Made by a program: the position numbers and the translations under genes. This document shows positions 1 to 64,000 of a stretch of DNA of 64,000 nt, one piece after another. The DNA lies in NCBI GenBank assembly GCA_963739295.1, contig CAVTZS010000015.1, positions 13,574 to 77,573 of the forward strand, given 5' to 3'. How positions within the stretch are numbered: the first letter of the stretch is position 1; each line of letters begins with the position of its first letter. The notes under the pieces were generated by a model. It saw nothing but the letters and a program-made list of their open reading frames with translations. It ran no database searches and was not told the origin of the DNA. The stretch comes from an uncultured delta proteobacterium (GTDB taxonomy: Bacteria; Desulfobacterota; Desulfobaccia; Desulfobaccales; 0-14-0-80-60-11).

Positions 1-1025
1 GAGGGGCCCTTGAAGGAGACGCTCTCAATGACGTCCGGGTATAAGGTGCCCTGGGCCAGGTATTCCACCCCCCCCAGTTTATCGGCCTCCGCGGCAAAGA
101 TGCGGATGAATTCATGGCCGATCGGACCCGCTTTTCTTCCGGGTCGGTGACCCCTTTAAGCAGTTGCAAGAAATCCTGCGCGGCGTCCACATGTATCAGA
201 TTCAGGTGATGGTGGTCCCGGAAGAGATGAAGCACCTCCTCCGCTTCCCCTCGGCGCAGCAAGCCGTTGTTCACGAAGATGCAGGTGAGGCGGTCGCCCA
301 CGGCCCGGTGCAGCAGCACCGCAGTGACGGAGGAATCCACCCCGCCGGACAGGGCGCAGATGACCCGCCCCTCTCCCACCTGCTGGCGGATGGATTGGGT
401 GGTGGCTTCAATAAAGGAACGCATGGTCCACAGGGGCTGAAGCCCGCAGATGCGAAAGAGAAAATTGGCCAGGATCTCCTTGCCCTGGGGAGTATGCTGC
501 ACCTCCGGGTGAAACTGTACTCCATAGAGTTTGCGGTGCTCATCCCGGACCGCCCCCACCTGACAGGTATCGCTGAAACCGATGACCTCAAAGCCCGGGG
601 CTAGCTGTTCCACCTTATCGCCGTGGCTCATCCACACGGTTTCGCTGCGATTAAGGCCATAGAAGAGGTCTTTAAAATCGGTGCAGGTAAAGGATTTGTG
701 GCCATATTCCCGGTGCGTCGCCGGAGCTACCCGGCCCCCCAGGAGATGGTTGAGGAGCTGAATCCCGTAACAGATGCCCAAAACCGGCACCCCCAGGTCA
801 AACAACGCCGGGTCGATACTGGGTGCCTCAGGCTCATAGACGCTGCGGGGCCCCCCAGACAGGATGATGCCCCGGGGCGCGAACTCCCGGATGCGCTCCA
901 AGGGCCATGAGAAACGGATGGATTTCGCAGTAAACTTTAAGTTCCCGCACCCGGCGAGCGATAAGTTGGGTGTACTGGGAGCCGAAATCCAGGATCAGAA
1001 CTTTTTCCTGATGGGGGTCAATCAT
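1..1025 (-). CDS. guaA: GMP synthase (glutamine-hydrolysing); 3' end runs off the left edge; frame broken twice
   Basis: Minus-strand start at 1025 gives [38 protein letters not shown]. Further guaA motifs ([52 protein letters not shown]) are readable only after changing frame near 905-915 and again near 121-131. Confidence 0.85.
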
Positions 1026-1111
1026 CCGGTTTGGGTCGGAGGTTCTAAGTTTTTTAATAAATTAACTAATTATAGCGGCCCAAGGGGAAAAAAGCAAACC
1101 CTAGGGCTTTC

Positions 1112-1138
1112 CCTTTCCGGGGCCGGAGGCCCCGAAGG
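1112..1138. repeat. solitary GC hairpin resembling the central module (GGGGCC-N3-GGCCCC core) of the composite intergenic repeat
   Basis: CCTTTCCGGGGCC-GGA-GGCCCCGAAGG. Confidence 0.4.
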
Positions 1139-1271
1139 CCGCGCCTAGGCTAGATTCCCTTGGGTTTGACAGGAAGGCCGGGGTTACCATTACCATTTGC
1201 CCCTTGATTGGACCGTAGGGGTTGATTGGTGGAGCTTCGTTATTATTTTAAATTCACCAGGAGGATAATCC

Positions 1272-1382
1272 ATGAAAGAGGGGTGGCAATTTCTTTCTTT
1301 TCGGTGGTGGCTGGTGCATTTTCTGGGTCTGGCCCTGGTGTACGCCGCAGGTCGCCTGGCGTCCCTTTGGTTTAAAGGGTGA
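1272..1382 (+). CDS. hypothetical 36-aa hydrophobic peptide
   Basis: ATG preceded by AGGAGGA. Translation is MKEGWQFLSFRWWLVHFLGLALVYAAGRLASLWFKG. It is below the ORF-track size cutoff and was read by hand. Confidence 0.3.
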   Translation: MKEGWQFLSFRWWLVHFLGLALVYAAGRLASLWFKG

Positions 1383-1385
1383 GCG

Positions 1386-1493
1386 GTGATCAGATATCTC
1401 AGGTATGTGCTTTTCCCGAAACCCGGCTGGTTTATCCTCCATGCCCTGGCCATTACCCTGGTGTTCCTGCTGGGCTATACCATCAAGTTTTAG
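1386..1493 (+). CDS. hypothetical 35-aa hydrophobic peptide
   Basis: GTG start 4 nt after the previous stop. Translation is VIRYLRYVLFPKPGWFILHALAITLVFLLGYTIKF. It is co-oriented with 1272 and 1503. Confidence 0.25.
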   Translation: MIRYLRYVLFPKPGWFILHALAITLVFLLGYTIKF

Positions 1494-1502
1494 GGTAAAT
1501 CT

Positions 1503-1898
1503 GTGAAAGCGCAGCGCCATCTACTCTGGGTGGCCCTGGTGCTCCTGGCCCTGGGCGGCACCCTGCTCCATTTCCGAATCCATCCTCCTTCTAAAGGTCT
1601 TACCTACCTCTGGCCCAACCTCTTTGGCTGGGTGGACCTGGTGCTGGTCAGCCTTTTGTTCCTAAACCGAAGCACCGCCATCCTGGGACTGCTGCTGAAC
1701 AGCTTTCTGGCCTTCCTGGGCATTATCCTGATGGGGGATTTCTCCCTCCATGCCACCCTGGCCGGCACGATTGCAGTCATGCCCCAGAAGAGCCTCTTGG
1801 GCTGGCTGCTAAGTACCACCCTCCCGGATATCTCCATCCTGGTGGTGGACTTCCTGGTGGGACTGGCGCTTTACCGGGCCATCCTGGCGGAACATTGA
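1503..1898 (+). CDS. hypothetical integral membrane protein
   Basis: 131-aa ORF with several long hydrophobic stretches (LLWVALVLLALGGTLL, LVLVSLLFL, LGLLLNSFLAFLGIILMG, ISILVVDFLVGLALY). Confidence 0.5.
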   Translation: MKAQRHLLWVALVLLALGGTLLHFRIHPPSKGLTYLWPNLFGWVDLVLVSLLFLNRSTAILGLLLNSFLAFLGIILMGDFSLHATLAGTIAVMPQKSLLGWLLSTTLPDISILVVDFLVGLALYRAILAEH

Positions 1899-1910
1899 GA
1901 TGGAAGATTT

Positions 1911-2103
1911 TGTGGGGGAGGGCCAGGGAGTTGAACTCCCTGCCCTCCCCCCACGCCCCCCTCCCAACCCGCTTAAGTTGACCCATAGAAGTCGGGGCCT
2001 CAGGCCCCGACTTCTATGGGTCAATTCTAAACATAAGGGGTTGGGGGTGGGGGTGAGGGGGAGGATTGTAAGTGGGCCTGCGGCCCCTGGCCCCCTCCCC
2101 CTC
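1911..2103 (+). repeat. composite intergenic repeat, full-length copy (hp1-hp2-hp3), forward
   Basis: hp1 is GGGGGAGGGCCAGGGAGttgaaCTCCCTGCCCTCCCCCC. hp2 is CCTCCCAACCCGCTTAAG, a 43-nt GC hairpin, then ATAAGGGGTTGGGGG. hp3 is GGGGGAGGATTGTAAGTGGGCCTGCGGCCCCTGGCCCCCTCCCCC. Confidence 0.9.
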
Positions 2104-2108
2104 AATTT

Positions 2109-3459
2109 CTATAACCTCCCCTCAGCCTGCAAGGCGTTTTTCAGGGCCAGGGCCTTTTCGGCCACGGCCATGGGGGTGGGGCCCAGGATGCGGATCATGG
2201 GCTCCTTGCCCACCTCGCCCTTATCGTAGATCAAGTCCGGGGGCGCTTCTCCGGGCTTCAGCACCGAGGCCACGCCCCAGGCCAGGGTGCCGCCTTCTTG
2301 GTCCTTGATTTCGTGCGGCTCCTGAGAACGGTCAAAGCTGGCCAGCCGCAGGTGCAGCAGGGGGGCCAGGCCTTCCAACCCCTCGAGATATTTGATATTC
2401 ATGGCGCACCGGAGGTCCGGGTGGGTTTCCATGGCGGCTAAGATGATGGCGGCGATGTGGCGGGAAGCGCCGAATGCCGGGGGCGCAGGGATGATCAGGC
2501 CCTGGGGGCTTTTCAGCAAGCGGCCTGGAAAGGCCGCCACATCCTGGGGCCCTTCGGGAAAAGGGGTGGCATAGCCCAGATTGGTCATAACTTCCGGCAC
2601 CAGGGACTCAATTCCTTCCTCTTGCAGGCGGGCCGCGGCGATTCGCAAAGACTCCAAGACCTCATAGCGGGACAACTCCCGGGCAAAGGGGGCATAGGGG
2701 TTGACCGGCCCCCGGCCCCGGCCCAGGGGTAGACCATAGCGGAGGGCCTGGGCCGTCAGGCGGCGGGCTTGATTTACCGCCTCCGGCATGGAGAGCCCCA
2801 GGGCCAGACCCGCGGCGCAGGCCGTGGCCAGGGCGCAGCCCGAGCCATGGTTGTGGGGCGCAGGCAGGCGGGCTCCCGGCAGTTGATAAGAATTCTTCCC
2901 ATCGGTGAGGAGGTCCACCGGCTCTCCCGGGCAGGTGGCCACCCTTGGCCAGGACCCAGCGGGGTCCCAGGGCTTGCAGGCGACGGGCCGCTTCTTCCAG
3001 GTGCGAGGGGCTAGTGATTTCCAGACCGGTGAGCCTGGCCGCCTCAAATACATTGGGGGTCAGGAGGTGCGCCAGGGGGAAGAGCTCCTCCCTCAGGGCC
3101 TTGACCCCGGCCTCCTCCAGCAAGGGGGAACCGTCGCTGGCGGCCAGGATGGGGTCCAGCACCAGGGGGAGGGAGAGCTCCTTAAGGAGCCGGGCCACCG
3201 TCTTAACAATCGCGGCCGTGCCCAACATGCCTATCTTGACGGCAGCCACCGGGAAATCACTCACCACCGCTTCCAGCTGGGCGGCCACCACCTCGGGGTC
3301 CACCGGGTGGACTGCCTGAACCCCCTGGCTATTCTGAACGGTTAGGGCGGTAGCCACGGTCAGGCCGTAGGTCCCCATGAGGGTGGCCACCTTCAAATCC
3401 TGCTGCAGGCCCGCGCCCGCGCCCGGATCGGAGCCGGCAATAATCAACACGGTCTTCAT
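2109..3459 (-). CDS. thiDN: ThiD (HMP/HMP-P kinase) fused to a ThiN-type thiamine-phosphate synthase domain; one apparent frameshift near 2925
   Basis: MKTVLIIAGSDPGAGAGLQQDLK...VLAKGGHLPG continues after a 1-nt frame change as EPVDLLTDGKNSYQLPG...HNHGSGCALATACAAGLA. A ThiN-like domain follows (VPEVMTNLGYA, DVAAFPGRL, FGASRHIAAIIL). Span is 1351 nt = 3n+1. Confidence 0.8.
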
Positions 3460-4442
3460 CACATCCTCCGGCCAAAGTGGAGACAACGCCGGGCCTCGCC
3501 TATCAAAGCCCGGCGCCAGTCCCAGGGAAGGTAATCATTTCGAGCAATGCGTAACTCAGCCAAGGCCATGTAAAAGGGGTTGAGAAGTACAAGGCGCTGG
3601 GCCAGGTCCGGGGGCGCCTGAACCGCGTTCAGGTATGAGGAAAAAAGGTGGCGGATGTAAGGTTCGGCCCGGCCCATCTCTCCGGTGCGCCAGCCCCAGG
3701 CGTGCTTCAGTTCGCCCGCCACCCAGGAAAGGTCCCAGAGGCGGTCCCCGATCCTGAGACGCTCCAGGTCCAGGGCCACCACCCGGCCCTCGGGAAAGAG
3801 GAAATTGGTGGGGGTGGCATCGCCGTGGATCAGTACCTGGCGGTCAGGAAATCTGCCCAAGCGGACTTCCCAGGCGACCCTTTCTTTTTCCAGGGCCCCC
3901 TCGTCCTCCGGCGTCAGCAGGCCCAGCCCCCGTAACTGGCCCCTGAGCTTATCCAGGTAATGGAGAGCCGGGTCAGGGGAGACCGGGCCTTCCGGGATGG
4001 GGCGGGTATGGAAGATCGCCAGGAGTTCGCCCAGGTTTTCCAGGCCGCGGTAAAGGAGGTCGCTCCCGCCATTGGCGCAGGCCTGGATCATGAGCTGGTC
4101 CAGGTGGGGGCCGGGTATATCCTCCAGCAGCAGACCCAGGCGCACTTGGGCGCGGCATCCCAGCAGCCGGGGTATCAGGCGCGCCCCCGTGCTCAGCCCC
4201 AAATCTGCGGCCCAGAGATAATTATCATATTCTCGCACCAGGCTCCGATCCCCGGGTGAACGGGGGGGATAGGCGAGGAAGAATTTCCCCACGGCTCGAG
4301 CCCTGCTTTGAGTGCAGACCAAGCGATAGACCTGGCGGGATGAGGGCAAGGGCTCCAGAATTATTTCTTCCGAGGGTGAGCCAGCATTCTCCGTAGGCAG
4401 CAGCTCGCCCAGCGCGCTGGCCAGGGGCTCACCCGCCAGCAA
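3459..4442 (-). CDS. phosphotransferase (APH/choline-kinase-like) family protein
   Basis: Kinase-like motifs HGDATPTNFLF and ALDLERLRIGDRLWDLS. ATGA stop/start overlap with thiDN. Confidence 0.6.
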   Translation of the reverse strand: MLAGEPLASALGELLPTENAGSPSEEIILEPLPSSRQVYRLVCTQSRARAVGKFFLAYPPRSPGDRSLVREYDNYLWAADLGLSTGARLIPRLLGCRAQVRLGLLLEDIPGPHLDQLMIQACANGGSDLLYRGLENLGELLAIFHTRPIPEGPVSPDPALHYLDKLRGQLRGLGLLTPEDEGALEKERVAWEVRLGRFPDRQVLIHGDATPTNFLFPEGRVVALDLERLRIGDRLWDLSWVAGELKHAWGWRTGEMGRAEPYIRHLFSSYLNAVQAPPDLAQRLVLLNPFYMALAELRIARNDYLPWDWRRALIGEARRCLHFGRRM

Positions 4443-4448
4443 ATCGGC

Positions 4449-5210
4449 TCATGGCCGGCCCCGGTCAAGGTGGCTCTGGGCCTCCAGGCAGCACCCCAGA
4501 GCGCCGTTGAACTGGGGGTGGGGGGGCACCGTGACCTGAAAATCGCTCCGTTCCGAAAGGAGCTGCACCACCGCCCGGTTTTGGGCCACTCCGCCCACAA
4601 AGACCAGGGTGCGGCAGGGGTAGCGGCGCACCATGGTCAGGGCCCGGCGAGCCACCGAGGCGTTGACCCCCGCGGCGATGCGGGCCGGGTCCACCCCTTC
4701 CAGGAGATGGCCGATGAGTTCACTTTCGCCAAAGATGGCACAGGTCTGGGAAATGTCCACCGGGTCCTGGGAGGCCGTGGCAAACTCAGTGAGGGGCATT
4801 TTTAAAAACCGCGCCATATTTTCCAGATAGCGGCCGGTGCCCGCGGCGCACCGGTCGTTGGTGAGAAAGTCAAACACCCGACCGTCTTTGATGTACAGCA
4901 CCTTGGTGTCCTGACCCCCCACTTCCAGGAGAATAAAATGGTTAAGCCCGGTCTGCTGGCGAGCCCCCAGGAAATGGGCCCGGATCTCGGTGATAGTGGG
5001 AAAATAATCCTGGAGCAGCTTCTTGCCATAGCCGGTGACTACCAGGGCCTCCGGTGGGGCCAGGCCCAGGCGCTCCCAATCAACGGCCAGGCCGCCATCT
5101 ATTCGGGCCAGATAATCCCGATAAAAAATAAGACTGTCCAACTGGCGCCGGCCAAAACCTCCCTCCCCCTTGGCATAAACCAGCTTGACAAACCGGCTGC
5201 CAAAGTCCAA
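4449..5210 (-). CDS. BadF/BadG/BcrA/BcrD-type ATPase (acyl-CoA dehydratase activase-like); start uncertain
   Basis: LGLDFGSRFVKLV, EVGGQDTKV, NDRCAAGTGRYLE and VFVGGVAQN. The first ~77 aa of the track ORF (4449..5450) are a translation of a repeat copy, so a TTG/CTG start near 5210-5216 is assumed. Confidence 0.7.
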   Translation of the reverse strand: MDFGSRFVKLVYAKGEGGFGRRQLDSLIFYRDYLARIDGGLAVDWERLGLAPPEALVVTGYGKKLLQDYFPTITEIRAHFLGARQQTGLNHFILLEVGGQDTKVLYIKDGRVFDFLTNDRCAAGTGRYLENMARFLKMPLTEFATASQDPVDISQTCAIFGESELIGHLLEGVDPARIAAGVNASVARRALTMVRRYPCRTLVFVGGVAQNRAVVQLLSERSDFQVTVPPHPQFNGALGCCLEAQSHLDRGRP

Positions 5211-5231
5211 CCCCAGGGCGGAGGGAGAGTG

Positions 5232-5418
5232 GTGGGGGGAGGGCCAGGGAGCTGAGCTCCCTGCCCTCCCCCCAGTTCCCCCTCCCAACCCGCGGATGGG
5301 GCTGGGGGAAGCGGGGCCAACGGCCCCGCTTCCCCCAGCCCAAAAAATATCAAGGGATTGGGGGTGGGGGTTTGGGGGAGGATTGTCAGGGGGCCTGCGA
5401 CCCCTGGCCCCCTCCCCC
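5232..5418 (+). repeat. composite intergenic repeat, full-length copy, forward
   Basis: Same three-module architecture as 1911-2103, with a different but self-complementary hp2 tip (GGGCTGGGGGAAGCGGGGCCaacGGCCCCGCTTCCCCCAGCCC). Confidence 0.9.
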
Positions 5419-5427
5419 AAGTCTTTA

Positions 5428-6432
5428 CTACGGCCGCAGGACATCGACAAAGGCCTCCAGGCGCATGCGGGTGCGGGAATCCAGGGGTGTGGGGCGGTCC
5501 CCTTCGATGGTCAAAATGGGTACTGGCAAGCGCTCCCGGAGCATCTGGTCAAACATCTGGCGGAAGCAAAAGCTCTGGGTGTAATGCACCAATCCGTCCA
5601 GGCGGCGCCTGGCCACCGCCTCCTCCAGATCCGCCAGACGCCCGAAAATATCGTAAGGATAAGTGTAATGGAGATATTGATCCACCAGATCCAGTTCCGG
5701 ATGGGGCATACTGAATTGCCGGGGGATTTCATGGAAGACCACGGCCGCCCCCAATTCTTCCAGGTAGTTCCACAGGTCGGTGAAGATGGGGGGGATGCCC
5801 GCAAATCCCAGGCGGACCCGGGCCGGGTGAGGCGGGCGTCCCTCTGCCTCCTCAAGAAAACTTGCCACCTTGCGAGAAAACGCCTCCACCTCGGATTCAA
5901 AATCCGAGCTGGCAATGAGAAACTTAAAATTCTCCTGGCCCCGCACCTGGCCCGACTCCCAGGTGAGGCGATCCAGGCGGCGCAAATCCCGGCGCAGAGG
6001 TTTAAGCCGGGCCTGAACCCGGGCCACCTCCGCCTCCTGGGTGCCCAGGCGAGCCATCAGGGCGGTTATCTCTTGATGCAGTTGCTCTCGGTCTTTGGGG
6101 TAGGGAAATTTGAAATGGATGACCTCTCGCCCCTGGGCCTCCAGGATTTCTCCCAGGGCCTGGGTGTAGGAGCAATCTCCCTGGCAGGCGACGATGACCA
6201 CCTGAATTTCCGGGTGGCCTTGAAGCGCCGCGTAGATGCCTTTGACCCAGGCGCAGATGGTGCGGGGAAAGCCCGCGCCTTCCGCGTCGCTCACCCGGCG
6301 GTAGGCCTCGGGTTCGCCAATGAACACATTATTCAGGTCCACCGGCACCAGCCCCGCGGCCAGTACCACCTCCACCGGAATGGTGGTGGTCAAGCCCACT
6401 TTGGTGCCGGGAGGGTAAGTTTTATGTTTCAT
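5428..6432 (-). CDS. 2-hydroxyacyl-CoA dehydratase family protein
   Basis: 334-aa ORF with family-typical segments (TTTIPVEVVLAAGLVPVDL, VVIVACQGDCSYT, HYTQSFCFRQ). It lies directly upstream of the activase-like gene. Confidence 0.7.
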   Translation of the reverse strand: MKHKTYPPGTKVGLTTTIPVEVVLAAGLVPVDLNNVFIGEPEAYRRVSDAEGAGFPRTICAWVKGIYAALQGHPEIQVVIVACQGDCSYTQALGEILEAQGREVIHFKFPYPKDREQLHQEITALMARLGTQEAEVARVQARLKPLRRDLRRLDRLTWESGQVRGQENFKFLIASSDFESEVEAFSRKVASFLEEAEGRPPHPARVRLGFAGIPPIFTDLWNYLEELGAAVVFHEIPRQFSMPHPELDLVDQYLHYTYPYDIFGRLADLEEAVARRRLDGLVHYTQSFCFRQMFDQMLRERLPVPILTIEGDRPTPLDSRTRMRLEAFVDVLRP

Positions 6433-6456
6433 AAGATAAATTTATAGTTTTCTGCC

Positions 6457-6577
6457 TGGGAAGGCGGGCTTTCAGCCCGACTTCCCAAAATCCCTGACGC
6501 AGATGGAAGGGTATGGGGGGAGGGCGGGTCAGGGGCGGTTCGGCGAACCGCCCCTACGCCCCTGGCCCTCCCCCCAC
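6457..6577. repeat. composite intergenic repeat, partial copy with nested palindrome
   Basis: An hp2-like hairpin TGGGAAGGCGGGCtttcaGCCCGACTTCCCA is followed by GGGGGGAGGGC...GCCCTCCCCCC arms. The arms enclose AGGGGCGGTTCGgCGAACCGCCCCT. Confidence 0.8.
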
Positions 6578-6580
6578 ATC

Positions 6581-7282
6581 TTATTCGCCCCTCCCAGGCC
6601 GTTGCCCGAAGATGGCGGTGCCCACCCGCACCAGGGTAGCCCCTTCCTCCACCGCCACCTCAAAGTCCCCGGACATGCCCATGGAAAGTTCGTTCAGGGG
6701 ACTGTCGGTTACCCCCCGGCGCCGCAGCCGGTCCCGGAGTTCTCTCAGCGCCCGGTAAAAAGGACGGACCCTTTCCGGGTCGGCAAAGTAAGGGGGCATG
6801 GTCATCAAGCCCAGCAGGCGCAAATGGGGGAGTCGGGAAATCTCCCGAACCAGGTCCGGCACCTCCTCCGGCGGGGCCCCGGATTTGGACGCCTCTCCGG
6901 CCAGGTTAACCTCGACGAGGATTTCTTGAATCTTATCAAGGCGGGCCGCGGCCTGCTCCAGGGCCTGGGCCAATTTTACCCGGTCCACGGAGTGGATCAG
7001 CTCAAAGAGCTCCACCACGGCCCTGGCCTTGTTGGTCTGCAGGTGGCCCACGAAGTGCCAGTTCACCCCCGGCCCCAGGGCCAGGATCTTGCCTCTGGCC
7101 TCCTGGAGATAATTCTCTCCGAAGAGGCGCTGGTCCGCGGCCACCGCCTCTTTCAGAAGTTCGCCGGGCACCGTCTTGCTCACCGCCACCAAGCGCACCT
7201 CCGCCGGGTCCCGGCCCACGGCCCGGGCCGCGGCCGCCAGGCGCTGTCTCACTTCCTCCAGGTTCCGGGCAATCTGGCTCAT
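6581..7282 (-). CDS. yggS: YggS-family pyridoxal-phosphate homeostasis protein
   Basis: RLVAVSKT, FGENYLQE, WHFVGHLQTNK, LSMGMSGDFEVAVEEGATLVRVGTAIFG. Confidence 0.85.
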   Translation of the reverse strand: MSQIARNLEEVRQRLAAAARAVGRDPAEVRLVAVSKTVPGELLKEAVAADQRLFGENYLQEARGKILALGPGVNWHFVGHLQTNKARAVVELFELIHSVDRVKLAQALEQAAARLDKIQEILVEVNLAGEASKSGAPPEEVPDLVREISRLPHLRLLGLMTMPPYFADPERVRPFYRALRELRDRLRRRGVTDSPLNELSMGMSGDFEVAVEEGATLVRVGTAIFGQRPGRGE

Positions 7283-7297
7283 ATTAGGTGTAGGTTA

Positions 7298-7342
7298 TGG
7301 GGGAGGGGGCTAAGGGCCTCAGGCCCCTGGCCCTCCCCCCAC
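7298..7342. repeat. composite intergenic repeat, solo hairpin derivative
   Basis: TGGGGGAGGGGGCTAAGGGCCtcaGGCCCCTGGCCCTCCCCCCAC. It contains the tatD stop codon. Confidence 0.8.
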
Positions 7343-8137
7343 AATCTCTTCCTCCGGCCTCCCGTCCAGGCCGAAGGCGGTCAGGGTATTTTGCCAGGTC
7401 TGGCTGGCCACTTCTTCCAGGGAGAGGTCCAGGATTTGCGCCAGTTGTTGGGCCGTGGCCCTGACGTAGGCCGGCTCATTGCGTTTCCCCCGCCAGGGCT
7501 GGGGAGGCAGATAGGGACAATCGGTCTCCACCAGCACTCGATCCAGGGGCAGTCTTTGGGCCACCTGGCGCAGAGCCTCCGCCTTGGGATAGGTGAGGGT
7601 GCCGGAGAAGGACAGGTACAGGCCCAGGTCCAGGAAGGCCTGGGCTTCTTCCAGGCTGCCGCCGAAGCAGTGCATCACCCCACCCCAAAGCCGGCTGCGG
7701 TATTCCCGGAGGATGGCCAGGGTGGCGCTGGTTGCCTCCCGGGTGTGAACCACCACGATTTTTTTCAGTCCATAAGCCCATTCCAGTTGCCGGCGAAACC
7801 AATGCTCCTGCACCGCCTCGGGGGCGCGGCGGCGATAGAAATCGAGGCCGGTCTCGCCCACGGCCACTACCTTGGGATCGGCGGCCAGGGAACTTAGGGC
7901 CTCCAAATCCTGGTCCTTGAGAGACCCCACCCCATGGGGATGAACCCCGATGGTGGCAAAGACCCCGGAGCACTTCCGGGCCGTGTTCAGGACCTGGCGG
8001 GATTGGTTTAAGCCGATCCCCACATTGATAATCAAAGCCACCCCAGCCTCCCGGGCCCGCTGCAACACCTCCCCTTGGTCGGGTTGGAGCTCCGGCAGAT
8101 CCAGGTGGGCATGGGCGTCAGCCAGGCGCATGGTCAT
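7319..8137 (-). CDS. tatD: TatD-family metal-dependent hydrolase
   Basis: MTMRLADAHAHLDLPE, GVHPHG, VAVGETGLDFYR, HTREA, ETDCPYLPP. The internal Met at 8137 is preferred over the track start at 8203. Confidence 0.8.
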   Translation of the reverse strand: MTMRLADAHAHLDLPELQPDQGEVLQRAREAGVALIINVGIGLNQSRQVLNTARKCSGVFATIGVHPHGVGSLKDQDLEALSSLAADPKVVAVGETGLDFYRRRAPEAVQEHWFRRQLEWAYGLKKIVVVHTREATSATLAILREYRSRLWGGVMHCFGGSLEEAQAFLDLGLYLSFSGTLTYPKAEALRQVAQRLPLDRVLVETDCPYLPPQPWRGKRNEPAYVRATAQQLAQILDLSLEEVASQTWQNTLTAFGLDGRPEEEIVGGGPGA

Positions 8138-8212
8138 ATCTTTAAGCTTATGGACGAATGTTCCCTTGCATGGTAAAATAAACAAAATTTCGGCGCCCTG
8201 CAAGGAGAGGCG

Positions 8213-9043
8213 GTGATTTCCAGGGTTTTTGGGATTTTTCTGATGTGCTGGGCTTACTTGGGGGTGCCCTCATTAGCGGTGGCCGAGGATTGGGGCCACA
8301 CCCCACCCAAATGGCAGGTTTTGAGCCGGGGCCTAAGTTTTTCTCTGGTGGAGGTGCTGCGGGACGGGGAAGAGGTGGGATACTTGGCCGTGGTGAAGAT
8401 AGACCCCGCCACTAATGCCTTCCGGGTCTTCCACCACGCGCCTAAGGCCATTACCGACTGGCAGAAAGAACTGAAGGCAGCCGTGGTATTCAATGCCTCC
8501 TATTATAGCCCCGATGGGAAACCTTGCGGCCTCATCCTGGCAGATGGCAAGCCCGTGGGACCGGCGCGCAATCCGCAAATGCGGGGTATGTTTGTGGCGG
8601 AACCCAAAGGCATGTCCCCGGATTTACCCCGGGCCACCATTCTCGACCTGACCCTCACTCGGGTCTCACCCCAGAATCTGCCCTGGAGCCAGGGGGTGCA
8701 ATCCTTCCCCCTGTTGCTGGATTCCCAGGGGCGCATTCGGGTGCGCCAGAGTGAGAAAACCGCTCCCCGCAGCGTCATCGCCACGGACCGCCAGGGCAAC
8801 ATCCTGGTCTTTAATACCAATAACGGTTATTTTACCTTATATGATTTGGCCCAATTTCTGAAAGAAAGCGACTTTGAGGTGGACACCGCGCTCAATCTGG
8901 ATGGCGGCAGCGAGGCGCAGCTTTATATCAAGGTCAAAGACTTCGAGCACTTCTCTCCCACCTATTGGGAGACGCAGATTGGCAGCTTCATAGATCGGAA
9001 GCAGTTTGAGTTGCCCACGGTGGTGGCAGTATTTCCCCGTTGA
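8213..9043 (+). CDS. phosphodiester glycosidase family (DUF2233/NAGPA-like) protein with N-terminal signal-like segment
   Basis: Hydrophobic N-terminus VFGIFLMCWAYLGVPSLAVA. C-terminal ALNLDGGSEAQLYI is typical of the family. Confidence 0.6.
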   Translation: MISRVFGIFLMCWAYLGVPSLAVAEDWGHTPPKWQVLSRGLSFSLVEVLRDGEEVGYLAVVKIDPATNAFRVFHHAPKAITDWQKELKAAVVFNASYYSPDGKPCGLILADGKPVGPARNPQMRGMFVAEPKGMSPDLPRATILDLTLTRVSPQNLPWSQGVQSFPLLLDSQGRIRVRQSEKTAPRSVIATDRQGNILVFNTNNGYFTLYDLAQFLKESDFEVDTALNLDGGSEAQLYIKVKDFEHFSPTYWETQIGSFIDRKQFELPTVVAVFPR

Positions 9044-9054
9044 GGTTTGAGGGC

Positions 9055-9726
9055 ATGGCAAGGTATCTTATTCTGGGCGCAGGAAAATTCGGCCGCCTGG
9101 CCTTGGAACGCCTGGCCCGGCAGGATGACGAGGCCAGCTTCCTGGTGGTGGATGAATCCTCCCAGGCCCTGGCCGCGGCTCGGGCCCTTTTCAATAATAA
9201 TCGGCTGCACGTGGTAAAGGCGGAGGCCGTGGCTTTCCTGCTGAAGTTTCTGAAGGAAGACCCCGGCTGGGACTGGACCATCCCCATGGTCCCGGTACAT
9301 GTGGCCTTTCAGTGGCTGTGGCAGGGCCCCCTGGCGGGATTGGGCTGGCATCTGGCGGAGGTCCCGGAAGCCGTAGAAAAACTGGCCCCCCATGCCCAGC
9401 ACGGCAAACAAGGCGAACTCTACCTGTCCCGGGCCACCCAGCTGTGCCCGGACGATTGCTCCGAACCGGATTTCTGTCCTGTGACGGGCGAGTCCCGGGA
9501 GGTTCCCTTGTATGTGGAATTGGCCGCGCTTAAAATCTCTGATTTTCAGGTCATGGTCGTGCCCAGCCGGCAGTTGGCCCCGGGAGTGGGAGGCTATCCC
9601 AGCGCCTGGTTGCCGGCCCTGGGTCAAGAGTTAACCTCCCTTCAGGGTAAAGTCTTGATCGCCACCGCGTGCCGCTGTCACGGGGTAGTTAATGCCCTGG
9701 CCCGGTGGCCCTGGGGACCCTTTTGA
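9055..9726 (+). CDS. hypothetical protein, N-terminal GxGxxG Rossmann-like motif, Cys-rich second half
   Basis: [20 protein letters not shown]; [15 protein letters not shown] and [11 protein letters not shown] at 9055 preceded by GAGG. The end overlaps the next ORF by 22 nt in another frame. Confidence 0.45.
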
Positions 9727-10667
9727 GCTTCGATTTTGCAGGGGTCATCGGCGTATCCGCCAGGATGCAGGAGATTTATCGTCTCCTGGAACTGGTGTCC
9801 GCTTCGGAGGCCACGGTACTGTTGCTGGGGGAAACCGGCACGGGCAAGGAGCTGGTGGCCCAGGCCATTCATCGCAACAGTCCCCGGTGCCAGGGTCCCT
9901 TTGTGGTGGTCAATTGCGCGGCCCTGCCGGAGACCTTGCTGGAGAGCGAACTCTTTGGCCATGAACGGGGGGCCTTTACCGGGGCCACCAGCCGGAAGGA
10001 GGGCCGGTTTTCCCTGGCCCACCGGGGCACCATGTTCCTGGACGAGATTGGCGACCTCAGCCTGGCTACCCAGGTTAAGATCCTGCGAGTCCTCCAGAAC
10101 CGGGAGTTCGAACCCCTGGGAAGCACTCGCACCCTGAAGGTGGAGGTGCGCATCATCGCCGCCACCAACCGGGACCTGGAAGCCATGGTGCGGGAGGGGC
10201 GCTTCCGCAACGACCTCTTTTATCGCCTCAATGTCTTCCCCGTGGTGCTGCCTCCCCTCCGGGAGCGGATGGAGGATCTGCCCTTGCTGGCCCAGCACTT
10301 CCTGGCCTGTTACCGGGAAAAGAGCGGGCGGCAGGTGAAAGAGCTCTCGGAAGAGGTGCTCCAGGCCTTTAATCGTTACTCCTGGCCGGGAAATATCCGG
10401 GAGCTGGAGAATGCCATCGAGCGGGGGGTAATAGTCTGCCAGAGGGAGACCCTCACCTTAAATGATCTGCCTCCAGGGTTGCAACGCTACGGGTTCTGGC
10501 CGCCGCCGGGCGAGGACGTGGAACCTGAATTGCCGGAACTGGAGAAGCAGTTGATCAGCCGCACCCTGGAAAAAGTGGCTGGCCAGCGCCTTCAGGCCGC
10601 AGAAATCCTGGGCATCTCCCTGGATGAGTTGAATCTCAAGATCCGCTCCTACCGTCTGGAGGACTGA
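9705..10667 (+). CDS. sigma-54-dependent transcriptional activator (AAA+ plus Fis-type HTH) without a sensor/receiver domain in this ORF
   Basis: [15 protein letters not shown] (Walker A), [15 protein letters not shown] (GAFTGA), FLDEIGDL (Walker B), C-terminal [22 protein letters not shown] start. Confidence 0.85.
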
Positions 10668-10678
10668 CAGGTGTCGTT

Positions 10679-11350
10679 ATGATCTTTCCGCCGCTGATCC
10701 TCCTAATGATGCTGGCCTTCTTTCTGGTGGCCCTGATCCTGCTCCCCTTCTTAATGGTGGGGCTCATGGGGGGGGCCTTCATGAAATTGGGGCTCTCCCC
10801 CGGCACGATGTTCTGGCTCCTCATCTTTACCCTGGTGGGCAGCCTGGTCAATATCCCCATCTATTCCCTGAAGGGCCGGGAGGTGGTGGGAGACCTGCTG
10901 GTTTCCTATTACGGCATGCGGGTCCGGGTGCCCCGGGTGCGGCGCCCCCAGGAGACCATCCTGGCCGTCAATGTGGGGGGCGCCGTAATCCCCGTGGGGC
11001 TTTGCCTCTATTTGCTGACCAAGATCGATTTTGGCCTCTACTTGCCCATCCTGGTGGCAGTAGTGACCGTGGTGGTGAATCGCCTGGCCCGGCCCATCCG
11101 GGGCCTGGGCATTGGCGTGCCGGGCCTCATTCCCCCGCTGGTGGCGGCCCTGGGGGCCTATCTCCTCTCCCCTCCGGAACTCAGGGCCGCCAGCGCCTAT
11201 ATCGCCAGCACCCTGGGAATTTTAATCGGCGCGGACCTCTTGAAGCTGGGAGAGATCGCCCAACTGGGCGCGCCGGTGGCTTCCATCGGCGGCGCCGGCA
11301 CCTTTGACGCCATCTTTTTGAGTGGCATCATCGCCGTATTGCTCAGTTAA
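10679..11350 (+). CDS. DUF1614-like integral membrane protein
   Basis: 223-aa polytopic ORF. The family assignment is recalled from its N-terminal pattern (FMKLGLSP...LVGSLVNIPI). Confidence 0.55.
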   Translation: MIFPPLILLMMLAFFLVALILLPFLMVGLMGGAFMKLGLSPGTMFWLLIFTLVGSLVNIPIYSLKGREVVGDLLVSYYGMRVRVPRVRRPQETILAVNVGGAVIPVGLCLYLLTKIDFGLYLPILVAVVTVVVNRLARPIRGLGIGVPGLIPPLVAALGAYLLSPPELRAASAYIASTLGILIGADLLKLGEIAQLGAPVASIGGAGTFDAIFLSGIIAVLLS

Positions 11351-11467
11351 TCCTGGTCAGGCGGGCTTAAGAAGGAACGATTTATTGGAGCGAGGCGGAC
11401 CTCGCGGCTATTACCCTCATTCAGGTAGCCACCAGGCCTAAACGGTATCTTGAGGGAGGTTGAGAAA

Positions 11468-11923
11468 ATGGCGGGTCGGATCAACCACAGCCTGTGGCAC
11501 AAGAGAGCGCCACGATGGGCGATCATCCTGGGCATACTGCTGCTCCCGGTGATTTTGGTGGCCTGGAGCGATGTCAGCGGCAACACCATCAACCCCCGCT
11601 TTGTCGCCAAGATCAAAGACGGGCAGACCACCAAGCATGAGATCCTGCTCTATTTTGGGGAACCGGACGAGGTGGAGCGCAACCCGGAGGGACTGATATT
11701 CAAGTACGCCAGTTACAAGGATGCCCCCCCCATGGGGATGCCGAAGGGGTTTCTGGATCGGGAGATCAACGAGCAATCCCCCCTCCCGTACTTTTTGGAT
11801 GAAGACAAGAAAGTAAAGAAGGTGCAGCCCAAGAAGGAGAGCAAAGTGCTGCGCAGCACCTTGACCATCCGCTTCAAGCCTGACGGGGAGACGGTGCTCA
11901 GCCACGAATATCAGGAATATTAA
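11468..11923 (+). CDS. hypothetical membrane-anchored protein with BamE/SmpA_OmlA-like segment
   Basis: ATG at 11468 lies 9 nt after GGGAGG. One TM (WAIILGILLLPVILVAW). KIKDGQTTKHEILLYFGEPDEV resembles the SmpA_OmlA core. Confidence 0.4.
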   Translation: MAGRINHSLWHKRAPRWAIILGILLLPVILVAWSDVSGNTINPRFVAKIKDGQTTKHEILLYFGEPDEVERNPEGLIFKYASYKDAPPMGMPKGFLDREINEQSPLPYFLDEDKKVKKVQPKKESKVLRSTLTIRFKPDGETVLSHEYQEY

Positions 11924-11935
11924 CGGGAGAGCCGG

Positions 11936-13291
11936 ATGACGGCCTTTTCGGACCTGGCCCAGGCCACGGCCTGGGTCTTTGACTTACAGAAATTCGGCAT
12001 CAAGTTCGGGCTGTCCTCCACCCGCCGCCTGCTGGCCCGGCTGGGCCTGCCATATCAGACGGGCCGCTATATCCACATCGCCGGCACCAACGGCAAGGGT
12101 TCGGTGGCAGCCATGCTGAGCGCCATTCTCACCCGGGCCGGCTATCCGGTGGGCCTGTTCACTTCCCCCCATCTGGTACATTTTAGGGAACGCTATCGCT
12201 TGAAGGATCTGGAGGTCTCGGAAGAGCGCCTGCTGGCTTTGATCAACGAGGTGCGGGCCGCGGTGGACGGGTCCGAGCCTCCCACCTTTTTTGAGTTCGC
12301 CGCGGCCCTGGCCTTTCTCTACTTTTTCCAGGAAGGCGCGGAGCCCATCATCCTGGAAACCGGCATGGGGGGGCGACTGGATGCCACCAATATCATTCGC
12401 CCCCGGGTAACGGTAATCACCAATGTTTCCCTGGACCATCAGGAATATTTGGGAAATAGTTTAACTGCCATTGCGGGAGAAAAGGCCGGGATCATTAAAG
12501 GCGGAGCGCCTTTAGTTACTTTTGCCAAGCAAAAACTGGTGCTGGACCTGCTCCGGCAGCGCTGCCGCCAGCGGGGCGCGCCCCTCTATCTGGGCGGGGT
12601 GGATTTTAAGGTTAGGGGGCGAGGCCAGCAGTTCGATTACCAGGGTCTCCACCAGAGACTCCAGGGCCTGACCCTGAGCCTGGCGGGGCGCCACCAGTAT
12701 CGCAATGCCGCCCTGGCCCTGGCAGTGCTGGAGATTCTGAACCGGGACGGCTTTACGGTAAGTGAGGCGGCGATCCGGGAAGGTCTCAAGCTGACCCGCT
12801 GGCCGGGCCGCCTGGAGCAGGTTCCCCAGGACCCCCAGGTTCTGCTGGACGGCGCGCACAATCCGGCGGCCGCCCTGACCCTGGCCCAGGCCTTGAAAAA
12901 TGGCCACCGCCAGGGGCGTCTCATCCTGGTGGTGGGCATCATGGCCGACAAGGACGTGGAGGGCATCCTGGCCCGGCTCCTGCCCCTGGCCCAGATGGTT
13001 ATCTTCACCCAGCCCCGCTATTTCCGGGCTGCGACCCCCCAGGACCTGGCCCGGCGGGCCCAACCATACAACCTTGAGATTATTCAGGTTCCCCAGGTGG
13101 CGGCGGCGGTCCGGCGGGCCCAGGAACTGGCCGGGCCCCAGGACCAGATCGTGGTCACCGGCTCCCTTTATACCGTGGGGGAGGCCCAGGAGTATTTTCA
13201 GGGGACGGGGGGAGAGGGCCAGGGGTCAAAGACCCCTGCCCCCACCTCAAGGGGAGAGTCAAAATGCGCATCTTTGTCTCCGGTTCTCTAG
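11936..13291 (+). CDS. folC: bifunctional folylpolyglutamate synthase / dihydrofolate synthase
   Basis: HIAGTNGKGSV P-loop, FTSPHLVHFRERY, ETGMGGRLDATN, LDGAHNPAA. The 3' end reads through a degenerate repeat copy. Confidence 0.85.
   Translation: MTAFSDLAQATAWVFDLQKFGIKFGLSSTRRLLARLGLPYQTGRYIHIAGTNGKGSVAAMLSAILTRAGYPVGLFTSPHLVHFRERYRLKDLEVSEERLLALINEVRAAVDGSEPPTFFEFAAALAFLYFFQEGAEPIILETGMGGRLDATNIIRPRVTVITNVSLDHQEYLGNSLTAIAGEKAGIIKGGAPLVTFAKQKLVLDLLRQRCRQRGAPLYLGGVDFKVRGRGQQFDYQGLHQRLQGLTLSLAGRHQYRNAALALAVLEILNRDGFTVSEAAIREGLKLTRWPGRLEQVPQDPQVLLDGAHNPAAALTLAQALKNGHRQGRLILVVGIMADKDVEGILARLLPLAQMVIFTQPRYFRAATPQDLARRAQPYNLEIIQVPQVAAAVRRAQELAGPQDQIVVTGSLYTVGEAQEYFQGTGGEGQGSKTPAPTSRGESKCASLSPVL
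13207..13247. repeat. degenerate solo hairpin of the intergenic repeat inside the folC 3' end
   Basis: GGGGGGAGAGGGCCAGGGGTCaaaGACCCCTGCCCCCACC. Confidence 0.6.
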
Positions 13292-14220
13292 CCTACGACC
13301 GCATCATGGATTTTCCTGGGCGGTTCGCGGATCACATCCTGCCGGAGAAGATCCACATCCTGAACGTCTGCTTCATGGTGAACGGCTTGACCGAGCGGTT
13401 CGGCGGCACCGCCGGCAATATCGCCTATAATCTGGCCCTGCTGGGGGAGAAACCCATCATCTTGGCCACCGCGGGGCGGGATTTCGGGCTTTACCAGGAG
13501 TGGCTCCGGCAGCTGGGTCTGCCCCTGGAGGGGATCAAGGAGATCCCCCAGGAGGTCACTGCCGGAGCCTATATCACCACGGATCAGAGCGACAACCAGA
13601 TCACCGGGTTCAATCCCGGGGCCATGAAGTACCCCTCCCAATATAGCTTCGACGGAGTATCCCCTAAGACGGCCCTGGCCATCGTGGCTCCTGGAAACCT
13701 GGAGGATATGTTGGTCTACACCCGGCAATATAAGGCCCTGGGGGTGCGCTACATCTTTGACCCGGGACAGTCCATCCCGGCCTGGGGCCAGGCCGAGCTC
13801 CAAGAGATGGCTGACGGCGCCCTGGCCTTGATTGCCAATGATTATGAACTGGAGATGTTTCGGAAAAAAACCGGCCTGGATGACGCCCGCCTCCTGGAAG
13901 GCACCGGCATGCTCATCACCACCCGGGGCGAGGAGGGCTCAGAGTTGCTTTCGGCCCAGGGGAGAGAACGGATCCCGCCGGCCAAGGCCCGAAAGGTGCT
14001 GGACCCCACCGGCGCGGGGGATGCTTACCGGGCGGGACTTCTCAAGGGGCTGGCCCGGGGTCTTACCTGGACCCTCTCGGCCCGGCTGGGCGCGGTTTTG
14101 GCCTCCTTTGCGGTGGAACAACAAGGCACCCAGGAACACCGGATGTCCTTCCAGGATCTCTGGGGGCGTTATACCCAGAACTTTGGTCCGCCTCCGGCGC
14201 TGCTTAAGGAAGTCCTATGA
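13264..14220 (+). CDS. PfkB-family carbohydrate/nucleoside kinase
   Basis: GGTAGNIAYNLALLG near the N-terminus and DPTGAGDAYRAG near the C-terminus. Confidence 0.8.
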   Translation: MRIFVSGSLAYDRIMDFPGRFADHILPEKIHILNVCFMVNGLTERFGGTAGNIAYNLALLGEKPIILATAGRDFGLYQEWLRQLGLPLEGIKEIPQEVTAGAYITTDQSDNQITGFNPGAMKYPSQYSFDGVSPKTALAIVAPGNLEDMLVYTRQYKALGVRYIFDPGQSIPAWGQAELQEMADGALALIANDYELEMFRKKTGLDDARLLEGTGMLITTRGEEGSELLSAQGRERIPPAKARKVLDPTGAGDAYRAGLLKGLARGLTWTLSARLGAVLASFAVEQQGTQEHRMSFQDLWGRYTQNFGPPPALLKEVL

Positions 14221-14555
14221 GCTACCCGAGCCTGGCTGCCGACACCTCCCCAACCGAGCTTTTGGGCCGGATTCAGGATCTTTTCCGGGAATTGGGCCTC
14301 TTCGAGCAAAGATTAGCCCTCACCCATGAGGGCCAGAAATACCTGTCCAGCTGCAACGGAGCTGCCTTCACCGTTTATCGCCTGAACGAAAACAGCCATG
14401 TGCCTCCCGGGATCCCGGGCTGGCCCGTTTGCCTGGTAACCGCGGAGGCGGTGATAGACGAAACCAGCCCGCCCTTTCTGGCCGAAGACGAATTCGCCTC
14501 GGGCCTTACCCTCCAAGACTGGCTCCGCCTGATCGAAGAGACGTTTCGGAAGTAA
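14217..14555 (+). CDS. hypothetical protein
   Basis: 112-aa ORF with ATGA overlap with the kinase gene. No motif recognised. Confidence 0.4.
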   Translation: MSYPSLAADTSPTELLGRIQDLFRELGLFEQRLALTHEGQKYLSSCNGAAFTVYRLNENSHVPPGIPGWPVCLVTAEAVIDETSPPFLAEDEFASGLTLQDWLRLIEETFRK

Positions 14556-14560
14556 TTTTT

Positions 14561-14753
14561 TGGGGGAGGGGGCCAGGGGTCGCAGGCCCACTTACAATCC
14601 TCCCCCAAACCCCCACCCCCAATCCCTTAAGTTAAATTTTGGACTGGAGAAGTCGGGGCCTTCTCAGGCCCCGACTTCTCCAGTCACTTAAGCGGGTTGG
14701 GAGGGGGGTGTGGGGGGAGGGCAGGGAGGTCACCTCCCTGGCCCTCCCCCCAC
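14561..14753 (-). repeat. composite intergenic repeat, full-length copy, reverse
   Basis: Reverse complement of the hp1-hp2-hp3 order. hp2 tip is CTGGAGAAGTCGGGGCCttctcaGGCCCCGACTTCTCCAG. Confidence 0.9.
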
Positions 14754-16631
14754 AGGCGGCGGGGCCTCCGGCGCAGGGCGAGGAGCTTCCGGAGGCGGCG
14801 TGGGCTCGGTATAGCTCATGGTGAACCGAAAATGGGGAAACAGCCGGGGCAGGCGCATCATGTTGAACACCATGACGCCGATGGCCAGTCGGTCCAGCCA
14901 GGAGGACATGGGCCAGCCCAGGTGCACCGTGACCTGGCGGTCGGCAAACTCATATTGCACCACCCGCAGCAGGGCCACCATGCGGTGATAAAGGCTCAGT
15001 TTGAGGAGCGGCAGGCGGAAATGGTTGGGGGCCATCTTGGGTGGGATGCCGGCCCGGGGAGAATACAAGGTCATGAAGGCGGCATTATCCTGAACCTCGT
15101 GACCCGCCTCCCCGGAGCGGCGGAAATAAATATGGATATCCGGGGAGGAAGATTCAGCCAGATACAAGATCATCTCCATCTCGCTGTCGCCTTTCTCGAT
15201 CTCCTTGCGTTCCGGGGCGCGCTTCTGGGCCATGAGGAAACCGCCCAGCAAGACTACCCCCGTGACCGTGGCCCACAGGATAGTTCCATGGATTTTCTTT
15301 GACGCCAGAAAGACAAAGCAACTTAAGAAGACGATCCACATGATCAGGGTCACCAGACGGCTGGTGTTGAAGTGGATCACCTCCTTGGTGCCCATGAAAT
15401 AGCGATAGATGATGAGGGACCCCATATTGATGCAGAAGCTGGCGATGAGTCCCAGGGCATACATGTCCGCCAGGGTCTCTTGCCGGCCCGCAGTGATAAA
15501 GATGATGAGAGAAAAGAAGGTGGCATTGGTCAGGTGGATGCGATAGAGGGACTGGCGGCGGTTGGTGGCGATGAGCCAGAAAAATCCATAGCGATGGGCC
15601 ACTCGCTCCAGCAATTCGCTGGAGGCCACAAACGCGGTATTGACCGCCATGATCAGGGTGAAGCTGGCCAGGGCCGCCACCGCGACTCCAAAGGGGATGC
15701 CGTTTATCAGGGTGGCGTAGTGGGTGATCAGGTCTCCTTCATGCGCCTTGAAATCAATATGTGCTGATAGGGCCAGGGCCGCCACCAGGGGGGTCACCAG
15801 GCCCACGGTGCAGGCCAGGAAGATATAAGCCTTGCCAGTCTCCCGCCAATTGCGCACCAGGCCGGCGGTCTGGAGTACGGATTCCACTCCGGAGTAGGCC
15901 AGGATACAGAAGGCCATGTTGGCGATGAAGATCTGATAACCCTGGAAGAAGGTACCCTGTCCCAAGAGCCGGCCCGCGGTCCAGACTTCATCTTTCATCC
16001 GCCCCAAGGTGGCGCTGTCCAGGGCCAGAACGCCGGAGGCGATCAGGTTAAGGAAGATGAACGCCGCGGCTATGAAAATCGTGAAGGTGACCCGGGCGTT
16101 TTCCCTGATGCCCATGATATTCAGTCCCGCTATGACCCAAATAATGACGAGTACCAGAATCATCAACACATTATGGGACAGGGCGAAAAAGGAGGCCGCG
16201 TTGGACACTGCACTCACCGCCGAAATACAGGCGGTGAGGATATAGTCCACCATGATGGAGGCCACGGCCACGAAGGAGGTCATGGGCCCCAGGACCAGGT
16301 AAGAAAAGGAATAGACCCCGCCGCCGATGAGCCCATGATGCTCTAAGATTTCGGCAATCTCCACCAGCCGGGTGGTCATGTAGTGGATGAACAAGGAGGT
16401 AAAGGCAATAAAGAAAATGGCGCTGGCGCCGATGAAGCGGAAGGCTTCCGCGGGGGCGTAAAACACCGAGGTGAGCTCATCCATCAGGGTGATGACCGCG
16501 ATGGACAGCCAGGTGAGCCACCATCGGCCATTTTGATAGTAGGAGAGCCGCCCCGGCTTGCGGAGCAACAGGAAAAAGACGGCCACCACGGCCAGGTTGA
16601 TTACCACCAGGACGCTGGTTTTCATATCCAA
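14730..16631 (-). CDS. APC-superfamily permease with C-terminal cytoplasmic domain (KimA-like, putative cation/K+ transporter), paralogue 1
   Basis: 633 aa, about 12 TM. GGGVYSFSYLVLGP...VDYILTACISAVSA resembles the KimA GGGAY...VDYILT pattern (recalled). The C-terminus runs into a repeat copy. Confidence 0.6.
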   Translation of the reverse strand: MDMKTSVLVVINLAVVAVFFLLLRKPGRLSYYQNGRWWLTWLSIAVITLMDELTSVFYAPAEAFRFIGASAIFFIAFTSLFIHYMTTRLVEIAEILEHHGLIGGGVYSFSYLVLGPMTSFVAVASIMVDYILTACISAVSAVSNAASFFALSHNVLMILVLVIIWVIAGLNIMGIRENARVTFTIFIAAAFIFLNLIASGVLALDSATLGRMKDEVWTAGRLLGQGTFFQGYQIFIANMAFCILAYSGVESVLQTAGLVRNWRETGKAYIFLACTVGLVTPLVAALALSAHIDFKAHEGDLITHYATLINGIPFGVAVAALASFTLIMAVNTAFVASSELLERVAHRYGFFWLIATNRRQSLYRIHLTNATFFSLIIFITAGRQETLADMYALGLIASFCINMGSLIIYRYFMGTKEVIHFNTSRLVTLIMWIVFLSCFVFLASKKIHGTILWATVTGVVLLGGFLMAQKRAPERKEIEKGDSEMEMILYLAESSSPDIHIYFRRSGEAGHEVQDNAAFMTLYSPRAGIPPKMAPNHFRLPLLKLSLYHRMVALLRVVQYEFADRQVTVHLGWPMSSWLDRLAIGVMVFNMMRLPRLFPHFRFTMSYTEPTPPPEAPRPAPEAPPPVGGGPGR

Positions 16632-18589
16632 GTTGTTCGTCTAACAGGCGGGGGATGAGATAATCTTGCGGTAAAACCCGCAAGATGTCCAGGGCTCAAT
16701 CCCAAAGCGGTTACTTTCAAGATCTCAGGCAGCCATCCCCGGGGCGCGCTGGGCAACGGGGTGCGCTTGAGGTACCTGATGATGAATTCAAACTGGGGGA
16801 AAAGGCGGGGCAGGCGCATCAGGTTGAAAACCATGACCCCGATGGCCAGGCGGTCCAGCCAGGAAGACAGGGGCCAGCCGATGTGCACCACCACCTTCCG
16901 GTCCCCCAGTTCATACTCCACTACCCGCAGCAGGGCCACCAGACGGTGATACAGGCTTATTTTGGTCAAGGGGAAGCGGAAATGGTTGGGGGCCACTTTC
17001 GGGGGTATGCCGCCCCGGGGAGAAAAAAACGTGATATAAGCCACATTGTCTTTGGCGAAGCCATGCTCCGGTTCTTCAGAGCGGCGGAAAATAAGATGAA
17101 TATCCGGGGCGCTGGACTCCGCCAGGAACAGGATCATCTCCATCTCGCTGTCGGCCTGGGCGATTTCCTTGCGCTCCGGGGCTCGCTTCCGCGCCACCAG
17201 GAACCCGGCCAGCAGCACCAGGCAGGTGACCGTGGCCCACAGAATGACCGCATAGTGCTTGTCCTTGGCCAGAAGGATAAAGCAGCTTAACAGGATGATC
17301 CATAATATCAGGGTGCCCAGACGGCTGGTGTAATAATGGATCACCTCCTTGGTGCCCATGAAGTAGCGGTAGATGATGAGAGAACCCATGTTGATGCAAA
17401 AGCTGGCGATGAGGCCCAGGGCATACATATCCGCCAGCAGCGCCTGGCTGCCGTGGGTAATAAAGATGATGCAGGAGAAAAAGCTGGCGCTGAGGATATG
17501 GATGCGGTACAGGGACTGCCGGCGGTTTAAGGCGATGAGCCAGAGAAAGCCATAGCGGTGGGCCACCCTTTCTAACAATTCGCTGGAGGCCACAAACGCG
17601 GTATTTATCGCCATGGTCAGGGTGAAGCTGGCCAGGGCGGCCACCGCTACTCCAAAAGGCACCCCATTCAGCATGGTGGCGTAATGGGTGATCAGGTCCC
17701 CCTCATGGGCCTTGAAATCAATGGGGGCCGACAGGGCCAGGGCCGCCACCAGAGGGGTGACGATGCCCACGGTGAGGGCCAGGAAGGTATAGGCCTTGCG
17801 AATATCCCGCCAGCTGCGCACCAGCCCGGCCGTCTGGAGCACGGATTCCACCCCGGAGTAAGCCAGGATGCAAAAGGCGACATTGGCGATAAAGTTGTCG
17901 TAGCTCCGGATAAAGGAGCCGGTGTGAAGATTCTTGGCCGTATCCAGGGCTGCCTGGGACATCACCCCCAGGGAGCCCCGGTCCAGGGCCAGGAGGCCGG
18001 AGGCGATGAGATTTAAGATGATGAAGACCGCGATCACAAAGACCATAAAGGTAAACCGGGCGTTATCCCGGATGCCCAGGATGTTCAAGCCCGCCACGGC
18101 CCAGATGATCACCAGCACCGACACCATGGTTTGCGGTCCGGTTAAAGAGAGGAAGGAGGCCGCGTTGGCCACCGCGCTCACCGCGGATATGCAGGCGGTG
18201 AGGATGTAGTCCACCATGATGGAAGCCACGGCCACAAAGGAGACCATGGGGCCCAGGACCAGGTAGGAGAAGGAATAGACGCCGCCGCCGATGAGGCCGT
18301 GATGCTCCAGGATCTCGGCGATCTCCGTGAGCCGGGTGCTCATAAAACGGATGAGCAGGCTGGTGATGGCGATATAGATGAGGGCGCTGGCCCCGATGAA
18401 GCGGTGGGCTTCCGCGGGCGCGTAAAAGACGGAGGTGAACTCGTCCATCAGGGTGATGACGGCCACCGCCAGAAAGGTGAGCCAGATGCGCCCTTGCTGG
18501 GAGTAAGAGAGCAGCTCCTTCTTGCGGAGCAAATAGATGAAAAAACCTGCCAGGGCCAGATTAAGGGCTAAGAGGAAATTGAATTTCAT
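16622..18589 (-). CDS. APC-superfamily permease with C-terminal cytoplasmic domain (KimA-like), paralogue 2
   Basis: 655 aa. Shares long identical runs with 14730..16631 (EIAEILEHHGLIGGGVYSFSYLVLGPM, FCILAYSGVESVLQTAGLVR, FKAHEGDLITHYAT). Overlaps it by 10 nt. Confidence 0.6.
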   Translation of the reverse strand: MKFNFLLALNLALAGFFIYLLRKKELLSYSQQGRIWLTFLAVAVITLMDEFTSVFYAPAEAHRFIGASALIYIAITSLLIRFMSTRLTEIAEILEHHGLIGGGVYSFSYLVLGPMVSFVAVASIMVDYILTACISAVSAVANAASFLSLTGPQTMVSVLVIIWAVAGLNILGIRDNARFTFMVFVIAVFIILNLIASGLLALDRGSLGVMSQAALDTAKNLHTGSFIRSYDNFIANVAFCILAYSGVESVLQTAGLVRSWRDIRKAYTFLALTVGIVTPLVAALALSAPIDFKAHEGDLITHYATMLNGVPFGVAVAALASFTLTMAINTAFVASSELLERVAHRYGFLWLIALNRRQSLYRIHILSASFFSCIIFITHGSQALLADMYALGLIASFCINMGSLIIYRYFMGTKEVIHYYTSRLGTLILWIILLSCFILLAKDKHYAVILWATVTCLVLLAGFLVARKRAPERKEIAQADSEMEMILFLAESSAPDIHLIFRRSEEPEHGFAKDNVAYITFFSPRGGIPPKVAPNHFRFPLTKISLYHRLVALLRVVEYELGDRKVVVHIGWPLSSWLDRLAIGVMVFNLMRLPRLFPQFEFIIRYLKRTPLPSAPRGWLPEILKVTALGLSPGHLAGFTARLSHPPPVRRTTWI

Positions 18590-18766
18590 CTGTCAGGTCT
18601 TTCCGTTAGGAGTGACAGGCTAAACACTCCGGGGGTTATCCCGCCTTAGCCTCAGAGTCCCCTTCCCCATGGAAATACTCAGGAATTTTAAACTCTGGAT
18701 GACGACATGACAACATTAAACTCGGTTTGCCTTGACAGGAGGAGGGCTTGGCCGTAGAAGGAATAG

Positions 18767-19354
18767 ATGAGGATCTGGATAGTCTTGACTTTATTGTTAA
18801 TATTAGCTCCCCACGCGAGTGCCGCGGCTCTGCGGATTAACCTGGTTCCCTGCGGTCCGGCGGCGCCGGCGGTCTTGGACTTCCTGAAAAGCGGCTTGCA
18901 GCAGGAATTTGCCGCGGAGGTGATCCAGAGTGAAGCGGTGCCCCTGCCGGCTACGGCCTATGATTCCCGGAGGCGGCAATACCGAGCTGAGACCTTTTTG
19001 CCCCTCCTCGCGCCTTACCGTCAAGGCCACAAGGATTTGGTGCTGGGAGTCACCGAGGTGGACCTCTATGTGCCGAATCTTAATTTTGTCTTCGGATTGG
19101 CGGACCCCCGGCAAAGATGCGCCATCATCTCCCTGGCCCGCCTCAACCCGGAAGTCTATGGACTTCCAGGCGCGCCCCATCTCTTTAAGGAACGGGCCCT
19201 GAAAGAAGCCGTCCACGAACTGGGTCACCTCCTGGGCCTGGGGCACTGCGCCAATCCCTCCTGTATCATGTTTTTCTCCAACTCCCTGGCGGACACCGAC
19301 CGCAAAGGCCCGGGCTTTTGCCCCGACTGCCGCCGTCGTGTGGGGCGGTTGTAG
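18767..19354 (+). CDS. amzA: archaemetzincin-family zinc metalloprotease
   Basis: HELGHLLGLGHCANPSCIMFFSNSLADTDRKGPGFCPDC matches the HExxHxxGxxxCxxxxCxM...CxxC signature. Confidence 0.8.
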   Translation: MRIWIVLTLLLILAPHASAAALRINLVPCGPAAPAVLDFLKSGLQQEFAAEVIQSEAVPLPATAYDSRRRQYRAETFLPLLAPYRQGHKDLVLGVTEVDLYVPNLNFVFGLADPRQRCAIISLARLNPEVYGLPGAPHLFKERALKEAVHELGHLLGLGHCANPSCIMFFSNSLADTDRKGPGFCPDCRRRVGRL

Positions 19355-19360
19355 GAATTT

Positions 19361-19552
19361 GTAGGGGGAGGGACAGGGACCTGAGGTCCCTGCCCTCCCC
19401 CTACAACCCCCTCCCCACCCGCATAAGTTAGCTGGGGGAAGGCGGGGCCAGAGGCCCCGCCTTCCCCGGCTCTAAAGAAAATCTTAAGGGGTTGGGGGAA
19501 GGGGTTTGGGGGAGGATTGTAAGTGGGTCTGCGACCCCTGGCCCCCTCCCCC
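19361..19552 (+). repeat. composite intergenic repeat, full-length copy, forward
   Basis: hp1 inner stem is GACCTGAGGTC. hp2 tip is GCTGGGGGAAGGCGGGGCCagaGGCCCCGCCTTCCCCGGC. Confidence 0.9.
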
Positions 19553-19558
19553 AATTCT

Positions 19559-21280
19559 TCATCCTTCCAATTCCCTCAACGCCTTACTTGCGAAGTCCAG
19601 GGAGGAGTCCAGGTCCAGGGCTTGTCTCAGCACGAACGCGGCTTCTTTCTGATGTCCCAGTCTGGCCAGGTTGATCCCTAAGTTGGCGTAGTCGATGGCG
19701 GAGCCGGGGTCCAGCTCGATGACCTTTTCGAAGCAGGCGACGGCCTGCTGATGGTCCTCAAGCTTGAAAAAGCAAAAGCCCAGCAGGTGATGGGCCTCTT
19801 TCAATCCGGGGTCCAGGGCCTGGGCTTGCTCCAAGGCGGCGACCGCGGCGGGGTAGTCTCCCAAGTCTTTGTGGCAGGCGCCCAGATGCACAAAGATGCT
19901 GGGAATCTCATGGGCAGGAGGGTTAAGCTCCAGGGATCTCTGAAAATGTTGCAGGGCCAGATCAGGCCGACCCAGATGCTCCAGGGTCAGGCCCAGGAAG
20001 AAGTGCACGTCGAAGCGCTCCGGAAACCTGAGGTTCAGCTTATTAAGGGCCGCCAGGGCATCCTGGGGCGGGGCGTAGAGGGCAGCCACCTTGGCCAGGT
20101 GAAAAATCACATTGGTATTGCGGGTGCGATCCAGAAAGTGGGTGCCGGGGATCAGGACATAGACCGCGGGGATGCCGATGGCCGGATGGGTCACCTCCAC
20201 GGCCAGCACCTCCAGATGGAGACGGGAAAGAGCCGAAAGGCAGTTACCAATCTCTTCCTTGAGGTTCGGGTGCGACAGGTTGGGCAGGGAATTTAGGGGT
20301 TTCAGGGGCCCAGGCTCCATCAAATAGGCGGCTTCCTCCAGGGTGCGATATTTCGGCAGGGTAGGGCGGTAGCTGGTGCGGCGGTGGAAATCCCCCGCCA
20401 GTTGGGCCACTTCGGTCAGGGCCCGGATCAGGGATTTGGTGGGATCAGTGGTGGTGCCGGCCGTGAAGACAATTTCGCTCTCCTGAGGAAAGGTAGCCGG
20501 ATCATAGGCCAGGGCCGCCACCGTGGGGATGCCGGTATCCAGGGAGAAGTCCCGGAGATAGACCTTAATGCCGTTTCTCTGGAATTTGGCCAGCAATTCC
20601 CGGGCCGCGGCATCCGTCACCGAGTCGGGGTCCAGACCCGGGGTGGAGCGGCGCTCATGGCTGATGACCGACCCCACATGGCGCTCCACCACCTCACACA
20701 AGGCTTGCAGCACCGCTTCTTCGGGACAGTTTCCCGCGGCCGGGCCGTTATATTCCTCGATCAGGTAAAACCAGTGGAGAGGGAGATAAACCGGCGCGCC
20801 GGTGGTCAAATTGGTGGCCGGGACAAAATAGAGCGGCCAGTCCTCATAGAGCCCGGCCGCGGCCAGGGCTTCTTGGGAATAATCGAAGAGGGAACGGGCC
20901 AGATAAGAAAAGCCTAAAACCTGGCCTGGGAGCTCCCGGGCCCGCGTGTAAACCAGCGGGCCTTCTTGAAGATAGGAAAAAAAGCTGAAGCGCTCCACCA
21001 GCTCCATCAGGGCGCTGGCCTCGGACTGGACCGGGGTGGCGCCTTTGCCCATCTGCTTCTGGGTGGGCACCACCCGCCGGGCGTCCACCCCCAGGAGGCT
21101 GATATAAATCGGGATATCCAGACGGCCGGAGTCGATGCGCATGGTTTCCTGCAAGATCTTAAGATCCAGCCGGGCCAGGCGCTCCCTCACCCGGGCGATG
21201 GTCTCCTGCGGGGTTAACAGCTTATCCTGGTCGTAGGTGTAGCCTTTAAAGGCGTCGGCAAGTTGCAGGGTTGGCAGCAT
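19559..21280 (-). CDS. YcaO-domain protein with C-terminal TPR repeats
   Basis: GKGATPVQSEASALMELVERFS is a YcaO ATP-binding-region pattern. The C-terminal ~170 aa show TPR-like A/L/G/Y periodicity (HFFLGLTLEHLGRPDLALQHFQRSLELNP...). Confidence 0.8.
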   Translation of the reverse strand: MLPTLQLADAFKGYTYDQDKLLTPQETIARVRERLARLDLKILQETMRIDSGRLDIPIYISLLGVDARRVVPTQKQMGKGATPVQSEASALMELVERFSFFSYLQEGPLVYTRARELPGQVLGFSYLARSLFDYSQEALAAAGLYEDWPLYFVPATNLTTGAPVYLPLHWFYLIEEYNGPAAGNCPEEAVLQALCEVVERHVGSVISHERRSTPGLDPDSVTDAAARELLAKFQRNGIKVYLRDFSLDTGIPTVAALAYDPATFPQESEIVFTAGTTTDPTKSLIRALTEVAQLAGDFHRRTSYRPTLPKYRTLEEAAYLMEPGPLKPLNSLPNLSHPNLKEEIGNCLSALSRLHLEVLAVEVTHPAIGIPAVYVLIPGTHFLDRTRNTNVIFHLAKVAALYAPPQDALAALNKLNLRFPERFDVHFFLGLTLEHLGRPDLALQHFQRSLELNPPAHEIPSIFVHLGACHKDLGDYPAAVAALEQAQALDPGLKEAHHLLGFCFFKLEDHQQAVACFEKVIELDPGSAIDYANLGINLARLGHQKEAAFVLRQALDLDSSLDFASKALRELEG

Positions 21281-21407
21281 GGGGGCTTATTCTCCGGGCA
21301 AATGTGACCTCACTCCTTACTTACACAATATATTTTCTAGATGCAATCCCTGGGGAGCCCTCAGTCGATTTTCTCTCCTTCAAGGAGGCCTCTGAAAAAG
21401 TCATCTT

Positions 21408-21594
21408 GAGGGAGGGGGCCAGGGGTCTGCGACCCCTGGCCCCCTCCCTCAAGCTCCCTCCCCCAACCCCTTGCAGGGTTAGAAAATGGCTGGAAAGTCG
21501 GGGCCATAGGCCCCGCCTTTCCAGCCCCTTCTGAGGGTTGGGAGAGGGGTGTGGGGGGAGGGCAGGGACCTCGGGTCCCTGGCCCTCCCCCCAC
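21408..21594 (-). repeat. composite intergenic repeat, full-length copy, reverse
   Basis: hp2 tip is GCTGGAAAGTCGGGGCCataGGCCCCGCCTTTCCAGC. hp1 inner stem is GACCTCGGGTC. Confidence 0.9.
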
Positions 21595-21617
21595 GAACCC
21601 ATTTCGCAGAGCTCTCT

Positions 21618-22355
21618 TCAAGATCTTGGGGCCAGGGGACCTGGCAGCCCAAAATCATCTCCCAGATAGGCGTCCTTCAGCCGGGGATGGGCCAGGAGTT
21701 CGGGGCCGGACCCTTCCAGCGCCAGGCGGCCGGTCTCCAGGACGTACCCGTAGTGGGCAATCTTCAAGGCCGCAAAGGCGTTCTGCTCCACCAGGAGGAT
21801 GGTGACCCCCCGCTGGTTAAGGCGGCCGATGATGCTAAAAACCTCCCGGACCAGGAGGGGGGCCAGGCCCAGGGAGGGCTCATCCAGGAGCAGCAGCCGG
21901 GGGTGGGACATCAGGGCCCGGCCCAGCGCCAGCATCTGCTGCTCTCCGCCGCTCAGGGTGCCGGCCGCCTGGCCCGGTCGCTCGGCCAGGCGGGGGAAAA
22001 GGTGGTAGAGCCATTCCAGGTCCCCCTGGATCTCCTTCTCAGGGCGAAAATAGGCTCCCAGAAGCAGGTTTTCATAAACGGTGAGGTGGGCGAAGATGCG
22101 GCGGCCCTCAGGAACCACGGCGATCCCCCGGCGGATGATCTCATGGGGCGCCAAACCCTGGATTTCCCGGCCGTCCATGAGGATCCGGCCGCTCTGGGGC
22201 GCGGCCAGGCCGATGATGGCCCGGATGGCGGTGGTCTTGCCGGAGCCGTTGGTCCCCAGCAGGGCCACGATCTGCCCTCCGGGCACGCTGAGGCTGAGCC
22301 CGTCCAGGGCCTGGATGGCCCCATAAGTCACTTTTAAATCCAATACTTCCAGCAT
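21618..22355 (-). CDS. livF: branched-chain amino acid ABC transporter ATP-binding protein
   Basis: GTNGSGKTT, LSGGEQQMLALGRAL, LLLLDEPSLGLAP. Confidence 0.85.
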   Translation of the reverse strand: MLEVLDLKVTYGAIQALDGLSLSVPGGQIVALLGTNGSGKTTAIRAIIGLAAPQSGRILMDGREIQGLAPHEIIRRGIAVVPEGRRIFAHLTVYENLLLGAYFRPEKEIQGDLEWLYHLFPRLAERPGQAAGTLSGGEQQMLALGRALMSHPRLLLLDEPSLGLAPLLVREVFSIIGRLNQRGVTILLVEQNAFAALKIAHYGYVLETGRLALEGSGPELLAHPRLKDAYLGDDFGLPGPLAPRS

Positions 22356-22363
22356 TGTGTTTT

Positions 22364-22467
22364 AGTAGCCAGTAGCCAGTAGCCAGTAGCAGTAGTCAGT
22401 AGTCAGTGGTCACATGGTAACTGATAACTGATAACTGGCAACTGAGAACTGGCTACTGACTACTGAC
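22364..22467. repeat. array of about 15 tandem heptamers with imperfect dyad symmetry
   Basis: Left half is AGTAGCC x3, AGTAGC, AGTAGTC x2, AGTGGTC. Right half is AACTGAT x2, AACTGGC, AACTGAG, AACTGGC, TACTGAC x2, which belongs to the reverse-complement family. The array fills the livG-livF spacer and covers the last livG codons. Confidence 0.85.
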
Positions 22468-23220
22468 CCCCAAATAGGCCCGGATGACCTCGGGGTCTTC
22501 CTGGATTTCGGCCGGGGTCCCTGAGGCGATGGTCAGGCCGTGGTCCAGCACGGTGAGGTGCCGGCACAGGCCCATGACCAGCCGCAGGTTGTGTTCGATC
22601 ACCAGCAGGGTCAGGCGGTAGCGCGCCTGGACCTCCTTCAAGAAGCTTATCAAATCCTGGGTTTCCTGGGGATTGAGGCCCGCGGCGGGCTCGTCCAGGA
22701 GCAGCAGGCGGGGCCGGGTGGCCAGGGCCCTGGCGATTTCCAGCCGGCGCTGGTGTCCGTAAGCAAGCTTGCCTGCGGGCTCCTGGGCCACCTTCTCCAA
22801 CCCCACTTCGCTGAGGAGAGCCAGCCCCTGGGCCAGTTGCTGCTGATTCTCCCGGCTATAGCGGGGCAGACGCAATACGGCCTCCCACCAGGCGGCGTGG
22901 CCCCGGCAATGGAAACCCACCAGCACATTGTCCAAAACGCTGAGTTCCCCAAACAGGCGGATATTCTGAAAAGTCCGGGCCACCCCCAGGGAAGTGATTT
23001 GATGCGGGGGCAGGCCCACAATATTTTTGCCGTTTAGAAAAACCTCTCCCTGGGTGGGCCTCAAGAAGCCGCTGATGATATTGAAAATCGTGGTCTTGCC
23101 CGCCCCATTGGGTCCGATGAGACCATAAAGACTATCTTCCGGAACTTCCAAGTGGAAATCCTCCAGGGCTAAAAGACCGCCGAAGCGCATGCCGAGGTTT
23201 TCAATCCTAATGAGGATCAT
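22453..23220 (-). CDS. livG: branched-chain amino acid ABC transporter ATP-binding protein
   Basis: MILIRIENLGMRFGG, GPNGAGKTT, LAYGHQRRLEIARAL, LLLLDEPAAG. The internal Met at 23220 is preferred over the track start at 23280. Confidence 0.85.
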   Translation of the reverse strand: MILIRIENLGMRFGGLLALEDFHLEVPEDSLYGLIGPNGAGKTTIFNIISGFLRPTQGEVFLNGKNIVGLPPHQITSLGVARTFQNIRLFGELSVLDNVLVGFHCRGHAAWWEAVLRLPRYSRENQQQLAQGLALLSEVGLEKVAQEPAGKLAYGHQRRLEIARALATRPRLLLLDEPAAGLNPQETQDLISFLKEVQARYRLTLLVIEHNLRLVMGLCRHLTVLDHGLTIASGTPAEIQEDPEVIRAYLGVSSQ

Positions 23221-23349
23221 ACGTAAATTAATCTTACAACCTCCATCCCTAGAAGGAAAGAGCCCCAGCAAGAAGAGCAATCAGATTATAGGGCTGGAAT
23301 TAGGGGTTCCGAAGAGATGGAAGGACGCTTAAGGGCATCGTGGAGGAAC

Positions 23350-23379
23350 AAAAAAGGCAGGGCCATGGGCGACCCTGCC
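23350..23379 (-). terminator. intrinsic terminator downstream of the PEP-CTERM gene
   Basis: Minus strand GGCAGGGtcgcccatggCCCTGCC followed by TTTTTT. Confidence 0.6.
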
Positions 23380-23409
23380 AGTCATGGTTAAGCCTCATGT
23401 TAGATTAGG

Positions 23410-24060
23410 TTATCTCCTCCTTTTTCTCCAGCCTACCACGCCCAGGAGGCCGGAGCCCAGGAGCCATAGGGTAGGCAGGACGGGCACTACCTGGGAACTG
23501 ACCGTTTCATTTGAACGTACGTATAACAAGTTATTATCATAATATATATTGCCACTATAAGCTTCGATATTACTCTGGGTCAATAGCTTGGGAAGGGGGG
23601 GAACCTCGCTATCGTCCCAAAATGACACGGGGACTTCCATACCAACTTCAACATCATATTGATTGCCAGAGATTTCGAAAGAAGATAAGGTCGCAAAGAA
23701 TTGGTCAAGGGTGGCTCCAGAGCTTGAGAACCAATTAAATAAGTAAGAAGGAAGAGATGAGCTGGGGGTGTAAGTCCCATCTGCATTGGTGCCGGAGAGG
23801 GTAAGGGTTAAGCCGTCCGGGTTATAAAATGCTTCGCTATATTGCAGACCTGAATTTACCGAAACGGGGGGAGAGGCCAGGGTAAAATTTAATATAAACG
23901 TGCCGGTGCCCGAGCCAATTCCCAAGGGGTCGATTGGGTTGCCAGAGTCGGCTTTGACAAAATTTTCCTGAATGTTGTAAGAGATGGTGTCCGCCTGGAG
24001 GGGATGGACCATCACGAGCGCCAGGGCCAAAGCCAACCAGATAAAAGTAGTTTTCTTCAT
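23410..24060 (-). CDS. secreted protein with PEP-CTERM sorting signal
   Basis: N-terminal signal peptide (MKKTTFIWLALALALVMVHPLQA). C-terminal VPVLPTLWLLGSGLLGVVGWRKRRR has the PEP-CTERM pattern. The gene is visibly AT-richer than its neighbours. SD is AAGGAGG. Confidence 0.7.
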   Translation of the reverse strand: MKKTTFIWLALALALVMVHPLQADTISYNIQENFVKADSGNPIDPLGIGSGTGTFILNFTLASPPVSVNSGLQYSEAFYNPDGLTLTLSGTNADGTYTPSSSLPSYLFNWFSSSGATLDQFFATLSSFEISGNQYDVEVGMEVPVSFWDDSEVPPLPKLLTQSNIEAYSGNIYYDNNLLYVRSNETVSSQVVPVLPTLWLLGSGLLGVVGWRKRRR

Positions 24061-24101
24061 GGCTTAAAAACCTCCTTACTTTCGGTTTAAACCGCCATTG
24101 T

Positions 24102-24137
24102 AAAAAAAACCGGATTGCCTCAACTCAGGCAACCCGG
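24102..24137 (-). terminator. riboswitch expression-platform terminator
   Basis: Minus strand CCGGGUUGCCU-gaguug-AGGCAAUCCGG (11 bp) followed by U8. The 5' arm overlaps the 3' strand of the aptamer. Confidence 0.7.
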
Positions 24138-24205
24138 CTATCTCCATCATTTAGAGACCCGTGGCTTTCCGTCCCCACCTTGCGATGGGTTTGGCCTTTT
24201 CTGAC
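24128..24205 (-). promoter_or_regulatory. c-di-GMP-I (GEMM-I) riboswitch aptamer
   Basis: Minus strand reads AAAGGCCAAACCCAUCGCAAGGUGGGGACGGAAAGCCACGGGUCUCUAAAUGAUGGAGAUAGCCGGGUUGCC. It tracks the recalled Vc2 pattern GGCAAACC-(GNRA hairpin)-GGGACGCAAAGCC-(hairpin)-AGCGGGGUUACC. Confidence 0.65.
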
Positions 24206-24328
24206 GATACACTGTTGTCATAACCGCAGGAAAATGTCAAGCAAAAAATGACAAAAAGTTTCAATAAAATAATAATTTTCAGGTATGGAGGTGGGAGCGG
24301 TCAGCCCCGACGAAGTGGGGGTCTTCCA

Positions 24329-25363
24329 CTATTTGGAAAGGAAGCGTTTAAAGGTGCGGCCGCAGATTTCCCAGGAGAATTCCCTCCTACCCAGAATACC
24401 CCGGCGGAAATAAATGATTACCAGGAGCAGCACTAAAGAGAGGATCACCATGCGCATGCCCGGGATGCCGGGGATGCTGAGGCCCAGGAGTTGCTGGGGC
24501 TCTTCCACGGCCCTGAGCCACTCTCCCGCCAGGGTGAAGAGCACCGCGCCCAGGACCGCGCCGGTGGTGGAGCCCAGACCGCCCACCACGATAATGATCA
24601 GAAGATTGAAGGTGAGAAAAAACGTGAACAGAGAGGGCGAAATGGTGGTGATCAGATGGGCCAGCAGCCCTCCCCCCATTCCAAAGAAGAAGGAGCTTAA
24701 GGTATAGGCCAGCATTAGGTGGCGAAAGGTATTCACCCCCATGGCCCGGGCCGCGGTTTCATCTTCCCGGATGGCCTGCATGGCCCGGCCGTAACTGGAT
24801 TTAACCAGGGCGGTGATCACCGCCACCGCGATGAGCGCCACCCCCCAGGACCACCAGAGATTGGTATAGGGGGAGAGGCCCTTGAGGCCCAGGGGGCCGT
24901 TGGTCAACCCCTGAAGATTGTTGGCCAGGACCCTAACCACCTCCCCAAAGCCCAAGGTGACGATGGCCAGGTAATCGCCCCGCACCCGCAAGACCGGAAA
25001 CCCGGTGAGGAAACCGAAGACCGCGGCCACCAGCCCCCCGGCCAGGAGGGCCCAGGGGAAGGGGAGGGACATCTGGCTTAAGGGCCCATAGAGGGGCGTG
25101 ATGATGAAGTTGATGGCCTTCTCCGCGGGCGTCAGGGTCAACAGGGCGGCGGTATAGGCCCCGAGGGTAATGAAGGCGTTGGGACCCAGGTGGAGCTGGC
25201 CGCAAACCCCGTTGATCAGATTATAACTCACCGCCAGGGTAATAAAGATGGCCATGTTGTTGAGGAGGCGCACCTGGTATTCGTCGCACCACTGGGAAGC
25301 TCCCCAGAGCAAGAGCCCCAGGACCCCGACCGCCCCCAGATTAAGCCAAGCTTTTCTCGTCAT
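24329..25363 (-). CDS. livM: branched-chain amino acid ABC transporter permease
   Basis: 344-aa polytopic ORF with a LivM-like core (GQLHLGPNAFITLGAYTAALL, REDETAARAMGVN). Confidence 0.85.
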   Translation of the reverse strand: MTRKAWLNLGAVGVLGLLLWGASQWCDEYQVRLLNNMAIFITLAVSYNLINGVCGQLHLGPNAFITLGAYTAALLTLTPAEKAINFIITPLYGPLSQMSLPFPWALLAGGLVAAVFGFLTGFPVLRVRGDYLAIVTLGFGEVVRVLANNLQGLTNGPLGLKGLSPYTNLWWSWGVALIAVAVITALVKSSYGRAMQAIREDETAARAMGVNTFRHLMLAYTLSSFFFGMGGGLLAHLITTISPSLFTFFLTFNLLIIIVVGGLGSTTGAVLGAVLFTLAGEWLRAVEEPQQLLGLSIPGIPGMRMVILSLVLLLVIIYFRRGILGRREFSWEICGRTFKRFLSK

Positions 25364-25374
25364 GGTGTTGGTTG

Positions 25375-25418
25375 GTGGGGGAGGGGGCTAAGGGCCATGG
25401 GCCCTTACCCCCTCCCCC
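25375..25418. repeat. composite intergenic repeat, solo hairpin derivative
   Basis: GTGGGGGAGGGGGCTAAGGGCCatgGGCCCTTACCCCCTCCCCC. Confidence 0.8.
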
Positions 25419-25427
25419 AAATGCCTT

Positions 25428-26324
25428 TCATAGCTTCTCCTCTCCCAACGCCTCCCCCAGCAGGCCGGTGGGGCGGGCCAGCAGGAGCAGGATTAGCAGG
25501 GCGAAGGCCAGGGCATCCCGGTAGCCGGCCCAGGAGGGGAAAAGGGCGACGATCAGGATCTCCAGCAGGCCCAAGATCAGCCCCCCTAAAACCGCGCCGG
25601 TCAGGTTGCCGATGCCTCCCAGGACCGCGGCAATGAAGGCCTTAAGTCCAGGGAGGATGCCCATGAAGGGATTGACCTGGGGGTATTTCATGGCCCACAG
25701 CAGGCCCCCGGCGCCGGCCAGCAAGGAGCCGGTAAGAAAAGTGAAGGCAATGATGCGGTTGACGTCGATGCCCAGGAGGCTGACGGTTTCCAGGTCCTGG
25801 GCGATGGCCCGCATGGCCCTTCCGGTCCGGGTACGATACACGATAAAAAACAGCAGGATTAAGAGTAAGGCGGTCACCAGGGGGATCAACAGACTGAGGC
25901 AAGGGATGAAGAGCCCGCCCCAGGCGAAGACCCCGGTAAAGGCGGCAGGCACCGGAAAGGGCTTGGGCCGGCCCCCGGCGATCACCAGGGCCAGGTTTTC
26001 CAGCAAAAAGGAGGCGGCGATGGCGGAAATGAGCAAGGAAATGCGAGGAGCCCGGCGCAGCGGCCGATAGGCTCCCCGCTCCAGCAACACCCCCAGCAGG
26101 CCGGTGAGGCCCACCGCCAGGCCGAAGGCCACGGGCCAGGGCCAGCTGAAGAGGCCCACCCCCATGACGCCCACGTAGGCCGCCACCATGAGCAAGTCCC
26201 CGTGGGCGAAGTTGATGAGCCTGAGGATGCCGTAAACCATGGTATAGCCGATGGCGATGAGGGCATAGAGACTGCCCAACGACAAGCCGTTGATCAACTG
26301 CTGCACCAGGGTGACGGAGTCCAT
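25428..26324 (-). CDS. livH: branched-chain amino acid ABC transporter permease
   Basis: LINGLSLGSLYALIAIGYTMVYGILRLINFAHGD. Confidence 0.85.
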   Translation of the reverse strand: MDSVTLVQQLINGLSLGSLYALIAIGYTMVYGILRLINFAHGDLLMVAAYVGVMGVGLFSWPWPVAFGLAVGLTGLLGVLLERGAYRPLRRAPRISLLISAIAASFLLENLALVIAGGRPKPFPVPAAFTGVFAWGGLFIPCLSLLIPLVTALLLILLFFIVYRTRTGRAMRAIAQDLETVSLLGIDVNRIIAFTFLTGSLLAGAGGLLWAMKYPQVNPFMGILPGLKAFIAAVLGGIGNLTGAVLGGLILGLLEILIVALFPSWAGYRDALAFALLILLLLARPTGLLGEALGEEKL

Positions 26325-26337
26325 AGCTTTTAGCCTA

Positions 26338-26518
26338 GGGATTGGGGGGCTATGGGCCGCAGGCCCTTAGCCCACATCCCTCGATCCCCTAAGTTTAATT
26401 TTGGGCTGGGGGAGTCGGGGCAAGCCTTGACTTCCCCAGCATTCTTAAGCGGGTTGGGAGGGGGGTGTGGGGGGAGGGCAGGGAGTTCAACTCCCTGGCC
26501 CTCCCCCCGCATCATCTA
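26338..26518 (-). repeat. composite intergenic repeat, full-length copy (hp3 degenerate), reverse
   Basis: hp2 tip is GCTGGGGGAGTCGGGGCaagCCTTGACTTCCCCAGC. hp1 inner stem is GAGTTCAACTC. Confidence 0.85.
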
Positions 26519-27739
26519 ATCCCCAATCAACTTCGAAAGCCCCAACAGGTTAATAATCTCCGGCATGACCTGGAGGCCAATTATCCGTCCCAGGCCGCCC
26601 CGGGCGCAGGCGCGCTCGCCGTATTGAGTGATATTATCGGTACGCACCAGGCCGTCCCCCACCATCATGAGGGGCACCGGGTCCCCGGAGTGGCGTTTCA
26701 GGGCGCACGGGGTGGAGTGGTCCGCGGTCACCACCAGCAGGTAAGGCGCGGTAAGGAGGAGGCGGGCCGCCACATCGATCTTTTCGATGAAGGCCAGCTT
26801 GCCCTTAAAGTCGCCGTCTTCTCCGAAGGTATCGGTGGCCTTGATATGAACGAAGGCGAAATCGTAAGGACCGGAGAGGGCCTTAAAGGCAGCCTGGAAT
26901 TTGGCCTCAATATCGGTATTGGGCAGGCCCGTGGCCCCCCGTACCTGAATGACCCTCATGCCGGTGAAGGCGCCGATGCCTTTATACAGGCCGCCGCCGG
27001 CGATGGTGCAGGCCTTGAGGCCGTAGCGCTGCTCAAATTTGTCGATTTGCTGATAATAGCCCGCGCCCCGGCCCAAGAGATAATTGGCCGGCGGCTTACC
27101 CTGGGCCAGGCGCTCCTGGTTCAAGGGATTGGCCTTAAGGATCCGGTGGGCCTCGGACAAAAGGTGATTGAGCACCCGGGCGGTGAAGGCCGCCTCCTTG
27201 GAGCCGTCCAGGGGGTGCACTTCATGGACCTTAACCCCCACTTCGTGGGGGTCATTGTCAGAAATAAGGCTGCTGAGCCCCGGACCCCTAAGGATAATGC
27301 CGGCCCGATGGCCGGTGCCGGGCTTAACCAGCAGGGTGACGCCCTGGTAAGTAAGGCCGTTCAGGTCTTTGACGAAAGGCCCGGTGTCGGTGATGCGCCC
27401 GGCCCGGCGGTCCACCACGATGAGATTATCGTCCACGGTGCCCAGGTTGCCCCGGAGGGCCACATCCCCGGGCTCCAGTTCCATGCCCAAGCCCGCTACC
27501 TCAATGGGGCCCCGGCCCGTGTAGTACTTATCGATATCATAGCCCAAGATGGCCAGGTGGCTGGTATCGCTGCCGGGCCGGGCGCCGATGCCGATGGCGT
27601 TCATGATGCCGGTAATGCCACGGGTGGCCAGGGCATCCAGGTTAGGGGTCCGGGCCGCCTCCAGGGGGGTCAGGTTTCCCAATTCCTTAATGGGGCGGTC
27701 CCCCAGACCGTCCATGACGATGAGCAGGGCCTTGTTCAT
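26516..27739 (-). CDS. apgM: cofactor-independent phosphoglycerate mutase, archaeal-type
   Basis: [40 protein letters not shown]. Confidence 0.85.
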
Positions 27740-27850
27740 GGAATGCTCCTCAGTTATCAGAGATCGCTGGGATATTATATTGATTACCAGTAAATATCAT
27801 GGATATTGCTGGTCGCCAGCCAATAGACCTTTGGGTGTTCCTCCATCCCG

Positions 27851-28477
27851 TCAAATAATTATCGGTTGATAGCCCTCAGGGGTGATGGTGGCAAAATAGT
27901 AGGGAGGTCCTACCTCTTCCTTGATCTGGGCCATTTTTTCCAGAAAATCTCGGCTCATTTTTAGAAGTTCATCCAGGTTGGCGCCTTCCTGGAGGGCCTT
28001 GAAGAGCCGCATCTCCATCCCCAGGTTCCGGGGCATAACTACCATCTGGCTGGCGGGAATCAGGCGCAGGGGAAGTTCATTTTCTTCGCTCGCCAGAAGA
28101 AACAGCCAAAAGGGGGGCGGGGGCTGATCCGGGGCGTAACCTGCCAGGATAAAGTAAATGCGCCGCAGGCCCTCGGGCTCAGGGCCATGTTGCTTAAGGT
28201 GGCGGGCATACCCCTGGGAGAGAAAGTCCCGGGCGAATTCCACCATTTCGTCAAGGTCCTCCCAACCCCGCCGCCGCTCGATTTCCCAGCGCAGGGACAG
28301 AGACAAGGGCACGCTCACGCCCGCGCCGCCGCTCAGAATAGCGCCATACTTCCCCAAGGGGAAAAGCTTTTCCACCTGAAAAAATTCCGGGCGGCCGGAG
28401 GCGTCAAATCGGGTGGCCCGGCTGTCCGTGGCCAGGGAAAGGCCGTGCTCATTAAACCCCGCCAGGGCCTGGGTCAT
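27851..28477 (-). CDS. hypothetical protein (weak proteasome/Ntn-hydrolase-like impression)
   Basis: The Met at 28477 is preceded by GAGGA. The upstream 22 aa of the track ORF are repeat-derived. No firm motif. Confidence 0.4.
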   Translation of the reverse strand: MTQALAGFNEHGLSLATDSRATRFDASGRPEFFQVEKLFPLGKYGAILSGGAGVSVPLSLSLRWEIERRRGWEDLDEMVEFARDFLSQGYARHLKQHGPEPEGLRRIYFILAGYAPDQPPPPFWLFLLASEENELPLRLIPASQMVVMPRNLGMEMRLFKALQEGANLDELLKMSRDFLEKMAQIKEEVGPPYYFATITPEGYQPIII

Positions 28478-28493
28478 GGGAATATCCTCGTTG

Positions 28494-28629
28494 TGTGGGG
28501 GAGGGCCAGGGAGGTGTTGAACTCCCCTGCCCTCCCCCCACACCCCCCTCCCAACCCGTGTAAGGGGTTGGGGGAGAGGGCTTGGGGGAGGATTGTAAGT
28601 GGGTCTGCGACCCCTGGCCCCCTTCCCCA
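28494..28629 (+). repeat. composite intergenic repeat, forward, lacking the hp2 tip hairpin
   Basis: hp1, then CCTCCCAACCCGTGTAAGGGGTTGGGGG, then hp3. Confidence 0.85.
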
Positions 28630-28630
28630 G

Positions 28631-29960
28631 TTACTTCTCCTCCACCATCTCAACCATTTCCGGCAGAGGTGCGGCCTGGGGATGGTAAAAGATTCGCATC
28701 TCCGCCGGGGCCAGGGGTAACTCCAGGCCGCGCCGGAGTTTCAGGGGCGGCCCTTCGGGGGTCAGGTCCCGCCAGGCCCCGGGCGGTCTGCCCAGCATCT
28801 CGAAAGTATCCGGCATGACCGCGGTCTGGGCTTCATGGGTAGCATTGATCACCGCCAGCACCCGGCCTCTTTCGTTATCTCTGGATTTAAGTAACATCAC
28901 CACCGGCTCATCCTCAGGGCTCAGCCGGACCTGGGGGCCCTCCTCCAGCAGCACCGGGCACCGGCGTTTCATGCGGTTCACCCGGGTGATGAACTCCGTC
29001 AGGTCATAAGTAGGGGTTTCCCAATCCTCGGGTCTCGTTTTGACCACGTGCAGGTGTTTCTGAAAACCGTACTCAAAGCCCATGGGCATCATCAAGCCGC
29101 TGGAGAAATAGGCGGCGAAGAGATAGCGTTGCCGGGCCACCTCCATGGCGCCGCCGCTCTCCGCCGCCAGCCTTGGGGTGTCGTGGGTCTCCGGGAAGCT
29201 GATGGAGGGGGCCACCCGCCGGAAGCGCTGGTACTGCTGCAAACACCAGTCTGCCTGGAAATCCCACCATTTGGAGCTGTTGTACAGGAAGTCGAAGCCC
29301 GCGAGACGAGAGTTGGGCGCATTCCTCCAAGCGGCAGCCCAGGGTCTCGGCAAAGAACCGGGCCCGGGGTTCCAGGCGCCGGGCCTCAGAGATCAGGCGC
29401 TCCCAGAACTCTCCGGGAATCTTGTAAGCGGCATCGGCCCGGAAACCCCTAAACCCCAGGCGCAGATATTTGGCCACCACCGTATGCCAGAAGTTAAGCA
29501 AACCCTCAGGATCAGGGGGCGGCCAATACTCCAGTTCCGCCAGGTCGCCCCATACCGTCACCCGGGTGGCATCCGCGGGATCGATGGCCCCGGGATGTTT
29601 AATCTGGCCGTCCTCGTCCTGGGCATACCATTCCGGATGCTCCTTAACCAGGGGGGAGTCGATGGCCGTGTGGTTGATTACCAGGTCCAGCATGACCTTC
29701 AGGCCCCGGCGGCCCGCGGCCTTAAGGAAATGCTCCAGGGCAGCCTCCGGGTCCTTTCCGGAATCGGGAAAAAAGAGGGGATTGAGGCCAAAGTAATCCT
29801 TGACGGCATATAGGCTCCCGGAAAGCCCAGGGGTGTGAATGGGATTCAGGTAGAGCCAGGTGAAGCCCATGGCCGCAATGCGCTTCAGGTGCTCCTCCCA
29901 CCGGGGGATGGGACCCAGCAGAGGGGGAAAGAGATTGTAGATGAGAGTGGCTTCAGGCAT
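28631..29960 (-). CDS. GH13 alpha-amylase-family enzyme (GlgE/maltosyltransferase-like); one apparent frameshift near 29300-29335
   Basis: GFTWLYLNPIHTPG, VMLDLVINHTA, GFRADAAYKIP, FFAETLG, then in another frame AGFDFLYNSSKWWDF, ISFPETHDTPRLA. Span is 1330 nt = 3n+1. Confidence 0.75.
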
Positions 29961-29982
29961 GAGTTACCTCGTTAGAGTTATG

Positions 29983-30045
29983 GTGGGGGAGGGCCAGGGA
30001 CCTGAGGTTGAATGGGCCTCCGGCCGGCCCTTAGCCCCCTCCCCC
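29983..30045. repeat. composite intergenic repeat, short hybrid copy
   Basis: GTGGGGGAGGGCCAGGGACCTGAGG...GGGCCTCCGGCCGGCCCTTAGCCCCCTCCCCC. It contains the malQ stop. Confidence 0.75.
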
Positions 30046-32309
30046 AGAATTTCCTTTCCCCCGATACCGATTTAATCGGGCCGCCAGGCGGGTCGTCTCC
30101 GGGGCCTGGCGCATCTGGTTCAAGGTCAGGGGCAGCTTCCGGCGCCAGTTGGGGTGCTCCTCCCTGGTGCCGGGCAGATTCTGCTGCTGGGCCCAGCCGA
30201 AGATCTCTTCCAGGCGTACTTCCAGCAGGGCGGCCTCGCTTTGGGCCAGATACTCCAGGACCGCGAGGCGTAATTCCTCCGGGCAGCATTGTACCGCATC
30301 GCCTTCCACCGGGAAATTAGGAGGTAAGAGCTCCCGTTGCAAAAGCGCCTCTAACAACTTCAGGCGATCCAGCTTCCGGGCCACGGTGTCCTTTTCCGCC
30401 AACTGGGGATCGGGATAAAGGTTTAAGGCTCGTTTAAGCTCAATATCCTTTTCCTGCCAGAAGCCAGCCAGCGTCGGCAGGTCGTGGGTGGTGACTGCGG
30501 CCACCGCCTTGGGGGGATAATCTTCCGGAGCGCGAAAGTCCCCGCCCCAGGTCCGTTCAAAGTAAAAGACCCGGTAGGAGAAGACCCCGGCTCGGCCCAG
30601 ATCCCGGCGGATGCGGGGGGCCACGGTGCCCAGGTCCTCCCCGATGATCAGGGTGCGGCGCCGGGCGCTCTCCAGGGCCAGGATGGCCAAAAGCTCCCGG
30701 GCCGGGTAGGTTACGTAAGCCCCGTGCCGGCGGTCTGGCCCGGGGGAATCCAGAACAACCGGAATAAGCCCATGACGTGGTCCAGGCGGAGCATGCCCTC
30801 CTCCGGCAAGTTGGCCCGCAGGGTGTCGATAAAGAATTGATATTTTGACTGCCGCAGGCGCTCCGGGATCATGGGGGGGAGCCCCCAGTTCTGGCCTTTG
30901 GGGTTGAAGCCATCGGGGGGCGCGCCGAGGGCGGCTCCCTGGGCGAAAAGTCCCGGATGGGCCCAGGTGTCAAATCCTCCCGGGTCCGCGCTTAGGGCCA
31001 GGTCCTGGTAAAGGGAGAAGGGGAGGCCCTGCTGGCGGGCCTGCTGGCAAACCTGGGTCAGTTGGGTGGTGGCCAGCCATTGTCCGTATTGGTGCAGGCG
31101 GATTTCCCGGCCGTGCTCCCGGAAGAAGGCGGCGACGGCAGGGGCTTCAGGTGCTTGATAGGCTGGGGGCCAGCTCCGCCAGTCACTTTGTTTAAAATGA
31201 TCGGCCAGCGCGCTATATAGCCCGAATTTAGCCAGAGACTCCCCCGACGCGGCCAGGAACCGGGCGAATTCCACCCCCCGGGAAGTCCGGGGCGCCTCCG
31301 GCGGCCCATGCCGAGACTCAAAGGTCTTATGCAGCAGTTCCAGAACTTGCCGCTTTAAACGATAAACTTTCGAATAGGCTACCAATTCCCTGGCCTGGAG
31401 GCGAGACTGGGCTAGACCGAAGTCCCGCCCCGTCAGAAAGGCTCGGGCTTCCGGAGAGTCCGTAAGTTCAGGGATCATTTCCAGGTTCAGGTATAAGAAA
31501 TTAAGGAAAGCGCGGCTGGTGGGGGCATAGGGGCTGGGGTCGGCGTTGGCCTCCGGTTGTGGCGCGTGCAGTGGATTTACCCCTACAAAAGCGGCTCCCA
31601 GCTCCTCGGCCCAGGTAATCAACTCCAGGAGATCGCCGAAATCCCCCATGCCCCAGTTACTTTCACTTCTAAGGGCATAGAGGGGCAGATTGAAGCCCCA
31701 GACCCGGCGGCCTGGGGTCAGCCAATCCGGCAGATAAACCCTGGCGGGGGCGATGATCAGGCGTGATTGCCCTGTTTCCTGGCGACTGCTGGCCTTAACT
31801 TGCAGGGTCAGGTCGTAATACCCCAACTCCAGGTCAGGGGGAAGGGGAAGCTCCAGCCGGGTCCGAAAACCTCTTTTCACCTGCAGGCTAACCGGCTTGA
31901 CCGGGAACTTGGCCCGGGCCTCCCAGGTCGACTTTTGGCCGGACTCATCCGTAATCTGCCCCTGAATCTCAACCGTTGGTGGCAGCTCCAAGGAGGGCGT
32001 CCAGGGATAGACGACCACTCGGGGGGCCCGGCCAGCCAGAGAGATTGCCTGAACCGGCGACAGCAAGGGGGGTAAGGACTGCCGGCGCCGTTCCTTTAGC
32101 TCCTGGTTCAGCCGGGCCGGATCCTCCCAGGGGAGGCCCATGGCGCGGAGCAGGGCTTGAAAGGTGGCCAGAGAAGTGCGCCGGCGCCGCCCGAAGTTAT
32201 CCCGATACTCCGGGGCAATGCCGCACAGGCGGCCCAAGGCCGCGATCTTGTCGGTGGTTTCTTGGTCGGGCATGAGGGCCAACTTAAACTGCCGCGGCGG
32301 CTTGGGCAA
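30031..32309 (-). CDS. malQ: 4-alpha-glucanotransferase (GH77); one apparent frameshift near 30718-30730
   Basis: GVNPLHAPQPEANADPSPYAPTSRAF, HVMGLFRLFWIPPGQTA, then in another frame GAYVTYPARELLAILALESARRRTLIIGEDLGTV. Span is 2279 nt = 3n+2. Start may be the Met at 32273. Confidence 0.85.
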
Positions 32310-35300
32310 TTACGCCGTCGGCGATGGTATAGCAAGCGATCAAGGCATCGCGGTACTGAAGGTCGTGGCGAACTCTGGCAAAAATCTCCCGGAATTCAGG
32401 ATGGCAGGAAAACAGCAGCACCTGCTGCTCCCGGGAAAATTCCAGGATCACCCTGGCCGCCTTAGCCCGGCGGGTGGGGTCAAACTTCACCAACACATCG
32501 TCCAGAATAACCGGCAGGGGCTCCAGGTGTCGGCCGAACTCCCGGGCCAGGCCCAGGCGAATCGCCAGGTAAACTTGATCCGCCAGCCCGGCGCTCCAGC
32601 AGATTTCCTCTTTGCGTCCCAAGGACGACCTATCTTCCAGTTGGATGCTGTCTTCGCCCACGGACGACACCAGACGGTAGCGGGCCTGGGCCATGGTGTT
32701 AAGAAACCGGTCGGCTTCTTGAATCACCTGGGGCTGCCGTTCCCGTTCGTAAACTGACCGGGCCTGCTCCAGGAGATGGCGGCAGACCATCAGGGTGGCC
32801 CAGCGCCGGGTGGCGTCGGCCAGTTGTTCTTTAAGAGTGCGCTGCTCCAGGAGCAACTCGCCCAGTTTCTCGTTCTGGGCCAGGTCGGCCAGCCTGCGGT
32901 TTAAATCGCCCACCTCCCGGTTATCTTTAGATAATGAGTCGGTTAACTCGTTTTGGCGTGATTCCAGTATTTCCTTCTCTGCCTGCAGGGCCGAGGGCTC
33001 AGTCTGGCTGAGCTCTTCTTCCAGGGCGGCCTGGGCTTCTTCGGTGCCGGCCAGGGTGCGCAGGGCAATCTCGTTGTCCTCGATTTCCTTCAGCCAATCG
33101 CGCCATTCCTGGTAAGAGGCGGCTTGGTGCCGAAATTCTTCTTCGTCTCGGGCCCCGGCTTTCTGGAACAATTCCCTCAGTTCACCCTCTTTGGGGTTTT
33201 CCTCTTCACCCAGCCGGGCCGCATGAGATTGGGCTTCAGTGAGTCGCCTTTCCAGGTCAATCTGCTGCCGTTGGGCTTTTAGGGCCTCTTCCAGGACCCG
33301 GCCCAGGGTCCGCAGGTCCTCCACCCCCACTTCCGGAGCCGCCGAGGTCCTCCCGCAAGAGTCCAGAATCTGGTGAATCTGGTCCCGGGTTTGGGTCAGG
33401 TAATTTCCCAGATCTCCCAGGCGTTGGCGGTACCCTTGAAGGTTGCCCTGGGCCACCCGGGCACTTTCCACGGCTTGCAGCACTGCCTCAAACCCCGGCG
33501 GGCGTACCTGGACCGAAAACTTACGCTCCCCCAGCCACTTTTCCCACTCACCCCGCAGCCGTTGAAGTTCCTGGGAGGCCTGGTCCGCTTCCCGGGCGGC
33601 TTTTTCCAGCTTCCCCCGGACCTCCAGGCATTGGGCTTCGGCCTTGACCCTTTCCCGTTCCCGGGTCTTCCACTCCTGCCACTGCCGGGCCGCGTCTTCC
33701 ACTCGCCCGGCCAGGCGTTCCAACTGGGTCAAGTCATGGGGCCGCTCCAGGGCCGCCTCCTGGGCCAGGCGGTCCAGTTCCCGGTCCAGGTCCTCCATCT
33801 GCCGGTCAAAGTGGTTTATTTCCTCAGCCAGCGTTTTATGGGCCTGGGCCACCTGCTCCTGGTCTTCCGAGAGGCGTTTAAGCTCCTCATGGCGCAAGCG
33901 GCGGCGCCAGAAATGGAAAAAAGCCGCCAGGCCCGCGCCCGCCAGGAGGGCCAGGCCCGCAGCAAGGTAAGCCCTCTGCCAGACGGCCAACACCCCCGCG
34001 GCGGTGAGCCCGGCTAGCAGTACGGGGAGCCACAGCCACCCGGGCCAGGGCTCCGGCGGTTCCTCCATCTGCCCCTTAAGCCGGGCCAGTCGAGCTGCTG
34101 CCTCTTGCTGGGCCGCCAGCTTATCCTTGCTTTGCGTGGCCAGCACCTCCCGTTGATGCAGAAGCGGGCGCAGCAGTCGCACTGCGTCCTGTTGGCCCTG
34201 CAACTGCCGGTCATCCGCCATGGGGGGCAAAGGAAGTTCCTGCCATTGCCGCTGGGCCTCCTCCGCCGCGGTTTCTGCGGTGGCCGCGTCCTCGCCTCGG
34301 CGGCGCGCCTCGGCCTGGGCCGCCTCAAAGTGACGTTCCGCCGCGTCCAACAGGCGCCCGAACTCCTGCACCCGCTGCCGCACCTGCACCGAAGTATCCA
34401 CCTGGGCCAGCCGGGCGGCATCCCAATCGGGTCCCAATTCCTTAAGGCGCCTTAAGAATTCTGCCTCTGCCTGCTGCATCTCGCTCTGAACTTTGGGATG
34501 ATCGCTAAGCGCCGAGGCCAGTTGTCCGGTTTCCCCCAGCAGGGCGGTGATGGCGTCTTGGTGGCTGATGATGACCTCGTCCACGGTGAGTCGGCTTAAT
34601 TCCTGGGCCAGACGCAGGGCTTCCCCTTGCTGGGCCTTCTGTTCCTGGCCCAGGCGGTCCAGGTCCTTTTTCAAATTATCCAGCCGTTCCAGGCCATTAG
34701 GGGGAAATTCCCCGGCGAACTCCAAACCTTTGGCTTTCCGGCACGCCAGAGAGCAGCGCACCCAGGGTTCCCGCGCCTGCTGTAGCTGTTCCAGCCGCTT
34801 AAGCTTCCGGCGGAGCTCCTCGGACTCGCTTTGGCATTGTTTGATCTGCTCCTCTAGTTGCTCCCTCTGTCTTTGGGCTGCGGCATATTCCGTAGCCAGT
34901 CCCCGGAGCTCCTTGATCTGGGCCTCGGCCTCTTTCAGATGCTTAAGCCCCTGATTAATCCGCTGCTGCGTCCCTCGCTGACTGAGGAGATTCCCCAGCT
35001 CTTTGTCCAGGTTTTGCATGGCCAGGGGAACCGAGGCCGCGCCCAGGCCCGCGCCCGCGGAAAACAGGCGTCCCCCCACGCCTTCCTGGGATAGCACGCC
35101 CAACCCCTGCAAGTCCTTAAGGTCTACGGCAAAAACGCGCTCGAAAGTATTGCGGTCAATACCGCCCAGTAATCGCTCCGCGGGGATGGCCTTTTCCGGG
35201 GCTCGCCCGGGTTCCGCAATGGTGGCCTGGCGCCCCACTCTTTCTACGGTGAACTGCTTGCCGTCTTGCCTTAGCAGCTGTAATCTGCCGCCATGGTTGC

Positions 35301-35496
35301 CGCCGCGCAGGGGGGGATAAAGATTGCGGATATCCCGTCGGGGGAAGCCGAACAGCACGGTGCGGATGAACTCCATCAGGGTGGTCTTGCCGCACTCGTT
35401 ATCCCCGAGAAACAGGACCAGGCCGCCGGAAAGGTCCTGTGCTCCTTGATCGTGGTAAATCCCAAACCCGTCGATATGGAAGCCGCTGATGATCAC
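32284..35496 (-). CDS. AAA/SMC-like ATPase with long coiled coil (YhaN/SbcC-like)
   Basis: N-terminal FLGDNECGKTTLMEFI (Walker A), about 700 aa of coiled coil rich in E/Q/R/L with a central hydrophobic pair, and C-terminal ILDDVLVKFD (Walker B-like). Confidence 0.7.
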   Translation of the reverse strand: MIISGFHIDGFGIYHDQGAQDLSGGLVLFLGDNECGKTTLMEFIRTVLFGFPRRDIRNLYPPLRGGNHGGRLQLLRQDGKQFTVERVGRQATIAEPGRAPEKAIPAERLLGGIDRNTFERVFAVDLKDLQGLGVLSQEGVGGRLFSAGAGLGAASVPLAMQNLDKELGNLLSQRGTQQRINQGLKHLKEAEAQIKELRGLATEYAAAQRQREQLEEQIKQCQSESEELRRKLKRLEQLQQAREPWVRCSLACRKAKGLEFAGEFPPNGLERLDNLKKDLDRLGQEQKAQQGEALRLAQELSRLTVDEVIISHQDAITALLGETGQLASALSDHPKVQSEMQQAEAEFLRRLKELGPDWDAARLAQVDTSVQVRQRVQEFGRLLDAAERHFEAAQAEARRRGEDAATAETAAEEAQRQWQELPLPPMADDRQLQGQQDAVRLLRPLLHQREVLATQSKDKLAAQQEAAARLARLKGQMEEPPEPWPGWLWLPVLLAGLTAAGVLAVWQRAYLAAGLALLAGAGLAAFFHFWRRRLRHEELKRLSEDQEQVAQAHKTLAEEINHFDRQMEDLDRELDRLAQEAALERPHDLTQLERLAGRVEDAARQWQEWKTRERERVKAEAQCLEVRGKLEKAAREADQASQELQRLRGEWEKWLGERKFSVQVRPPGFEAVLQAVESARVAQGNLQGYRQRLGDLGNYLTQTRDQIHQILDSCGRTSAAPEVGVEDLRTLGRVLEEALKAQRQQIDLERRLTEAQSHAARLGEEENPKEGELRELFQKAGARDEEEFRHQAASYQEWRDWLKEIEDNEIALRTLAGTEEAQAALEEELSQTEPSALQAEKEILESRQNELTDSLSKDNREVGDLNRRLADLAQNEKLGELLLEQRTLKEQLADATRRWATLMVCRHLLEQARSVYERERQPQVIQEADRFLNTMAQARYRLVSSVGEDSIQLEDRSSLGRKEEICWSAGLADQVYLAIRLGLAREFGRHLEPLPVILDDVLVKFDPTRRAKAARVILEFSREQQVLLFSCHPEFREIFARVRHDLQYRDALIACYTIADGVIAQAAAAV

Positions 35497-35499
35497 GGG

Positions 35500-36774
35500 C
35501 TAGCCTTCCTCGGGAAGCAATTGATCCAGAGCCAGGGTTTCCGCGTCACTTAGAATCTCCAGGAGGTCGGCTTCAGAAAGCTGCTCCAGATCCCGGGCAA
35601 TCAGGCGGTGCTCCGGACGCTGGCCCAACACTTGGCGCAGCCTGGCGCCAGGGTTAGCCTCACTCCGGATGGCCTGGGCGGCCCGGAGACAATCGCCGAC
35701 GAAATCCTGGACGGTGCGCCTTTGGGGGAGGTCGATCACTGGCCGGGTGTGGTTCTGCACCGATTCCACCCAGACAAAGTCCTGGCGTTCCATCTCATCC
35801 TCCCGTAAAGGCACCGCCAGGTCGCGCTCCGGGTCAGCCCGCCGCAATTCGGCATGCAGCTCGCCTCGTCCGCATAACTGCAATCTCAGTATGGCGGCCC
35901 GTCCCTGGGCCGCGGTCCGCACTTCCTCCCGCGCCCGGTAGAGCCGGTCCAGGAGACCATCCCAGTTATTCAAGTCAGTGAGGTCAATATCCTGGATAAA
36001 CCAGCGCACCACATCGGTGGCCACGAACTCCGGGGTGATTCTTCCTGACTGGTCCACCCGCACCAGATAACAGCCCCTGGCTCCCAGCTCCCGCCAGTTA
36101 CGCCCCTGGGTGTTGCCTGGATAGATGATGCAAGGACCGTGTTCCTTGAGGACTTGTTGGGCATGGACGTGCCCCAGGGCCCAGTAGTCCATCCTGCCGG
36201 CGAGCAAGTCCTCCAGGGTGCAGGGGGCATAATTATCGTGGTTGGGGTTTCCGCCCACGTTGCAGTGGAGCACCCCGATGGCAAAAGGGCCAGGGCCCTG
36301 GCGCGGGAATCTGGGGACGAGATTCTCTTTGATTTCCCGGACCGGATAGCTGATGCCATAAATATAGGCCAGGGGCGCGGCGTTACGGTTCAGCGCCACC
36401 ACCTGCTCCACCTGCCCGCCCCCGAAGCGGTGGACCAACTCGGGCATGCTCAGATTGGCCTCCCAGCCCGAGAGCGGGTCGTGATTGCCATGGACCACAA
36501 AGCACTTGATTCCGGCCGCCAAGGTGCGCCGGAGCGCCTCCCGGAAGCGCAACTGGGCCCGCAGGCTGCGGTCGGCGCCGTCATAGACGTCACCGGCCAC
36601 GATGATAAAGTCGACGCGCTCCTTGAGGGCGAGATCAATCACGTTATTAAAGGCCTGAAAGGTGGCCTCCCGCAGCACCGCGGCCACCTGGGGCTCCAAA
36701 GCGTGGAGCCCCTCGAAGGGGCTGTCCAGGTGCAGGTCGGCGCAATGCACAAAGCTAAATGAGGCGTCGTTCAT
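35500..36774 (-). CDS. metallophosphoesterase DNA-repair exonuclease (YhaO/SbcD-like)
   Basis: FVHCADLHLDSPF, IVAGDVYD, VHGNHDP, GHVH. Confidence 0.75.
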   Translation of the reverse strand: MNDASFSFVHCADLHLDSPFEGLHALEPQVAAVLREATFQAFNNVIDLALKERVDFIIVAGDVYDGADRSLRAQLRFREALRRTLAAGIKCFVVHGNHDPLSGWEANLSMPELVHRFGGGQVEQVVALNRNAAPLAYIYGISYPVREIKENLVPRFPRQGPGPFAIGVLHCNVGGNPNHDNYAPCTLEDLLAGRMDYWALGHVHAQQVLKEHGPCIIYPGNTQGRNWRELGARGCYLVRVDQSGRITPEFVATDVVRWFIQDIDLTDLNNWDGLLDRLYRAREEVRTAAQGRAAILRLQLCGRGELHAELRRADPERDLAVPLREDEMERQDFVWVESVQNHTRPVIDLPQRRTVQDFVGDCLRAAQAIRSEANPGARLRQVLGQRPEHRLIARDLEQLSEADLLEILSDAETLALDQLLPEEG

Positions 36775-36795
36775 AATGACTCGGGGAAATTGCTT

Positions 36796-36981
36796 TTGGG
36801 GGAGGGGGCAAGGGCCAGGTCGCAGACCCCTCCAGCCCCCTCCCCCAAACCCTTAATTTTTTTTAATTAAGCCGGGGGAGTTGGGGGACCTAAACCCCCA
36901 ACTCCCCCGGCTCCCTTATGCGGGTTGGGAGGGGGGTGTGGGGGGAGGGCAGGGGCCTCAGGTCCCTGGCCCTCCCCCCAC
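36796..36981 (-). repeat. composite intergenic repeat, full-length copy, reverse
   Basis: hp2 tip is CCGGGGGAGTTGGGGGACCtaaaCCCCCAACTCCCCCGG. hp1 inner stem is GGCCTCAGGTC. Confidence 0.9.
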
Positions 36982-36993
36982 AATAATTATTGC

Positions 36994-37290
36994 CTAGCGC
37001 GTCGGCGATCTTCTCATCTCTGTATAAGACAATCCCGCGGCAATTACCAGAGGAACTACTCCCAGGAAGATAAATACCAAATCTCCGGGCATGCGGCACC
37101 ATTCGATCATTTTTACAAAATCTTGAGTCACATAATCAAGGCCCCGGGCATGCCAGTAGCCGAGGTTTAAGACATTATAAAATTACAGGACGCCGCCGGG
37201 AAAGAGGTTGCCCAGCACAAAACATAACTCCGACAAGCCGCAGTAACCAGGGTTTGGGGGCGAAGGAGGGATATTTTTTCGAGAAAGGGA
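36994..37290 (-). pseudogene. C-terminal remnant of a nitric-oxide reductase large subunit (qNOR/NorB-like) with in-frame TAA
   Basis: Minus strand reads ...VLGNLFPGGVL-TAA-FYNVLNLGYWHARGLDYVTQDFVKMIEWCRMPGDLVFIFLGVVPLVIAAG. The GYWHAR...W.R.PGD..F..G..P pattern is recalled from qNOR C-termini. No upstream body is present. Confidence 0.45.
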
Positions 37291-37461
37291 TAAATTATCT
37301 TGAGAAGGTCTATAGTTCCGGGATGGTTATCATACCGCTCGTCTAAGGCCGGGAATTTCTGCTCTTGGCGGGGCGGAAAAACGATTCAGTAAGTATAAGG
37401 GACGGAGGACCATTTCTTGGTTTGGTCCTCACCTAGGTTCCTGAGGAGATATTCCTTATCT

Positions 37462-37650
37462 TTATCTTTCTTTCTCCGATTTTTTCTTCGTGTCTGCCGA
37501 CTCTTTAAGAATGACCACCATTATTACCACGAAGATTACCATCAGAAAGATGGCGGGGGTTAAGCCAGGGATTAGGCCAGATGTGGGTAAACCTACCAGA
37601 GCGCACCCTGGCACCGTAAACGAAAGGAAAATGGTCAAGGTGGCCTGCAT
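37462..37650 (-). CDS. hypothetical small membrane protein
   Basis: The Met at 37650 is preceded by AGGAGA. Translation begins MQATLTIFLSF...IFLMVIFVVIMVVIL and ends in a basic tail. Confidence 0.3.
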   Translation of the reverse strand: MQATLTIFLSFTVPGCALVGLPTSGLIPGLTPAIFLMVIFVVIMVVILKESADTKKKSEKER

Positions 37651-37728
37651 CTGAATTCTCCTGGGCCTCAGTGCCCCGTGGGGAACACCTCCAGATGGGC
37701 GCGCAAAAATGCCGGGGAGGTGCATTGA

Positions 37729-37950
37729 TTAATTAATTTTTCTCTTTCTCATTTCACCTTGCAGGTCATTCCGGGATCGGCCGTTGTGGCAACTCATGCA
37801 TACGAAGTTGCCTTCCGTCAACACGGCAATGGACCCTCCGGGAATTTCCTTTTCACATCGGAAACATCTAACCTCTGTCTGGTCATGCAGCCGAACGATT
37901 TTTAAGACCGAGTATTCCCTTTTCCAAGAATCCAATTTATAGATTTCCAT
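37729..37950 (-). CDS. hypothetical zinc-ribbon protein
   Basis: CFRCEKEIPGG...FVCMSCH (two CxxC pairs). The Met at 37950 is preceded by GGGAGGAAAG. Confidence 0.3.
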   Translation of the reverse strand: MEIYKLDSWKREYSVLKIVRLHDQTEVRCFRCEKEIPGGSIAVLTEGNFVCMSCHNGRSRNDLQGEMRKRKIN

Positions 37951-38042
37951 TAAATCTTTCCTCCCTCGGTTTCTCCTTTCCTCCGCTTCTACCATACATG
38001 AACAATTTCCTATAAATAAAATAGAAAATATCTATTGTTTTA

Positions 38043-38270
38043 AGGAAAAGTCATAGGAGAATTTAATCCAAAGCCAGGGCCCAGGGCGGCTTGCGCCAGG
38101 TGTGTGGGGGCCCCAGGGTCTAGGGCATGGGAGGCGTGGCCATGCCTGAGCCAATGGTGGCTAAGTTGGCCCTGGACCCCGGCCCGGCTTGCGGTGGCAC
38201 CGGGTATCCGCCAAGCCTGGGAAGGGTGCAAGGGGCCTCCTTTGCGGCGGGCAAACAAGGAGGTATCCAG
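38043..38270 (-). pseudogene. tyrosine recombinase (phage integrase family) C-terminal fragment
   Basis: RKGGPLHPSQAWRI...LSHHWLRHGHASHALDPGAPTHLAQAALG matches the HxLRH...GH catalytic region. The N-terminal domains and the catalytic Tyr segment are missing. Confidence 0.65.
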
Positions 38271-38299
38271 GCGGGGCTTAGCCCTTGAGGGCGGTTAAT

Positions 38300-39856
38300 T
38301 CAGCCCGTGGAGGCGCGGCTAGTTTTCTCCCGCAGTTCCATGACCGCAAAGTGGCGGGATTCCTTTACCGTTTGGTAGTATCCCTGAAGCCCATGGAAAA
38401 TTGCCCTGCCATCAACTCCCGGGTCACGCCTGAGAGATTGAGGGATGAAAGGCACAAACCAGGCTTCGAGATCAGGACCGTACCAGGTGATCACCAGCCA
38501 GCGGGCCCCTTTGGCCTTGGCCGCTTCTACCTGGGAGACGATATCCTGAAGGTTGGCCGAAGTTATCTCGGCATTCCAACCCTGGCGCTGGGACAGATAA
38601 AACATGGACGGGTCCATACTTTCGCCGATATTATTGCGGTCATGCAGACTTATGGAGAAAATGAGATCATCGGGGCGGCTGGCCTGCTTCACCGCTTCGG
38701 CTGCGGCCCACATAACCCGGTCATGCCTTAAGACATAAAGGCTGGTAATGATACAGCCTGAGGCGAAGAGCACAATGAGGCTATAGAACAGAATCGCTCG
38801 CCCCTTCTCCCATCTCCTTCTTATGGTTAAGAACCCCCTGGCCATGAAAAAAGCAAAAATGGGAACCGTTACATATAAGTAGTAATATTGATCGCTGACG
38901 GTGGGGACGGTCACGAAGTACAGGGGGATGCCGGCGAGGAGCAAACCTTCCTGCCCTGTCAGCCGCCCAAGGCCCACAATAAAGAACAGCACTCCGATTC
39001 CACTGCAAACGATTGCCCCAATAGTGTAAATGGGTTTGATGTAGTACCGCAGCGTCAGAAATCGGCTCATATCGCCGAGGAGAAATATGTCGAAAGGGGT
39101 TTCTAATTCGGGATGAGTCAACTGCCCTCGAAAAAGATACCAGGCCACAAAGGGAACCAGAAAGAGGCAGGTGGCGGCCACCACCTCCTTGATCTGGGGC
39201 ATCCGCCAACGCCCATCTTTGATAAGGCAAGCAGCGATCATGATGGGGAGATAAGGCACAATGATGGGAAACTTTGCCAGTCCTGCCACCAACAGGCTGA
39301 GACAAAAAAAGACAAAATGTTTCCCTGAAGCTTGGTCCCGCCATTCGGCAAGGCAGAAAAGGGCGAGCATCTGGAACATCAAACCGAAGGCGTCAGGTTG
39401 CACCGCGGTTCGCATGAGCAAACCTACCGGGCAACATATGAAAAACAGGGCGGTGGCGGTCGCTAAAGGATCACCGTAATATTTTTTTACTAAGGCAAAA
39501 AGAAGCCCCAAGGTGACGAGGGAGGCAATGAGGCTGATCAATTTGCTCCAAAACACAGTCTTCTGAAAGGCCAGAAAGAGTACCCCGGTGACAAAATTAT
39601 AAAAAGGGAATTCCAAGACCAGCGTTGGTTTGTCATAACCATGGACATTGAGGTAAAGGCCTTTCAAGGAAAAACCTTCCCGGGCGAAGTTCTCCGAGAG
39701 CATTGCCGTTTGTGTCTGTCGTGCGATGGTGGGGGTGATGGGAGGAGAAAAGAGGTCATATAAGGAAACCACAATAAGAAGTCCCATCAGCAAAAGAAGA
39801 AGTTCTCGGGACGAGGTACCAAAAAAACTGGTCAAATAGTGGTTGGTTTTAATCAT
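38300..39856 (-). CDS. GT-C-fold glycosyltransferase-like membrane protein (ArnT/PMT_2-like) with C-terminal soluble domain
   Basis: 518 aa with about 11 hydrophobic segments, followed by a ~130-aa hydrophilic C-terminus. The family call rests on topology and a weak N-terminal loop resemblance. Confidence 0.5.
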   Translation of the reverse strand: MIKTNHYLTSFFGTSSRELLLLLMGLLIVVSLYDLFSPPITPTIARQTQTAMLSENFAREGFSLKGLYLNVHGYDKPTLVLEFPFYNFVTGVLFLAFQKTVFWSKLISLIASLVTLGLLFALVKKYYGDPLATATALFFICCPVGLLMRTAVQPDAFGLMFQMLALFCLAEWRDQASGKHFVFFCLSLLVAGLAKFPIIVPYLPIMIAACLIKDGRWRMPQIKEVVAATCLFLVPFVAWYLFRGQLTHPELETPFDIFLLGDMSRFLTLRYYIKPIYTIGAIVCSGIGVLFFIVGLGRLTGQEGLLLAGIPLYFVTVPTVSDQYYYLYVTVPIFAFFMARGFLTIRRRWEKGRAILFYSLIVLFASGCIITSLYVLRHDRVMWAAAEAVKQASRPDDLIFSISLHDRNNIGESMDPSMFYLSQRQGWNAEITSANLQDIVSQVEAAKAKGARWLVITWYGPDLEAWFVPFIPQSLRRDPGVDGRAIFHGLQGYYQTVKESRHFAVMELREKTSRASTG

Positions 39857-40019
39857 AAGGCCATTTCTAGGCGTATGAAGAGGAAGATGTTCACATTATC
39901 CTTAGGCAACGTCGATTTCTTCCGACCTACGCTATTGGTGAGTGTGGCGGTAAGTAAAGGCTAAGGGCATTTCACTTACGTTTCAAAGTGGGATAAAAAC
40001 TCGATAACACTATCAGGTA

Positions 40020-40640
40020 CTAAGTCTTAAAAAAGCCGAATTTTTTCATCAAAAGTGGTCCAAAAGAGGGGGCAGCTTCATAAGGATAATCACAGTATTT
40101 GCATATTGGTATCATTTTTCTGTTGCCCGCAGATAACTTTCGCCGATATTCGATAAATCTTTGATTGTTCCATATTTCTAATAAACTGTTGTCATGAACA
40201 TTGCCCATGACATATTCCCCATAAAAATCCTGACAGCACAACAGAACGTCACCCTTCCAATTTATTACCATGTCACGGGAAGGTCTGAGGCAAGGAATTC
40301 CTAATGTTACCCCCCTTTTAAATATTTTTCCTGCTCTATCGATTTTCTGAATATCTCTACCTTTGATGACCTTGATGTTAATTGGATATTTTTTTTCAAG
40401 TAAAGTAAGTTCTGGTTTTTCAATATTATCATGGTTGGTTACATCAAAAAAGTCCACTCCTTTATTAATTAACTCTATAAACAAATCCTCTTTAAGCATG
40501 TCACCATTTGTGTAAATAACAACAAAACAATTGGGGATATATCTTTTTCATTGGTTCACTATTGCCAATTTTAAAAAAATGAGCACTGCATAGTTTTCTT
40601 CATTAATTCATTCATATTCCCGAAGAAATCATTCTTTGAG
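40020..40640 (-). pseudogene. radical SAM / SPASM-like enzyme remnant
   Basis: 40020..40499 encodes the C-terminal half (CLRPSRDMVINWKGDVLLCCQDFYG, IPICKYCDY). In-frame upstream reads ...YIPNCFVVIYTNGDMLKED after a stop. No intact CxxxCxxC segment remains. Confidence 0.55.
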
Positions 40641-40783
40641 AAGCATCCTACCCGGGATTATGCGGCAGAAATGCCTTTGGGGGCCCCTTTTACCGAGTTT
40701 CACCCCGACAAGGTTCCTCTTCTTGTCGCCAAATTGTCTGGTCAGGGGCATGAAAGAACTAATTCCGAGAGGGAATAACTGAT

Positions 40784-41122
40784 TCATAATCCGTTGCTCC
40801 GGACCACCGGGCGAGGGTCATCAACTATTGCAGGACCGGGGAGCGGATGGAGGTTTATGGATTTATCGGAGCCTTTATCTTTATCCCCCCAAAACAGTAA
40901 CCCTGAGGTTTGACTTGCCGCCCGAATCAGGACCACCAAAAAGACAAGGTATCCAAAGAAGCAATAGAAAGGCATACCGTACTTCCGCGAGAGGGGGCAT
41001 TGAATCAGGCCACTAGGGTGGCTCAGGCCGGCGCCTTTCTTTATCCAAAAGCGCACAACCTCATCAGTTTTACCCAGATTTTCATAAGGAAGGTTGGAAA
41101 TAAGGTTGGAAATTATAAACAT
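40784..41122 (-). CDS. hypothetical protein
   Basis: 112-aa ORF next to tRNA-His with no recognisable motif. It may be non-coding. Confidence 0.2.
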   Translation of the reverse strand: MFIISNLISNLPYENLGKTDEVVRFWIKKGAGLSHPSGLIQCPLSRKYGMPFYCFFGYLVFLVVLIRAASQTSGLLFWGDKDKGSDKSINLHPLPGPAIVDDPRPVVRSNGL

Positions 41123-41169
41123 GAATTAAGCAGGGGTTGCGGGATTAGCCGTAACCCCTTGATTTTCTT

Positions 41170-41246
41170 TGGGGTGAGCGACGGGACTTGAACCCGCGAC
41201 CGCCGGGGCCACAACCCGGTGCTCTGCCACCTGAGCTACGCCCACC
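41170..41246 (-). tRNA. tRNA-His (anticodon GTG) with encoded G-1 and CCA
   Basis: Hand-folded cloverleaf: G(-1), acceptor GTGGGCG/CGCTCAC, D arm GCTC-AGGTGGCA-GAGC, anticodon arm CCGGG-TTGTGGC-CCCGG, variable CGGTC, T arm GCGGG-TTCAAGT-CCCGT, discriminator C, CCA. Confidence 0.9.
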
Positions 41247-41417
41247 ATCTAAGGTTTAATTAACACATAATTCCTCCCCTGGCAAGGCCGTGGAATCACC
41301 AGACGATCAGGGGGTCATGGCCCAGAGCCTGCAAATAATGACCCTGGGCAAGCATCTGCCCTTTACAAGCGCGGCATTTGGTCATAGCATTGAAATTAGC
41401 GGGGGTAGGGAGAGAAC

Positions 41418-42431
41418 ATGCATAAGGCCAGATTTTGGGAAAGCTTAGAAGACCAGAAGGTGCAGTGCCATCTGTGCGCCCACGAATGCCAGATCAACTC
41501 GGGCAAAAGGGGCCTCTGCCATACCCGGGAAAACCAAGAGGGCACCCTTTACTCCCTGAATTACGGCAGAGTCATCGCCGAGCACATCGACCCCATCGAG
41601 AAAAAGCCGCTGTTCCATTTCCTGCCCGGCACCCGCTCTTATTCCATCGCCACCGTGGGCTGCAACTTCATGTGCCTCCATTGCCAGAACTATGATATTT
41701 CCCAGTATCCCCGCGTCCATGAGGGCAGGATCGCCGGCGTGGAGCGGGAGCCGGAGGCCATTGTGGCCTACGCCCTGGCCAGCCATTCGGCCAGCATTTC
41801 CTACACTTACACCGAGCCCACGATCTTCCTGGAGTACGCTCAGGACACCGGCCGTCTGGCCCGGGAGCATGGCCTGCGCAACGTCTTCGTGTCCAATGGC
41901 TACATGACGGAGCAATCCGCCACGGCCCTGGCAGAATTTATTGATGCCGACAACGTGGATTTAAAAAGCATAAAGGATGATTTTTACCGGAAGGTATGCA
42001 AGGCCAAGCTCCAGCCGGTGCTGGATACCATCATCAGGTTGAAGCAGTTGGGGGTCTGGCTGGAGGTGACCACCTTGGTCATTCCCGGGCATAACGATTC
42101 CACTTCGGAACTTACCAAAATCGCCCAGTTCATCAGACAGCTGGGGCCAGGCACCCCCTGGCATGTCACCGCGTTTCACCCCACCTTTAAGATGATGGAC
42201 CGCGCCCCCACGCCCGCGGCCACCCTGCGCAAGGCCCGCCAGATCGGGCTGGAGGAGGGGTTGCGCTATGTCTATATCGGCAATATCCCAGGAGAGGGCG
42301 GAGAGAATACTTACTGTTATAGCTGCCGGGAGCTGCTCATCGAGCGCCTGGGCTACACCATCCGGGTCTACCGGCTAAAAGACGGCCGCTGTCCCCAGTG
42401 TAAGACCCTCATTGACGGGGTGTGGAAATAG
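41418..42431 (+). CDS. AmmeMemoRadiSam system radical SAM enzyme
   Basis: VQCHLCAHECQI, DPIEKKPLFHF, GCNFMCLHCQNYDISQ (CxxxCxxC), C-terminal CPQC. Confidence 0.85.
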   Translation: MHKARFWESLEDQKVQCHLCAHECQINSGKRGLCHTRENQEGTLYSLNYGRVIAEHIDPIEKKPLFHFLPGTRSYSIATVGCNFMCLHCQNYDISQYPRVHEGRIAGVEREPEAIVAYALASHSASISYTYTEPTIFLEYAQDTGRLAREHGLRNVFVSNGYMTEQSATALAEFIDADNVDLKSIKDDFYRKVCKAKLQPVLDTIIRLKQLGVWLEVTTLVIPGHNDSTSELTKIAQFIRQLGPGTPWHVTAFHPTFKMMDRAPTPAATLRKARQIGLEEGLRYVYIGNIPGEGGENTYCYSCRELLIERLGYTIRVYRLKDGRCPQCKTLIDGVWK

Positions 42432-42607
42432 GCATAATTGCCCATCCAAGTCCCCCTGGTTTAAAAGGATTTAGCTGAATTTTTTAAGGGAAGGAGGAAG
42501 TTGGCCTGAACTGATTTTTGAGTTTATCCTTAACTCCTAAGCTTCTCCCCCCAGTCAAGGATGGCAGGGAGCTTCCAGAAGTCCCTTAACTAGGAGGTAA
42601 GCCCCCC

Positions 42608-43951
42608 ATGGATGTTCTGATGCTCTCTCGCCTGCAGTTCGCAGTGGCCACTTTCTTCCATTTCCTCTTTGTGCCCCTGACCCTGGGCCTGTCCATTCTC
42701 ATCGCCGTCATGGAGACCATTTACGTCCGGACCGGGGACGAGGATTACCGCCGCATGGCGAAATTCTGGGGCAGGCTGTTCGTCATCAACTTTGCCATTG
42801 GCGTGTTGACCGGCATTACCCTGGAATTTCAATTCGGCACCAACTGGTCCCGGTATTCCCGGTATGTGGGGGACATCTTCGGCTCTCTCCTGGCCATTGA
42901 GGCCACCCTGGCATTTTTCCTGGAATCCACCTTCCTGGCGGTCTGGGTCTTTGGCTGGAACAAGCTCTCCCCCCGGCTCCATGCCCTGTGCATCTGGCTG
43001 GTGGCCTTGGCCTCGAACCTCTCGGCCTTGTGGATCTTGATTGCCAACTCCTGGATGCAGCACCCGGTGGGCTTCACTATCCGCGGGGGCCGGGCCGAAC
43101 TCACGGACTTTCTGGCCGTGGTCACCCAGCCCTTTGCCATCCAGCAATTCTTCCATGTCATCAGCGGGGCTTACATCCTGGCGGGCTTTTTCGTCATGGG
43201 CGTCAGCGCCTATCACCTGCTGCGCCAGCAACACCGCCCCTTTTTCACCAAGTCTTTCCGCCTGGGCCTGATCCTGGCCCTGGTCTTCTCCATCGCCGAG
43301 ATCTTCCAGGGTCATCTCCACGCCGGCGCTGTGGCCCAAATTCAACCCACCAAGCTGGCGGCCATGGAATCCCTCTGGGAGACCAAGGCTGGGGCGCCCA
43401 TGTGGCTGTTCCTCATTCCGGATGAGGAAAACGAGCGGAACCTGGTGGAATTCGGGGCCATTCCCGATGCCCTGAGCATCCTGGCCTTCCATTCTCCCCA
43501 GGCCACGGTTCAGGGGCTCAAGGATTTCCCCAAGGACGAGAGGCCCCCGGTGACCCTGACTTTTTTGGCCTTCAGGCTGATGGTGGGCCTCGGCCTGCTC
43601 TTTGTCCTGCTCTCGGTAATCGCCTGGTTTAAGCGAAATCAGCTGGAGTCCAGCCCCCGCTTCCTGAAGGTGCTGCTCTATGCCATCCCGCTGCCCTATG
43701 TGGCCTTGCAGGCGGGCTGGCTCGTCACCGAGGTGGGCCGGCAGCCCTGGATCGTCTATGGGCTGATGAAGACCCAGCAGGCCGTGTCCCCCATTGCCGC
43801 CTCCCAGGTCGGGGCCACGTTGGCGGCCTTTATCGTGGTTTACCTGGCCCTGGGAATTATCGCCTTCTACCTCATCCGTAAATATGCCGTGCTCGGGCCT
43901 GAACCGGAAGGGGTGCTGACGAAATCAGGGGAGGAGCTGAGTCATGCTTGA
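42608..43951 (+). CDS. cydA: cytochrome bd-type quinol oxidase subunit I
   Basis: LSRLQFAVATFFHFLFVPLTLGL, WMQHPVG, GWLVTEVGRQPW. Confidence 0.9.
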   Translation: MDVLMLSRLQFAVATFFHFLFVPLTLGLSILIAVMETIYVRTGDEDYRRMAKFWGRLFVINFAIGVLTGITLEFQFGTNWSRYSRYVGDIFGSLLAIEATLAFFLESTFLAVWVFGWNKLSPRLHALCIWLVALASNLSALWILIANSWMQHPVGFTIRGGRAELTDFLAVVTQPFAIQQFFHVISGAYILAGFFVMGVSAYHLLRQQHRPFFTKSFRLGLILALVFSIAEIFQGHLHAGAVAQIQPTKLAAMESLWETKAGAPMWLFLIPDEENERNLVEFGAIPDALSILAFHSPQATVQGLKDFPKDERPPVTLTFLAFRLMVGLGLLFVLLSVIAWFKRNQLESSPRFLKVLLYAIPLPYVALQAGWLVTEVGRQPWIVYGLMKTQQAVSPIAASQVGATLAAFIVVYLALGIIAFYLIRKYAVLGPEPEGVLTKSGEELSHA

Positions 43952-44969
43952 GAGCGTGTGGTTTATCCTGTGGGGCGTCCTGTGGGCGGTTTACTTCATG
44001 CTGGACGGGTTTGATCTGGGACTGGGGACCCTGATGCCGGTGCTGGCCCAGAACCACACGGAGCGGCGTCTCATCTACCAGGTCATGGGTCCCTTTTGGG
44101 ATGGCAACGAGGTCTGGCTCATCACCGCCGGGGGAGTGACCTTTGCCGCCTTCCCCACCACCTACGCGGTGATGTTCAGCGGCTTGTATTCGGCCTTAAT
44201 GCTCATTCTGTTCGCCCTGATCCTTAGGGGTGTGGCCTTTGCCTTCCGGGGGGCGGTGGATAACCCCCGCTGGAAGTGCCTTTGGGATGCTTGCCTGGTC
44301 ATCGGCAGCTTCCTGCCGGCGCTGCTCTTTGGGGTGGCCTTTGCCAATATTTTCCAGGGCATTCCCATTGATGCCCAAGGGATTTATCACGGCAACCTCT
44401 TAACCCTCTTAAATCCTTACGGAACTGCTGGTGGGGTACTTTTTGTTTTGCTGTTTCTGGTTCATGGCTCCTTGTGGCTGGCGGTTAAATCCCAAGGAGA
44501 GCTGCACCGCCGCGCCGCGGCCATGGCCCGGAGGCTCTGGCCCCTGCTCCTCGTCATGGCTGTGGTGTTCCTGTTGGCCACCCGGCGCCTGACCCATCTT
44601 TACGATAATTACCTGAAATATCCGGTGCTTTTTATTATTCCGGTCATCACGGTGGTGGCCCTGATCCTGACCCGGGCGTTCATGCGGAAGGCTGCCTGGT
44701 GGAAAGCCTGGTTTGCCTCTTGCGCCACCATTGCCACCGCCGTCCTGTTTGGGGTGGTGGGTCTTTACCCGAATCTCTTGCCGTCCAGTCTGGATCCGGC
44801 CGATAGCCTGACCGTGTTCAACTCGGCCTCAAGTCCCTTGACTTTGAAGATCATGCTCATCGTGGCCCTGATCTTTGTGCCCCTGGTCATTGCCTACCAG
44901 GTGTGGGTGCACTATCTCTTCCGGGAAAAGGTGAAGGAAGAGGATTTAGCCCACGGCGAGGGATATTAA
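43944..44969 (+). CDS. cydB: cytochrome bd-type quinol oxidase subunit II
   Basis: VWFILWGVLWAVYFMLDGFDLGLG, WDGNEVWLI. Overlaps cydA by 8 nt. Confidence 0.9.
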   Translation: MLESVWFILWGVLWAVYFMLDGFDLGLGTLMPVLAQNHTERRLIYQVMGPFWDGNEVWLITAGGVTFAAFPTTYAVMFSGLYSALMLILFALILRGVAFAFRGAVDNPRWKCLWDACLVIGSFLPALLFGVAFANIFQGIPIDAQGIYHGNLLTLLNPYGTAGGVLFVLLFLVHGSLWLAVKSQGELHRRAAAMARRLWPLLLVMAVVFLLATRRLTHLYDNYLKYPVLFIIPVITVVALILTRAFMRKAAWWKAWFASCATIATAVLFGVVGLYPNLLPSSLDPADSLTVFNSASSPLTLKIMLIVALIFVPLVIAYQVWVHYLFREKVKEEDLAHGEGY

Positions 44970-44976
44970 AAGAAAG

Positions 44977-45004
44977 TTTTCGGTTTTCGGTTTTCGGTTT
45001 TCTG
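44977..45004. repeat. heptamer tandem array TTTTCGG x3 plus TTTTCTG
   Basis: Starts 8 nt after the cydB stop. Confidence 0.8.
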
Positions 45005-45045
45005 TGGGTTAGGATCAGTCTCCCTTCAGGCCTGAGCGTACTCAT

Positions 45046-45080
45046 CCTCCCCCTTGATGGGGGAGGGTAGGGTGGGGGTG
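45046..45080. repeat. mini hairpin related to the intergenic repeat (possible bidirectional terminator between cydB and cobO)
   Basis: CCTCCCCCttgatGGGGGAGG followed by GTAGGGTGGGGGTGA. Confidence 0.5.
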
Positions 45081-45101
45081 AAATAGACTTTTAGCTCCTG
45101 G

Positions 45102-45638
45102 CTACCATTCAATACCCCGGCGGGCCGGGATTCCGGCGTGGTAGTAATGCTTGAGGGGCCGCATTTCGGTGACCAGATCGGCCAGGGCCACCAGCTCTGG
45201 CGGGGCCTGGCGCCCGGTAAGGACCACCTCCACCCACGGGGGCCTCTCCCTAAGGAGAGCCAGGGCTTCTTCCAGGGGGATGAGCCGGTGAGTCAAGGCC
45301 AGGTTGATTTCGTCCAGGATCACCAGGTCATGGTCCCCGGCGGAGATCACCTGTCGGGCCAGGTCCCAGGCCTCCCGGACCAGGGCCAGGTCCTCGGGAG
45401 CCGGAGATCTGAGATTGATCAGTCCAGGGCGCCCAAAGGTGCGCACGGTGAAATCCGGCGCCAGACGGGCCGCGGCCCTGGCTTCCCCCGTCTCCCGGCC
45501 TTTTATGAACTGCACCATAAAGACCTTTAGCCCCTGACCCACGGCTCGCAGGGCCAGGCCAAAGGCGCAGGTGGTCTTGCCCTTGCCATCCCCGGTGTAA
45601 ACCTGAATCAGTCCTTGGGGCAATCGTTCTTTTGCCAT
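45102..45638 (-). CDS. cobO: cob(I)yrinic acid a,c-diamide adenosyltransferase
   Basis: IQVYTGDGKGKTTCAFGLALRAVGQGLKVFMVQFIKG, ILDEINLA. Confidence 0.85.
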   Translation of the reverse strand: MAKERLPQGLIQVYTGDGKGKTTCAFGLALRAVGQGLKVFMVQFIKGRETGEARAAARLAPDFTVRTFGRPGLINLRSPAPEDLALVREAWDLARQVISAGDHDLVILDEINLALTHRLIPLEEALALLRERPPWVEVVLTGRQAPPELVALADLVTEMRPLKHYYHAGIPARRGIEW

Positions 45639-45688
45639 GGCATGGTTTTTCCTTTATAGCCGGTCAGGGCCAGCGTTGCAGGCGGTTC

Positions 45689-45875
45689 GTGGGGGGAGGG
45701 CCAGGGACCTGAGGTCCCTGCCCTCCCCCCACACCCCCCTCCCAACCCGCAGAAGGGGCTGGAAAGGCGGGGCCTATGGCCCCGACTTTCCAGCTATTTT
45801 CTGACCCTGTAGGGGGTTGGGGGAGGGAGTTTGAGGGAGGGGGCAGGGGCCCACCGGCCCCTGGCCCCCTCCCTC
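45689..45875 (+). repeat. composite intergenic repeat, full-length copy, forward
   Basis: hp2 tip is GCTGGAAAGGCGGGGCCtatGGCCCCGACTTTCCAGC. Confidence 0.9.
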
Positions 45876-45877
45876 AA

Positions 45878-47017
45878 TCACTTCTTCAGCAACTCCCGGG
45901 CGATCACTAGGCGCATGATTTCGTTGGTGCCTTCGTAGATGGGGCCGGCCTTGGCGTCCCGGAGGTACCGTTCCATGGGGTAATCTTTGAGGTAGCCGTA
46001 GCCCCCCAGGATCTGCACCCCTTCCAGGGCGGCGGCCATGGCACAGTCGGTGGCGAATCTTTTGGCCATGGCCGCGGCCACGCCGTAAGGCTGGTTCTGG
46101 TCTTTGAGCCAGGCGGCCTTCATAACCAGCAGGGCCGAGGCTTCCAGATCGGTGGCCATGTCCGCCAGCTTCCACTGGGTGGCCTGGAACTGGGCGATGG
46201 GCTGGCCGAACTGTTCCCGGCGGCGTCCGTAAGAGAGGGCCTCGGCCAGCACCGCCCTGCCCAAGCCCACGGCAATGGCCGCCGAGCCCACCCGGGCCGC
46301 ATCCAGGGCGGCTAACGCCACCCTGAGGCCCTGATTCTCCTTTCCCAGGAGGGCATCGGCGGGCAGGCGGGCCTCCGCAAAATGCAAGGAAACGGAGCCG
46401 GCGCTGCGCAGGCCCAGTTTATCCTCCAGTGGCCCACGGGTGATTTTCGGAGTGGTCAGGTCGACAACGAAGGAGCTGATGCCTTTGGGGGTCCGCTCCG
46501 GGTCGGTAACCGCCGGGACCACCGCATAGCGGGCCACATGACCGGAGGTCACGAAGTTTTTCTGGCCCGTAAGCACCCACTCCGGGCCATCCTGCCGGGC
46601 CACGGTTTGGAGGCGGGCCGCGTCGGAGCCGGCCTCGGGTTCGGTCAGGGCAAAACAGCCGAAGATTTCGCCTTTGGCGATAGGTGGCAGGTAGTTGAGC
46701 TTCTGCGCCTCGGTGCCGAATTGCATCACGGCGGTGCCGAAAATGGAGTGGTTCACATGCAGGATCAGGGCGGAAGAAGGGCAGGCCTGGGCCAGTTCCA
46801 TCTGGGCCAGGACATAGGTGACGTAATCCATGCCCGCGCCGCCGTATTCCTTAGGCAAGGCCAGCCCGAACATACCTTCGTGGGCCCAGGTCTTGAGGAT
46901 TTCCTGGGGAAACCGGGCCTCCCGATCCAGCCGGGCGGCTTCTGCTTTGGCCTCCTGGGCCAGACGCCGGGCCTTTTCCTGAACCGCCTGTTGCTCCGGG
47001 GATAAAGAAAAATCCAT
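45878..47017 (-). CDS. acyl-CoA dehydrogenase
   Basis: 379 aa. ALTEPEAGSD, C-terminal YEGTNEIMRLVIAREL. Confidence 0.85.
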   Translation of the reverse strand: MDFSLSPEQQAVQEKARRLAQEAKAEAARLDREARFPQEILKTWAHEGMFGLALPKEYGGAGMDYVTYVLAQMELAQACPSSALILHVNHSIFGTAVMQFGTEAQKLNYLPPIAKGEIFGCFALTEPEAGSDAARLQTVARQDGPEWVLTGQKNFVTSGHVARYAVVPAVTDPERTPKGISSFVVDLTTPKITRGPLEDKLGLRSAGSVSLHFAEARLPADALLGKENQGLRVALAALDAARVGSAAIAVGLGRAVLAEALSYGRRREQFGQPIAQFQATQWKLADMATDLEASALLVMKAAWLKDQNQPYGVAAAMAKRFATDCAMAAALEGVQILGGYGYLKDYPMERYLRDAKAGPIYEGTNEIMRLVIARELLKK

Positions 47018-47039
47018 GGGATCTACCTCCCATTTTGGG

Positions 47040-47172
47040 GATTGTCCTGCTGAAAGTGGGCAAGGTTAGGGGAGCCGGAGTAAATCGCGCTCTCACTTGC
47101 CCTGCAAACCATCCTAATCATATTCCGGCAACTCGGTCAACGGGAAAGGGCTGGACATCCTTTCCTTTTTCG
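47040..47172 (+). promoter_or_regulatory. structured 5' leader of cobUTS, candidate cobalamin riboswitch/attenuator
   Basis: GGGCAAG...CTTGCCC stem encloses UUAGGGGAGCCGGAGUAAAUCGCGCUC. Later GUCAACGGGAAAGGGC. Resemblance to recalled cobalamin-riboswitch core blocks is only partial, and no clear B12 box was seen. Confidence 0.35.
47142..47170 (+). terminator. terminator-like hairpin inside the cobU leader
   Basis: GGGAAAGG-gctggacat-CCTTTCC followed by TTTTT, 46 nt upstream of the cobU start. There is no upstream plus-strand gene to terminate. Confidence 0.5.
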
Positions 47173-47215
47173 GATAAGTCAAGATATCTTAAGAGTTTGA
47201 CGGAAAAGGGAAGGC

Positions 47216-47761
47216 GTGGAGCGAACCGGGCCGAATTTTCGGGTGGCCCTGATTCTGGGCGGCACCAGGAGCGGCAAAAGCCGCTATGGCCTGTCCCTGG
47301 CGGCCCAGTTTCCCCTGCCCCGGCTCTTTGTGGCCACCGCCGAGGCCGGGGATGCCGAGATGGCGGCCCGCATTGAACAGCACCGCAAAGAGCGGGGGCC
47401 GGATTGGGACACCCGGGAAGCTCCTCTAGCGCTGCCCCAGGCCCTGGCCGAAGCTCAGGACAAGTACGGGGTCATCCTGGTGGACTGCCTCACCCTGTGG
47501 TTGACTAACCTGATGCTCCGGGAAAATGCCCCGGAAGGAGAACTGGAGGCCAACTGCCAGAGCCTGCTCAGGGTGGTGGAGCACGCCACCACGCCCCTAA
47601 TCCTGATCAGCAATGAGGTGGGATGGGGGATCGTGCCGGAGAACCCCCTGGCCCGCCAGTTCCGGGACCGGGCCGGGATGCTCCACCAACGCCTGGCCCA
47701 GGTGGCCGACCTGGTGACCCTAATGGTAGCCGGATTGCCTTTGACCATAAAGGGCGGGTGA
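47216..47761 (+). CDS. cobU: adenosylcobinamide kinase / adenosylcobinamide-phosphate guanylyltransferase
   Basis: LILGGTRSGKSRYG P-loop, ILVDCLTLWLTN, LISNEVGWGIVPENPLARQFRD. GTG start. Confidence 0.85.
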   Translation: MERTGPNFRVALILGGTRSGKSRYGLSLAAQFPLPRLFVATAEAGDAEMAARIEQHRKERGPDWDTREAPLALPQALAEAQDKYGVILVDCLTLWLTNLMLRENAPEGELEANCQSLLRVVEHATTPLILISNEVGWGIVPENPLARQFRDRAGMLHQRLAQVADLVTLMVAGLPLTIKGG

Positions 47762-47766
47762 TGGAT

Positions 47767-47828
47767 TTGGGGGAGGGCAGGTAGGGGCGGTTCGCGAACC
47801 GCCCCTACGTCCCTGGCCCTCCCCCCAC
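47767..47828. repeat. intergenic repeat, solo hairpin with nested perfect palindrome
   Basis: TTGGGGGAGGGCAG-GTAGGGGCGGTTCGCGAACCGCCCCTAC-GTCCCTGGCCCTCCCCCCAC. Confidence 0.85.
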
Positions 47829-47857
47829 AACTATTAAATTTCCTTGAGGTCTTATTC

Positions 47858-48919
47858 ATGATGACTGATTTATCCCAGGTAATTTCCCGGATAGAGCCCA
47901 TCGATCCCACCTGGCTGGCCCAGGCCCAGGAGCGGCTGGATTTCCTCACCAAGCCTCCCGGCAGTTTGGGCCGGCTGGAAGAACTGGCGGCCCGATATGT
48001 GGCCATCCGCCAGGAACTGATGCCCACCCTGGAGAAGAAGCGGATCGTGGTCTTTGTCGCGGACCATGGGGTGGTGGCCGAGGGGGTCAGCGCCTTTCCC
48101 CAGGAGGTCACCTTCCAGATGGTCTACAATTTCTTGCGGGGGGGCGCGGGCATCAACGTTCTGGGCCGGCATGTGGGCGCCACGGTGGAAGTGGTGGATA
48201 TCGGGGTAGTCTATGACTTCGGGGAGGAGCCCGGACTCATCTCCCGGAAGGTGGCCTATGGCTCCCGCAACCTGGCTCAGGAGCCCGCCTTGACCCAGGA
48301 AGAGGCCGTAAAAGCCGTGATGGTGGGGGTAGAGCGGGCCCAGGAGGCCTGCGCCGCCGGGGTGGACGCCCTGGCGGCCGGGGACATGGGCATCGGCAAC
48401 ACCACCCCGGCTGCGGCCCTGGCCGCAGTCTTCACCGGACGGCCGGTGGCCGCAGTCACCGGCCGGGGCACCGGCATCGGCGATGCCGCCTTGCGCCACA
48501 AGGTGGCGGTGATTAATCGCGCCCTGTCCCTGCACAAGCCCAAGGCGGAGGAACCCCTGGCCGCGCTGGCCCAGGTGGGTGGGTTGGATATTGCCGGCAT
48601 TGCCGGATTAATCCTGGGGGCCGCGGCGTGTCGGCGCCCACTGATGCTGGACGGCTTCATCGCCACCGCGGGTGCCTTGGTCGCAGCCCGTTTGGCCCCC
48701 GCGGCGGTGGACTACCTCATTGCCGCCCACCGTTCGGTGGAGCCGGGGCATCAGACCATGCTGGACGCCTTGGGGTTGAAGCCCTTGCTGAACTTGGGAA
48801 TGCGCCTGGGAGAGGGTACCGGGGCCGCCTTAGGGATGGGGCTGCTGGAGGCCGGGATGAAGATCTACCGGGAGATGGCCACCTTCGCCGAGGCCAGAGT
48901 GGCGGAAAAGCCGGCATGA
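47858..48919 (+). CDS. cobT: nicotinate-nucleotide--dimethylbenzimidazole phosphoribosyltransferase
   Basis: LTKPPGSLGRLEEL, GDMGIGNTTPAAAL, MRLGEGTGAA. Confidence 0.9.
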   Translation: MMTDLSQVISRIEPIDPTWLAQAQERLDFLTKPPGSLGRLEELAARYVAIRQELMPTLEKKRIVVFVADHGVVAEGVSAFPQEVTFQMVYNFLRGGAGINVLGRHVGATVEVVDIGVVYDFGEEPGLISRKVAYGSRNLAQEPALTQEEAVKAVMVGVERAQEACAAGVDALAAGDMGIGNTTPAAALAAVFTGRPVAAVTGRGTGIGDAALRHKVAVINRALSLHKPKAEEPLAALAQVGGLDIAGIAGLILGAAACRRPLMLDGFIATAGALVAARLAPAAVDYLIAAHRSVEPGHQTMLDALGLKPLLNLGMRLGEGTGAALGMGLLEAGMKIYREMATFAEARVAEKPA

Positions 48920-49653
48920 AATGCACCCTGCCCCTGGCCCTGACCTTCCTCACCATCCTGCCCTGGCCCCGGCTGGGTTTGGCCGGGCCGGAAGATCTGG
49001 CCCGCTCCATGTTCTGGTTCCCCTGGGTGGGGGCCTTGTTGGGTGGCATTTATGGGGTAGCCTGGGCCGGGCTCCACAAAATCCTCCCTGCCCCCGCGGC
49101 GGCCGCCCTCCTCCTGGGTTTGACGGTATGGCTCACGGGCGCCCTCCACCAGGACGGCTTGGCGGACACCGCAGACGGCCTGGCCGGGGGTGCAAACCCC
49201 GCGGAGCGCCTGCAAATTATGAAAGACTCCCACCTGGGCACCTTCGGGGTGGTGAGCCTGATCCTGGTGCTTCTCTTAAAATTTGCCTTTTTTCTGGCCT
49301 GGGCCGATAAGGGGGCGGGCAGGATTCTCTTCCTCTATCCGGTGATCAGCCGCTGGGGGATGGTGTATCTGGCCTTCCTGTCGCCCTACGCCCGCCCCGA
49401 GGGTGGTCTGGGCCAGGCCATGACCACCGGGGTCGATGGCAAGGTGGTGGCCGGCGCCACCTTGAGCGCCCTGGCCCTGGCCCTGGTTATTTATGGCTTC
49501 CGGGGGCTGGTGCTCCTTGCCGTGGCCGCTCTCTGTGTTTGGCTGGGGAGCCTATATTTCCAGAAAAAGTTGGGCGGGGTCACCGGCGACGTCCTGGGCG
49601 CCGGCAATGAGCTGCTGGAAGTACTGGCCCTGGGAGGAAGCTTGTTTTTTTAG
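48916..49653 (+). CDS. cobS: adenosylcobinamide-GDP ribazoletransferase (cobalamin synthase)
   Basis: ATGA overlap with cobT. LTFLTILPW, HQDGLADTADGL, GGVTGDVLGA. The track ORF 48628..49653 over-extends upstream. Confidence 0.85.
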   Translation: MKCTLPLALTFLTILPWPRLGLAGPEDLARSMFWFPWVGALLGGIYGVAWAGLHKILPAPAAAALLLGLTVWLTGALHQDGLADTADGLAGGANPAERLQIMKDSHLGTFGVVSLILVLLLKFAFFLAWADKGAGRILFLYPVISRWGMVYLAFLSPYARPEGGLGQAMTTGVDGKVVAGATLSALALALVIYGFRGLVLLAVAALCVWLGSLYFQKKLGGVTGDVLGAGNELLEVLALGGSLFF

Positions 49654-49658
49654 TCTTT

Positions 49659-49687
49659 TTGACAAATGATTACGGTTCAGTTATAAT
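49659..49687 (+). promoter_or_regulatory. sigma-70-type promoter (consensus -35 and -10)
   Basis: TTGACA (49659-49664), 17-nt spacer, TATAAT (49682-49687). GAGGA SD at 49703, ATG at 49717. Confidence 0.6.
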
Positions 49688-49695
49688 TGAAATAA
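49683..49695 (+). repeat. 13-bp direct repeat ATAATTGAAATAA, left copy
   Basis: Identical 13-mer at 51348-51360. Confidence 0.6.
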
Positions 49696-49716
49696 CTCCT
49701 TTGAGGAATTAGTAAT

Positions 49717-50868
49717 ATGCCACGCACTATAGAAACGAGTGTAAATCCCAAAGTATTGCAATGGGCTAGAGAGAGTATTGGATTGGGAGTTAATAATGTC
49801 GCTAAAAAAGTGAAATTAAAAGAGGAAGCAATAAGAAAATGGGAATCGGGTGAGGGTAAAATTAGGTTAACTCAGCTAGAAAAACTTGCCGATATTTATA
49901 AACGACCATTAGCAGCATTTTTCCTATCGAGCCCACCAAAAGAACCACCATTACCTGATGATTTCCGTGGATTAGCAAAAGGTCAATTAGCATTTTCTTC
50001 AAAAACATTACTTGGAATTAGAAGAGTAAGATATATTCAATCATTATATTTTGATTTGGCTGCATCAATGAATGTTCGGCCGAATGCGAAAATAAAAAAA
50101 ATAGAACTATCGAATAATCCAGAACTATTGGCAAATGAGATAAGAAATCAATTAAACATTCATATAGAAGACCAATTCCAATGGAATGACGAAAGAAGCG
50201 CCCTTATCGAATGGAAAAAAATAATAGAAAGCCAAGGGGTATTAGTTTTAGAAATTGCTATGCCTTTAGAAGAAGCAAGGGCTTTCTCATTGGCTGGCGA
50301 AGGAATACCGGTTGTTGTGCTCAATTACAGCGATTACCCTAATGGAAGGATTTTTTCAATATTTCACGAATATGCTCATATTCTGCTTAATCATGGCGGA
50401 ATATGTAATCCTTTGGCAGAAGAGACAGAGGAAATCTCAATAGAAAAATTCTGTAACCATTTTGCTGGAGGTTTTTTAGTTCCAAAGACTGCCTTATTAA
50501 AGTTAAATGAAGAATATGATAAGAAGTATGATATTGATAAAAAATTAACTAAACTTGCTAGCAAATTTAAAGTTAGTAGACAAGTAATCTTAAGACGATT
50601 ACTATCGTTGGAATTAATTAACAAAGATTATTTCCAAAGAAAGAATCAAGAGTTAATTGCTGAATTTAAAAGAATTAAAAGACAGATAAGAGGGAGGGCT
50701 GTTCCTTCCGAACAGTGTATTCGGAAAAATGGATTTTACTTTGTTTCACTAGTTTTAGATGCTTATAGAGGAGGTAAAATAACCTATAGCGATGTTTCGG
50801 ATTACTTAGGTATAAAACTTAAATATGTTCCTAAGGTTGAAGAACGCCTTGGGGAAATATTTTCTTAA
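49717..50868 (+). CDS. XRE-type HTH fused to ImmA/IrrE-family zinc metallopeptidase
   Basis: N-terminal HTH-like VLQWARESIGLGVNNVAKKVKLKEEAIRKWESGEGKIRLTQLEKLADIY. HEYAHILLNH is the HExxH motif. Confidence 0.75.
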   Translation: MPRTIETSVNPKVLQWARESIGLGVNNVAKKVKLKEEAIRKWESGEGKIRLTQLEKLADIYKRPLAAFFLSSPPKEPPLPDDFRGLAKGQLAFSSKTLLGIRRVRYIQSLYFDLAASMNVRPNAKIKKIELSNNPELLANEIRNQLNIHIEDQFQWNDERSALIEWKKIIESQGVLVLEIAMPLEEARAFSLAGEGIPVVVLNYSDYPNGRIFSIFHEYAHILLNHGGICNPLAEETEEISIEKFCNHFAGGFLVPKTALLKLNEEYDKKYDIDKKLTKLASKFKVSRQVILRRLLSLELINKDYFQRKNQELIAEFKRIKRQIRGRAVPSEQCIRKNGFYFVSLVLDAYRGGKITYSDVSDYLGIKLKYVPKVEERLGEIFS

Positions 50869-51339
50869 ATGAATAAAGGCTTGTTTCAGAAATATTGCAT
50901 AGACACAAGTTCTCTAATAGAATTAAGGCATTACCCTCGGGTAACATTCCCTTCATTGTGGGAGAAGATTGAGGAACTTATAGGTCAGGGAATTCTAATA
51001 GCTCCTAGGGAGGTATATAGGGAACTTAAGCAACAAGCAGACGATATATATTTTTGGGCAAAGAATAATAAAACAATGTTTAAGGCTATAAATGGAAAAG
51101 AGTTATCAGAAGTGAAAGATATTTTAAAAGTTTATCCAGACCTTATTAATTATAATAAAACTACACCCGACGCCGATCCTTTCATCATTGCTTTAGCTAA
51201 GCATAGAGCATGTACTGTTATTACTCAAGAAAGATTGAAGCCTTCTGGTAAACCAAAAATTCCAAATGTTTGCAAAGATTATGGAATTAACTGTATTGAT
51301 TTATTAAGTTTATTTATTGAGCAAGAATGGTCTTTTTGA
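50869..51339 (+). CDS. DUF4411-family (PIN-like nuclease fold) protein
   Basis: ATG immediately follows the upstream TAA. YCIDTSSLIEL, DADPFIIALAK, VITQE match the recalled DUF4411 pattern. Confidence 0.7.
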   Translation: MNKGLFQKYCIDTSSLIELRHYPRVTFPSLWEKIEELIGQGILIAPREVYRELKQQADDIYFWAKNNKTMFKAINGKELSEVKDILKVYPDLINYNKTTPDADPFIIALAKHRACTVITQERLKPSGKPKIPNVCKDYGINCIDLLSLFIEQEWSF

Positions 51340-51347
51340 AAAAGTGG

Positions 51348-51360
51348 ATAATTGAAATAA
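51348..51360 (+). repeat. 13-bp direct repeat ATAATTGAAATAA, right copy
   Basis: Identical to 49683-49695. Confidence 0.6.
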
Positions 51361-51453
51361 TGATGGAATATTATTTATGATGAAATAGTGATAACCTATT
51401 GATATAATATTAAAAATATAGAATAATTAAGTTAGATAAAAAAGGAGTACAAT

Positions 51454-52564
51454 ATGTTACCTGAAATAGCCGAAATCCGGGCCAAATTGAAAGAATTTAA
51501 AGATAAGCTCACGCTCCTCCGAGGGCATCTTTGATCTGGAGGACAAGCAGGCCAGATTAGCAGAGTTAGAAAAGCAACTGGCCACGCCGGGACTGTGGGA
51601 GGATGCCACCCAGGCCGCCGACCTCTTAAGAGAGCGCAGCGCCCTGACCCAGGTGGTGGAAGATTGCCAGCAGCACTTTAAGCAGGTGGAGGACCTGGAA
51701 GTCCTGCTGGACCTAGCCCTGGAAGAGGACGATCAAGGGGCCCTGAAGGATGTGGCCCAGGACCTGGCCGTCCTGGAGGAAACCTATCAGGGTTGGGAGC
51801 TCAAGCTCCTTTTTACCGAAGAAGACCAGAAGAACGCCATCATTACCATCCATGCCGGCGCCGGCGGCACTGAGGCCCAGGATTGGGCCGAAATCTTGCT
51901 GCGCATGTATCTGCGCTATGCGGAACGCAAGGCCTTCAAGACCGAGACCCTGGACCTGTTGGTCGGGGACGAAGCCGGGATCAAGAGCGTCACCTTTACG
52001 GCCTCGGGAGACCACGCCTACGGCTATTTGAAGAGTGAAAGCGGCATCCACCGCCTGGTGCGCATCTCTCCTTTCGATGCCAGTGGCCGCCGCCATACCT
52101 CCTTTGCCGCGGTTCAGGTGCTGCCGGAGGTGGATGAAAAAATTGAGATCGACCTCAACGAGAAGGACTTGCGGATCGATACCTTCCGGGCCAGCGGCCC
52201 CGGCGGGCAACACGTTAATAAGACCAGCTCCGCGGTGCGCATCACCCACCTGCCCAGCGGCATTGTCGTCACCTCCCAAACCGAAAGATCGCAGCACCGC
52301 AATAAAGAGCTGGCCATGAAGGTCTTGCGGGCCCGCCTCTACAGTCTGGAGCAGCGCAAGCGGGAAGAAAAGAAACAGGAGCTGCAAGAGTCTCAGAAAG
52401 AAATCGCCTGGGGCAGCCAGATCCGTTCCTATACCCTTCAGCCCTACCGCCTGGTGAAGGACCACCGCACCAAGCACGAGGAAGGCAACGTGGATGCGGT
52501 CCTGGACGGCGACCTGGACCCCTTCGTGGAAGCCTATTTGATGCAGCCCGGGGAGGCTAAGTAG
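51454..52564 (+). CDS. prfB: peptide chain release factor 2, with programmed +1 frameshift (51454..51531 joined to 51533..52564)
   Basis: AAGGAG SD. MLPEIAEIRAKLKEFKDKLTLLRGHL, then in-frame TGA at 51532. The +1 frame continues DLEDKQARLAELEKQL... with SPF and GGQ motifs (SPFDASGRRHTSF, GPGGQHVNKTSSAVRITH). Confidence 0.9.
51522..51535 (+). promoter_or_regulatory. prfB autoregulatory +1 frameshift site
   Basis: GAGGG (SD-like), CAT, then CTT TGA T. Same layout as the classical AGGGGG-UAU-CUU-UGA-C site. Confidence 0.85.
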
Positions 52565-52645
52565 GTTGATGGGAGGGCTGGGGGCTGCGGCCTTTACCCC
52601 TGCGCAGCCGCATCTCAGGGCCATAAGTCCCAAAGAGGAGCATTC

Positions 52646-54376
52646 ATGAAAGTTTCCAGGTCGGCGCTTTTGGGGTTGGGGGCTCTGGTCGTGCTGGTGG
52701 CCGCCCTCTGGTACACCAGTCGTGCGGTTACCCCCAAGGAAGCCACCCGGGAGGACGTGCTGACCGAAGCCAGAGATGGCGGCTACCGGATCATCGACAC
52801 GGAAGAACTTTGGGAATATTGCCGCCAAGGCGCCCAAGACCTGCTGCTGGTGGACGTCCGGCCCGAGTGGGACTACCAGAAAGGTCATATCCAAGGGGCG
52901 GTTAACTTTCCTCTGGAACCCACCGCCTGGTCCAGATGGTGGAAAAAAGAGGCCCTGGAAAATTTTCTGGGACCTGATCGAAACCGGATAATCGTCTTTT
53001 ACTGAGCCGGGCTGGCCTGAGTCCGGAGCGACTCGGCGGCCCGGGTGGCCGTTAGAATCGGTTATAAGAACGTCTGCCGTGACCCCAGGGGCTTCCCGGA
53101 GTGGCAGTCCCGGGGTTTGCCGGTGGAACGCCCCTCGCTTGAACTCGCCGCCATCTCCCTGGACCCCAAGATTCCCGGGCCCTTATATGGCTGGGCCATG
53201 ATTTGGACGCTGCTGATGATCTTTGTCGGGGGCGTGGCTCTCAATCTGACCCCGTGCGTCTATCCCCTCCTGCCCATCACCGTCTCCTGTTTCGGGGGTC
53301 GCAGCGGCCAGACCCGGGGCCGGCTGGTGATCCACGGGCTGCTCTATGTAGGGGGCCTGTGTCTCACCAACTCCCTCCTGGGGGTGGCGGCGGCCCTGAC
53401 CGGGGGCCTTATGGGGGCCATGTTGCAAAGCCCCTGGGTGCTGGTGGCCGTGGCCGCGATCCTGGTCTTTTTTGCCACCAGCATGTTTGGCTTCTGGGAA
53501 CTGCGTCTGCCCGGGGGCCTGACCCGGGCCGCGGCCAAATCTTGCGCCGGTTACTTCGGCAGCCTGTTCATGGGATTGACCCTGGGGGTGGTGGCCGCGC
53601 CCTGCGTCGGTCCCTTTGTGCTGGGCCTGCTTACCTGGGTGGCCAGCCTGGGCTCCCCGCTCCTGGGTTTTATGGTGTTCTTCACTCTGAGCCTGGGCCT
53701 GGGTCTGCCTCTCTTCTTCCTGGCGGTCTTTTCCGGGAGCTTGGAAAAGCTTCCCCGTTCGGGGGAATGGCTTATCTGGGTGCGCCAGCTCATGGGCTGG
53801 GTCCTCCTCGGCATGGCCGCCTATTTTATCAGGCCGGTTCTTTTCGATCCTTGGGGAGTAATCCTCCTGGCGGCCATCGCCCTGGGAGCGGGGGTGCACC
53901 TGGGCTGGCTCGACCATACCATGGCCCATTTCCGGGCTTTTCCGTGGCTGAAGGCTGGCGCGGCGCTGGCGGGCCTCCTCCTGGCCCTCCTCTTCCTGGC
54001 AACCTGGGCGCTGCGCAGCCCCGGAATGGTCTGGCAGCCTTATTCCGAGGAGCTTCTGGCGGAAGCCAGGTTGCAGGGAAAACCGGTAATTATCGACTTT
54101 TATGCTATCTGGTGCGCCCCGTGCCAGGAAATGGAAAAGACTACCTTTCGTAATCCAGATATTGTTAAAATCGCGGCCCGGAATTTTATTACCATCAGGG
54201 TAGATCTCACCCGGTCCGGGAACCCCCTCAACCAGCGGTTGCTGAGGCAGTATGGGATCAAAGGGGTGCCCACGGTGATATTTTTGGATAGCCAGGGCCA
54301 GGAGCGCCCTGACCTGCGCCAGGTGGGTTACCTGCCGGCCGAGCAATTCCGTAACCGGATGGCCCAGATAAAATGA
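52646..54376 (+). CDS. rhodanese - DsbD/CcdA-type transmembrane core - thioredoxin fusion; two in-frame TGA codons (53003, 53018) read as putative selenocysteine
   Basis: One frame throughout (53045-52646 = 399). It reads ...RNRIIVFY-TGA-AGLA-TGA-VRSDSAARVAVRIGYKNV...FPEWQSRGLPVE. The first ORF stops at the rhodanese active-site loop and the second begins mid-domain. Downstream: LNLTPCVYP, AAPCVGP (DsbD core), FYAIWCAPCQ (Trx). Confidence 0.65.
53014..53041 (+). promoter_or_regulatory. SECIS-like hairpin after TGA 53003
   Basis: GGCC-UGAGUC-cggagc-GACUCG-(gc)-GGCC. The stem includes the second TGA. Confidence 0.4.
53035..53053 (+). promoter_or_regulatory. SECIS-like hairpin after TGA 53018
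   Basis: GGCGGCC-cgggu-GGCCGUU, starting 15 nt after the TGA. Confidence 0.45.
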
Positions 54377-54439
54377 ATGGAAGACAAAATGGGTCGCAGA
54401 CCCTTCGGCCCATATAGGAAAGGAAATTTAGGAGGTAAC

Positions 54440-54757
54440 ATGCTGAAGGTCAGGTGCTTCCTTAACGAACCCAACGGCAAACCCTGAAAGCATTTTCTCA
54501 AGATGGTGCCCAGGTTGGGCCAAAAATACCCCCTTGAGACGGAATTCATCTCCAAGCCTAAGGCCGAATACCAGACCGAGGAATACTTTGAGCTGGACCT
54601 GCCCGTGGCCCCCGCGGTGATGGTGGGCGAAGAGATCGTGGTGGAAGGCTCGGACGTGACGGAAGACACCCTGGAGGCGAAAATTCGCCTACACCTGGGC
54701 CTGCCTCCCCTGGAGCAGGCAAAAAAGGGAATTCTGAGCCGCTGGCTCGGGAAGTGA
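54440..54757 (+). CDS. small thioredoxin-fold-like protein with in-frame TGA (54485), putative selenoprotein
   Basis: Strong SD TAGGAGGT 6 nt before ATG 54440. MLKVRCFLNEPNGKP-TGA-KHFLKMVPRLGQKYP... is in frame with track ORF 54503..54757, which itself has no SD. PAVMVGEEIVVEGSDVTEDTLEAKI resembles the C-terminal half of small Trx/Grx-like proteins. Confidence 0.5.
54506..54521 (+). promoter_or_regulatory. SECIS-like hairpin after TGA 54485
   Basis: G-(u bulge)-GCCCA-ggu-UGGGC-C. The loop lies 26-28 nt after the TGA. Confidence 0.45.
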
Positions 54758-54766
54758 GGAGATTGT

Positions 54767-54808
54767 TTGGGGGAGGGCAGGGAGCTCAGCTCCCTGGCCC
54801 TCCCCCCA
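54767..54808. repeat. intergenic repeat, solo hp1 hairpin
   Basis: TTGGGGGAGGGCAGGGAGCTCAGCTCCCTGGCCCTCCCCCCA. Confidence 0.85.
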
Positions 54809-54864
54809 ACATTCCTTTAACCATCGCTTAAACCCGCTAGGACCCAGCGGGGTTATTTGGTGGG

Positions 54865-55707
54865 TCAGGTGGAGCCGGGTTTGCAGAAGCTTTCTTTTCC
54901 AGGTTCCACCAGGATTTGGGCCTGGGCCTCGATGGATGCTTGCGCCTTGGCATCCACCAGTTTTTCCCCGTAGAACAGAGCGCCTTCCGTATAGGCCGAG
55001 CTTTTGAATCCCGTATAGCCGGCCAAACCCGCCCGGTGGAAGCCAACCTGGAGCATGAGGGCCAGGAAATCCTTTCCTGGTATGGCCCCGCCGATTCACT
55101 GATACCAGTTTTCCGCCTTGCCGGCTATCTCAGGCGGCAGGTCTTGCACCAGAACCATGTCGGCCAGCATCAGGCGACCCCCGGCCTTCAGCACTCGCTG
55201 CGCTTCCCTTAAGGCCTTTTCTTTATCCAAAGTCAGGTTGAAGACCCCGTTGGAGATAATCACGTCAAATTCGTTATCCGGGAAGGGCAGAGATTCGGCT
55301 TCGCCCACCTGGAAGGTGACGTTTTCTAAACCCAGCAGGGCGAGGTTGGCCCTGGCCTTCTCGATCATCTCCGGCGTCACGTCCAGGCCCACCACCCGGC
55401 CCCGGGGGCCCACCAGCTTGGCGGCCACCAGGGTGTCAAAGCCATTCCCGCAGCCAATATCCAGGACGGCCTCTCCCGCATAGAGCGGGCCCAGGCTGAA
55501 GGGATTTCCCACCCCGCAGAAGGAGTCCACGATGGGTTTAGGAAAAACCCGGATAATTTCCGGAGGATATTTTTGCTGCCTGAGCCCCTCTTCCCCGATG
55601 GGGTACTGGAAGCAGCAGGCGGTGCCCGAGGCCGCCACCCGGGAATATTTTTCCCGGATGCCATCCCGGATGGTGACCCTTTCTTGATCCGTCAGGTGTT
55701 GCGTCAT
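54865..55707 (-). CDS. ArsM-like SAM-dependent methyltransferase with in-frame TGA (55098..55096), putative selenoprotein
   Basis: VLDIGCGNGFD (motif I), N-terminal CC pair, FCGVGNP, then ...AENWYQ-TGA-IGGAIPGKDFLALMLQVGF. This aligns with the ArsM W.GC(V/I)AGA...GF segment. The two track ORFs (55096..55707 and 54865..55056) are in one frame. The SNC(V/I)xNL cysteine is Gly here (ISNGVFNL). Confidence 0.7.
55062..55080 (-). promoter_or_regulatory. SECIS-like hairpin after TGA 55098..55096
   Basis: Minus strand CCAGGAAA-gga-UUUCCUGG, starting 16 nt after the TGA. Confidence 0.45.
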
Positions 55708-55746
55708 GGCGCCTCTCTTAAGGATGCTTACTAACTCAAGTTTATA

Positions 55747-56319
55747 TTATTTCTTTGCCTCTTTCAGCTTTTTGCCCGCGCTCCAGGCCTTCCCGGCGTG
55801 CTCTCCCACGGTCCAGTAGTTATTGTCCGGCATGGTCAGGAGCAAGGGATTCATTTTGCGGATGTCAAGCTTGCCGTCCGTGAGGTAGCGTTCCTCGGTG
55901 TAGCTGGAGACGATTTCGCCCACGAACAGGTGATTGCCGGGGAACTCCACGATGTCCACCAGCTGACATTCCAGGCACAGGGGGCACTCCTTGATCATCG
56001 GCGCGGTTTTAAGTTCTCCGTAAAAGACCTGAAAGAGGCTGGATTTATCGGCTTTCCGGCCCGAGACCAGCCCGCAATAGTCAGTCTGGGCTACCAGGTC
56101 GGCGCTGGGAAAGTTCACGCTGAAGGTGCGGTTCTCCCGGATGCCGATGGGGGTGAAATGGCCCTGGTTGAGAGACACGGCCAGAAGGGGAGGGTTGAGG
56201 TTGACCCGGGTCAGCCAGGCCACGGCCAGGAAATTGGGCCGCCCGGCCACGTTGGCCCCCACCAGGGTCACGGGCATGGGATAGACAAAGACGTTGGTGC
56301 CAAGATTAATCTTGTTCAT
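55747..56319 (-). CDS. flavin reductase-like (FMN-binding split-barrel) protein
   Basis: MNKINLGTNVFVYPMPVTLVGANVAGRPNFLAVAW. ATGA overlap with the upstream paralogue. Confidence 0.75.
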   Translation of the reverse strand: MNKINLGTNVFVYPMPVTLVGANVAGRPNFLAVAWLTRVNLNPPLLAVSLNQGHFTPIGIRENRTFSVNFPSADLVAQTDYCGLVSGRKADKSSLFQVFYGELKTAPMIKECPLCLECQLVDIVEFPGNHLFVGEIVSSYTEERYLTDGKLDIRKMNPLLLTMPDNNYWTVGEHAGKAWSAGKKLKEAKK

Positions 56320-56885
56320 CAGAGATCCTTTCCTATGGAGAAGGCCAGGCCCAGGTATTTCCCGATACCGTGATAGGTGCGGATTTCCGGGCCAAAGATA
56401 ATGGGTCTCACCTTTTCGATGTCGGGGAAGCCGGTCTCTCCCAGAACGGTTGCCTCGGCCTTGACGTCCAGGATTTTCCCGATGAATTGGGTATGCAGGC
56501 CGATCTCCAGGGTATGAATCACCTGGCATTCCAAAATCAGCGGGAACTCCTTAATGAACGGCGCGTCCACCAGACTGCTGCTCACCGGCGTGAGCCGGGA
56601 GACGGCGAATTTGTTCACTTCCTCTCCCGTGACCATCCCGAAGTAATCCGCGGCCTTGACGTGCTCTTCCGAAGGTATGTTGATGGTAAAGGCCTTCCGG
56701 GCCACGATGTTGCCGTAGGAGTAAGTGGCTTTCCTAAGAGAGACGGCTACGCAGGGCGGGCTGGAGCAGCAGATGGAGGCCCAGGCCGCGGTCATCACGT
56801 TGGGTTTGCCGTCTGGCCCATAGGTCCCCACCACCCAGACCGGGGTGGGGAAGGCCAGGGTCCGGGGGCCTAAAGATTTCTTCAT
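56319..56885 (-). CDS. flavin reductase-like (FMN-binding split-barrel) protein
   Basis: The Met at 56885 is preceded by AGGAGG. MKKSLGPRTLAFPTPVWVVGTYGPDGKPNVMTAAW. Confidence 0.75.
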   Translation of the reverse strand: MKKSLGPRTLAFPTPVWVVGTYGPDGKPNVMTAAWASICCSSPPCVAVSLRKATYSYGNIVARKAFTINIPSEEHVKAADYFGMVTGEEVNKFAVSRLTPVSSSLVDAPFIKEFPLILECQVIHTLEIGLHTQFIGKILDVKAEATVLGETGFPDIEKVRPIIFGPEIRTYHGIGKYLGLAFSIGKDL

Positions 56886-57028
56886 GGCGACACCTCCTGT
56901 TAAAGAAATTAAGACTTCGGGGCAAAAAAACAAGAAATTAAAGAGAGCGGCCGGCATGAATGGGTTAGCAGCCAGGGCTTAATCCTGAAAGTTATAATAA
57001 TAAGCCTTCATTTTTTTCTTGCAATATA

Positions 57029-57044
57029 ATGAGCATATGCTCAT
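57029..57044. promoter_or_regulatory. perfect 16-bp palindrome, candidate operator upstream of the DUF134 gene
   Basis: ATGAGCATATGCTCAT overlaps TATAAT (57025-57030) and ends 8 nt before ATG 57053. Confidence 0.35.
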
Positions 57045-57052
57045 AATAAGTT

Positions 57053-57532
57053 ATGTCCCGACCCAAATGTTGCCGCCGGGTGGCTGGCCTCCCGGATTTC
57101 CTCCTTTTTAAACCCGCAGGGCTACCTGCCGCGGAGCTGGAGGAAATCGTCCTGACCATGGACGAATTCGAGGCCCTCCGCCTGGCTGATCTTTTGGGGC
57201 TTTACCAGGAACAGGCCGCCGCCGGTATGCATATCTCCCGGCAGACCTTCGGGCGCATCCTGGAGGGTGCCCACCACAAGGTGGCCCGGGCCCTGGTGGA
57301 GGGAAAAATCCTACGCATTGACGGAGGTAAAGTGGAGATGCCCACAATCAGAAAATTTCAATGCTTCGACTGCCAGCATATCTGGACCGTCCCTTACGGA
57401 ACGGGAAGGCCGGGCGATTGTCCCGCGTGCCATAGAGGCAATATCTGCCGCGTGGAGGCAGAGCGCGGACCTGGGGGTCCGGGTGCAGGTGGTCCTAGCC
57501 GCCGGTGCCGGCGCGGCCAGATGCAGAAATAA
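57053..57532 (+). CDS. DUF134 (UPF0251) putative DNA-binding protein with C-terminal Cys-rich extension
   Basis: MSRPKCCRRV...FKPAG, DEFEALRLADLLGLYQEQAAAGMHISRQTFGRIL, then CFDCQ...CPAC. Confidence 0.75.
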   Translation: MSRPKCCRRVAGLPDFLLFKPAGLPAAELEEIVLTMDEFEALRLADLLGLYQEQAAAGMHISRQTFGRILEGAHHKVARALVEGKILRIDGGKVEMPTIRKFQCFDCQHIWTVPYGTGRPGDCPACHRGNICRVEAERGPGGPGAGGPSRRCRRGQMQK

Positions 57533-57572
57533 CTTTTCGAAAATTTCAATTTTTCTTCAAGAGGAGAGGTCT

Positions 57573-57959
57573 ATGAAGATTGCGGTAGCTTCGGATGATG
57601 GTATCGTTCTCGCCCCGCATTTCGGCCGCAGCCGATACTTCCTGGTGTTTGACGTCCTGGAAGGCCATATCTCCGGCCCGGAGACCCGCGCCAACGGATT
57701 CACTGCGTTTGCCCACGGGGAATGCGGCTCCCAGTCACACGGCCACCACGCCCATAGTCATGACGCCCTGGTGTCGGCCCTGCATGATTGCCAGGTGGTT
57801 ATGGCCGGGGGCATGGGTAGACGGGCGGCCCTTGATCTGCAAGACCACGGCATTCAGCCACTGGTGGTGCCTTTCGCCGGCCCTGCAGTGGAGGCCGTCA
57901 AGGCGTACCTGTCCGGGTCCATCAAATCCCTGGATACCTGGTGCTGCGGCCATCAGTAA
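57573..57959 (+). CDS. NifB/NifX-type dinitrogenase Fe-Mo cofactor-binding domain protein
   Basis: GAGGAGAGG SD. MKIAVASDDGIVLAPHFGRSRYFLVFDV, VVMAGGMGRRAALDLQDHGI. Confidence 0.75.
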   Translation: MKIAVASDDGIVLAPHFGRSRYFLVFDVLEGHISGPETRANGFTAFAHGECGSQSHGHHAHSHDALVSALHDCQVVMAGGMGRRAALDLQDHGIQPLVVPFAGPAVEAVKAYLSGSIKSLDTWCCGHQ

Positions 57960-57977
57960 CACGAATTAGGTGTCTTT

Positions 57978-58005
57978 GCTGAAAGCTGAAAGCTGACCGC
58001 TGAAA
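57978..58005. repeat. heptamer tandem array GCTGAAA x2, GCTGACC, GCTGAAA
   Basis: Starts 19 nt after the stop at 57959. Confidence 0.75.
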
Positions 58006-58092
58006 GCCATTTTCATAGAAAAGCCTGCGGTTCTAGAAATTATCGATATGAACCAGGCTTGGTATTAAGCAATTTCTGAAGGGGAAAGCACG

Positions 58093-58135
58093 TAGGGGCG
58101 GTTCGCGCACCGCCCCTGCATCCCCGACCCTCCAC
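58093..58135. repeat. nested-palindrome unit of the intergenic repeat, nearly alone
   Basis: GTAGGGGCGGTTCGCGCACCGCCCCTGC followed by ATCCCCGACCCTCCAC. Confidence 0.7.
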
Positions 58136-58169
58136 TTCTCTGAGAATTTCTACGTTTCTTCCTTCGGGC

Positions 58170-58382
58170 TCACCAGGCTGGAAACTTCTTAAGCTTTTCC
58201 TCTTCTTCGGGCGTGAGATGGCGTTTCCCCCCCAGGGAATCAAAGTTTGCACAGCTATGCTCGTCCCGGGCGAATTGCGTTGCACTCCCATCCCAGGGTT
58301 CTTGGTGAAGACATTTTCCCATTCGTAGCGAGGCCGGGTCCGGCGCAAAATGCTTGCAATCCACACAGCGAATCAGGTCCAT
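58170..58382 (-). CDS. hypothetical small Cys-containing protein
   Basis: 70 aa. CVDCKHF...GKC...SC. Confidence 0.35.
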   Translation of the reverse strand: MDLIRCVDCKHFAPDPASLRMGKCLHQEPWDGSATQFARDEHSCANFDSLGGKRHLTPEEEEKLKKFPAW

Positions 58383-58647
58383 AGCGCCTCCTTATTAATT
58401 GAAGGGTGTTAGCGGGACCAAGCTATCTGGTCCCTTTTCCCACCTGCGAGCCCAAGGTGGGGTGGGGTTATTTTAAACGTCAGGCGTAATCAAGTTTAAT
58501 ATTAGGTCGCAGGGCGAAAAACGCCACCCGGTTTCTGGGTAATCTCCCCCGCCTCCTGTCGCGGTCCATGGGTGAAGCGTCACCGTGAACCGCGCCTCAA
58601 CCTGAGCCGGCAGCAGGGGCCCAGGCCGGCATCCCAGAGGTAAGGCT

Positions 58648-59301
58648 TTAGAGAATCGTCTCTTCCCCTTTTTGGGCGTTGATGGCCACGAAACCCCCTT
58701 CCCCAAAACCAGGTTTAACCGGCTCCAGGGCCGTGATCTCCTTAAGGGGCTTAAAGATGGTCTGGCAAACTTGGAAGTTCTTAAAAGCCAGCCCTTCGAG
58801 CCATCCTATCACCTGCTGCGCCGGGTAAAAGCGGGCCTGGGCATAAAATCTGCTTTCCTGTTTGCTGGCTTCATATTGCCGGCCCAGGGGGCTGTCTCCA
58901 TCAATCATGCCGATGAGTATCCGCCCTTGCGGCTTCAGGACTCGCGCTGCTTCCGCCAGGGCCCGGAAGGGGTCTGAAAGAAAACAGAGGACGGTTACCA
59001 TCAGGACCAGGTCGAAGGCCGCGGCGACAAAGGGCAATGATTCCGCCCTGGCCTGGCAGATTTTTACTCCCCGCTTCCGGGCGATTTCTGCCATCGCTTG
59101 GGCTGGCTCTACCCCAAGGTCGATTCCCAGAGGAATGGCAAACCTTCCGGTGCCCACTCCGACCTCCAGGCTTCTCCCTCCTGGAATAAGGAATCTTTTT
59201 AGCGCCAGGATTTCCGACTCATAGGCGATCTGGTTCCGATCAAACCAGGCATCATATTCCTGAGCTGATTTCTCAAATATTTGGATAACTTTATCAATCA
59301 T
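58648..59301 (-). CDS. class I SAM-dependent methyltransferase
   Basis: SLEVGVGTGRF (motif I), FDLVLMVTVLCF, LKPQGRILIG. The Met at 59301 is preferred. Confidence 0.7.
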   Translation of the reverse strand: MIDKVIQIFEKSAQEYDAWFDRNQIAYESEILALKRFLIPGGRSLEVGVGTGRFAIPLGIDLGVEPAQAMAEIARKRGVKICQARAESLPFVAAAFDLVLMVTVLCFLSDPFRALAEAARVLKPQGRILIGMIDGDSPLGRQYEASKQESRFYAQARFYPAQQVIGWLEGLAFKNFQVCQTIFKPLKEITALEPVKPGFGEGGFVAINAQKGEETIL

Positions 59302-59440
59302 AGGGAAAAGAAACCAAGGATGCCGGAGGAGGCAGATGGCTGGCAAAATGTTTCGATGACAAATGCCGGTAATAAAAGGAGCCTGGCCAACTTAAGATTC
59401 GCCAGGCTCTTAAGGATTACCGCAGGGGACCTAATTTAGC

Positions 59441-60799
59441 TTATTCCTCTTCCTCGAATTCGATCCCGTCCCGTTCGAACTGGGCGTCACGCTCGGTGTG
59501 GGCCGCCTCGATTTCCTCCTCGCTCCAGGGCTCATAGTCCAGCACTTTGGACACCAGTTCCCAAAGGTATAGGGTCTCTTCGTAGTTGCCCATGTCATGG
59601 ACCTTGGGCAGCCCCTTCATGATCTGGTCTCGACAGTTGTGGCAGGGGGCCACGACAATCTCCGCGCCGGTGTCCTTGATCTGGTCTGCCTTCACCTTGC
59701 CGTAGGCCAGGCGCTCCTGGTCGTAGGGCATGGCCCAGGCGCCGCCCCCGGCGCCGCAACAGAAGTTGTTCAGGGGGTCGTCGCACATCTCGCGGTACAG
59801 GCTCTCGTCAATGCACTGTTTTGAAATCCAGCGGCACATCTCTCCGTTGTTAGGTTCATCCTTATAAAGCATATAGGACTTGCGCACGTAGTTGCAAGGG
59901 TCGTGCACCGTGAAGGTGTGGTGGATTTTAGTCTTGTCCAGCTTGATTCGGCCGGATTTGATGTATTCTATTAGCAGATCCATGATGCTCACTACCTTGA
60001 ATTCGTCGAAAACTTCCGGAAACCAATTGTTGAACCCGACCCGGGTTGCAAAGTAGGCGTGCCCTCATTCGGGGTACAAGATGGTTTTCGCCTTTACTCG
60101 TCGGGCGTTCTCGATGATCCGACTCACCTGTTCCTTCCAGGACGGGTCGTCACCGGAGAACAGCCCCCAGTTAACCCCTTCCCAGTTAGTCGAGGACACG
60201 GTCCAGTCTTCCTTGGCGGCATAGAAGATGCGCCACCAGAACTTCATGTCGTCGGGCTCGCCGAAGGGCTCCTTGGAGTTAATGGTGACGATGATGTTGG
60301 CCCCTTCCTTGTCCACCGGCACATAGAAGCCGGGGCAGGGCTGCTCCTCGTCTTCCTCCATCTCCTTGCCCAACTCTGCCAGGAGGAACAGGAAATCATC
60401 CCTGGGAATGCCGAGGTTGTTGCCCCTCTGCAGATTCATCATGGTGCCCTTATGGATGGGTCCGGGGACCTTGTCCCGCTCCCGCAACGTGCGGCAGGCC
60501 CGGAAGGTCTTCATTAATTTAATCCCCATGGGGCACTGATACTCGCAGCGGCCGCACAGGGTGCAGACCCAGGGCCACTTGGAGTCAATGACCTCCTGCT
60601 CCATACCGAAGACTATGGCCCGGATGGCCTTGCGGGAATCCCAGCCGGTCTCCGAGCCCGGCATGGTGACCAGGCCGGTGGCGGGGCAGCCTCCGGCGCA
60701 GGTGCCACAGGTATAACAGCGATCCGCCAACTCGGGGGCAATCCCGATTTTGCGGTGCTTCCTGTCTACCCTGACCTCTTGTATGACATCCTCTGCCAT
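59441..60799 (-). CDS. HdrD/GlpC-like Fe-S oxidoreductase (2x[4Fe-4S] plus CCG domain) with in-frame TGA (60067..60065), putative selenoprotein
   Basis: CYTCGTCAGGCP and CTLCGRCEYQCP, ...KTILYPE-TGA-GHAYFATRV..., then HDPCNYVRK and FCCGAGGG. The two track ORFs (60065..60799 and 59441..59992) are in one frame (60064-59992 = 72). Confidence 0.7.
60030..60051 (-). promoter_or_regulatory. SECIS-like hairpin after TGA 60067..60065
   Basis: Minus strand UUG-(c bulge)-AACCCG-ggu-CGGGUU-CAA. The loop lies 24-26 nt after the TGA. Confidence 0.5.
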
Positions 60800-61314
60800 T
60801 TTTCCTCCAAGATATATTCTTTAAGGCTTAATAATTTTCTTCAGCTCAAGTTAGGGTGTCGGTATCCCGCTTGCTCCGCAGACCTGCGCCCCCTCCGGTT
60901 AAATCCAGCCCCGGTGATTATCAGAGTTACCAGGACAAATTTTGGATTTGTATCTAATTATATATATATAAAATTACCACCAAAAATAAAAGATTTTTAA
61001 TTAAGCCTTTTTGATTATAGGCCCCCCACCCCCCATGTCAAGCAGAAAATACCAATTTTCACAAACCGCTTTTGGCTTGGGCCAAGGCTCCCATTGACTC
61101 AGAGCAGAGTTGATTTTATCCCGAAGCCTGGGCCAAGGGCTGCTGAGGGCTAGAATCACCTTAGGTCGGGCACCCGATAATGGTAAATTATGATATCTTT
61201 TAGGTAACAGGTATTTAAAGGAACCTGGCAATCCTTATCTTGGGGTACGGTTGGCGGCCGTGCCCGGTGTCAAGAAGGAGCAAAGGGAAAGCCAGGTGAG
61301 GGTGATACGCCAAG

Positions 61315-62499
61315 ATGTCTCAAGAGATCGAGGCCAGACTGGAGTTGTTGCGAAAATTGGGCACGCGCCTGGCCGCGCGGCGGAAAGCCCTGGTGGCCGC
61401 GGCCGGCGAAGATACCGGCACCCCTTGCACCATCGCCGGCCTGGAAGTGGACCTGGCGGTGGACCATCTCCAGACTATGCATCTGGAGGCGCCCCAGGTG
61501 GCGGGCAAAGCCCCTTATGGCACGGTGGCCGCCATCTTCCCCTATGACGCCCCTCCCATCATGCTGGCCCGGGTGGGAGGCGCCGCGGTTCTGGGCGGGA
61601 ACCTTTTTCGGTTCAGTTGCTCTTCCCAGATTCCCCGTACTGCCAGCCTGCTTGCAGATATAGTCGCGCCCTTTTCCGAGTTCGAAGCAGTACTATGGGC
61701 GGATAACCGCCGTTTTGGAGAGGATTGCCTACGCAACCCCCAGGTGCGGGTTCTGTTCATCTCGGGAGGCGGCGAGTTGGGGAAGGCCTATGCCCAGGAG
61801 GCTCACGCCTTCGATAAGCTCTTTTTCGCCGGGCCCAGCGGCCTGCCGCCGGTCCTGCTGTTCAAGGACGCCCCCCTGGATAAGGCGGTGAGGTTTGTAG
61901 TCCGGCGGGCCTTCATCAATGGCGGCCAGTATTGCACCACCCTGAAAAGGGCCTACATCCACCGGGAAATCTATGAGGCGGCCCGGGACCTTATCCTAAA
62001 AGAGATGGAATACATCCAGGTGGGGGACCCCCGGGACCTCAGAACCTGGATCGGCCCCATCAAGGTGGCCCGCACCCGCAAGCTCCTGGAACGGGCCCTG
62101 GCCGCCCTGAAAGAGCCCCACTTTTTACTGCCCCCCCGCCAGGACGGTGAATGGCAGGGTCCCTTCCTGGTGGAGACTCCCGAGCCTCCGGACCTGGAAC
62201 TCTTCGGGCCTCTGTTGGCCTTGTGCCCGGTGGCCAGCGACGCCGAGGCGGTGTCCCGCGGCCTTGCCACCCGTTATCCCTTCCTGCTGAGTTTCTTCGG
62301 CACCCCCCCACCCGGGGCCCGGGAAGAGCTCACCACCACCTTTGGCATGGTTTACGACAATCCCGACTTTCTCTTCACTCCCCTGCGGCTCCCCTTTGGC
62401 GGAAAAAAGGCCAGCGGCTGGATTATTGAGAATCGCAAGGGGCAATTGACCAAACGGGACGGCGCCTTTATCTACAGCGCCGAACTGGTGCGAGGGTGA
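61315..62499 (+). CDS. aldehyde dehydrogenase family protein (short form)
   Basis: 394 aa. FINGGQYCTTLKRAYIH contains the catalytic-Cys region. Confidence 0.65.
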   Translation: MSQEIEARLELLRKLGTRLAARRKALVAAAGEDTGTPCTIAGLEVDLAVDHLQTMHLEAPQVAGKAPYGTVAAIFPYDAPPIMLARVGGAAVLGGNLFRFSCSSQIPRTASLLADIVAPFSEFEAVLWADNRRFGEDCLRNPQVRVLFISGGGELGKAYAQEAHAFDKLFFAGPSGLPPVLLFKDAPLDKAVRFVVRRAFINGGQYCTTLKRAYIHREIYEAARDLILKEMEYIQVGDPRDLRTWIGPIKVARTRKLLERALAALKEPHFLLPPRQDGEWQGPFLVETPEPPDLELFGPLLALCPVASDAEAVSRGLATRYPFLLSFFGTPPPGAREELTTTFGMVYDNPDFLFTPLRLPFGGKKASGWIIENRKGQLTKRDGAFIYSAELVRG

Positions 62500-62508
62500 C
62501 GGAGTTTT

Positions 62509-62692
62509 AGGGGAGGGGGCTAAGGGCCGCAGGCCCACTTACAATCCTCCCCAAACCCCACCCCCAATCCCTTATGATTATGATTTAACGGAAAAGGCGG
62601 GGCCAAAGGCCCTGCCTTTTCCGACCCCATAAGCGGGTTGGGAGGGGGGCTTGGGGGGAGGGCAGGGACCTCAGGTCCCTGGCCCTCCCCCC
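62509..62692 (-). repeat. composite intergenic repeat, full-length copy, reverse
   Basis: hp2 tip is CGGAAAAGGCGGGGCCaaaGGCCCTGCCTTTTCCG. hp1 inner stem is GACCTCAGGTC. Confidence 0.9.
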
Positions 62693-63381
62693 AACCAATC
62701 TATGCGACATGCCGCATAAATTCCTGGCCTCAGACCTATCAAGAAGCGGTGGCCTTGCAGGAGGCGCTACAGCACCGGGTGGAGCTTACTCCCCTGGCCC
62801 ACCTGCCCCGCCTGGTGGGCGGCGCGGATGCCATCTGCGACCGGGAGGACCGGCGGATCTTCGGAGCCATCGCGGTTTATAGATATCCGGAATTGGAACT
62901 CGTCGAAGAGGTAGGGGTTTCGGGGGAGTGTCCTTTTCCTTACCGCACCGGCCTGCTCAGCTTCCGGGAGATTCCCATCCTGGCGGCGGCTTGGCAAAAA
63001 TTGCGTGAGGCGCCGGAGGTGTTGCTGGTGGACGGCCAGGGCATTGCCCATCCCCGGGGCCTGGGCCTGGCCAGCCATTTGGGACTGGTGTTAGATCTGC
63101 CCACCATCGGCGTGGCCAAAAGTAGGCTGGTGGGGGATGGTCCGGAACCGGACTGGCAGGCGGGCGCCGCCAGCCCGCTGATTTGGCAGGGAAATTTGGT
63201 GGGACTGATCCTTCGGACTCAAAGGGGAAAGAAGCCCCTCTATCTTTCCCCAGGGCATCGAATAACTTTACCGGAATGCCGGGAGATCGTTTTGCGGTGT
63301 GTTACCCGATACCGGATTCCTTTGCCTCTGCGCCAGGCGGACCTTCTAACCCGGCGCCTGAGGGCGGCAACTCCGCCTTAG
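62638..63381 (+). CDS. nfi: endonuclease V; start uncertain (track start lies inside a repeat copy)
   Basis: EAVALQEAL, VGGADA, GLLSFREIP, LLVDGQGIAHPRGLGLASHLGL, PTIGVAKS. Confidence 0.8.
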   Translation: MGGGLGGRAGTSGPWPSPQPIYATCRINSWPQTYQEAVALQEALQHRVELTPLAHLPRLVGGADAICDREDRRIFGAIAVYRYPELELVEEVGVSGECPFPYRTGLLSFREIPILAAAWQKLREAPEVLLVDGQGIAHPRGLGLASHLGLVLDLPTIGVAKSRLVGDGPEPDWQAGAASPLIWQGNLVGLILRTQRGKKPLYLSPGHRITLPECREIVLRCVTRYRIPLPLRQADLLTRRLRAATPP

Positions 63382-63574
63382 GCCGGGGCTCCTGGCGAAG
63401 CCGCGAGGGAGGGCCAGGGCTGAGAAGCCACTCCCGATACATGGGACAGATGGGGTAGCGGCAGTTCGAGCATTGCCGCATGGCCGAGTCCCATTCCCAC
63501 CAGAGGCAACTCTGGCAGACCCCCTTGATTTTTCCGTTCAGGCAGACGATCCCCACATCCCCGAAATTCACCAT
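63302..63574 (-). CDS. hypothetical small Cys-rich protein (doubtful)
   Basis: MVNFGDVGIVCLNGKIKGVCQSCLWWEWDSAMRQCSNCRYPICPMY. The 3' part overlaps the nfi end convergently, and the SD is poor. Confidence 0.2.
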   Translation of the reverse strand: MVNFGDVGIVCLNGKIKGVCQSCLWWEWDSAMRQCSNCRYPICPMYREWLLSPGPPSRLRQEPRPKAELPPSGAGLEGPPGAEAKESGIG

Positions 63575-63728
63575 CCCCCAGATCTCTCTAAAAAAAATAT
63601 TTTCTAGAACAAAGAACCTACCTAATCCCCCAATTAGAATAAAAAAAAAGCCGAAGTCAAATTTTTTTCCATCAAAGGCGAGAAACAAGGAGGGAGTGGT
63701 TAATCTCATCCCCCGCCATCCCGTCAGG

Positions 63729-64000
63729 TCAAAAGAAATCGCTTTTTTTGAAGACCAGGGGTTGGGCTTGGGGGTGAAGGACTTTGGCGTCCACCACTTC
63801 CCCCACAAAGAGGGTGTGGTCCCCGGCAGGAAAAGTGTCCACCAGCTTCAGATCCAGGTAGGCGTAAGCTTGGGGCAGGATGGGAGCTCCGGTGGTGGCG
63901 GTGACATATTCCAGGCCGGCAAATTTGTCCACCTTGCGGCCGCTCTTGTATCCGAAGCGTTTCCCCAACTCCACCTGGTCGCTGGTGAGCACATTGATGG
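63729..64000 (-). CDS. flavin reductase-like domain protein, 5' end runs off the right edge
   Basis: ...INVLTSDQVELGKRFGYKSGRKVDKFAGLEY...AGDHTLFVGEVVDAKVL. Confidence 0.6.
   Translation of the reverse strand, partial: INVLTSDQVELGKRFGYKSGRKVDKFAGLEYVTATTGAPILPQAYAYLDLKLVDTFPAGDHTLFVGEVVDAKVLHPQAQPLVFKKSDFF

What the first reader, a model, noticed from the sequence alone, without database searches (positions are those of the whole stretch)
54865..56885. ArsM-like methyltransferase with Sec at the C-terminal metalloid-binding Cys position, lacking the SNC cysteine, co-oriented with two flavin reductases
The protein has the ArsM layout: an N-terminal CC pair, FCGVGNP, the VLDIGCGNGFD SAM motif and ISN-x-VFNL. 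At the W.GC(V/I)AGA position it reads WYQ-TGA-IGGA and then continues in frame for 77 more codons.

The cysteine normally found in SNC(V/I)xNL is Gly here. The canonical As(III)-binding Cys pair would therefore be replaced by a single Sec, suggesting altered chemistry or a different substrate such as Se, Te or another soft metalloid. That substrate idea is inference.

Two tandem flavin-reductase paralogues lie immediately upstream on the same strand, with ATGA coupling between them and a 39-nt gap to the methyltransferase. They could supply reducing power.
Basis: partly seen in the sequence, partly recalled or inferred. Interest (0 to 1): 0.7.

Follow-up and report, generated by a model that had tools for sequence, protein, structure and literature searches.

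The report
ArsM-like methyltransferase with two selenocysteines

Summary
On the minus strand an ArsM-like class I methyltransferase (ATG 55707) has an in-frame TGA at codon 204. That codon aligns with the C-terminal As(III)-binding Cys of solved ArsM/AS3MT structures. The SNC cysteine is Gly, and two flavoredoxin-type genes lie directly upstream.

The supposed stop at 54865-54867 is very probably a second Sec, followed by Pro-Thr-Lys-TAA. The 284-residue read-through product matches NCBIfam NF047649, "methyltransferase/UXPK-star double selenoprotein", end to end: 503 bits against a cut-off of 460. A 2026 review attributes this family to Haft & Tolstoy 2025.

Both TGAs are followed by conserved hairpins with compensatory changes. 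In 77 related metagenome loci the first TGA is conserved and the downstream frame is under purifying selection.

Among 150 representative homologues, loss of the SNC Cys tracks with Sec. SNG forms: 39 Sec-like, 15 Cys. SNC forms: 2 Sec-like, 58 Cys.

The protein fails the tests for a canonical arsenite methyltransferase. It has 2 of 4 canonical Cys columns, scores below the NF008823 cut-off, and has no ars neighbours.

Substrate and mechanism remain inferred. This is a new member of a known kind, of moderate to low interest.

The parts
54853..55707 (-). Methyltransferase/UXPK-star double selenoprotein gene: 284 codons plus a TAA stop at 54853-54855
   Evidence: Translation. NCBIfam NF047649: 503 bits against a cut-off of 460, with profile positions 1-283 of 283 covered by residues 1-284. 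Pfam class I methyltransferase domains.
55096..55098 (-). TGA = Sec204, in the column of the C-terminal As(III)-binding Cys of ArsM/AS3MT
   Evidence: HMMER alignments to 5evj, 8xt7 and 5eg5. TGA at this column in 77 of 77 loci that reach it. Cys in P0004/P0005, which read QCIGGA.
55062..55080 (-). SECIS-like hairpin 1, CCAGGAAAGGAUUUCCUGG, starting 18 nt after the U of UGA1
   Evidence: RNAalifold consensus: an 8-bp stem with 2 pairs kept through changes on both sides. Present in all 20 loci folded.
54865..54867 (-).
   Evidence: 17 of 17 subfamily loci have TGA here. The next TAA/TAG lies 9, 12 or 15 nt later. The NF047649 profile extends over the tail.
54853..54864 (-). Tail codons Pro-Thr-Lys plus TAA, this gene's version of the 'UXPK-star' ending
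   Evidence: Related tails are UAPK, UPPK, UVRK, UPRK, UKRK, URRK and UKPK.
54833..54851 (-). Hairpin CCCGCUGGgucCUAGCGGG, 16 nt after UGA2 and beyond the stop codon. Candidate SECIS 2; possibly also a terminator for the convergent tsoC gene.
   Evidence: A 5-9 bp GC-rich hairpin starts 14-20 nt after UGA2 in the 17 subfamily loci with enough downstream DNA, with several different stems. The same hairpin scores as a + strand terminator-like site.
55246..55248 (-). Gly154 in ISNGVFNL, the column of the ArsM 'SNC' cysteine (CmArsM C174)
   Evidence: Invariant Gly in the subfamily alignment.
55612..55614 (-). Cys32, the second Cys of ACCF. It aligns with the N-terminal CC of SNC-type homologues.
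   Evidence: At least 90% conserved in alignment A1. Alignment A6.
55516..55518 (-). Cys64 of FCGVGNP, two residues before the canonical 'GCG' Cys column, which is Val66 here
   Evidence: At least 90% conserved in the subfamily.
54883..54885 (-). Cys275, six residues before Sec281 in the tail (FCKPGSTU)
   Evidence: A Cys lies 6-7 residues before the tail Sec in most but not all subfamily loci.
55747..56319 (-). Proximal flavoredoxin gene (190 aa), Methanosarcina type
   Evidence: PF01613 at 3.6e-25. PDB 3bnk at E 7e-84. Found beside the methyltransferase only in the window and in L082, L083, L091, L095 and L098.
56319..56885 (-). Distal flavoredoxin gene (188 aa), Desulfovibrio type. Its TGA stop overlaps the next ATG by one base.
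   Evidence: PF01613 at 1.1e-35. PDB 2d5m at E 1.7e-71. Directly upstream of the methyltransferase in 17 of 18 related loci with enough upstream DNA. Junction sequence.
56997..57024 (-). Sigma-70-like promoter match upstream of the flavoredoxin-flavoredoxin-methyltransferase unit
   Evidence: TTGCAA-16-TATTAT, 9 of 12 positions. This is a consensus match only.

Best explanation
The gene encodes a member of the NCBIfam NF047649 family, 'methyltransferase/UXPK-star double selenoprotein'. It is a SAM-dependent class I methyltransferase of the ArsM/AS3MT superfamily. UGA codon 204 is decoded as Sec at the column of the C-terminal metalloid-binding Cys. UGA codon 281 is decoded as a second Sec in a short C-terminal tail (...C-K-P-G-S-T-U-P-T-K). 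Each UGA is served by a downstream stem-loop.

Shown here: family membership, both UGAs, the hairpins, purifying selection on the read-through frame, loss of two canonical ArsM cysteines, and conserved linkage to a flavoredoxin gene.

Inferred mechanism: a soft metal or metalloid binds the selenolate of Sec204. As(III) is the default guess from homology, but it is unproven. The ligands lost at the SNC and GCG columns are replaced by the mobile tail (Sec281, Cys275) and perhaps by Cys32 and Cys64. SAM then donates a methyl group. Any Se-Se or Se-S bond formed during the oxidative methyl transfer is re-reduced with electrons from the co-transcribed flavoredoxins.

Sister subfamilies carry other Sec-bearing C-terminal modules instead of the tail: an AhpD-like domain with CxxU, or DUF2284. 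This fits the idea that a second chalcogen centre must be supplied from the C-terminus.
For: - Family: NF047649 scores 503 bits against a cut-off of 460, end to end. The 203-aa truncation scores only 361.
- Literature: a 2026 review lists the family with 2 Sec and motif UxxG.
- UGA1: it aligns with the Cys of ArsM structures, is TGA in 77 of 77 loci, and is Cys in P0004/P0005.
- Read-through frame: the 46 codons after UGA1 are 74-87% identical in protein. Nucleotide differences by codon position are 111/67/332, with 286 synonymous and 143 non-synonymous codon changes.
- Hairpins: hairpin 1 has 8 bp and 2 compensated pairs. Hairpin 2 is present in all 17 subfamily loci with enough downstream DNA, with varied stems.
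- UGA2: always TGA, with the true stop 9, 12 or 15 nt later.
- Cysteine columns: Gly154 is invariant and Val66 occupies the GCG column.
- Sister subfamilies with AhpD (GCDxU) or DUF2284 fusions appear among the loci.
- Linkage: the flavoredoxin neighbour is conserved in 17 of 18 loci and is identified as flavoredoxin by PDB matches.
- A DsrK/HdrD-like Fe-S CCG protein with its own in-frame TGA recurs nearby.
Against: - No experiment supports Sec insertion, the substrate or the role of the tail.
- Hairpin 2 also scores as an intrinsic terminator for the convergent tsoC gene, so UGA2 could be a plain stop.
- The related loci probably come from related Desulfobacterota-like lineages (their prfB is 77-85% identical). 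Conserved gene order may therefore be partly inheritance rather than function.
- One subfamily locus (L086) has no flavoredoxin upstream.
- The tail Cys is not universal.
- The AlphaFold model of the Cys homologue P0004 has low confidence around the Sec column (pLDDT below 50), so no geometry could be checked.
- No tRNA-Sec or sel genes are in the window.
- The primary paper (Haft & Tolstoy 2025) could not be read here.
Confidence: 0.7

Rival explanations
1. Single-Sec protein: UGA204 is Sec, but the TGA at 54865-54867 is the true stop. The downstream hairpin is only a (bidirectional) transcription terminator, and the 'PTK' codons are untranslated.
For: - The hairpin at 54833-54851 scores as a + strand terminator whose T-rich tail is the complement of the AAATAA codons.
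- The gene converges on tsoC, or on prfB in other loci.
- Sister subfamilies exist as short single-Sec forms.
Against: - All 17 subfamily loci use TGA here, never TAA or TAG, although synonymous sites in the same genes are heavily changed.
- The distance to the next TAA/TAG is 9, 12 or 15 nt, always in frame.
- The last codon is Lys, Arg or Gln, and both AAA and AAG are used.
- The curated profile NF047649 covers the tail.
- The Cys-form homologue P0131 ends ...SGCSP.
Confidence: 0.12
2. It is a genuine arsenite methyltransferase (ArsM) for arsenic detoxification. Sec is simply a better As(III) ligand, and the flavoredoxins are unrelated neighbours.
For: - The best solved-structure relatives by sequence are ArsM/AS3MT: E 4.8e-28 to 5evj, and also human AS3MT.
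- ArsM structures are among the top fold matches.
- The sister NCBIfam families are named arsenite methyltransferase.
- Sec-containing arsenite methyltransferases are listed as known.
Against: - NF008823 scores 211 bits, below its cut-off of 263.
- Only 2 of the 4 canonical Cys columns are occupied. A published ArsM survey required at least 3 of 4 (PMC5552862).
- No ars genes were identified among the neighbours from about 51.6 to 60.8 kb.
- NCBI's name for this family omits 'arsenite'.
- Fold matches to RebM and other class I methyltransferases score about equally.
Confidence: 0.3
3. Not a selenoprotein: the gene is a pseudogene or a 203-aa truncated methyltransferase, with an unrelated small ORF downstream.
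For: - Public gene calls for nearly all close homologues are 203 aa.
- A separate 63-aa ATG ORF can be drawn at 54865-55056.
Against: - The TGA is conserved at one column in 77 of 77 loci, down to 45% identity.
- The residues between the TGA and the first downstream Met (IGGAIPGKDFLAL) are conserved and align with the ArsM motif after the Cys.
- Substitutions show a strong third-position bias.
- A conserved hairpin follows the TGA.
- Full-length Cys forms exist.
- The 203-aa form falls below the family cut-off.
Confidence: 0.02

Closest known systems
NCBIfam NF047649, methyltransferase/UXPK-star double selenoprotein (attributed to Haft & Tolstoy 2025 in review PMC13188914)
   Same: End-to-end profile match above the curated cut-off. 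Sec in the UxxG motif. Second Sec four residues from the end. About 284 aa.
   Different: The tail here is U-P-T-K rather than the eponymous U-x-P-K. Otherwise nothing distinguishes it. The family has no tested function.
NF041537 (ArsM/AhpD-domain selenoprotein) and NF041536 (ArsM/DUF2284-domain selenoprotein)
   Same: The same SNG-type methyltransferase core with Sec at the same column: 357 and 309 bits over residues 1 to about 260. Both families are represented among the metagenome loci.
   Different: They carry a folded C-terminal domain with its own Sec (for example GCDxU in AhpD) instead of the short tail. The window protein scores below both cut-offs (510 and 575).
Canonical ArsM/AS3MT arsenite methyltransferases (CmArsM 4fr0, CrArsM 5evj, human AS3MT 8xt7), including the Sec-containing forms credited to Fomenko et al. 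2007
   Same: Class I SAM fold, the ISNxVxNL motif, and the W-x-x-(C/U)-x-G-A motif with the chalcogen ligand at the same column.
   Different: It lacks the SNC Cys (Gly154) and the GCG Cys (Val66), and has a displaced Cys64. It lacks the long C-terminal domain of the algal and human enzymes. It scores below the NF008823 cut-off, has no ars context, and adds a Sec tail.
Mobile C-terminal redox or metal-handling tails: the GCUG tail of mammalian thioredoxin reductase and the C-terminal Cys pair of MerA (analogy from general knowledge, not tested)
   Same: A Cys/Sec pair near the extreme C-terminus follows a region with no conserved sequence, so it could plausibly swing into an active site.
   Different: Unrelated folds and chemistry. 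The analogy is only a working model for the tail.
Flavoredoxin (PDB 2d5m from Desulfovibrio vulgaris, 3bnk from Methanosarcina acetivorans)
   Same: Both upstream genes are full-length, high-scoring matches.
   Different: No link between flavoredoxin and a methyltransferase is known to me. The link here rests on gene order only.

Membership tests
NF047649 methyltransferase/UXPK-star double selenoprotein | Whole-protein score at or above the curated cut-off (460 bits), with full profile coverage | tested here: met
   503 bits, residues 1-284 on profile positions 1-283 of 283, with U written as C. 496 bits without the tail.
NF047649 methyltransferase/UXPK-star double selenoprotein | Sec (TGA) in the UxxG motif of the methyltransferase core | tested here: met
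   WYQ-TGA-IGGA at 55098-55096. The same column is TGA in 77 of 77 loci.
NF047649 methyltransferase/UXPK-star double selenoprotein | Second Sec followed by about three residues and a stop ('UXPK-star') | tested here: met
   TGA CCC ACC AAA TAA. The variant here is UPTK. 17 of 17 subfamily loci show U plus 2-4 residues plus a stop.
NF047649 methyltransferase/UXPK-star double selenoprotein | Actual co-translational insertion of selenium at both UGAs | not testable with these tools
   Needs 75Se labelling or mass spectrometry.
Bacterial SECIS-dependent Sec decoding | A stem-loop a short distance 3' of the UGA with G in the apical loop (bSECIS model, from general knowledge) | tested here: met
   Hairpin 1 lies at +18 to +36 with loop GGA, 8 bp and 2 compensated pairs. 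Hairpin 2 starts 14-20 nt after UGA2 with G-containing loops and varied stems. No Rfam family matched at the gathering threshold.
Bacterial SECIS-dependent Sec decoding | Sec machinery (selA, selB, selC, selD) in the genome | tested here: inconclusive
   There is no tRNA-Sec in the 64-kb window. However, four genes between about 52.6 and 60.8 kb carry conserved in-frame TGAs: TsoB, TsoC, the methyltransferase and the DsrK-like protein.
ArsM/AS3MT arsenite methyltransferase | Class I SAM-binding methyltransferase domain | tested here: met
   PF13847 at 1.2e-39, PF08241, PF13649.
ArsM/AS3MT arsenite methyltransferase | NCBIfam NF008823 score at or above 263 bits | tested here: not met
   211 bits.
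ArsM/AS3MT arsenite methyltransferase | At least 3 of the 4 conserved cysteines (CmArsM C44, C72, C174, C224; the criterion used in PMC5552862) | tested here: not met
   The columns read C32, V66, G154 and U204, so 2 of 4 are occupied. Cys64 lies two residues off the C72 column.
ArsM/AS3MT arsenite methyltransferase | Arsenic-resistance gene context | tested here: not met
   The neighbours are prfB, tsoB, tsoC, two flavoredoxins, DUF134, a NifX-like gene, a second methyltransferase and a DsrK-like Fe-S protein.
ArsM/AS3MT arsenite methyltransferase | As(III) methylation activity | not testable with these tools
   Needs an enzyme assay.
Flavoredoxin / PF01613 flavin-reductase-like | PF01613 domain above the gathering score, plus full-length similarity to solved flavoredoxins | tested here: met
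   89.3 and 123.4 bits against a cut-off of 27. 3bnk at E 7e-84 and 2d5m at E 1.7e-71.

The most novel reading that the evidence does not exclude
The whole 'SNG' clade may not be arsenite methyltransferases at all. These are ArsM-like enzymes that have lost the SNC and GCG cysteines and mostly carry Sec. They could form a distinct class of Sec-dependent methyltransferases acting on another soft element or on a chalcogen species, such as Hg, Se, Te, Sb or a persulfide/perselenide. In this reading a single active-site selenolate works with an interchangeable C-terminal Sec module (tail, AhpD or DUF2284), and the enzyme is recycled by a dedicated flavoredoxin and/or DsrK-HdrD-like reductase. This would be a new selenium-dependent route of organometal(loid) formation in anaerobes.
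Probability: 0.25. Interest if true: 0.65.

Novelty: new member of a known kind. Interest (0 to 1): 0.35.

Why it matters
Methylation of arsenic and other metalloids by anaerobes controls their toxicity and mobility in sediments and paddy soils. Surveys of arsM genes usually demand the canonical cysteines and use gene calls that stop at TGA. This abundant clade is therefore both truncated in databases and excluded from such counts: 4636 hits at E <= 1e-20 among the 8000 candidates scored, and 557 representative clusters at E <= 1e-30.

If these enzymes methylate arsenic, anaerobic methylation potential is under-counted. If they act on something else, they mark an unknown selenium-dependent chemistry.

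For this window specifically, the practical value is correct annotation. The gene is one 284-residue protein with two Sec, not a 203-aa methyltransferase. It also sits in a region with several other selenoprotein genes.

Tried and rejected
- **Genome scan.** The scan of genome contigs with the single protein used peptide patterns that were too specific. It returned only one true relative (L001). The rest were generic methyltransferases and were not used, apart from L002-L004 as Cys-form comparisons.
- **Model of the Cys homologue.** The model of P0004 had pLDDT below 50 around the Cys column and the C-terminus. I did not use it for active-site geometry. Foldseek did not separate ArsM from other class I methyltransferases.
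- **Alignment of the second hairpin.** MAFFT plus RNAalifold misaligned arms of different loop length and recovered only 4 pairs. I replaced this with a per-locus hairpin search.
- **Rfam.** Rfam at the gathering threshold found no SECIS family.
- **TsoA search.** A regex search for the TsoA motif LULAxC found nothing in the window.
- **Primary paper.** Haft & Tolstoy 2025 is not held in the library. What that paper says about function or neighbours is unknown to me.
- **Pseudogene or split-gene reading.** I considered it and rejected it.
- **UGA reassignment.** I rejected it as unlikely. TGA ends the distal flavoredoxin gene and tsoB, and the long ORFs inspected contain no other in-frame TGA.
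Full report
**Observation**

The feature lies on the minus strand. An ORF starts at ATG 55707 and reads MTQHLTDQ...ENWYQ. It then meets TGA at 55098-55096 (codon 204) and continues in frame as IGGAIPGKDFLALMLQVGFHRAGLAGYTGFKSSAYTEGALFYGEK...FCKPGST. A second TGA follows at 54867-54865 (codon 281), then CCC ACC AAA TAA.

Pfam finds class I SAM methyltransferase domains, with PF13847 at 1.2e-39.

HMMER alignments to solved structures put codon 204 on the Cys of the conserved C-terminal motif. This holds for CrArsM 5evj (E 4.8e-28), human AS3MT 8xt7 and CmArsM 5eg5. The same alignments put ISNG on ISNC. The core observation is therefore correct.

**What it is**

NCBIfam gives a specific answer. 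The best model is NF047649, "methyltransferase/UXPK-star double selenoprotein", at 496 bits against a curated cut-off of 460.

- The match stopped four profile positions short of the end. This prompted me to read the TGA at 54865 as Sec.
- With the four tail residues added, the 284-residue protein (U written as C) aligns over positions 1-283 of the 283-position profile at 503 bits.
- The 203-residue product that a gene caller would report scores only 361 bits, below the cut-off.
- The generic arsenite methyltransferase model NF008823 scores 211 bits against a cut-off of 263.
- The sister models ArsM_AhpD_UU and ArsM_DUF2284_UU score 357 and 309 bits, below their cut-offs.

A 2026 review (PMC13188914) lists several relevant entries.

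- It lists exactly this family: 2 Sec, motif UxxG, attributed to Haft & Tolstoy 2025.
- It lists Sec-containing arsenite methyltransferase as an established selenoprotein, citing Fomenko et al. 2007.
- It lists the TsoA/B/C "three selenoprotein operon".

I could not read the 2025 primary paper.

**Evidence that UGA204 is decoded**

- Nearly all of the 120 best database homologues are 203 aa long. They stop at this TGA. Two 268-aa homologues, P0004 and P0005, read ...WCQCIGGA... with Cys.
- I fetched 80 metagenome loci and one genome locus. All 77 metagenome loci that reach the column have TGA there, down to 45% identity. The frame continues with a conserved sequence.
- Against 17 subfamily loci, the 46 codons after the TGA are 74-87% identical in protein. 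Nucleotide differences by codon position are 111, 67 and 332. Codon changes are 286 synonymous and 143 non-synonymous.
- A hairpin, CC(A/G)GGAAxGGAxUUCCUGG, lies 18-36 nt after the UGA. RNAalifold recovers 8 pairs, and two of them are kept through changes on both sides.

**Evidence that UGA281 is decoded**

- All 17 subfamily loci with sequence at that point have TGA there.
- It is preceded by (C)-x-P-G-x-x. It is followed by two to four codons ending in Lys, Arg or Gln, then TAA or TAG (TGA in one locus). The tails seen are UAPK, UPPK, UVRK, UPRK, UKRK, URRK and UKPK, and UPTK here.
- The distance from the TGA to the true stop is 9, 12 or 15 nt, always a multiple of three.
- In the 17 loci with enough downstream DNA, a GC-rich hairpin of 5-9 bp starts 14-20 nt after the TGA, with G-containing loops. 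The stems differ between loci, for example CCCGCUGG/CUAGCGGG, CCCGCCCG/CGGGCGGG, CCGCUUC/GAAGCGG and CCCCGG/CCGGGG.
- A Cys-form relative, P0131, ends ...SGCSP.

There is a caveat. The same hairpin (54833-54851) scores as a terminator on the + strand for the convergent tsoC gene. It may serve both roles. I leave about 12% on the reading that this TGA is simply the stop.

**The cysteine pattern**

In the subfamily alignment Gly154 is invariant. Cys32 and Cys64 are at least 90% conserved, and Cys31 is not conserved.

I also ran a full HMMER search of 1.84 billion representative proteins clustered at 50% identity. I classified the best 150 hits by the residue at the SNx column and at the Sec column.

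| Type at SNx column | Cys at Sec column | End at column 203 (Sec-like) | Other |
|---|---|---|---|
| SNC | 58 | 2 | 8 (6 fragments or other ends; 1 Ser, 1 Trp) |
| SNG | 15 | 39 | 25 (22 fragments or other ends; 3 with Ala, Glu or Leu) |

The remaining 3 hits have Ala, Asn or Ser at the SNx column.

- The canonical 'GCG' cysteine column is Cys in 65 of the SNC forms. It is never Cys in SNG forms, and is Val in 63 of them.
- The window's Cys64 lies two residues upstream of that column.
- The N-terminal CC pair is present in 51 SNC forms and is rare in SNG forms.

It defines a separate clade that keeps only the last of the four ArsM cysteines, mostly as Sec.

A published ArsM survey required at least 3 of the 4 cysteines (PMC5552862). 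By that criterion the window protein fails, with 2 of 4 in the strict columns.

**Context**

*Upstream genes.* The two upstream PF01613 genes are flavoredoxins. The distal one matches D. vulgaris flavoredoxin 2d5m at E 1.7e-71. The proximal one matches M. acetivorans flavoredoxin 3bnk at E 7e-84. They overlap by one base (TGATG). The methyltransferase follows after 39 nt and has a GAGAGG Shine-Dalgarno-like site. A promoter-like match lies at 57024-56997.

*Conservation of the flavoredoxin link.* The distal-type flavoredoxin lies directly upstream of the methyltransferase in 17 of 18 related loci with enough upstream DNA. The proximal type is present in only six, counting the window.

*Downstream, convergent genes.* TsoB lies at 52646-54376, with UxxxxU from TGAs at 53003 and 53018; NF045694 scores 945 bits against a cut-off of 805. 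TsoC carries the motif NEPNGKPU; NF045708 scores 143 bits against a cut-off of 45. These two are present in eight related loci. In four others prfB takes their place, so the methyltransferase does not depend on them.

*Further upstream on the same strand.* There is a second class I methyltransferase. There is also a DsrK/HmcF/HdrD-like Fe-S CCG protein at 59441-60799 with its own in-frame TGA (LYPEUGHAY). This protein recurs next to the methyltransferase in nine loci, including two of a more distant single-Sec subfamily.

*Other points.* No ars genes were identified among these neighbours. No tRNA-Sec lies in the window.

**Mechanism**

Shown:

- It is a SAM methyltransferase of the ArsM superfamily.
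- It has a selenolate-coding codon at the metalloid-ligand column.
- It has a second Sec in a short tail that follows a stretch of about 30 residues with little sequence conservation.
- It is linked to FMN redox proteins.

Inferred: canonical ArsM binds As(III) with the SNC and C-terminal cysteines plus an N-terminal cysteine. It uses an N-terminal cysteine pair to reduce the methylated intermediate (general knowledge of CmArsM and AS3MT). Here two of those four residues are gone.

Three sister subfamilies each add a different Sec-bearing module at the C-terminus: the tail, an AhpD-like CxxU domain, or DUF2284. I therefore propose three things.

- The tail Sec281, often together with Cys275, supplies the missing ligand or resolving residue.
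- Cys32 and Cys64 may assist.
- The flavoredoxins, and possibly the DsrK-like protein, return the enzyme to the reduced state.

The substrate is unknown. As(III) is the default from homology. The failed membership tests and the absence of ars neighbours leave room for another soft element.

**Verdict**

The feature is real. The family is already catalogued. This is a new member of a known, biochemically untested kind.

The added value here has four parts:

- the corrected gene model;
- the comparative support for both Sec codons;
- the quantified SNG/Sec co-variation;
- the conserved flavoredoxin linkage.

Noticed in passing
window 52646-54376 (+): Rhodanese/DsbD fusion selenoprotein TsoB with two in-frame TGAs at 53003 and 53018 (IIVFY-U-AGLA-U-VRSD). 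NF045694 scores 945.5 bits against a cut-off of 805. ORF listings split it into a 119-aa rhodanese and a 443-aa DsbD-like protein.
   Followed up: partly
window about 54377-54757 (+), TGA at 54485-54487: TsoC selenoprotein with the motif NEPNGKPU (NF045708: 142.8 bits, cut-off 45). It converges on the methyltransferase. Several related loci carry two TsoC copies. No TsoA motif (LULAxC) was found in the window.
   Followed up: partly
window 59441-60799 (-), TGA at 60065-60067: A 452-aa Fe-S protein (two 4Fe-4S motifs plus a CCG domain) resembling HmcF, TmcB, DsrK and HdrD, with an in-frame TGA (LYPE-U-GHAY). It is probably another selenoprotein. ORF listings show only its last 183 aa. Homologues lie near the methyltransferase in nine related loci.
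   Followed up: partly
window 54833-54851: The hairpin after the second TGA also scores as an intrinsic terminator on the + strand. Its T-rich tail there is the complement of the AAATAA Lys-stop codons. It may be a shared terminator for the convergent tsoC and methyltransferase genes as well as a SECIS.
   Followed up: partly
window 51653-52564 (+): prfB, encoding release factor 2 (the factor that reads UGA), lies immediately upstream of tsoB. It is found in the same neighbourhood as the methyltransferase in at least nine related loci (77-85% identity). Whether this adjacency means anything for UGA recoding is unknown.
   Followed up: no
window 58648-59346 (-), 57053-57532 (+) and 57567-57959 (+): A second class I methyltransferase (weak DVU_1556-family match) lies here, with a divergent DUF134 plus NifX-like (PF02579) gene pair between it and the flavoredoxin genes. 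The second methyltransferase is conserved near the selenoprotein in several loci (L001, L084, L088, L089, L091).
   Followed up: partly
window 24124-24204 (-): A c-di-GMP-I-GGC riboswitch match (RF03167: 75.8 bits, gathering score 59).
   Followed up: no
L093 and L105 (related loci): These are tail variants. In L093 the codon that ends the tail is itself TGA, and the frame stays open for 27 more codons. L105 reads ...GGS-U-RR-U-PRPVRAEVKS. Some members may carry a third Sec or a longer tail.
   Followed up: no
P0131 (representative homologue, 288 aa): An SNG-type homologue with Cys instead of Sec in the core also ends ...PQSGCSP. This looks like a Cys counterpart of the ...PGSTU-PTK tail.
   Followed up: no
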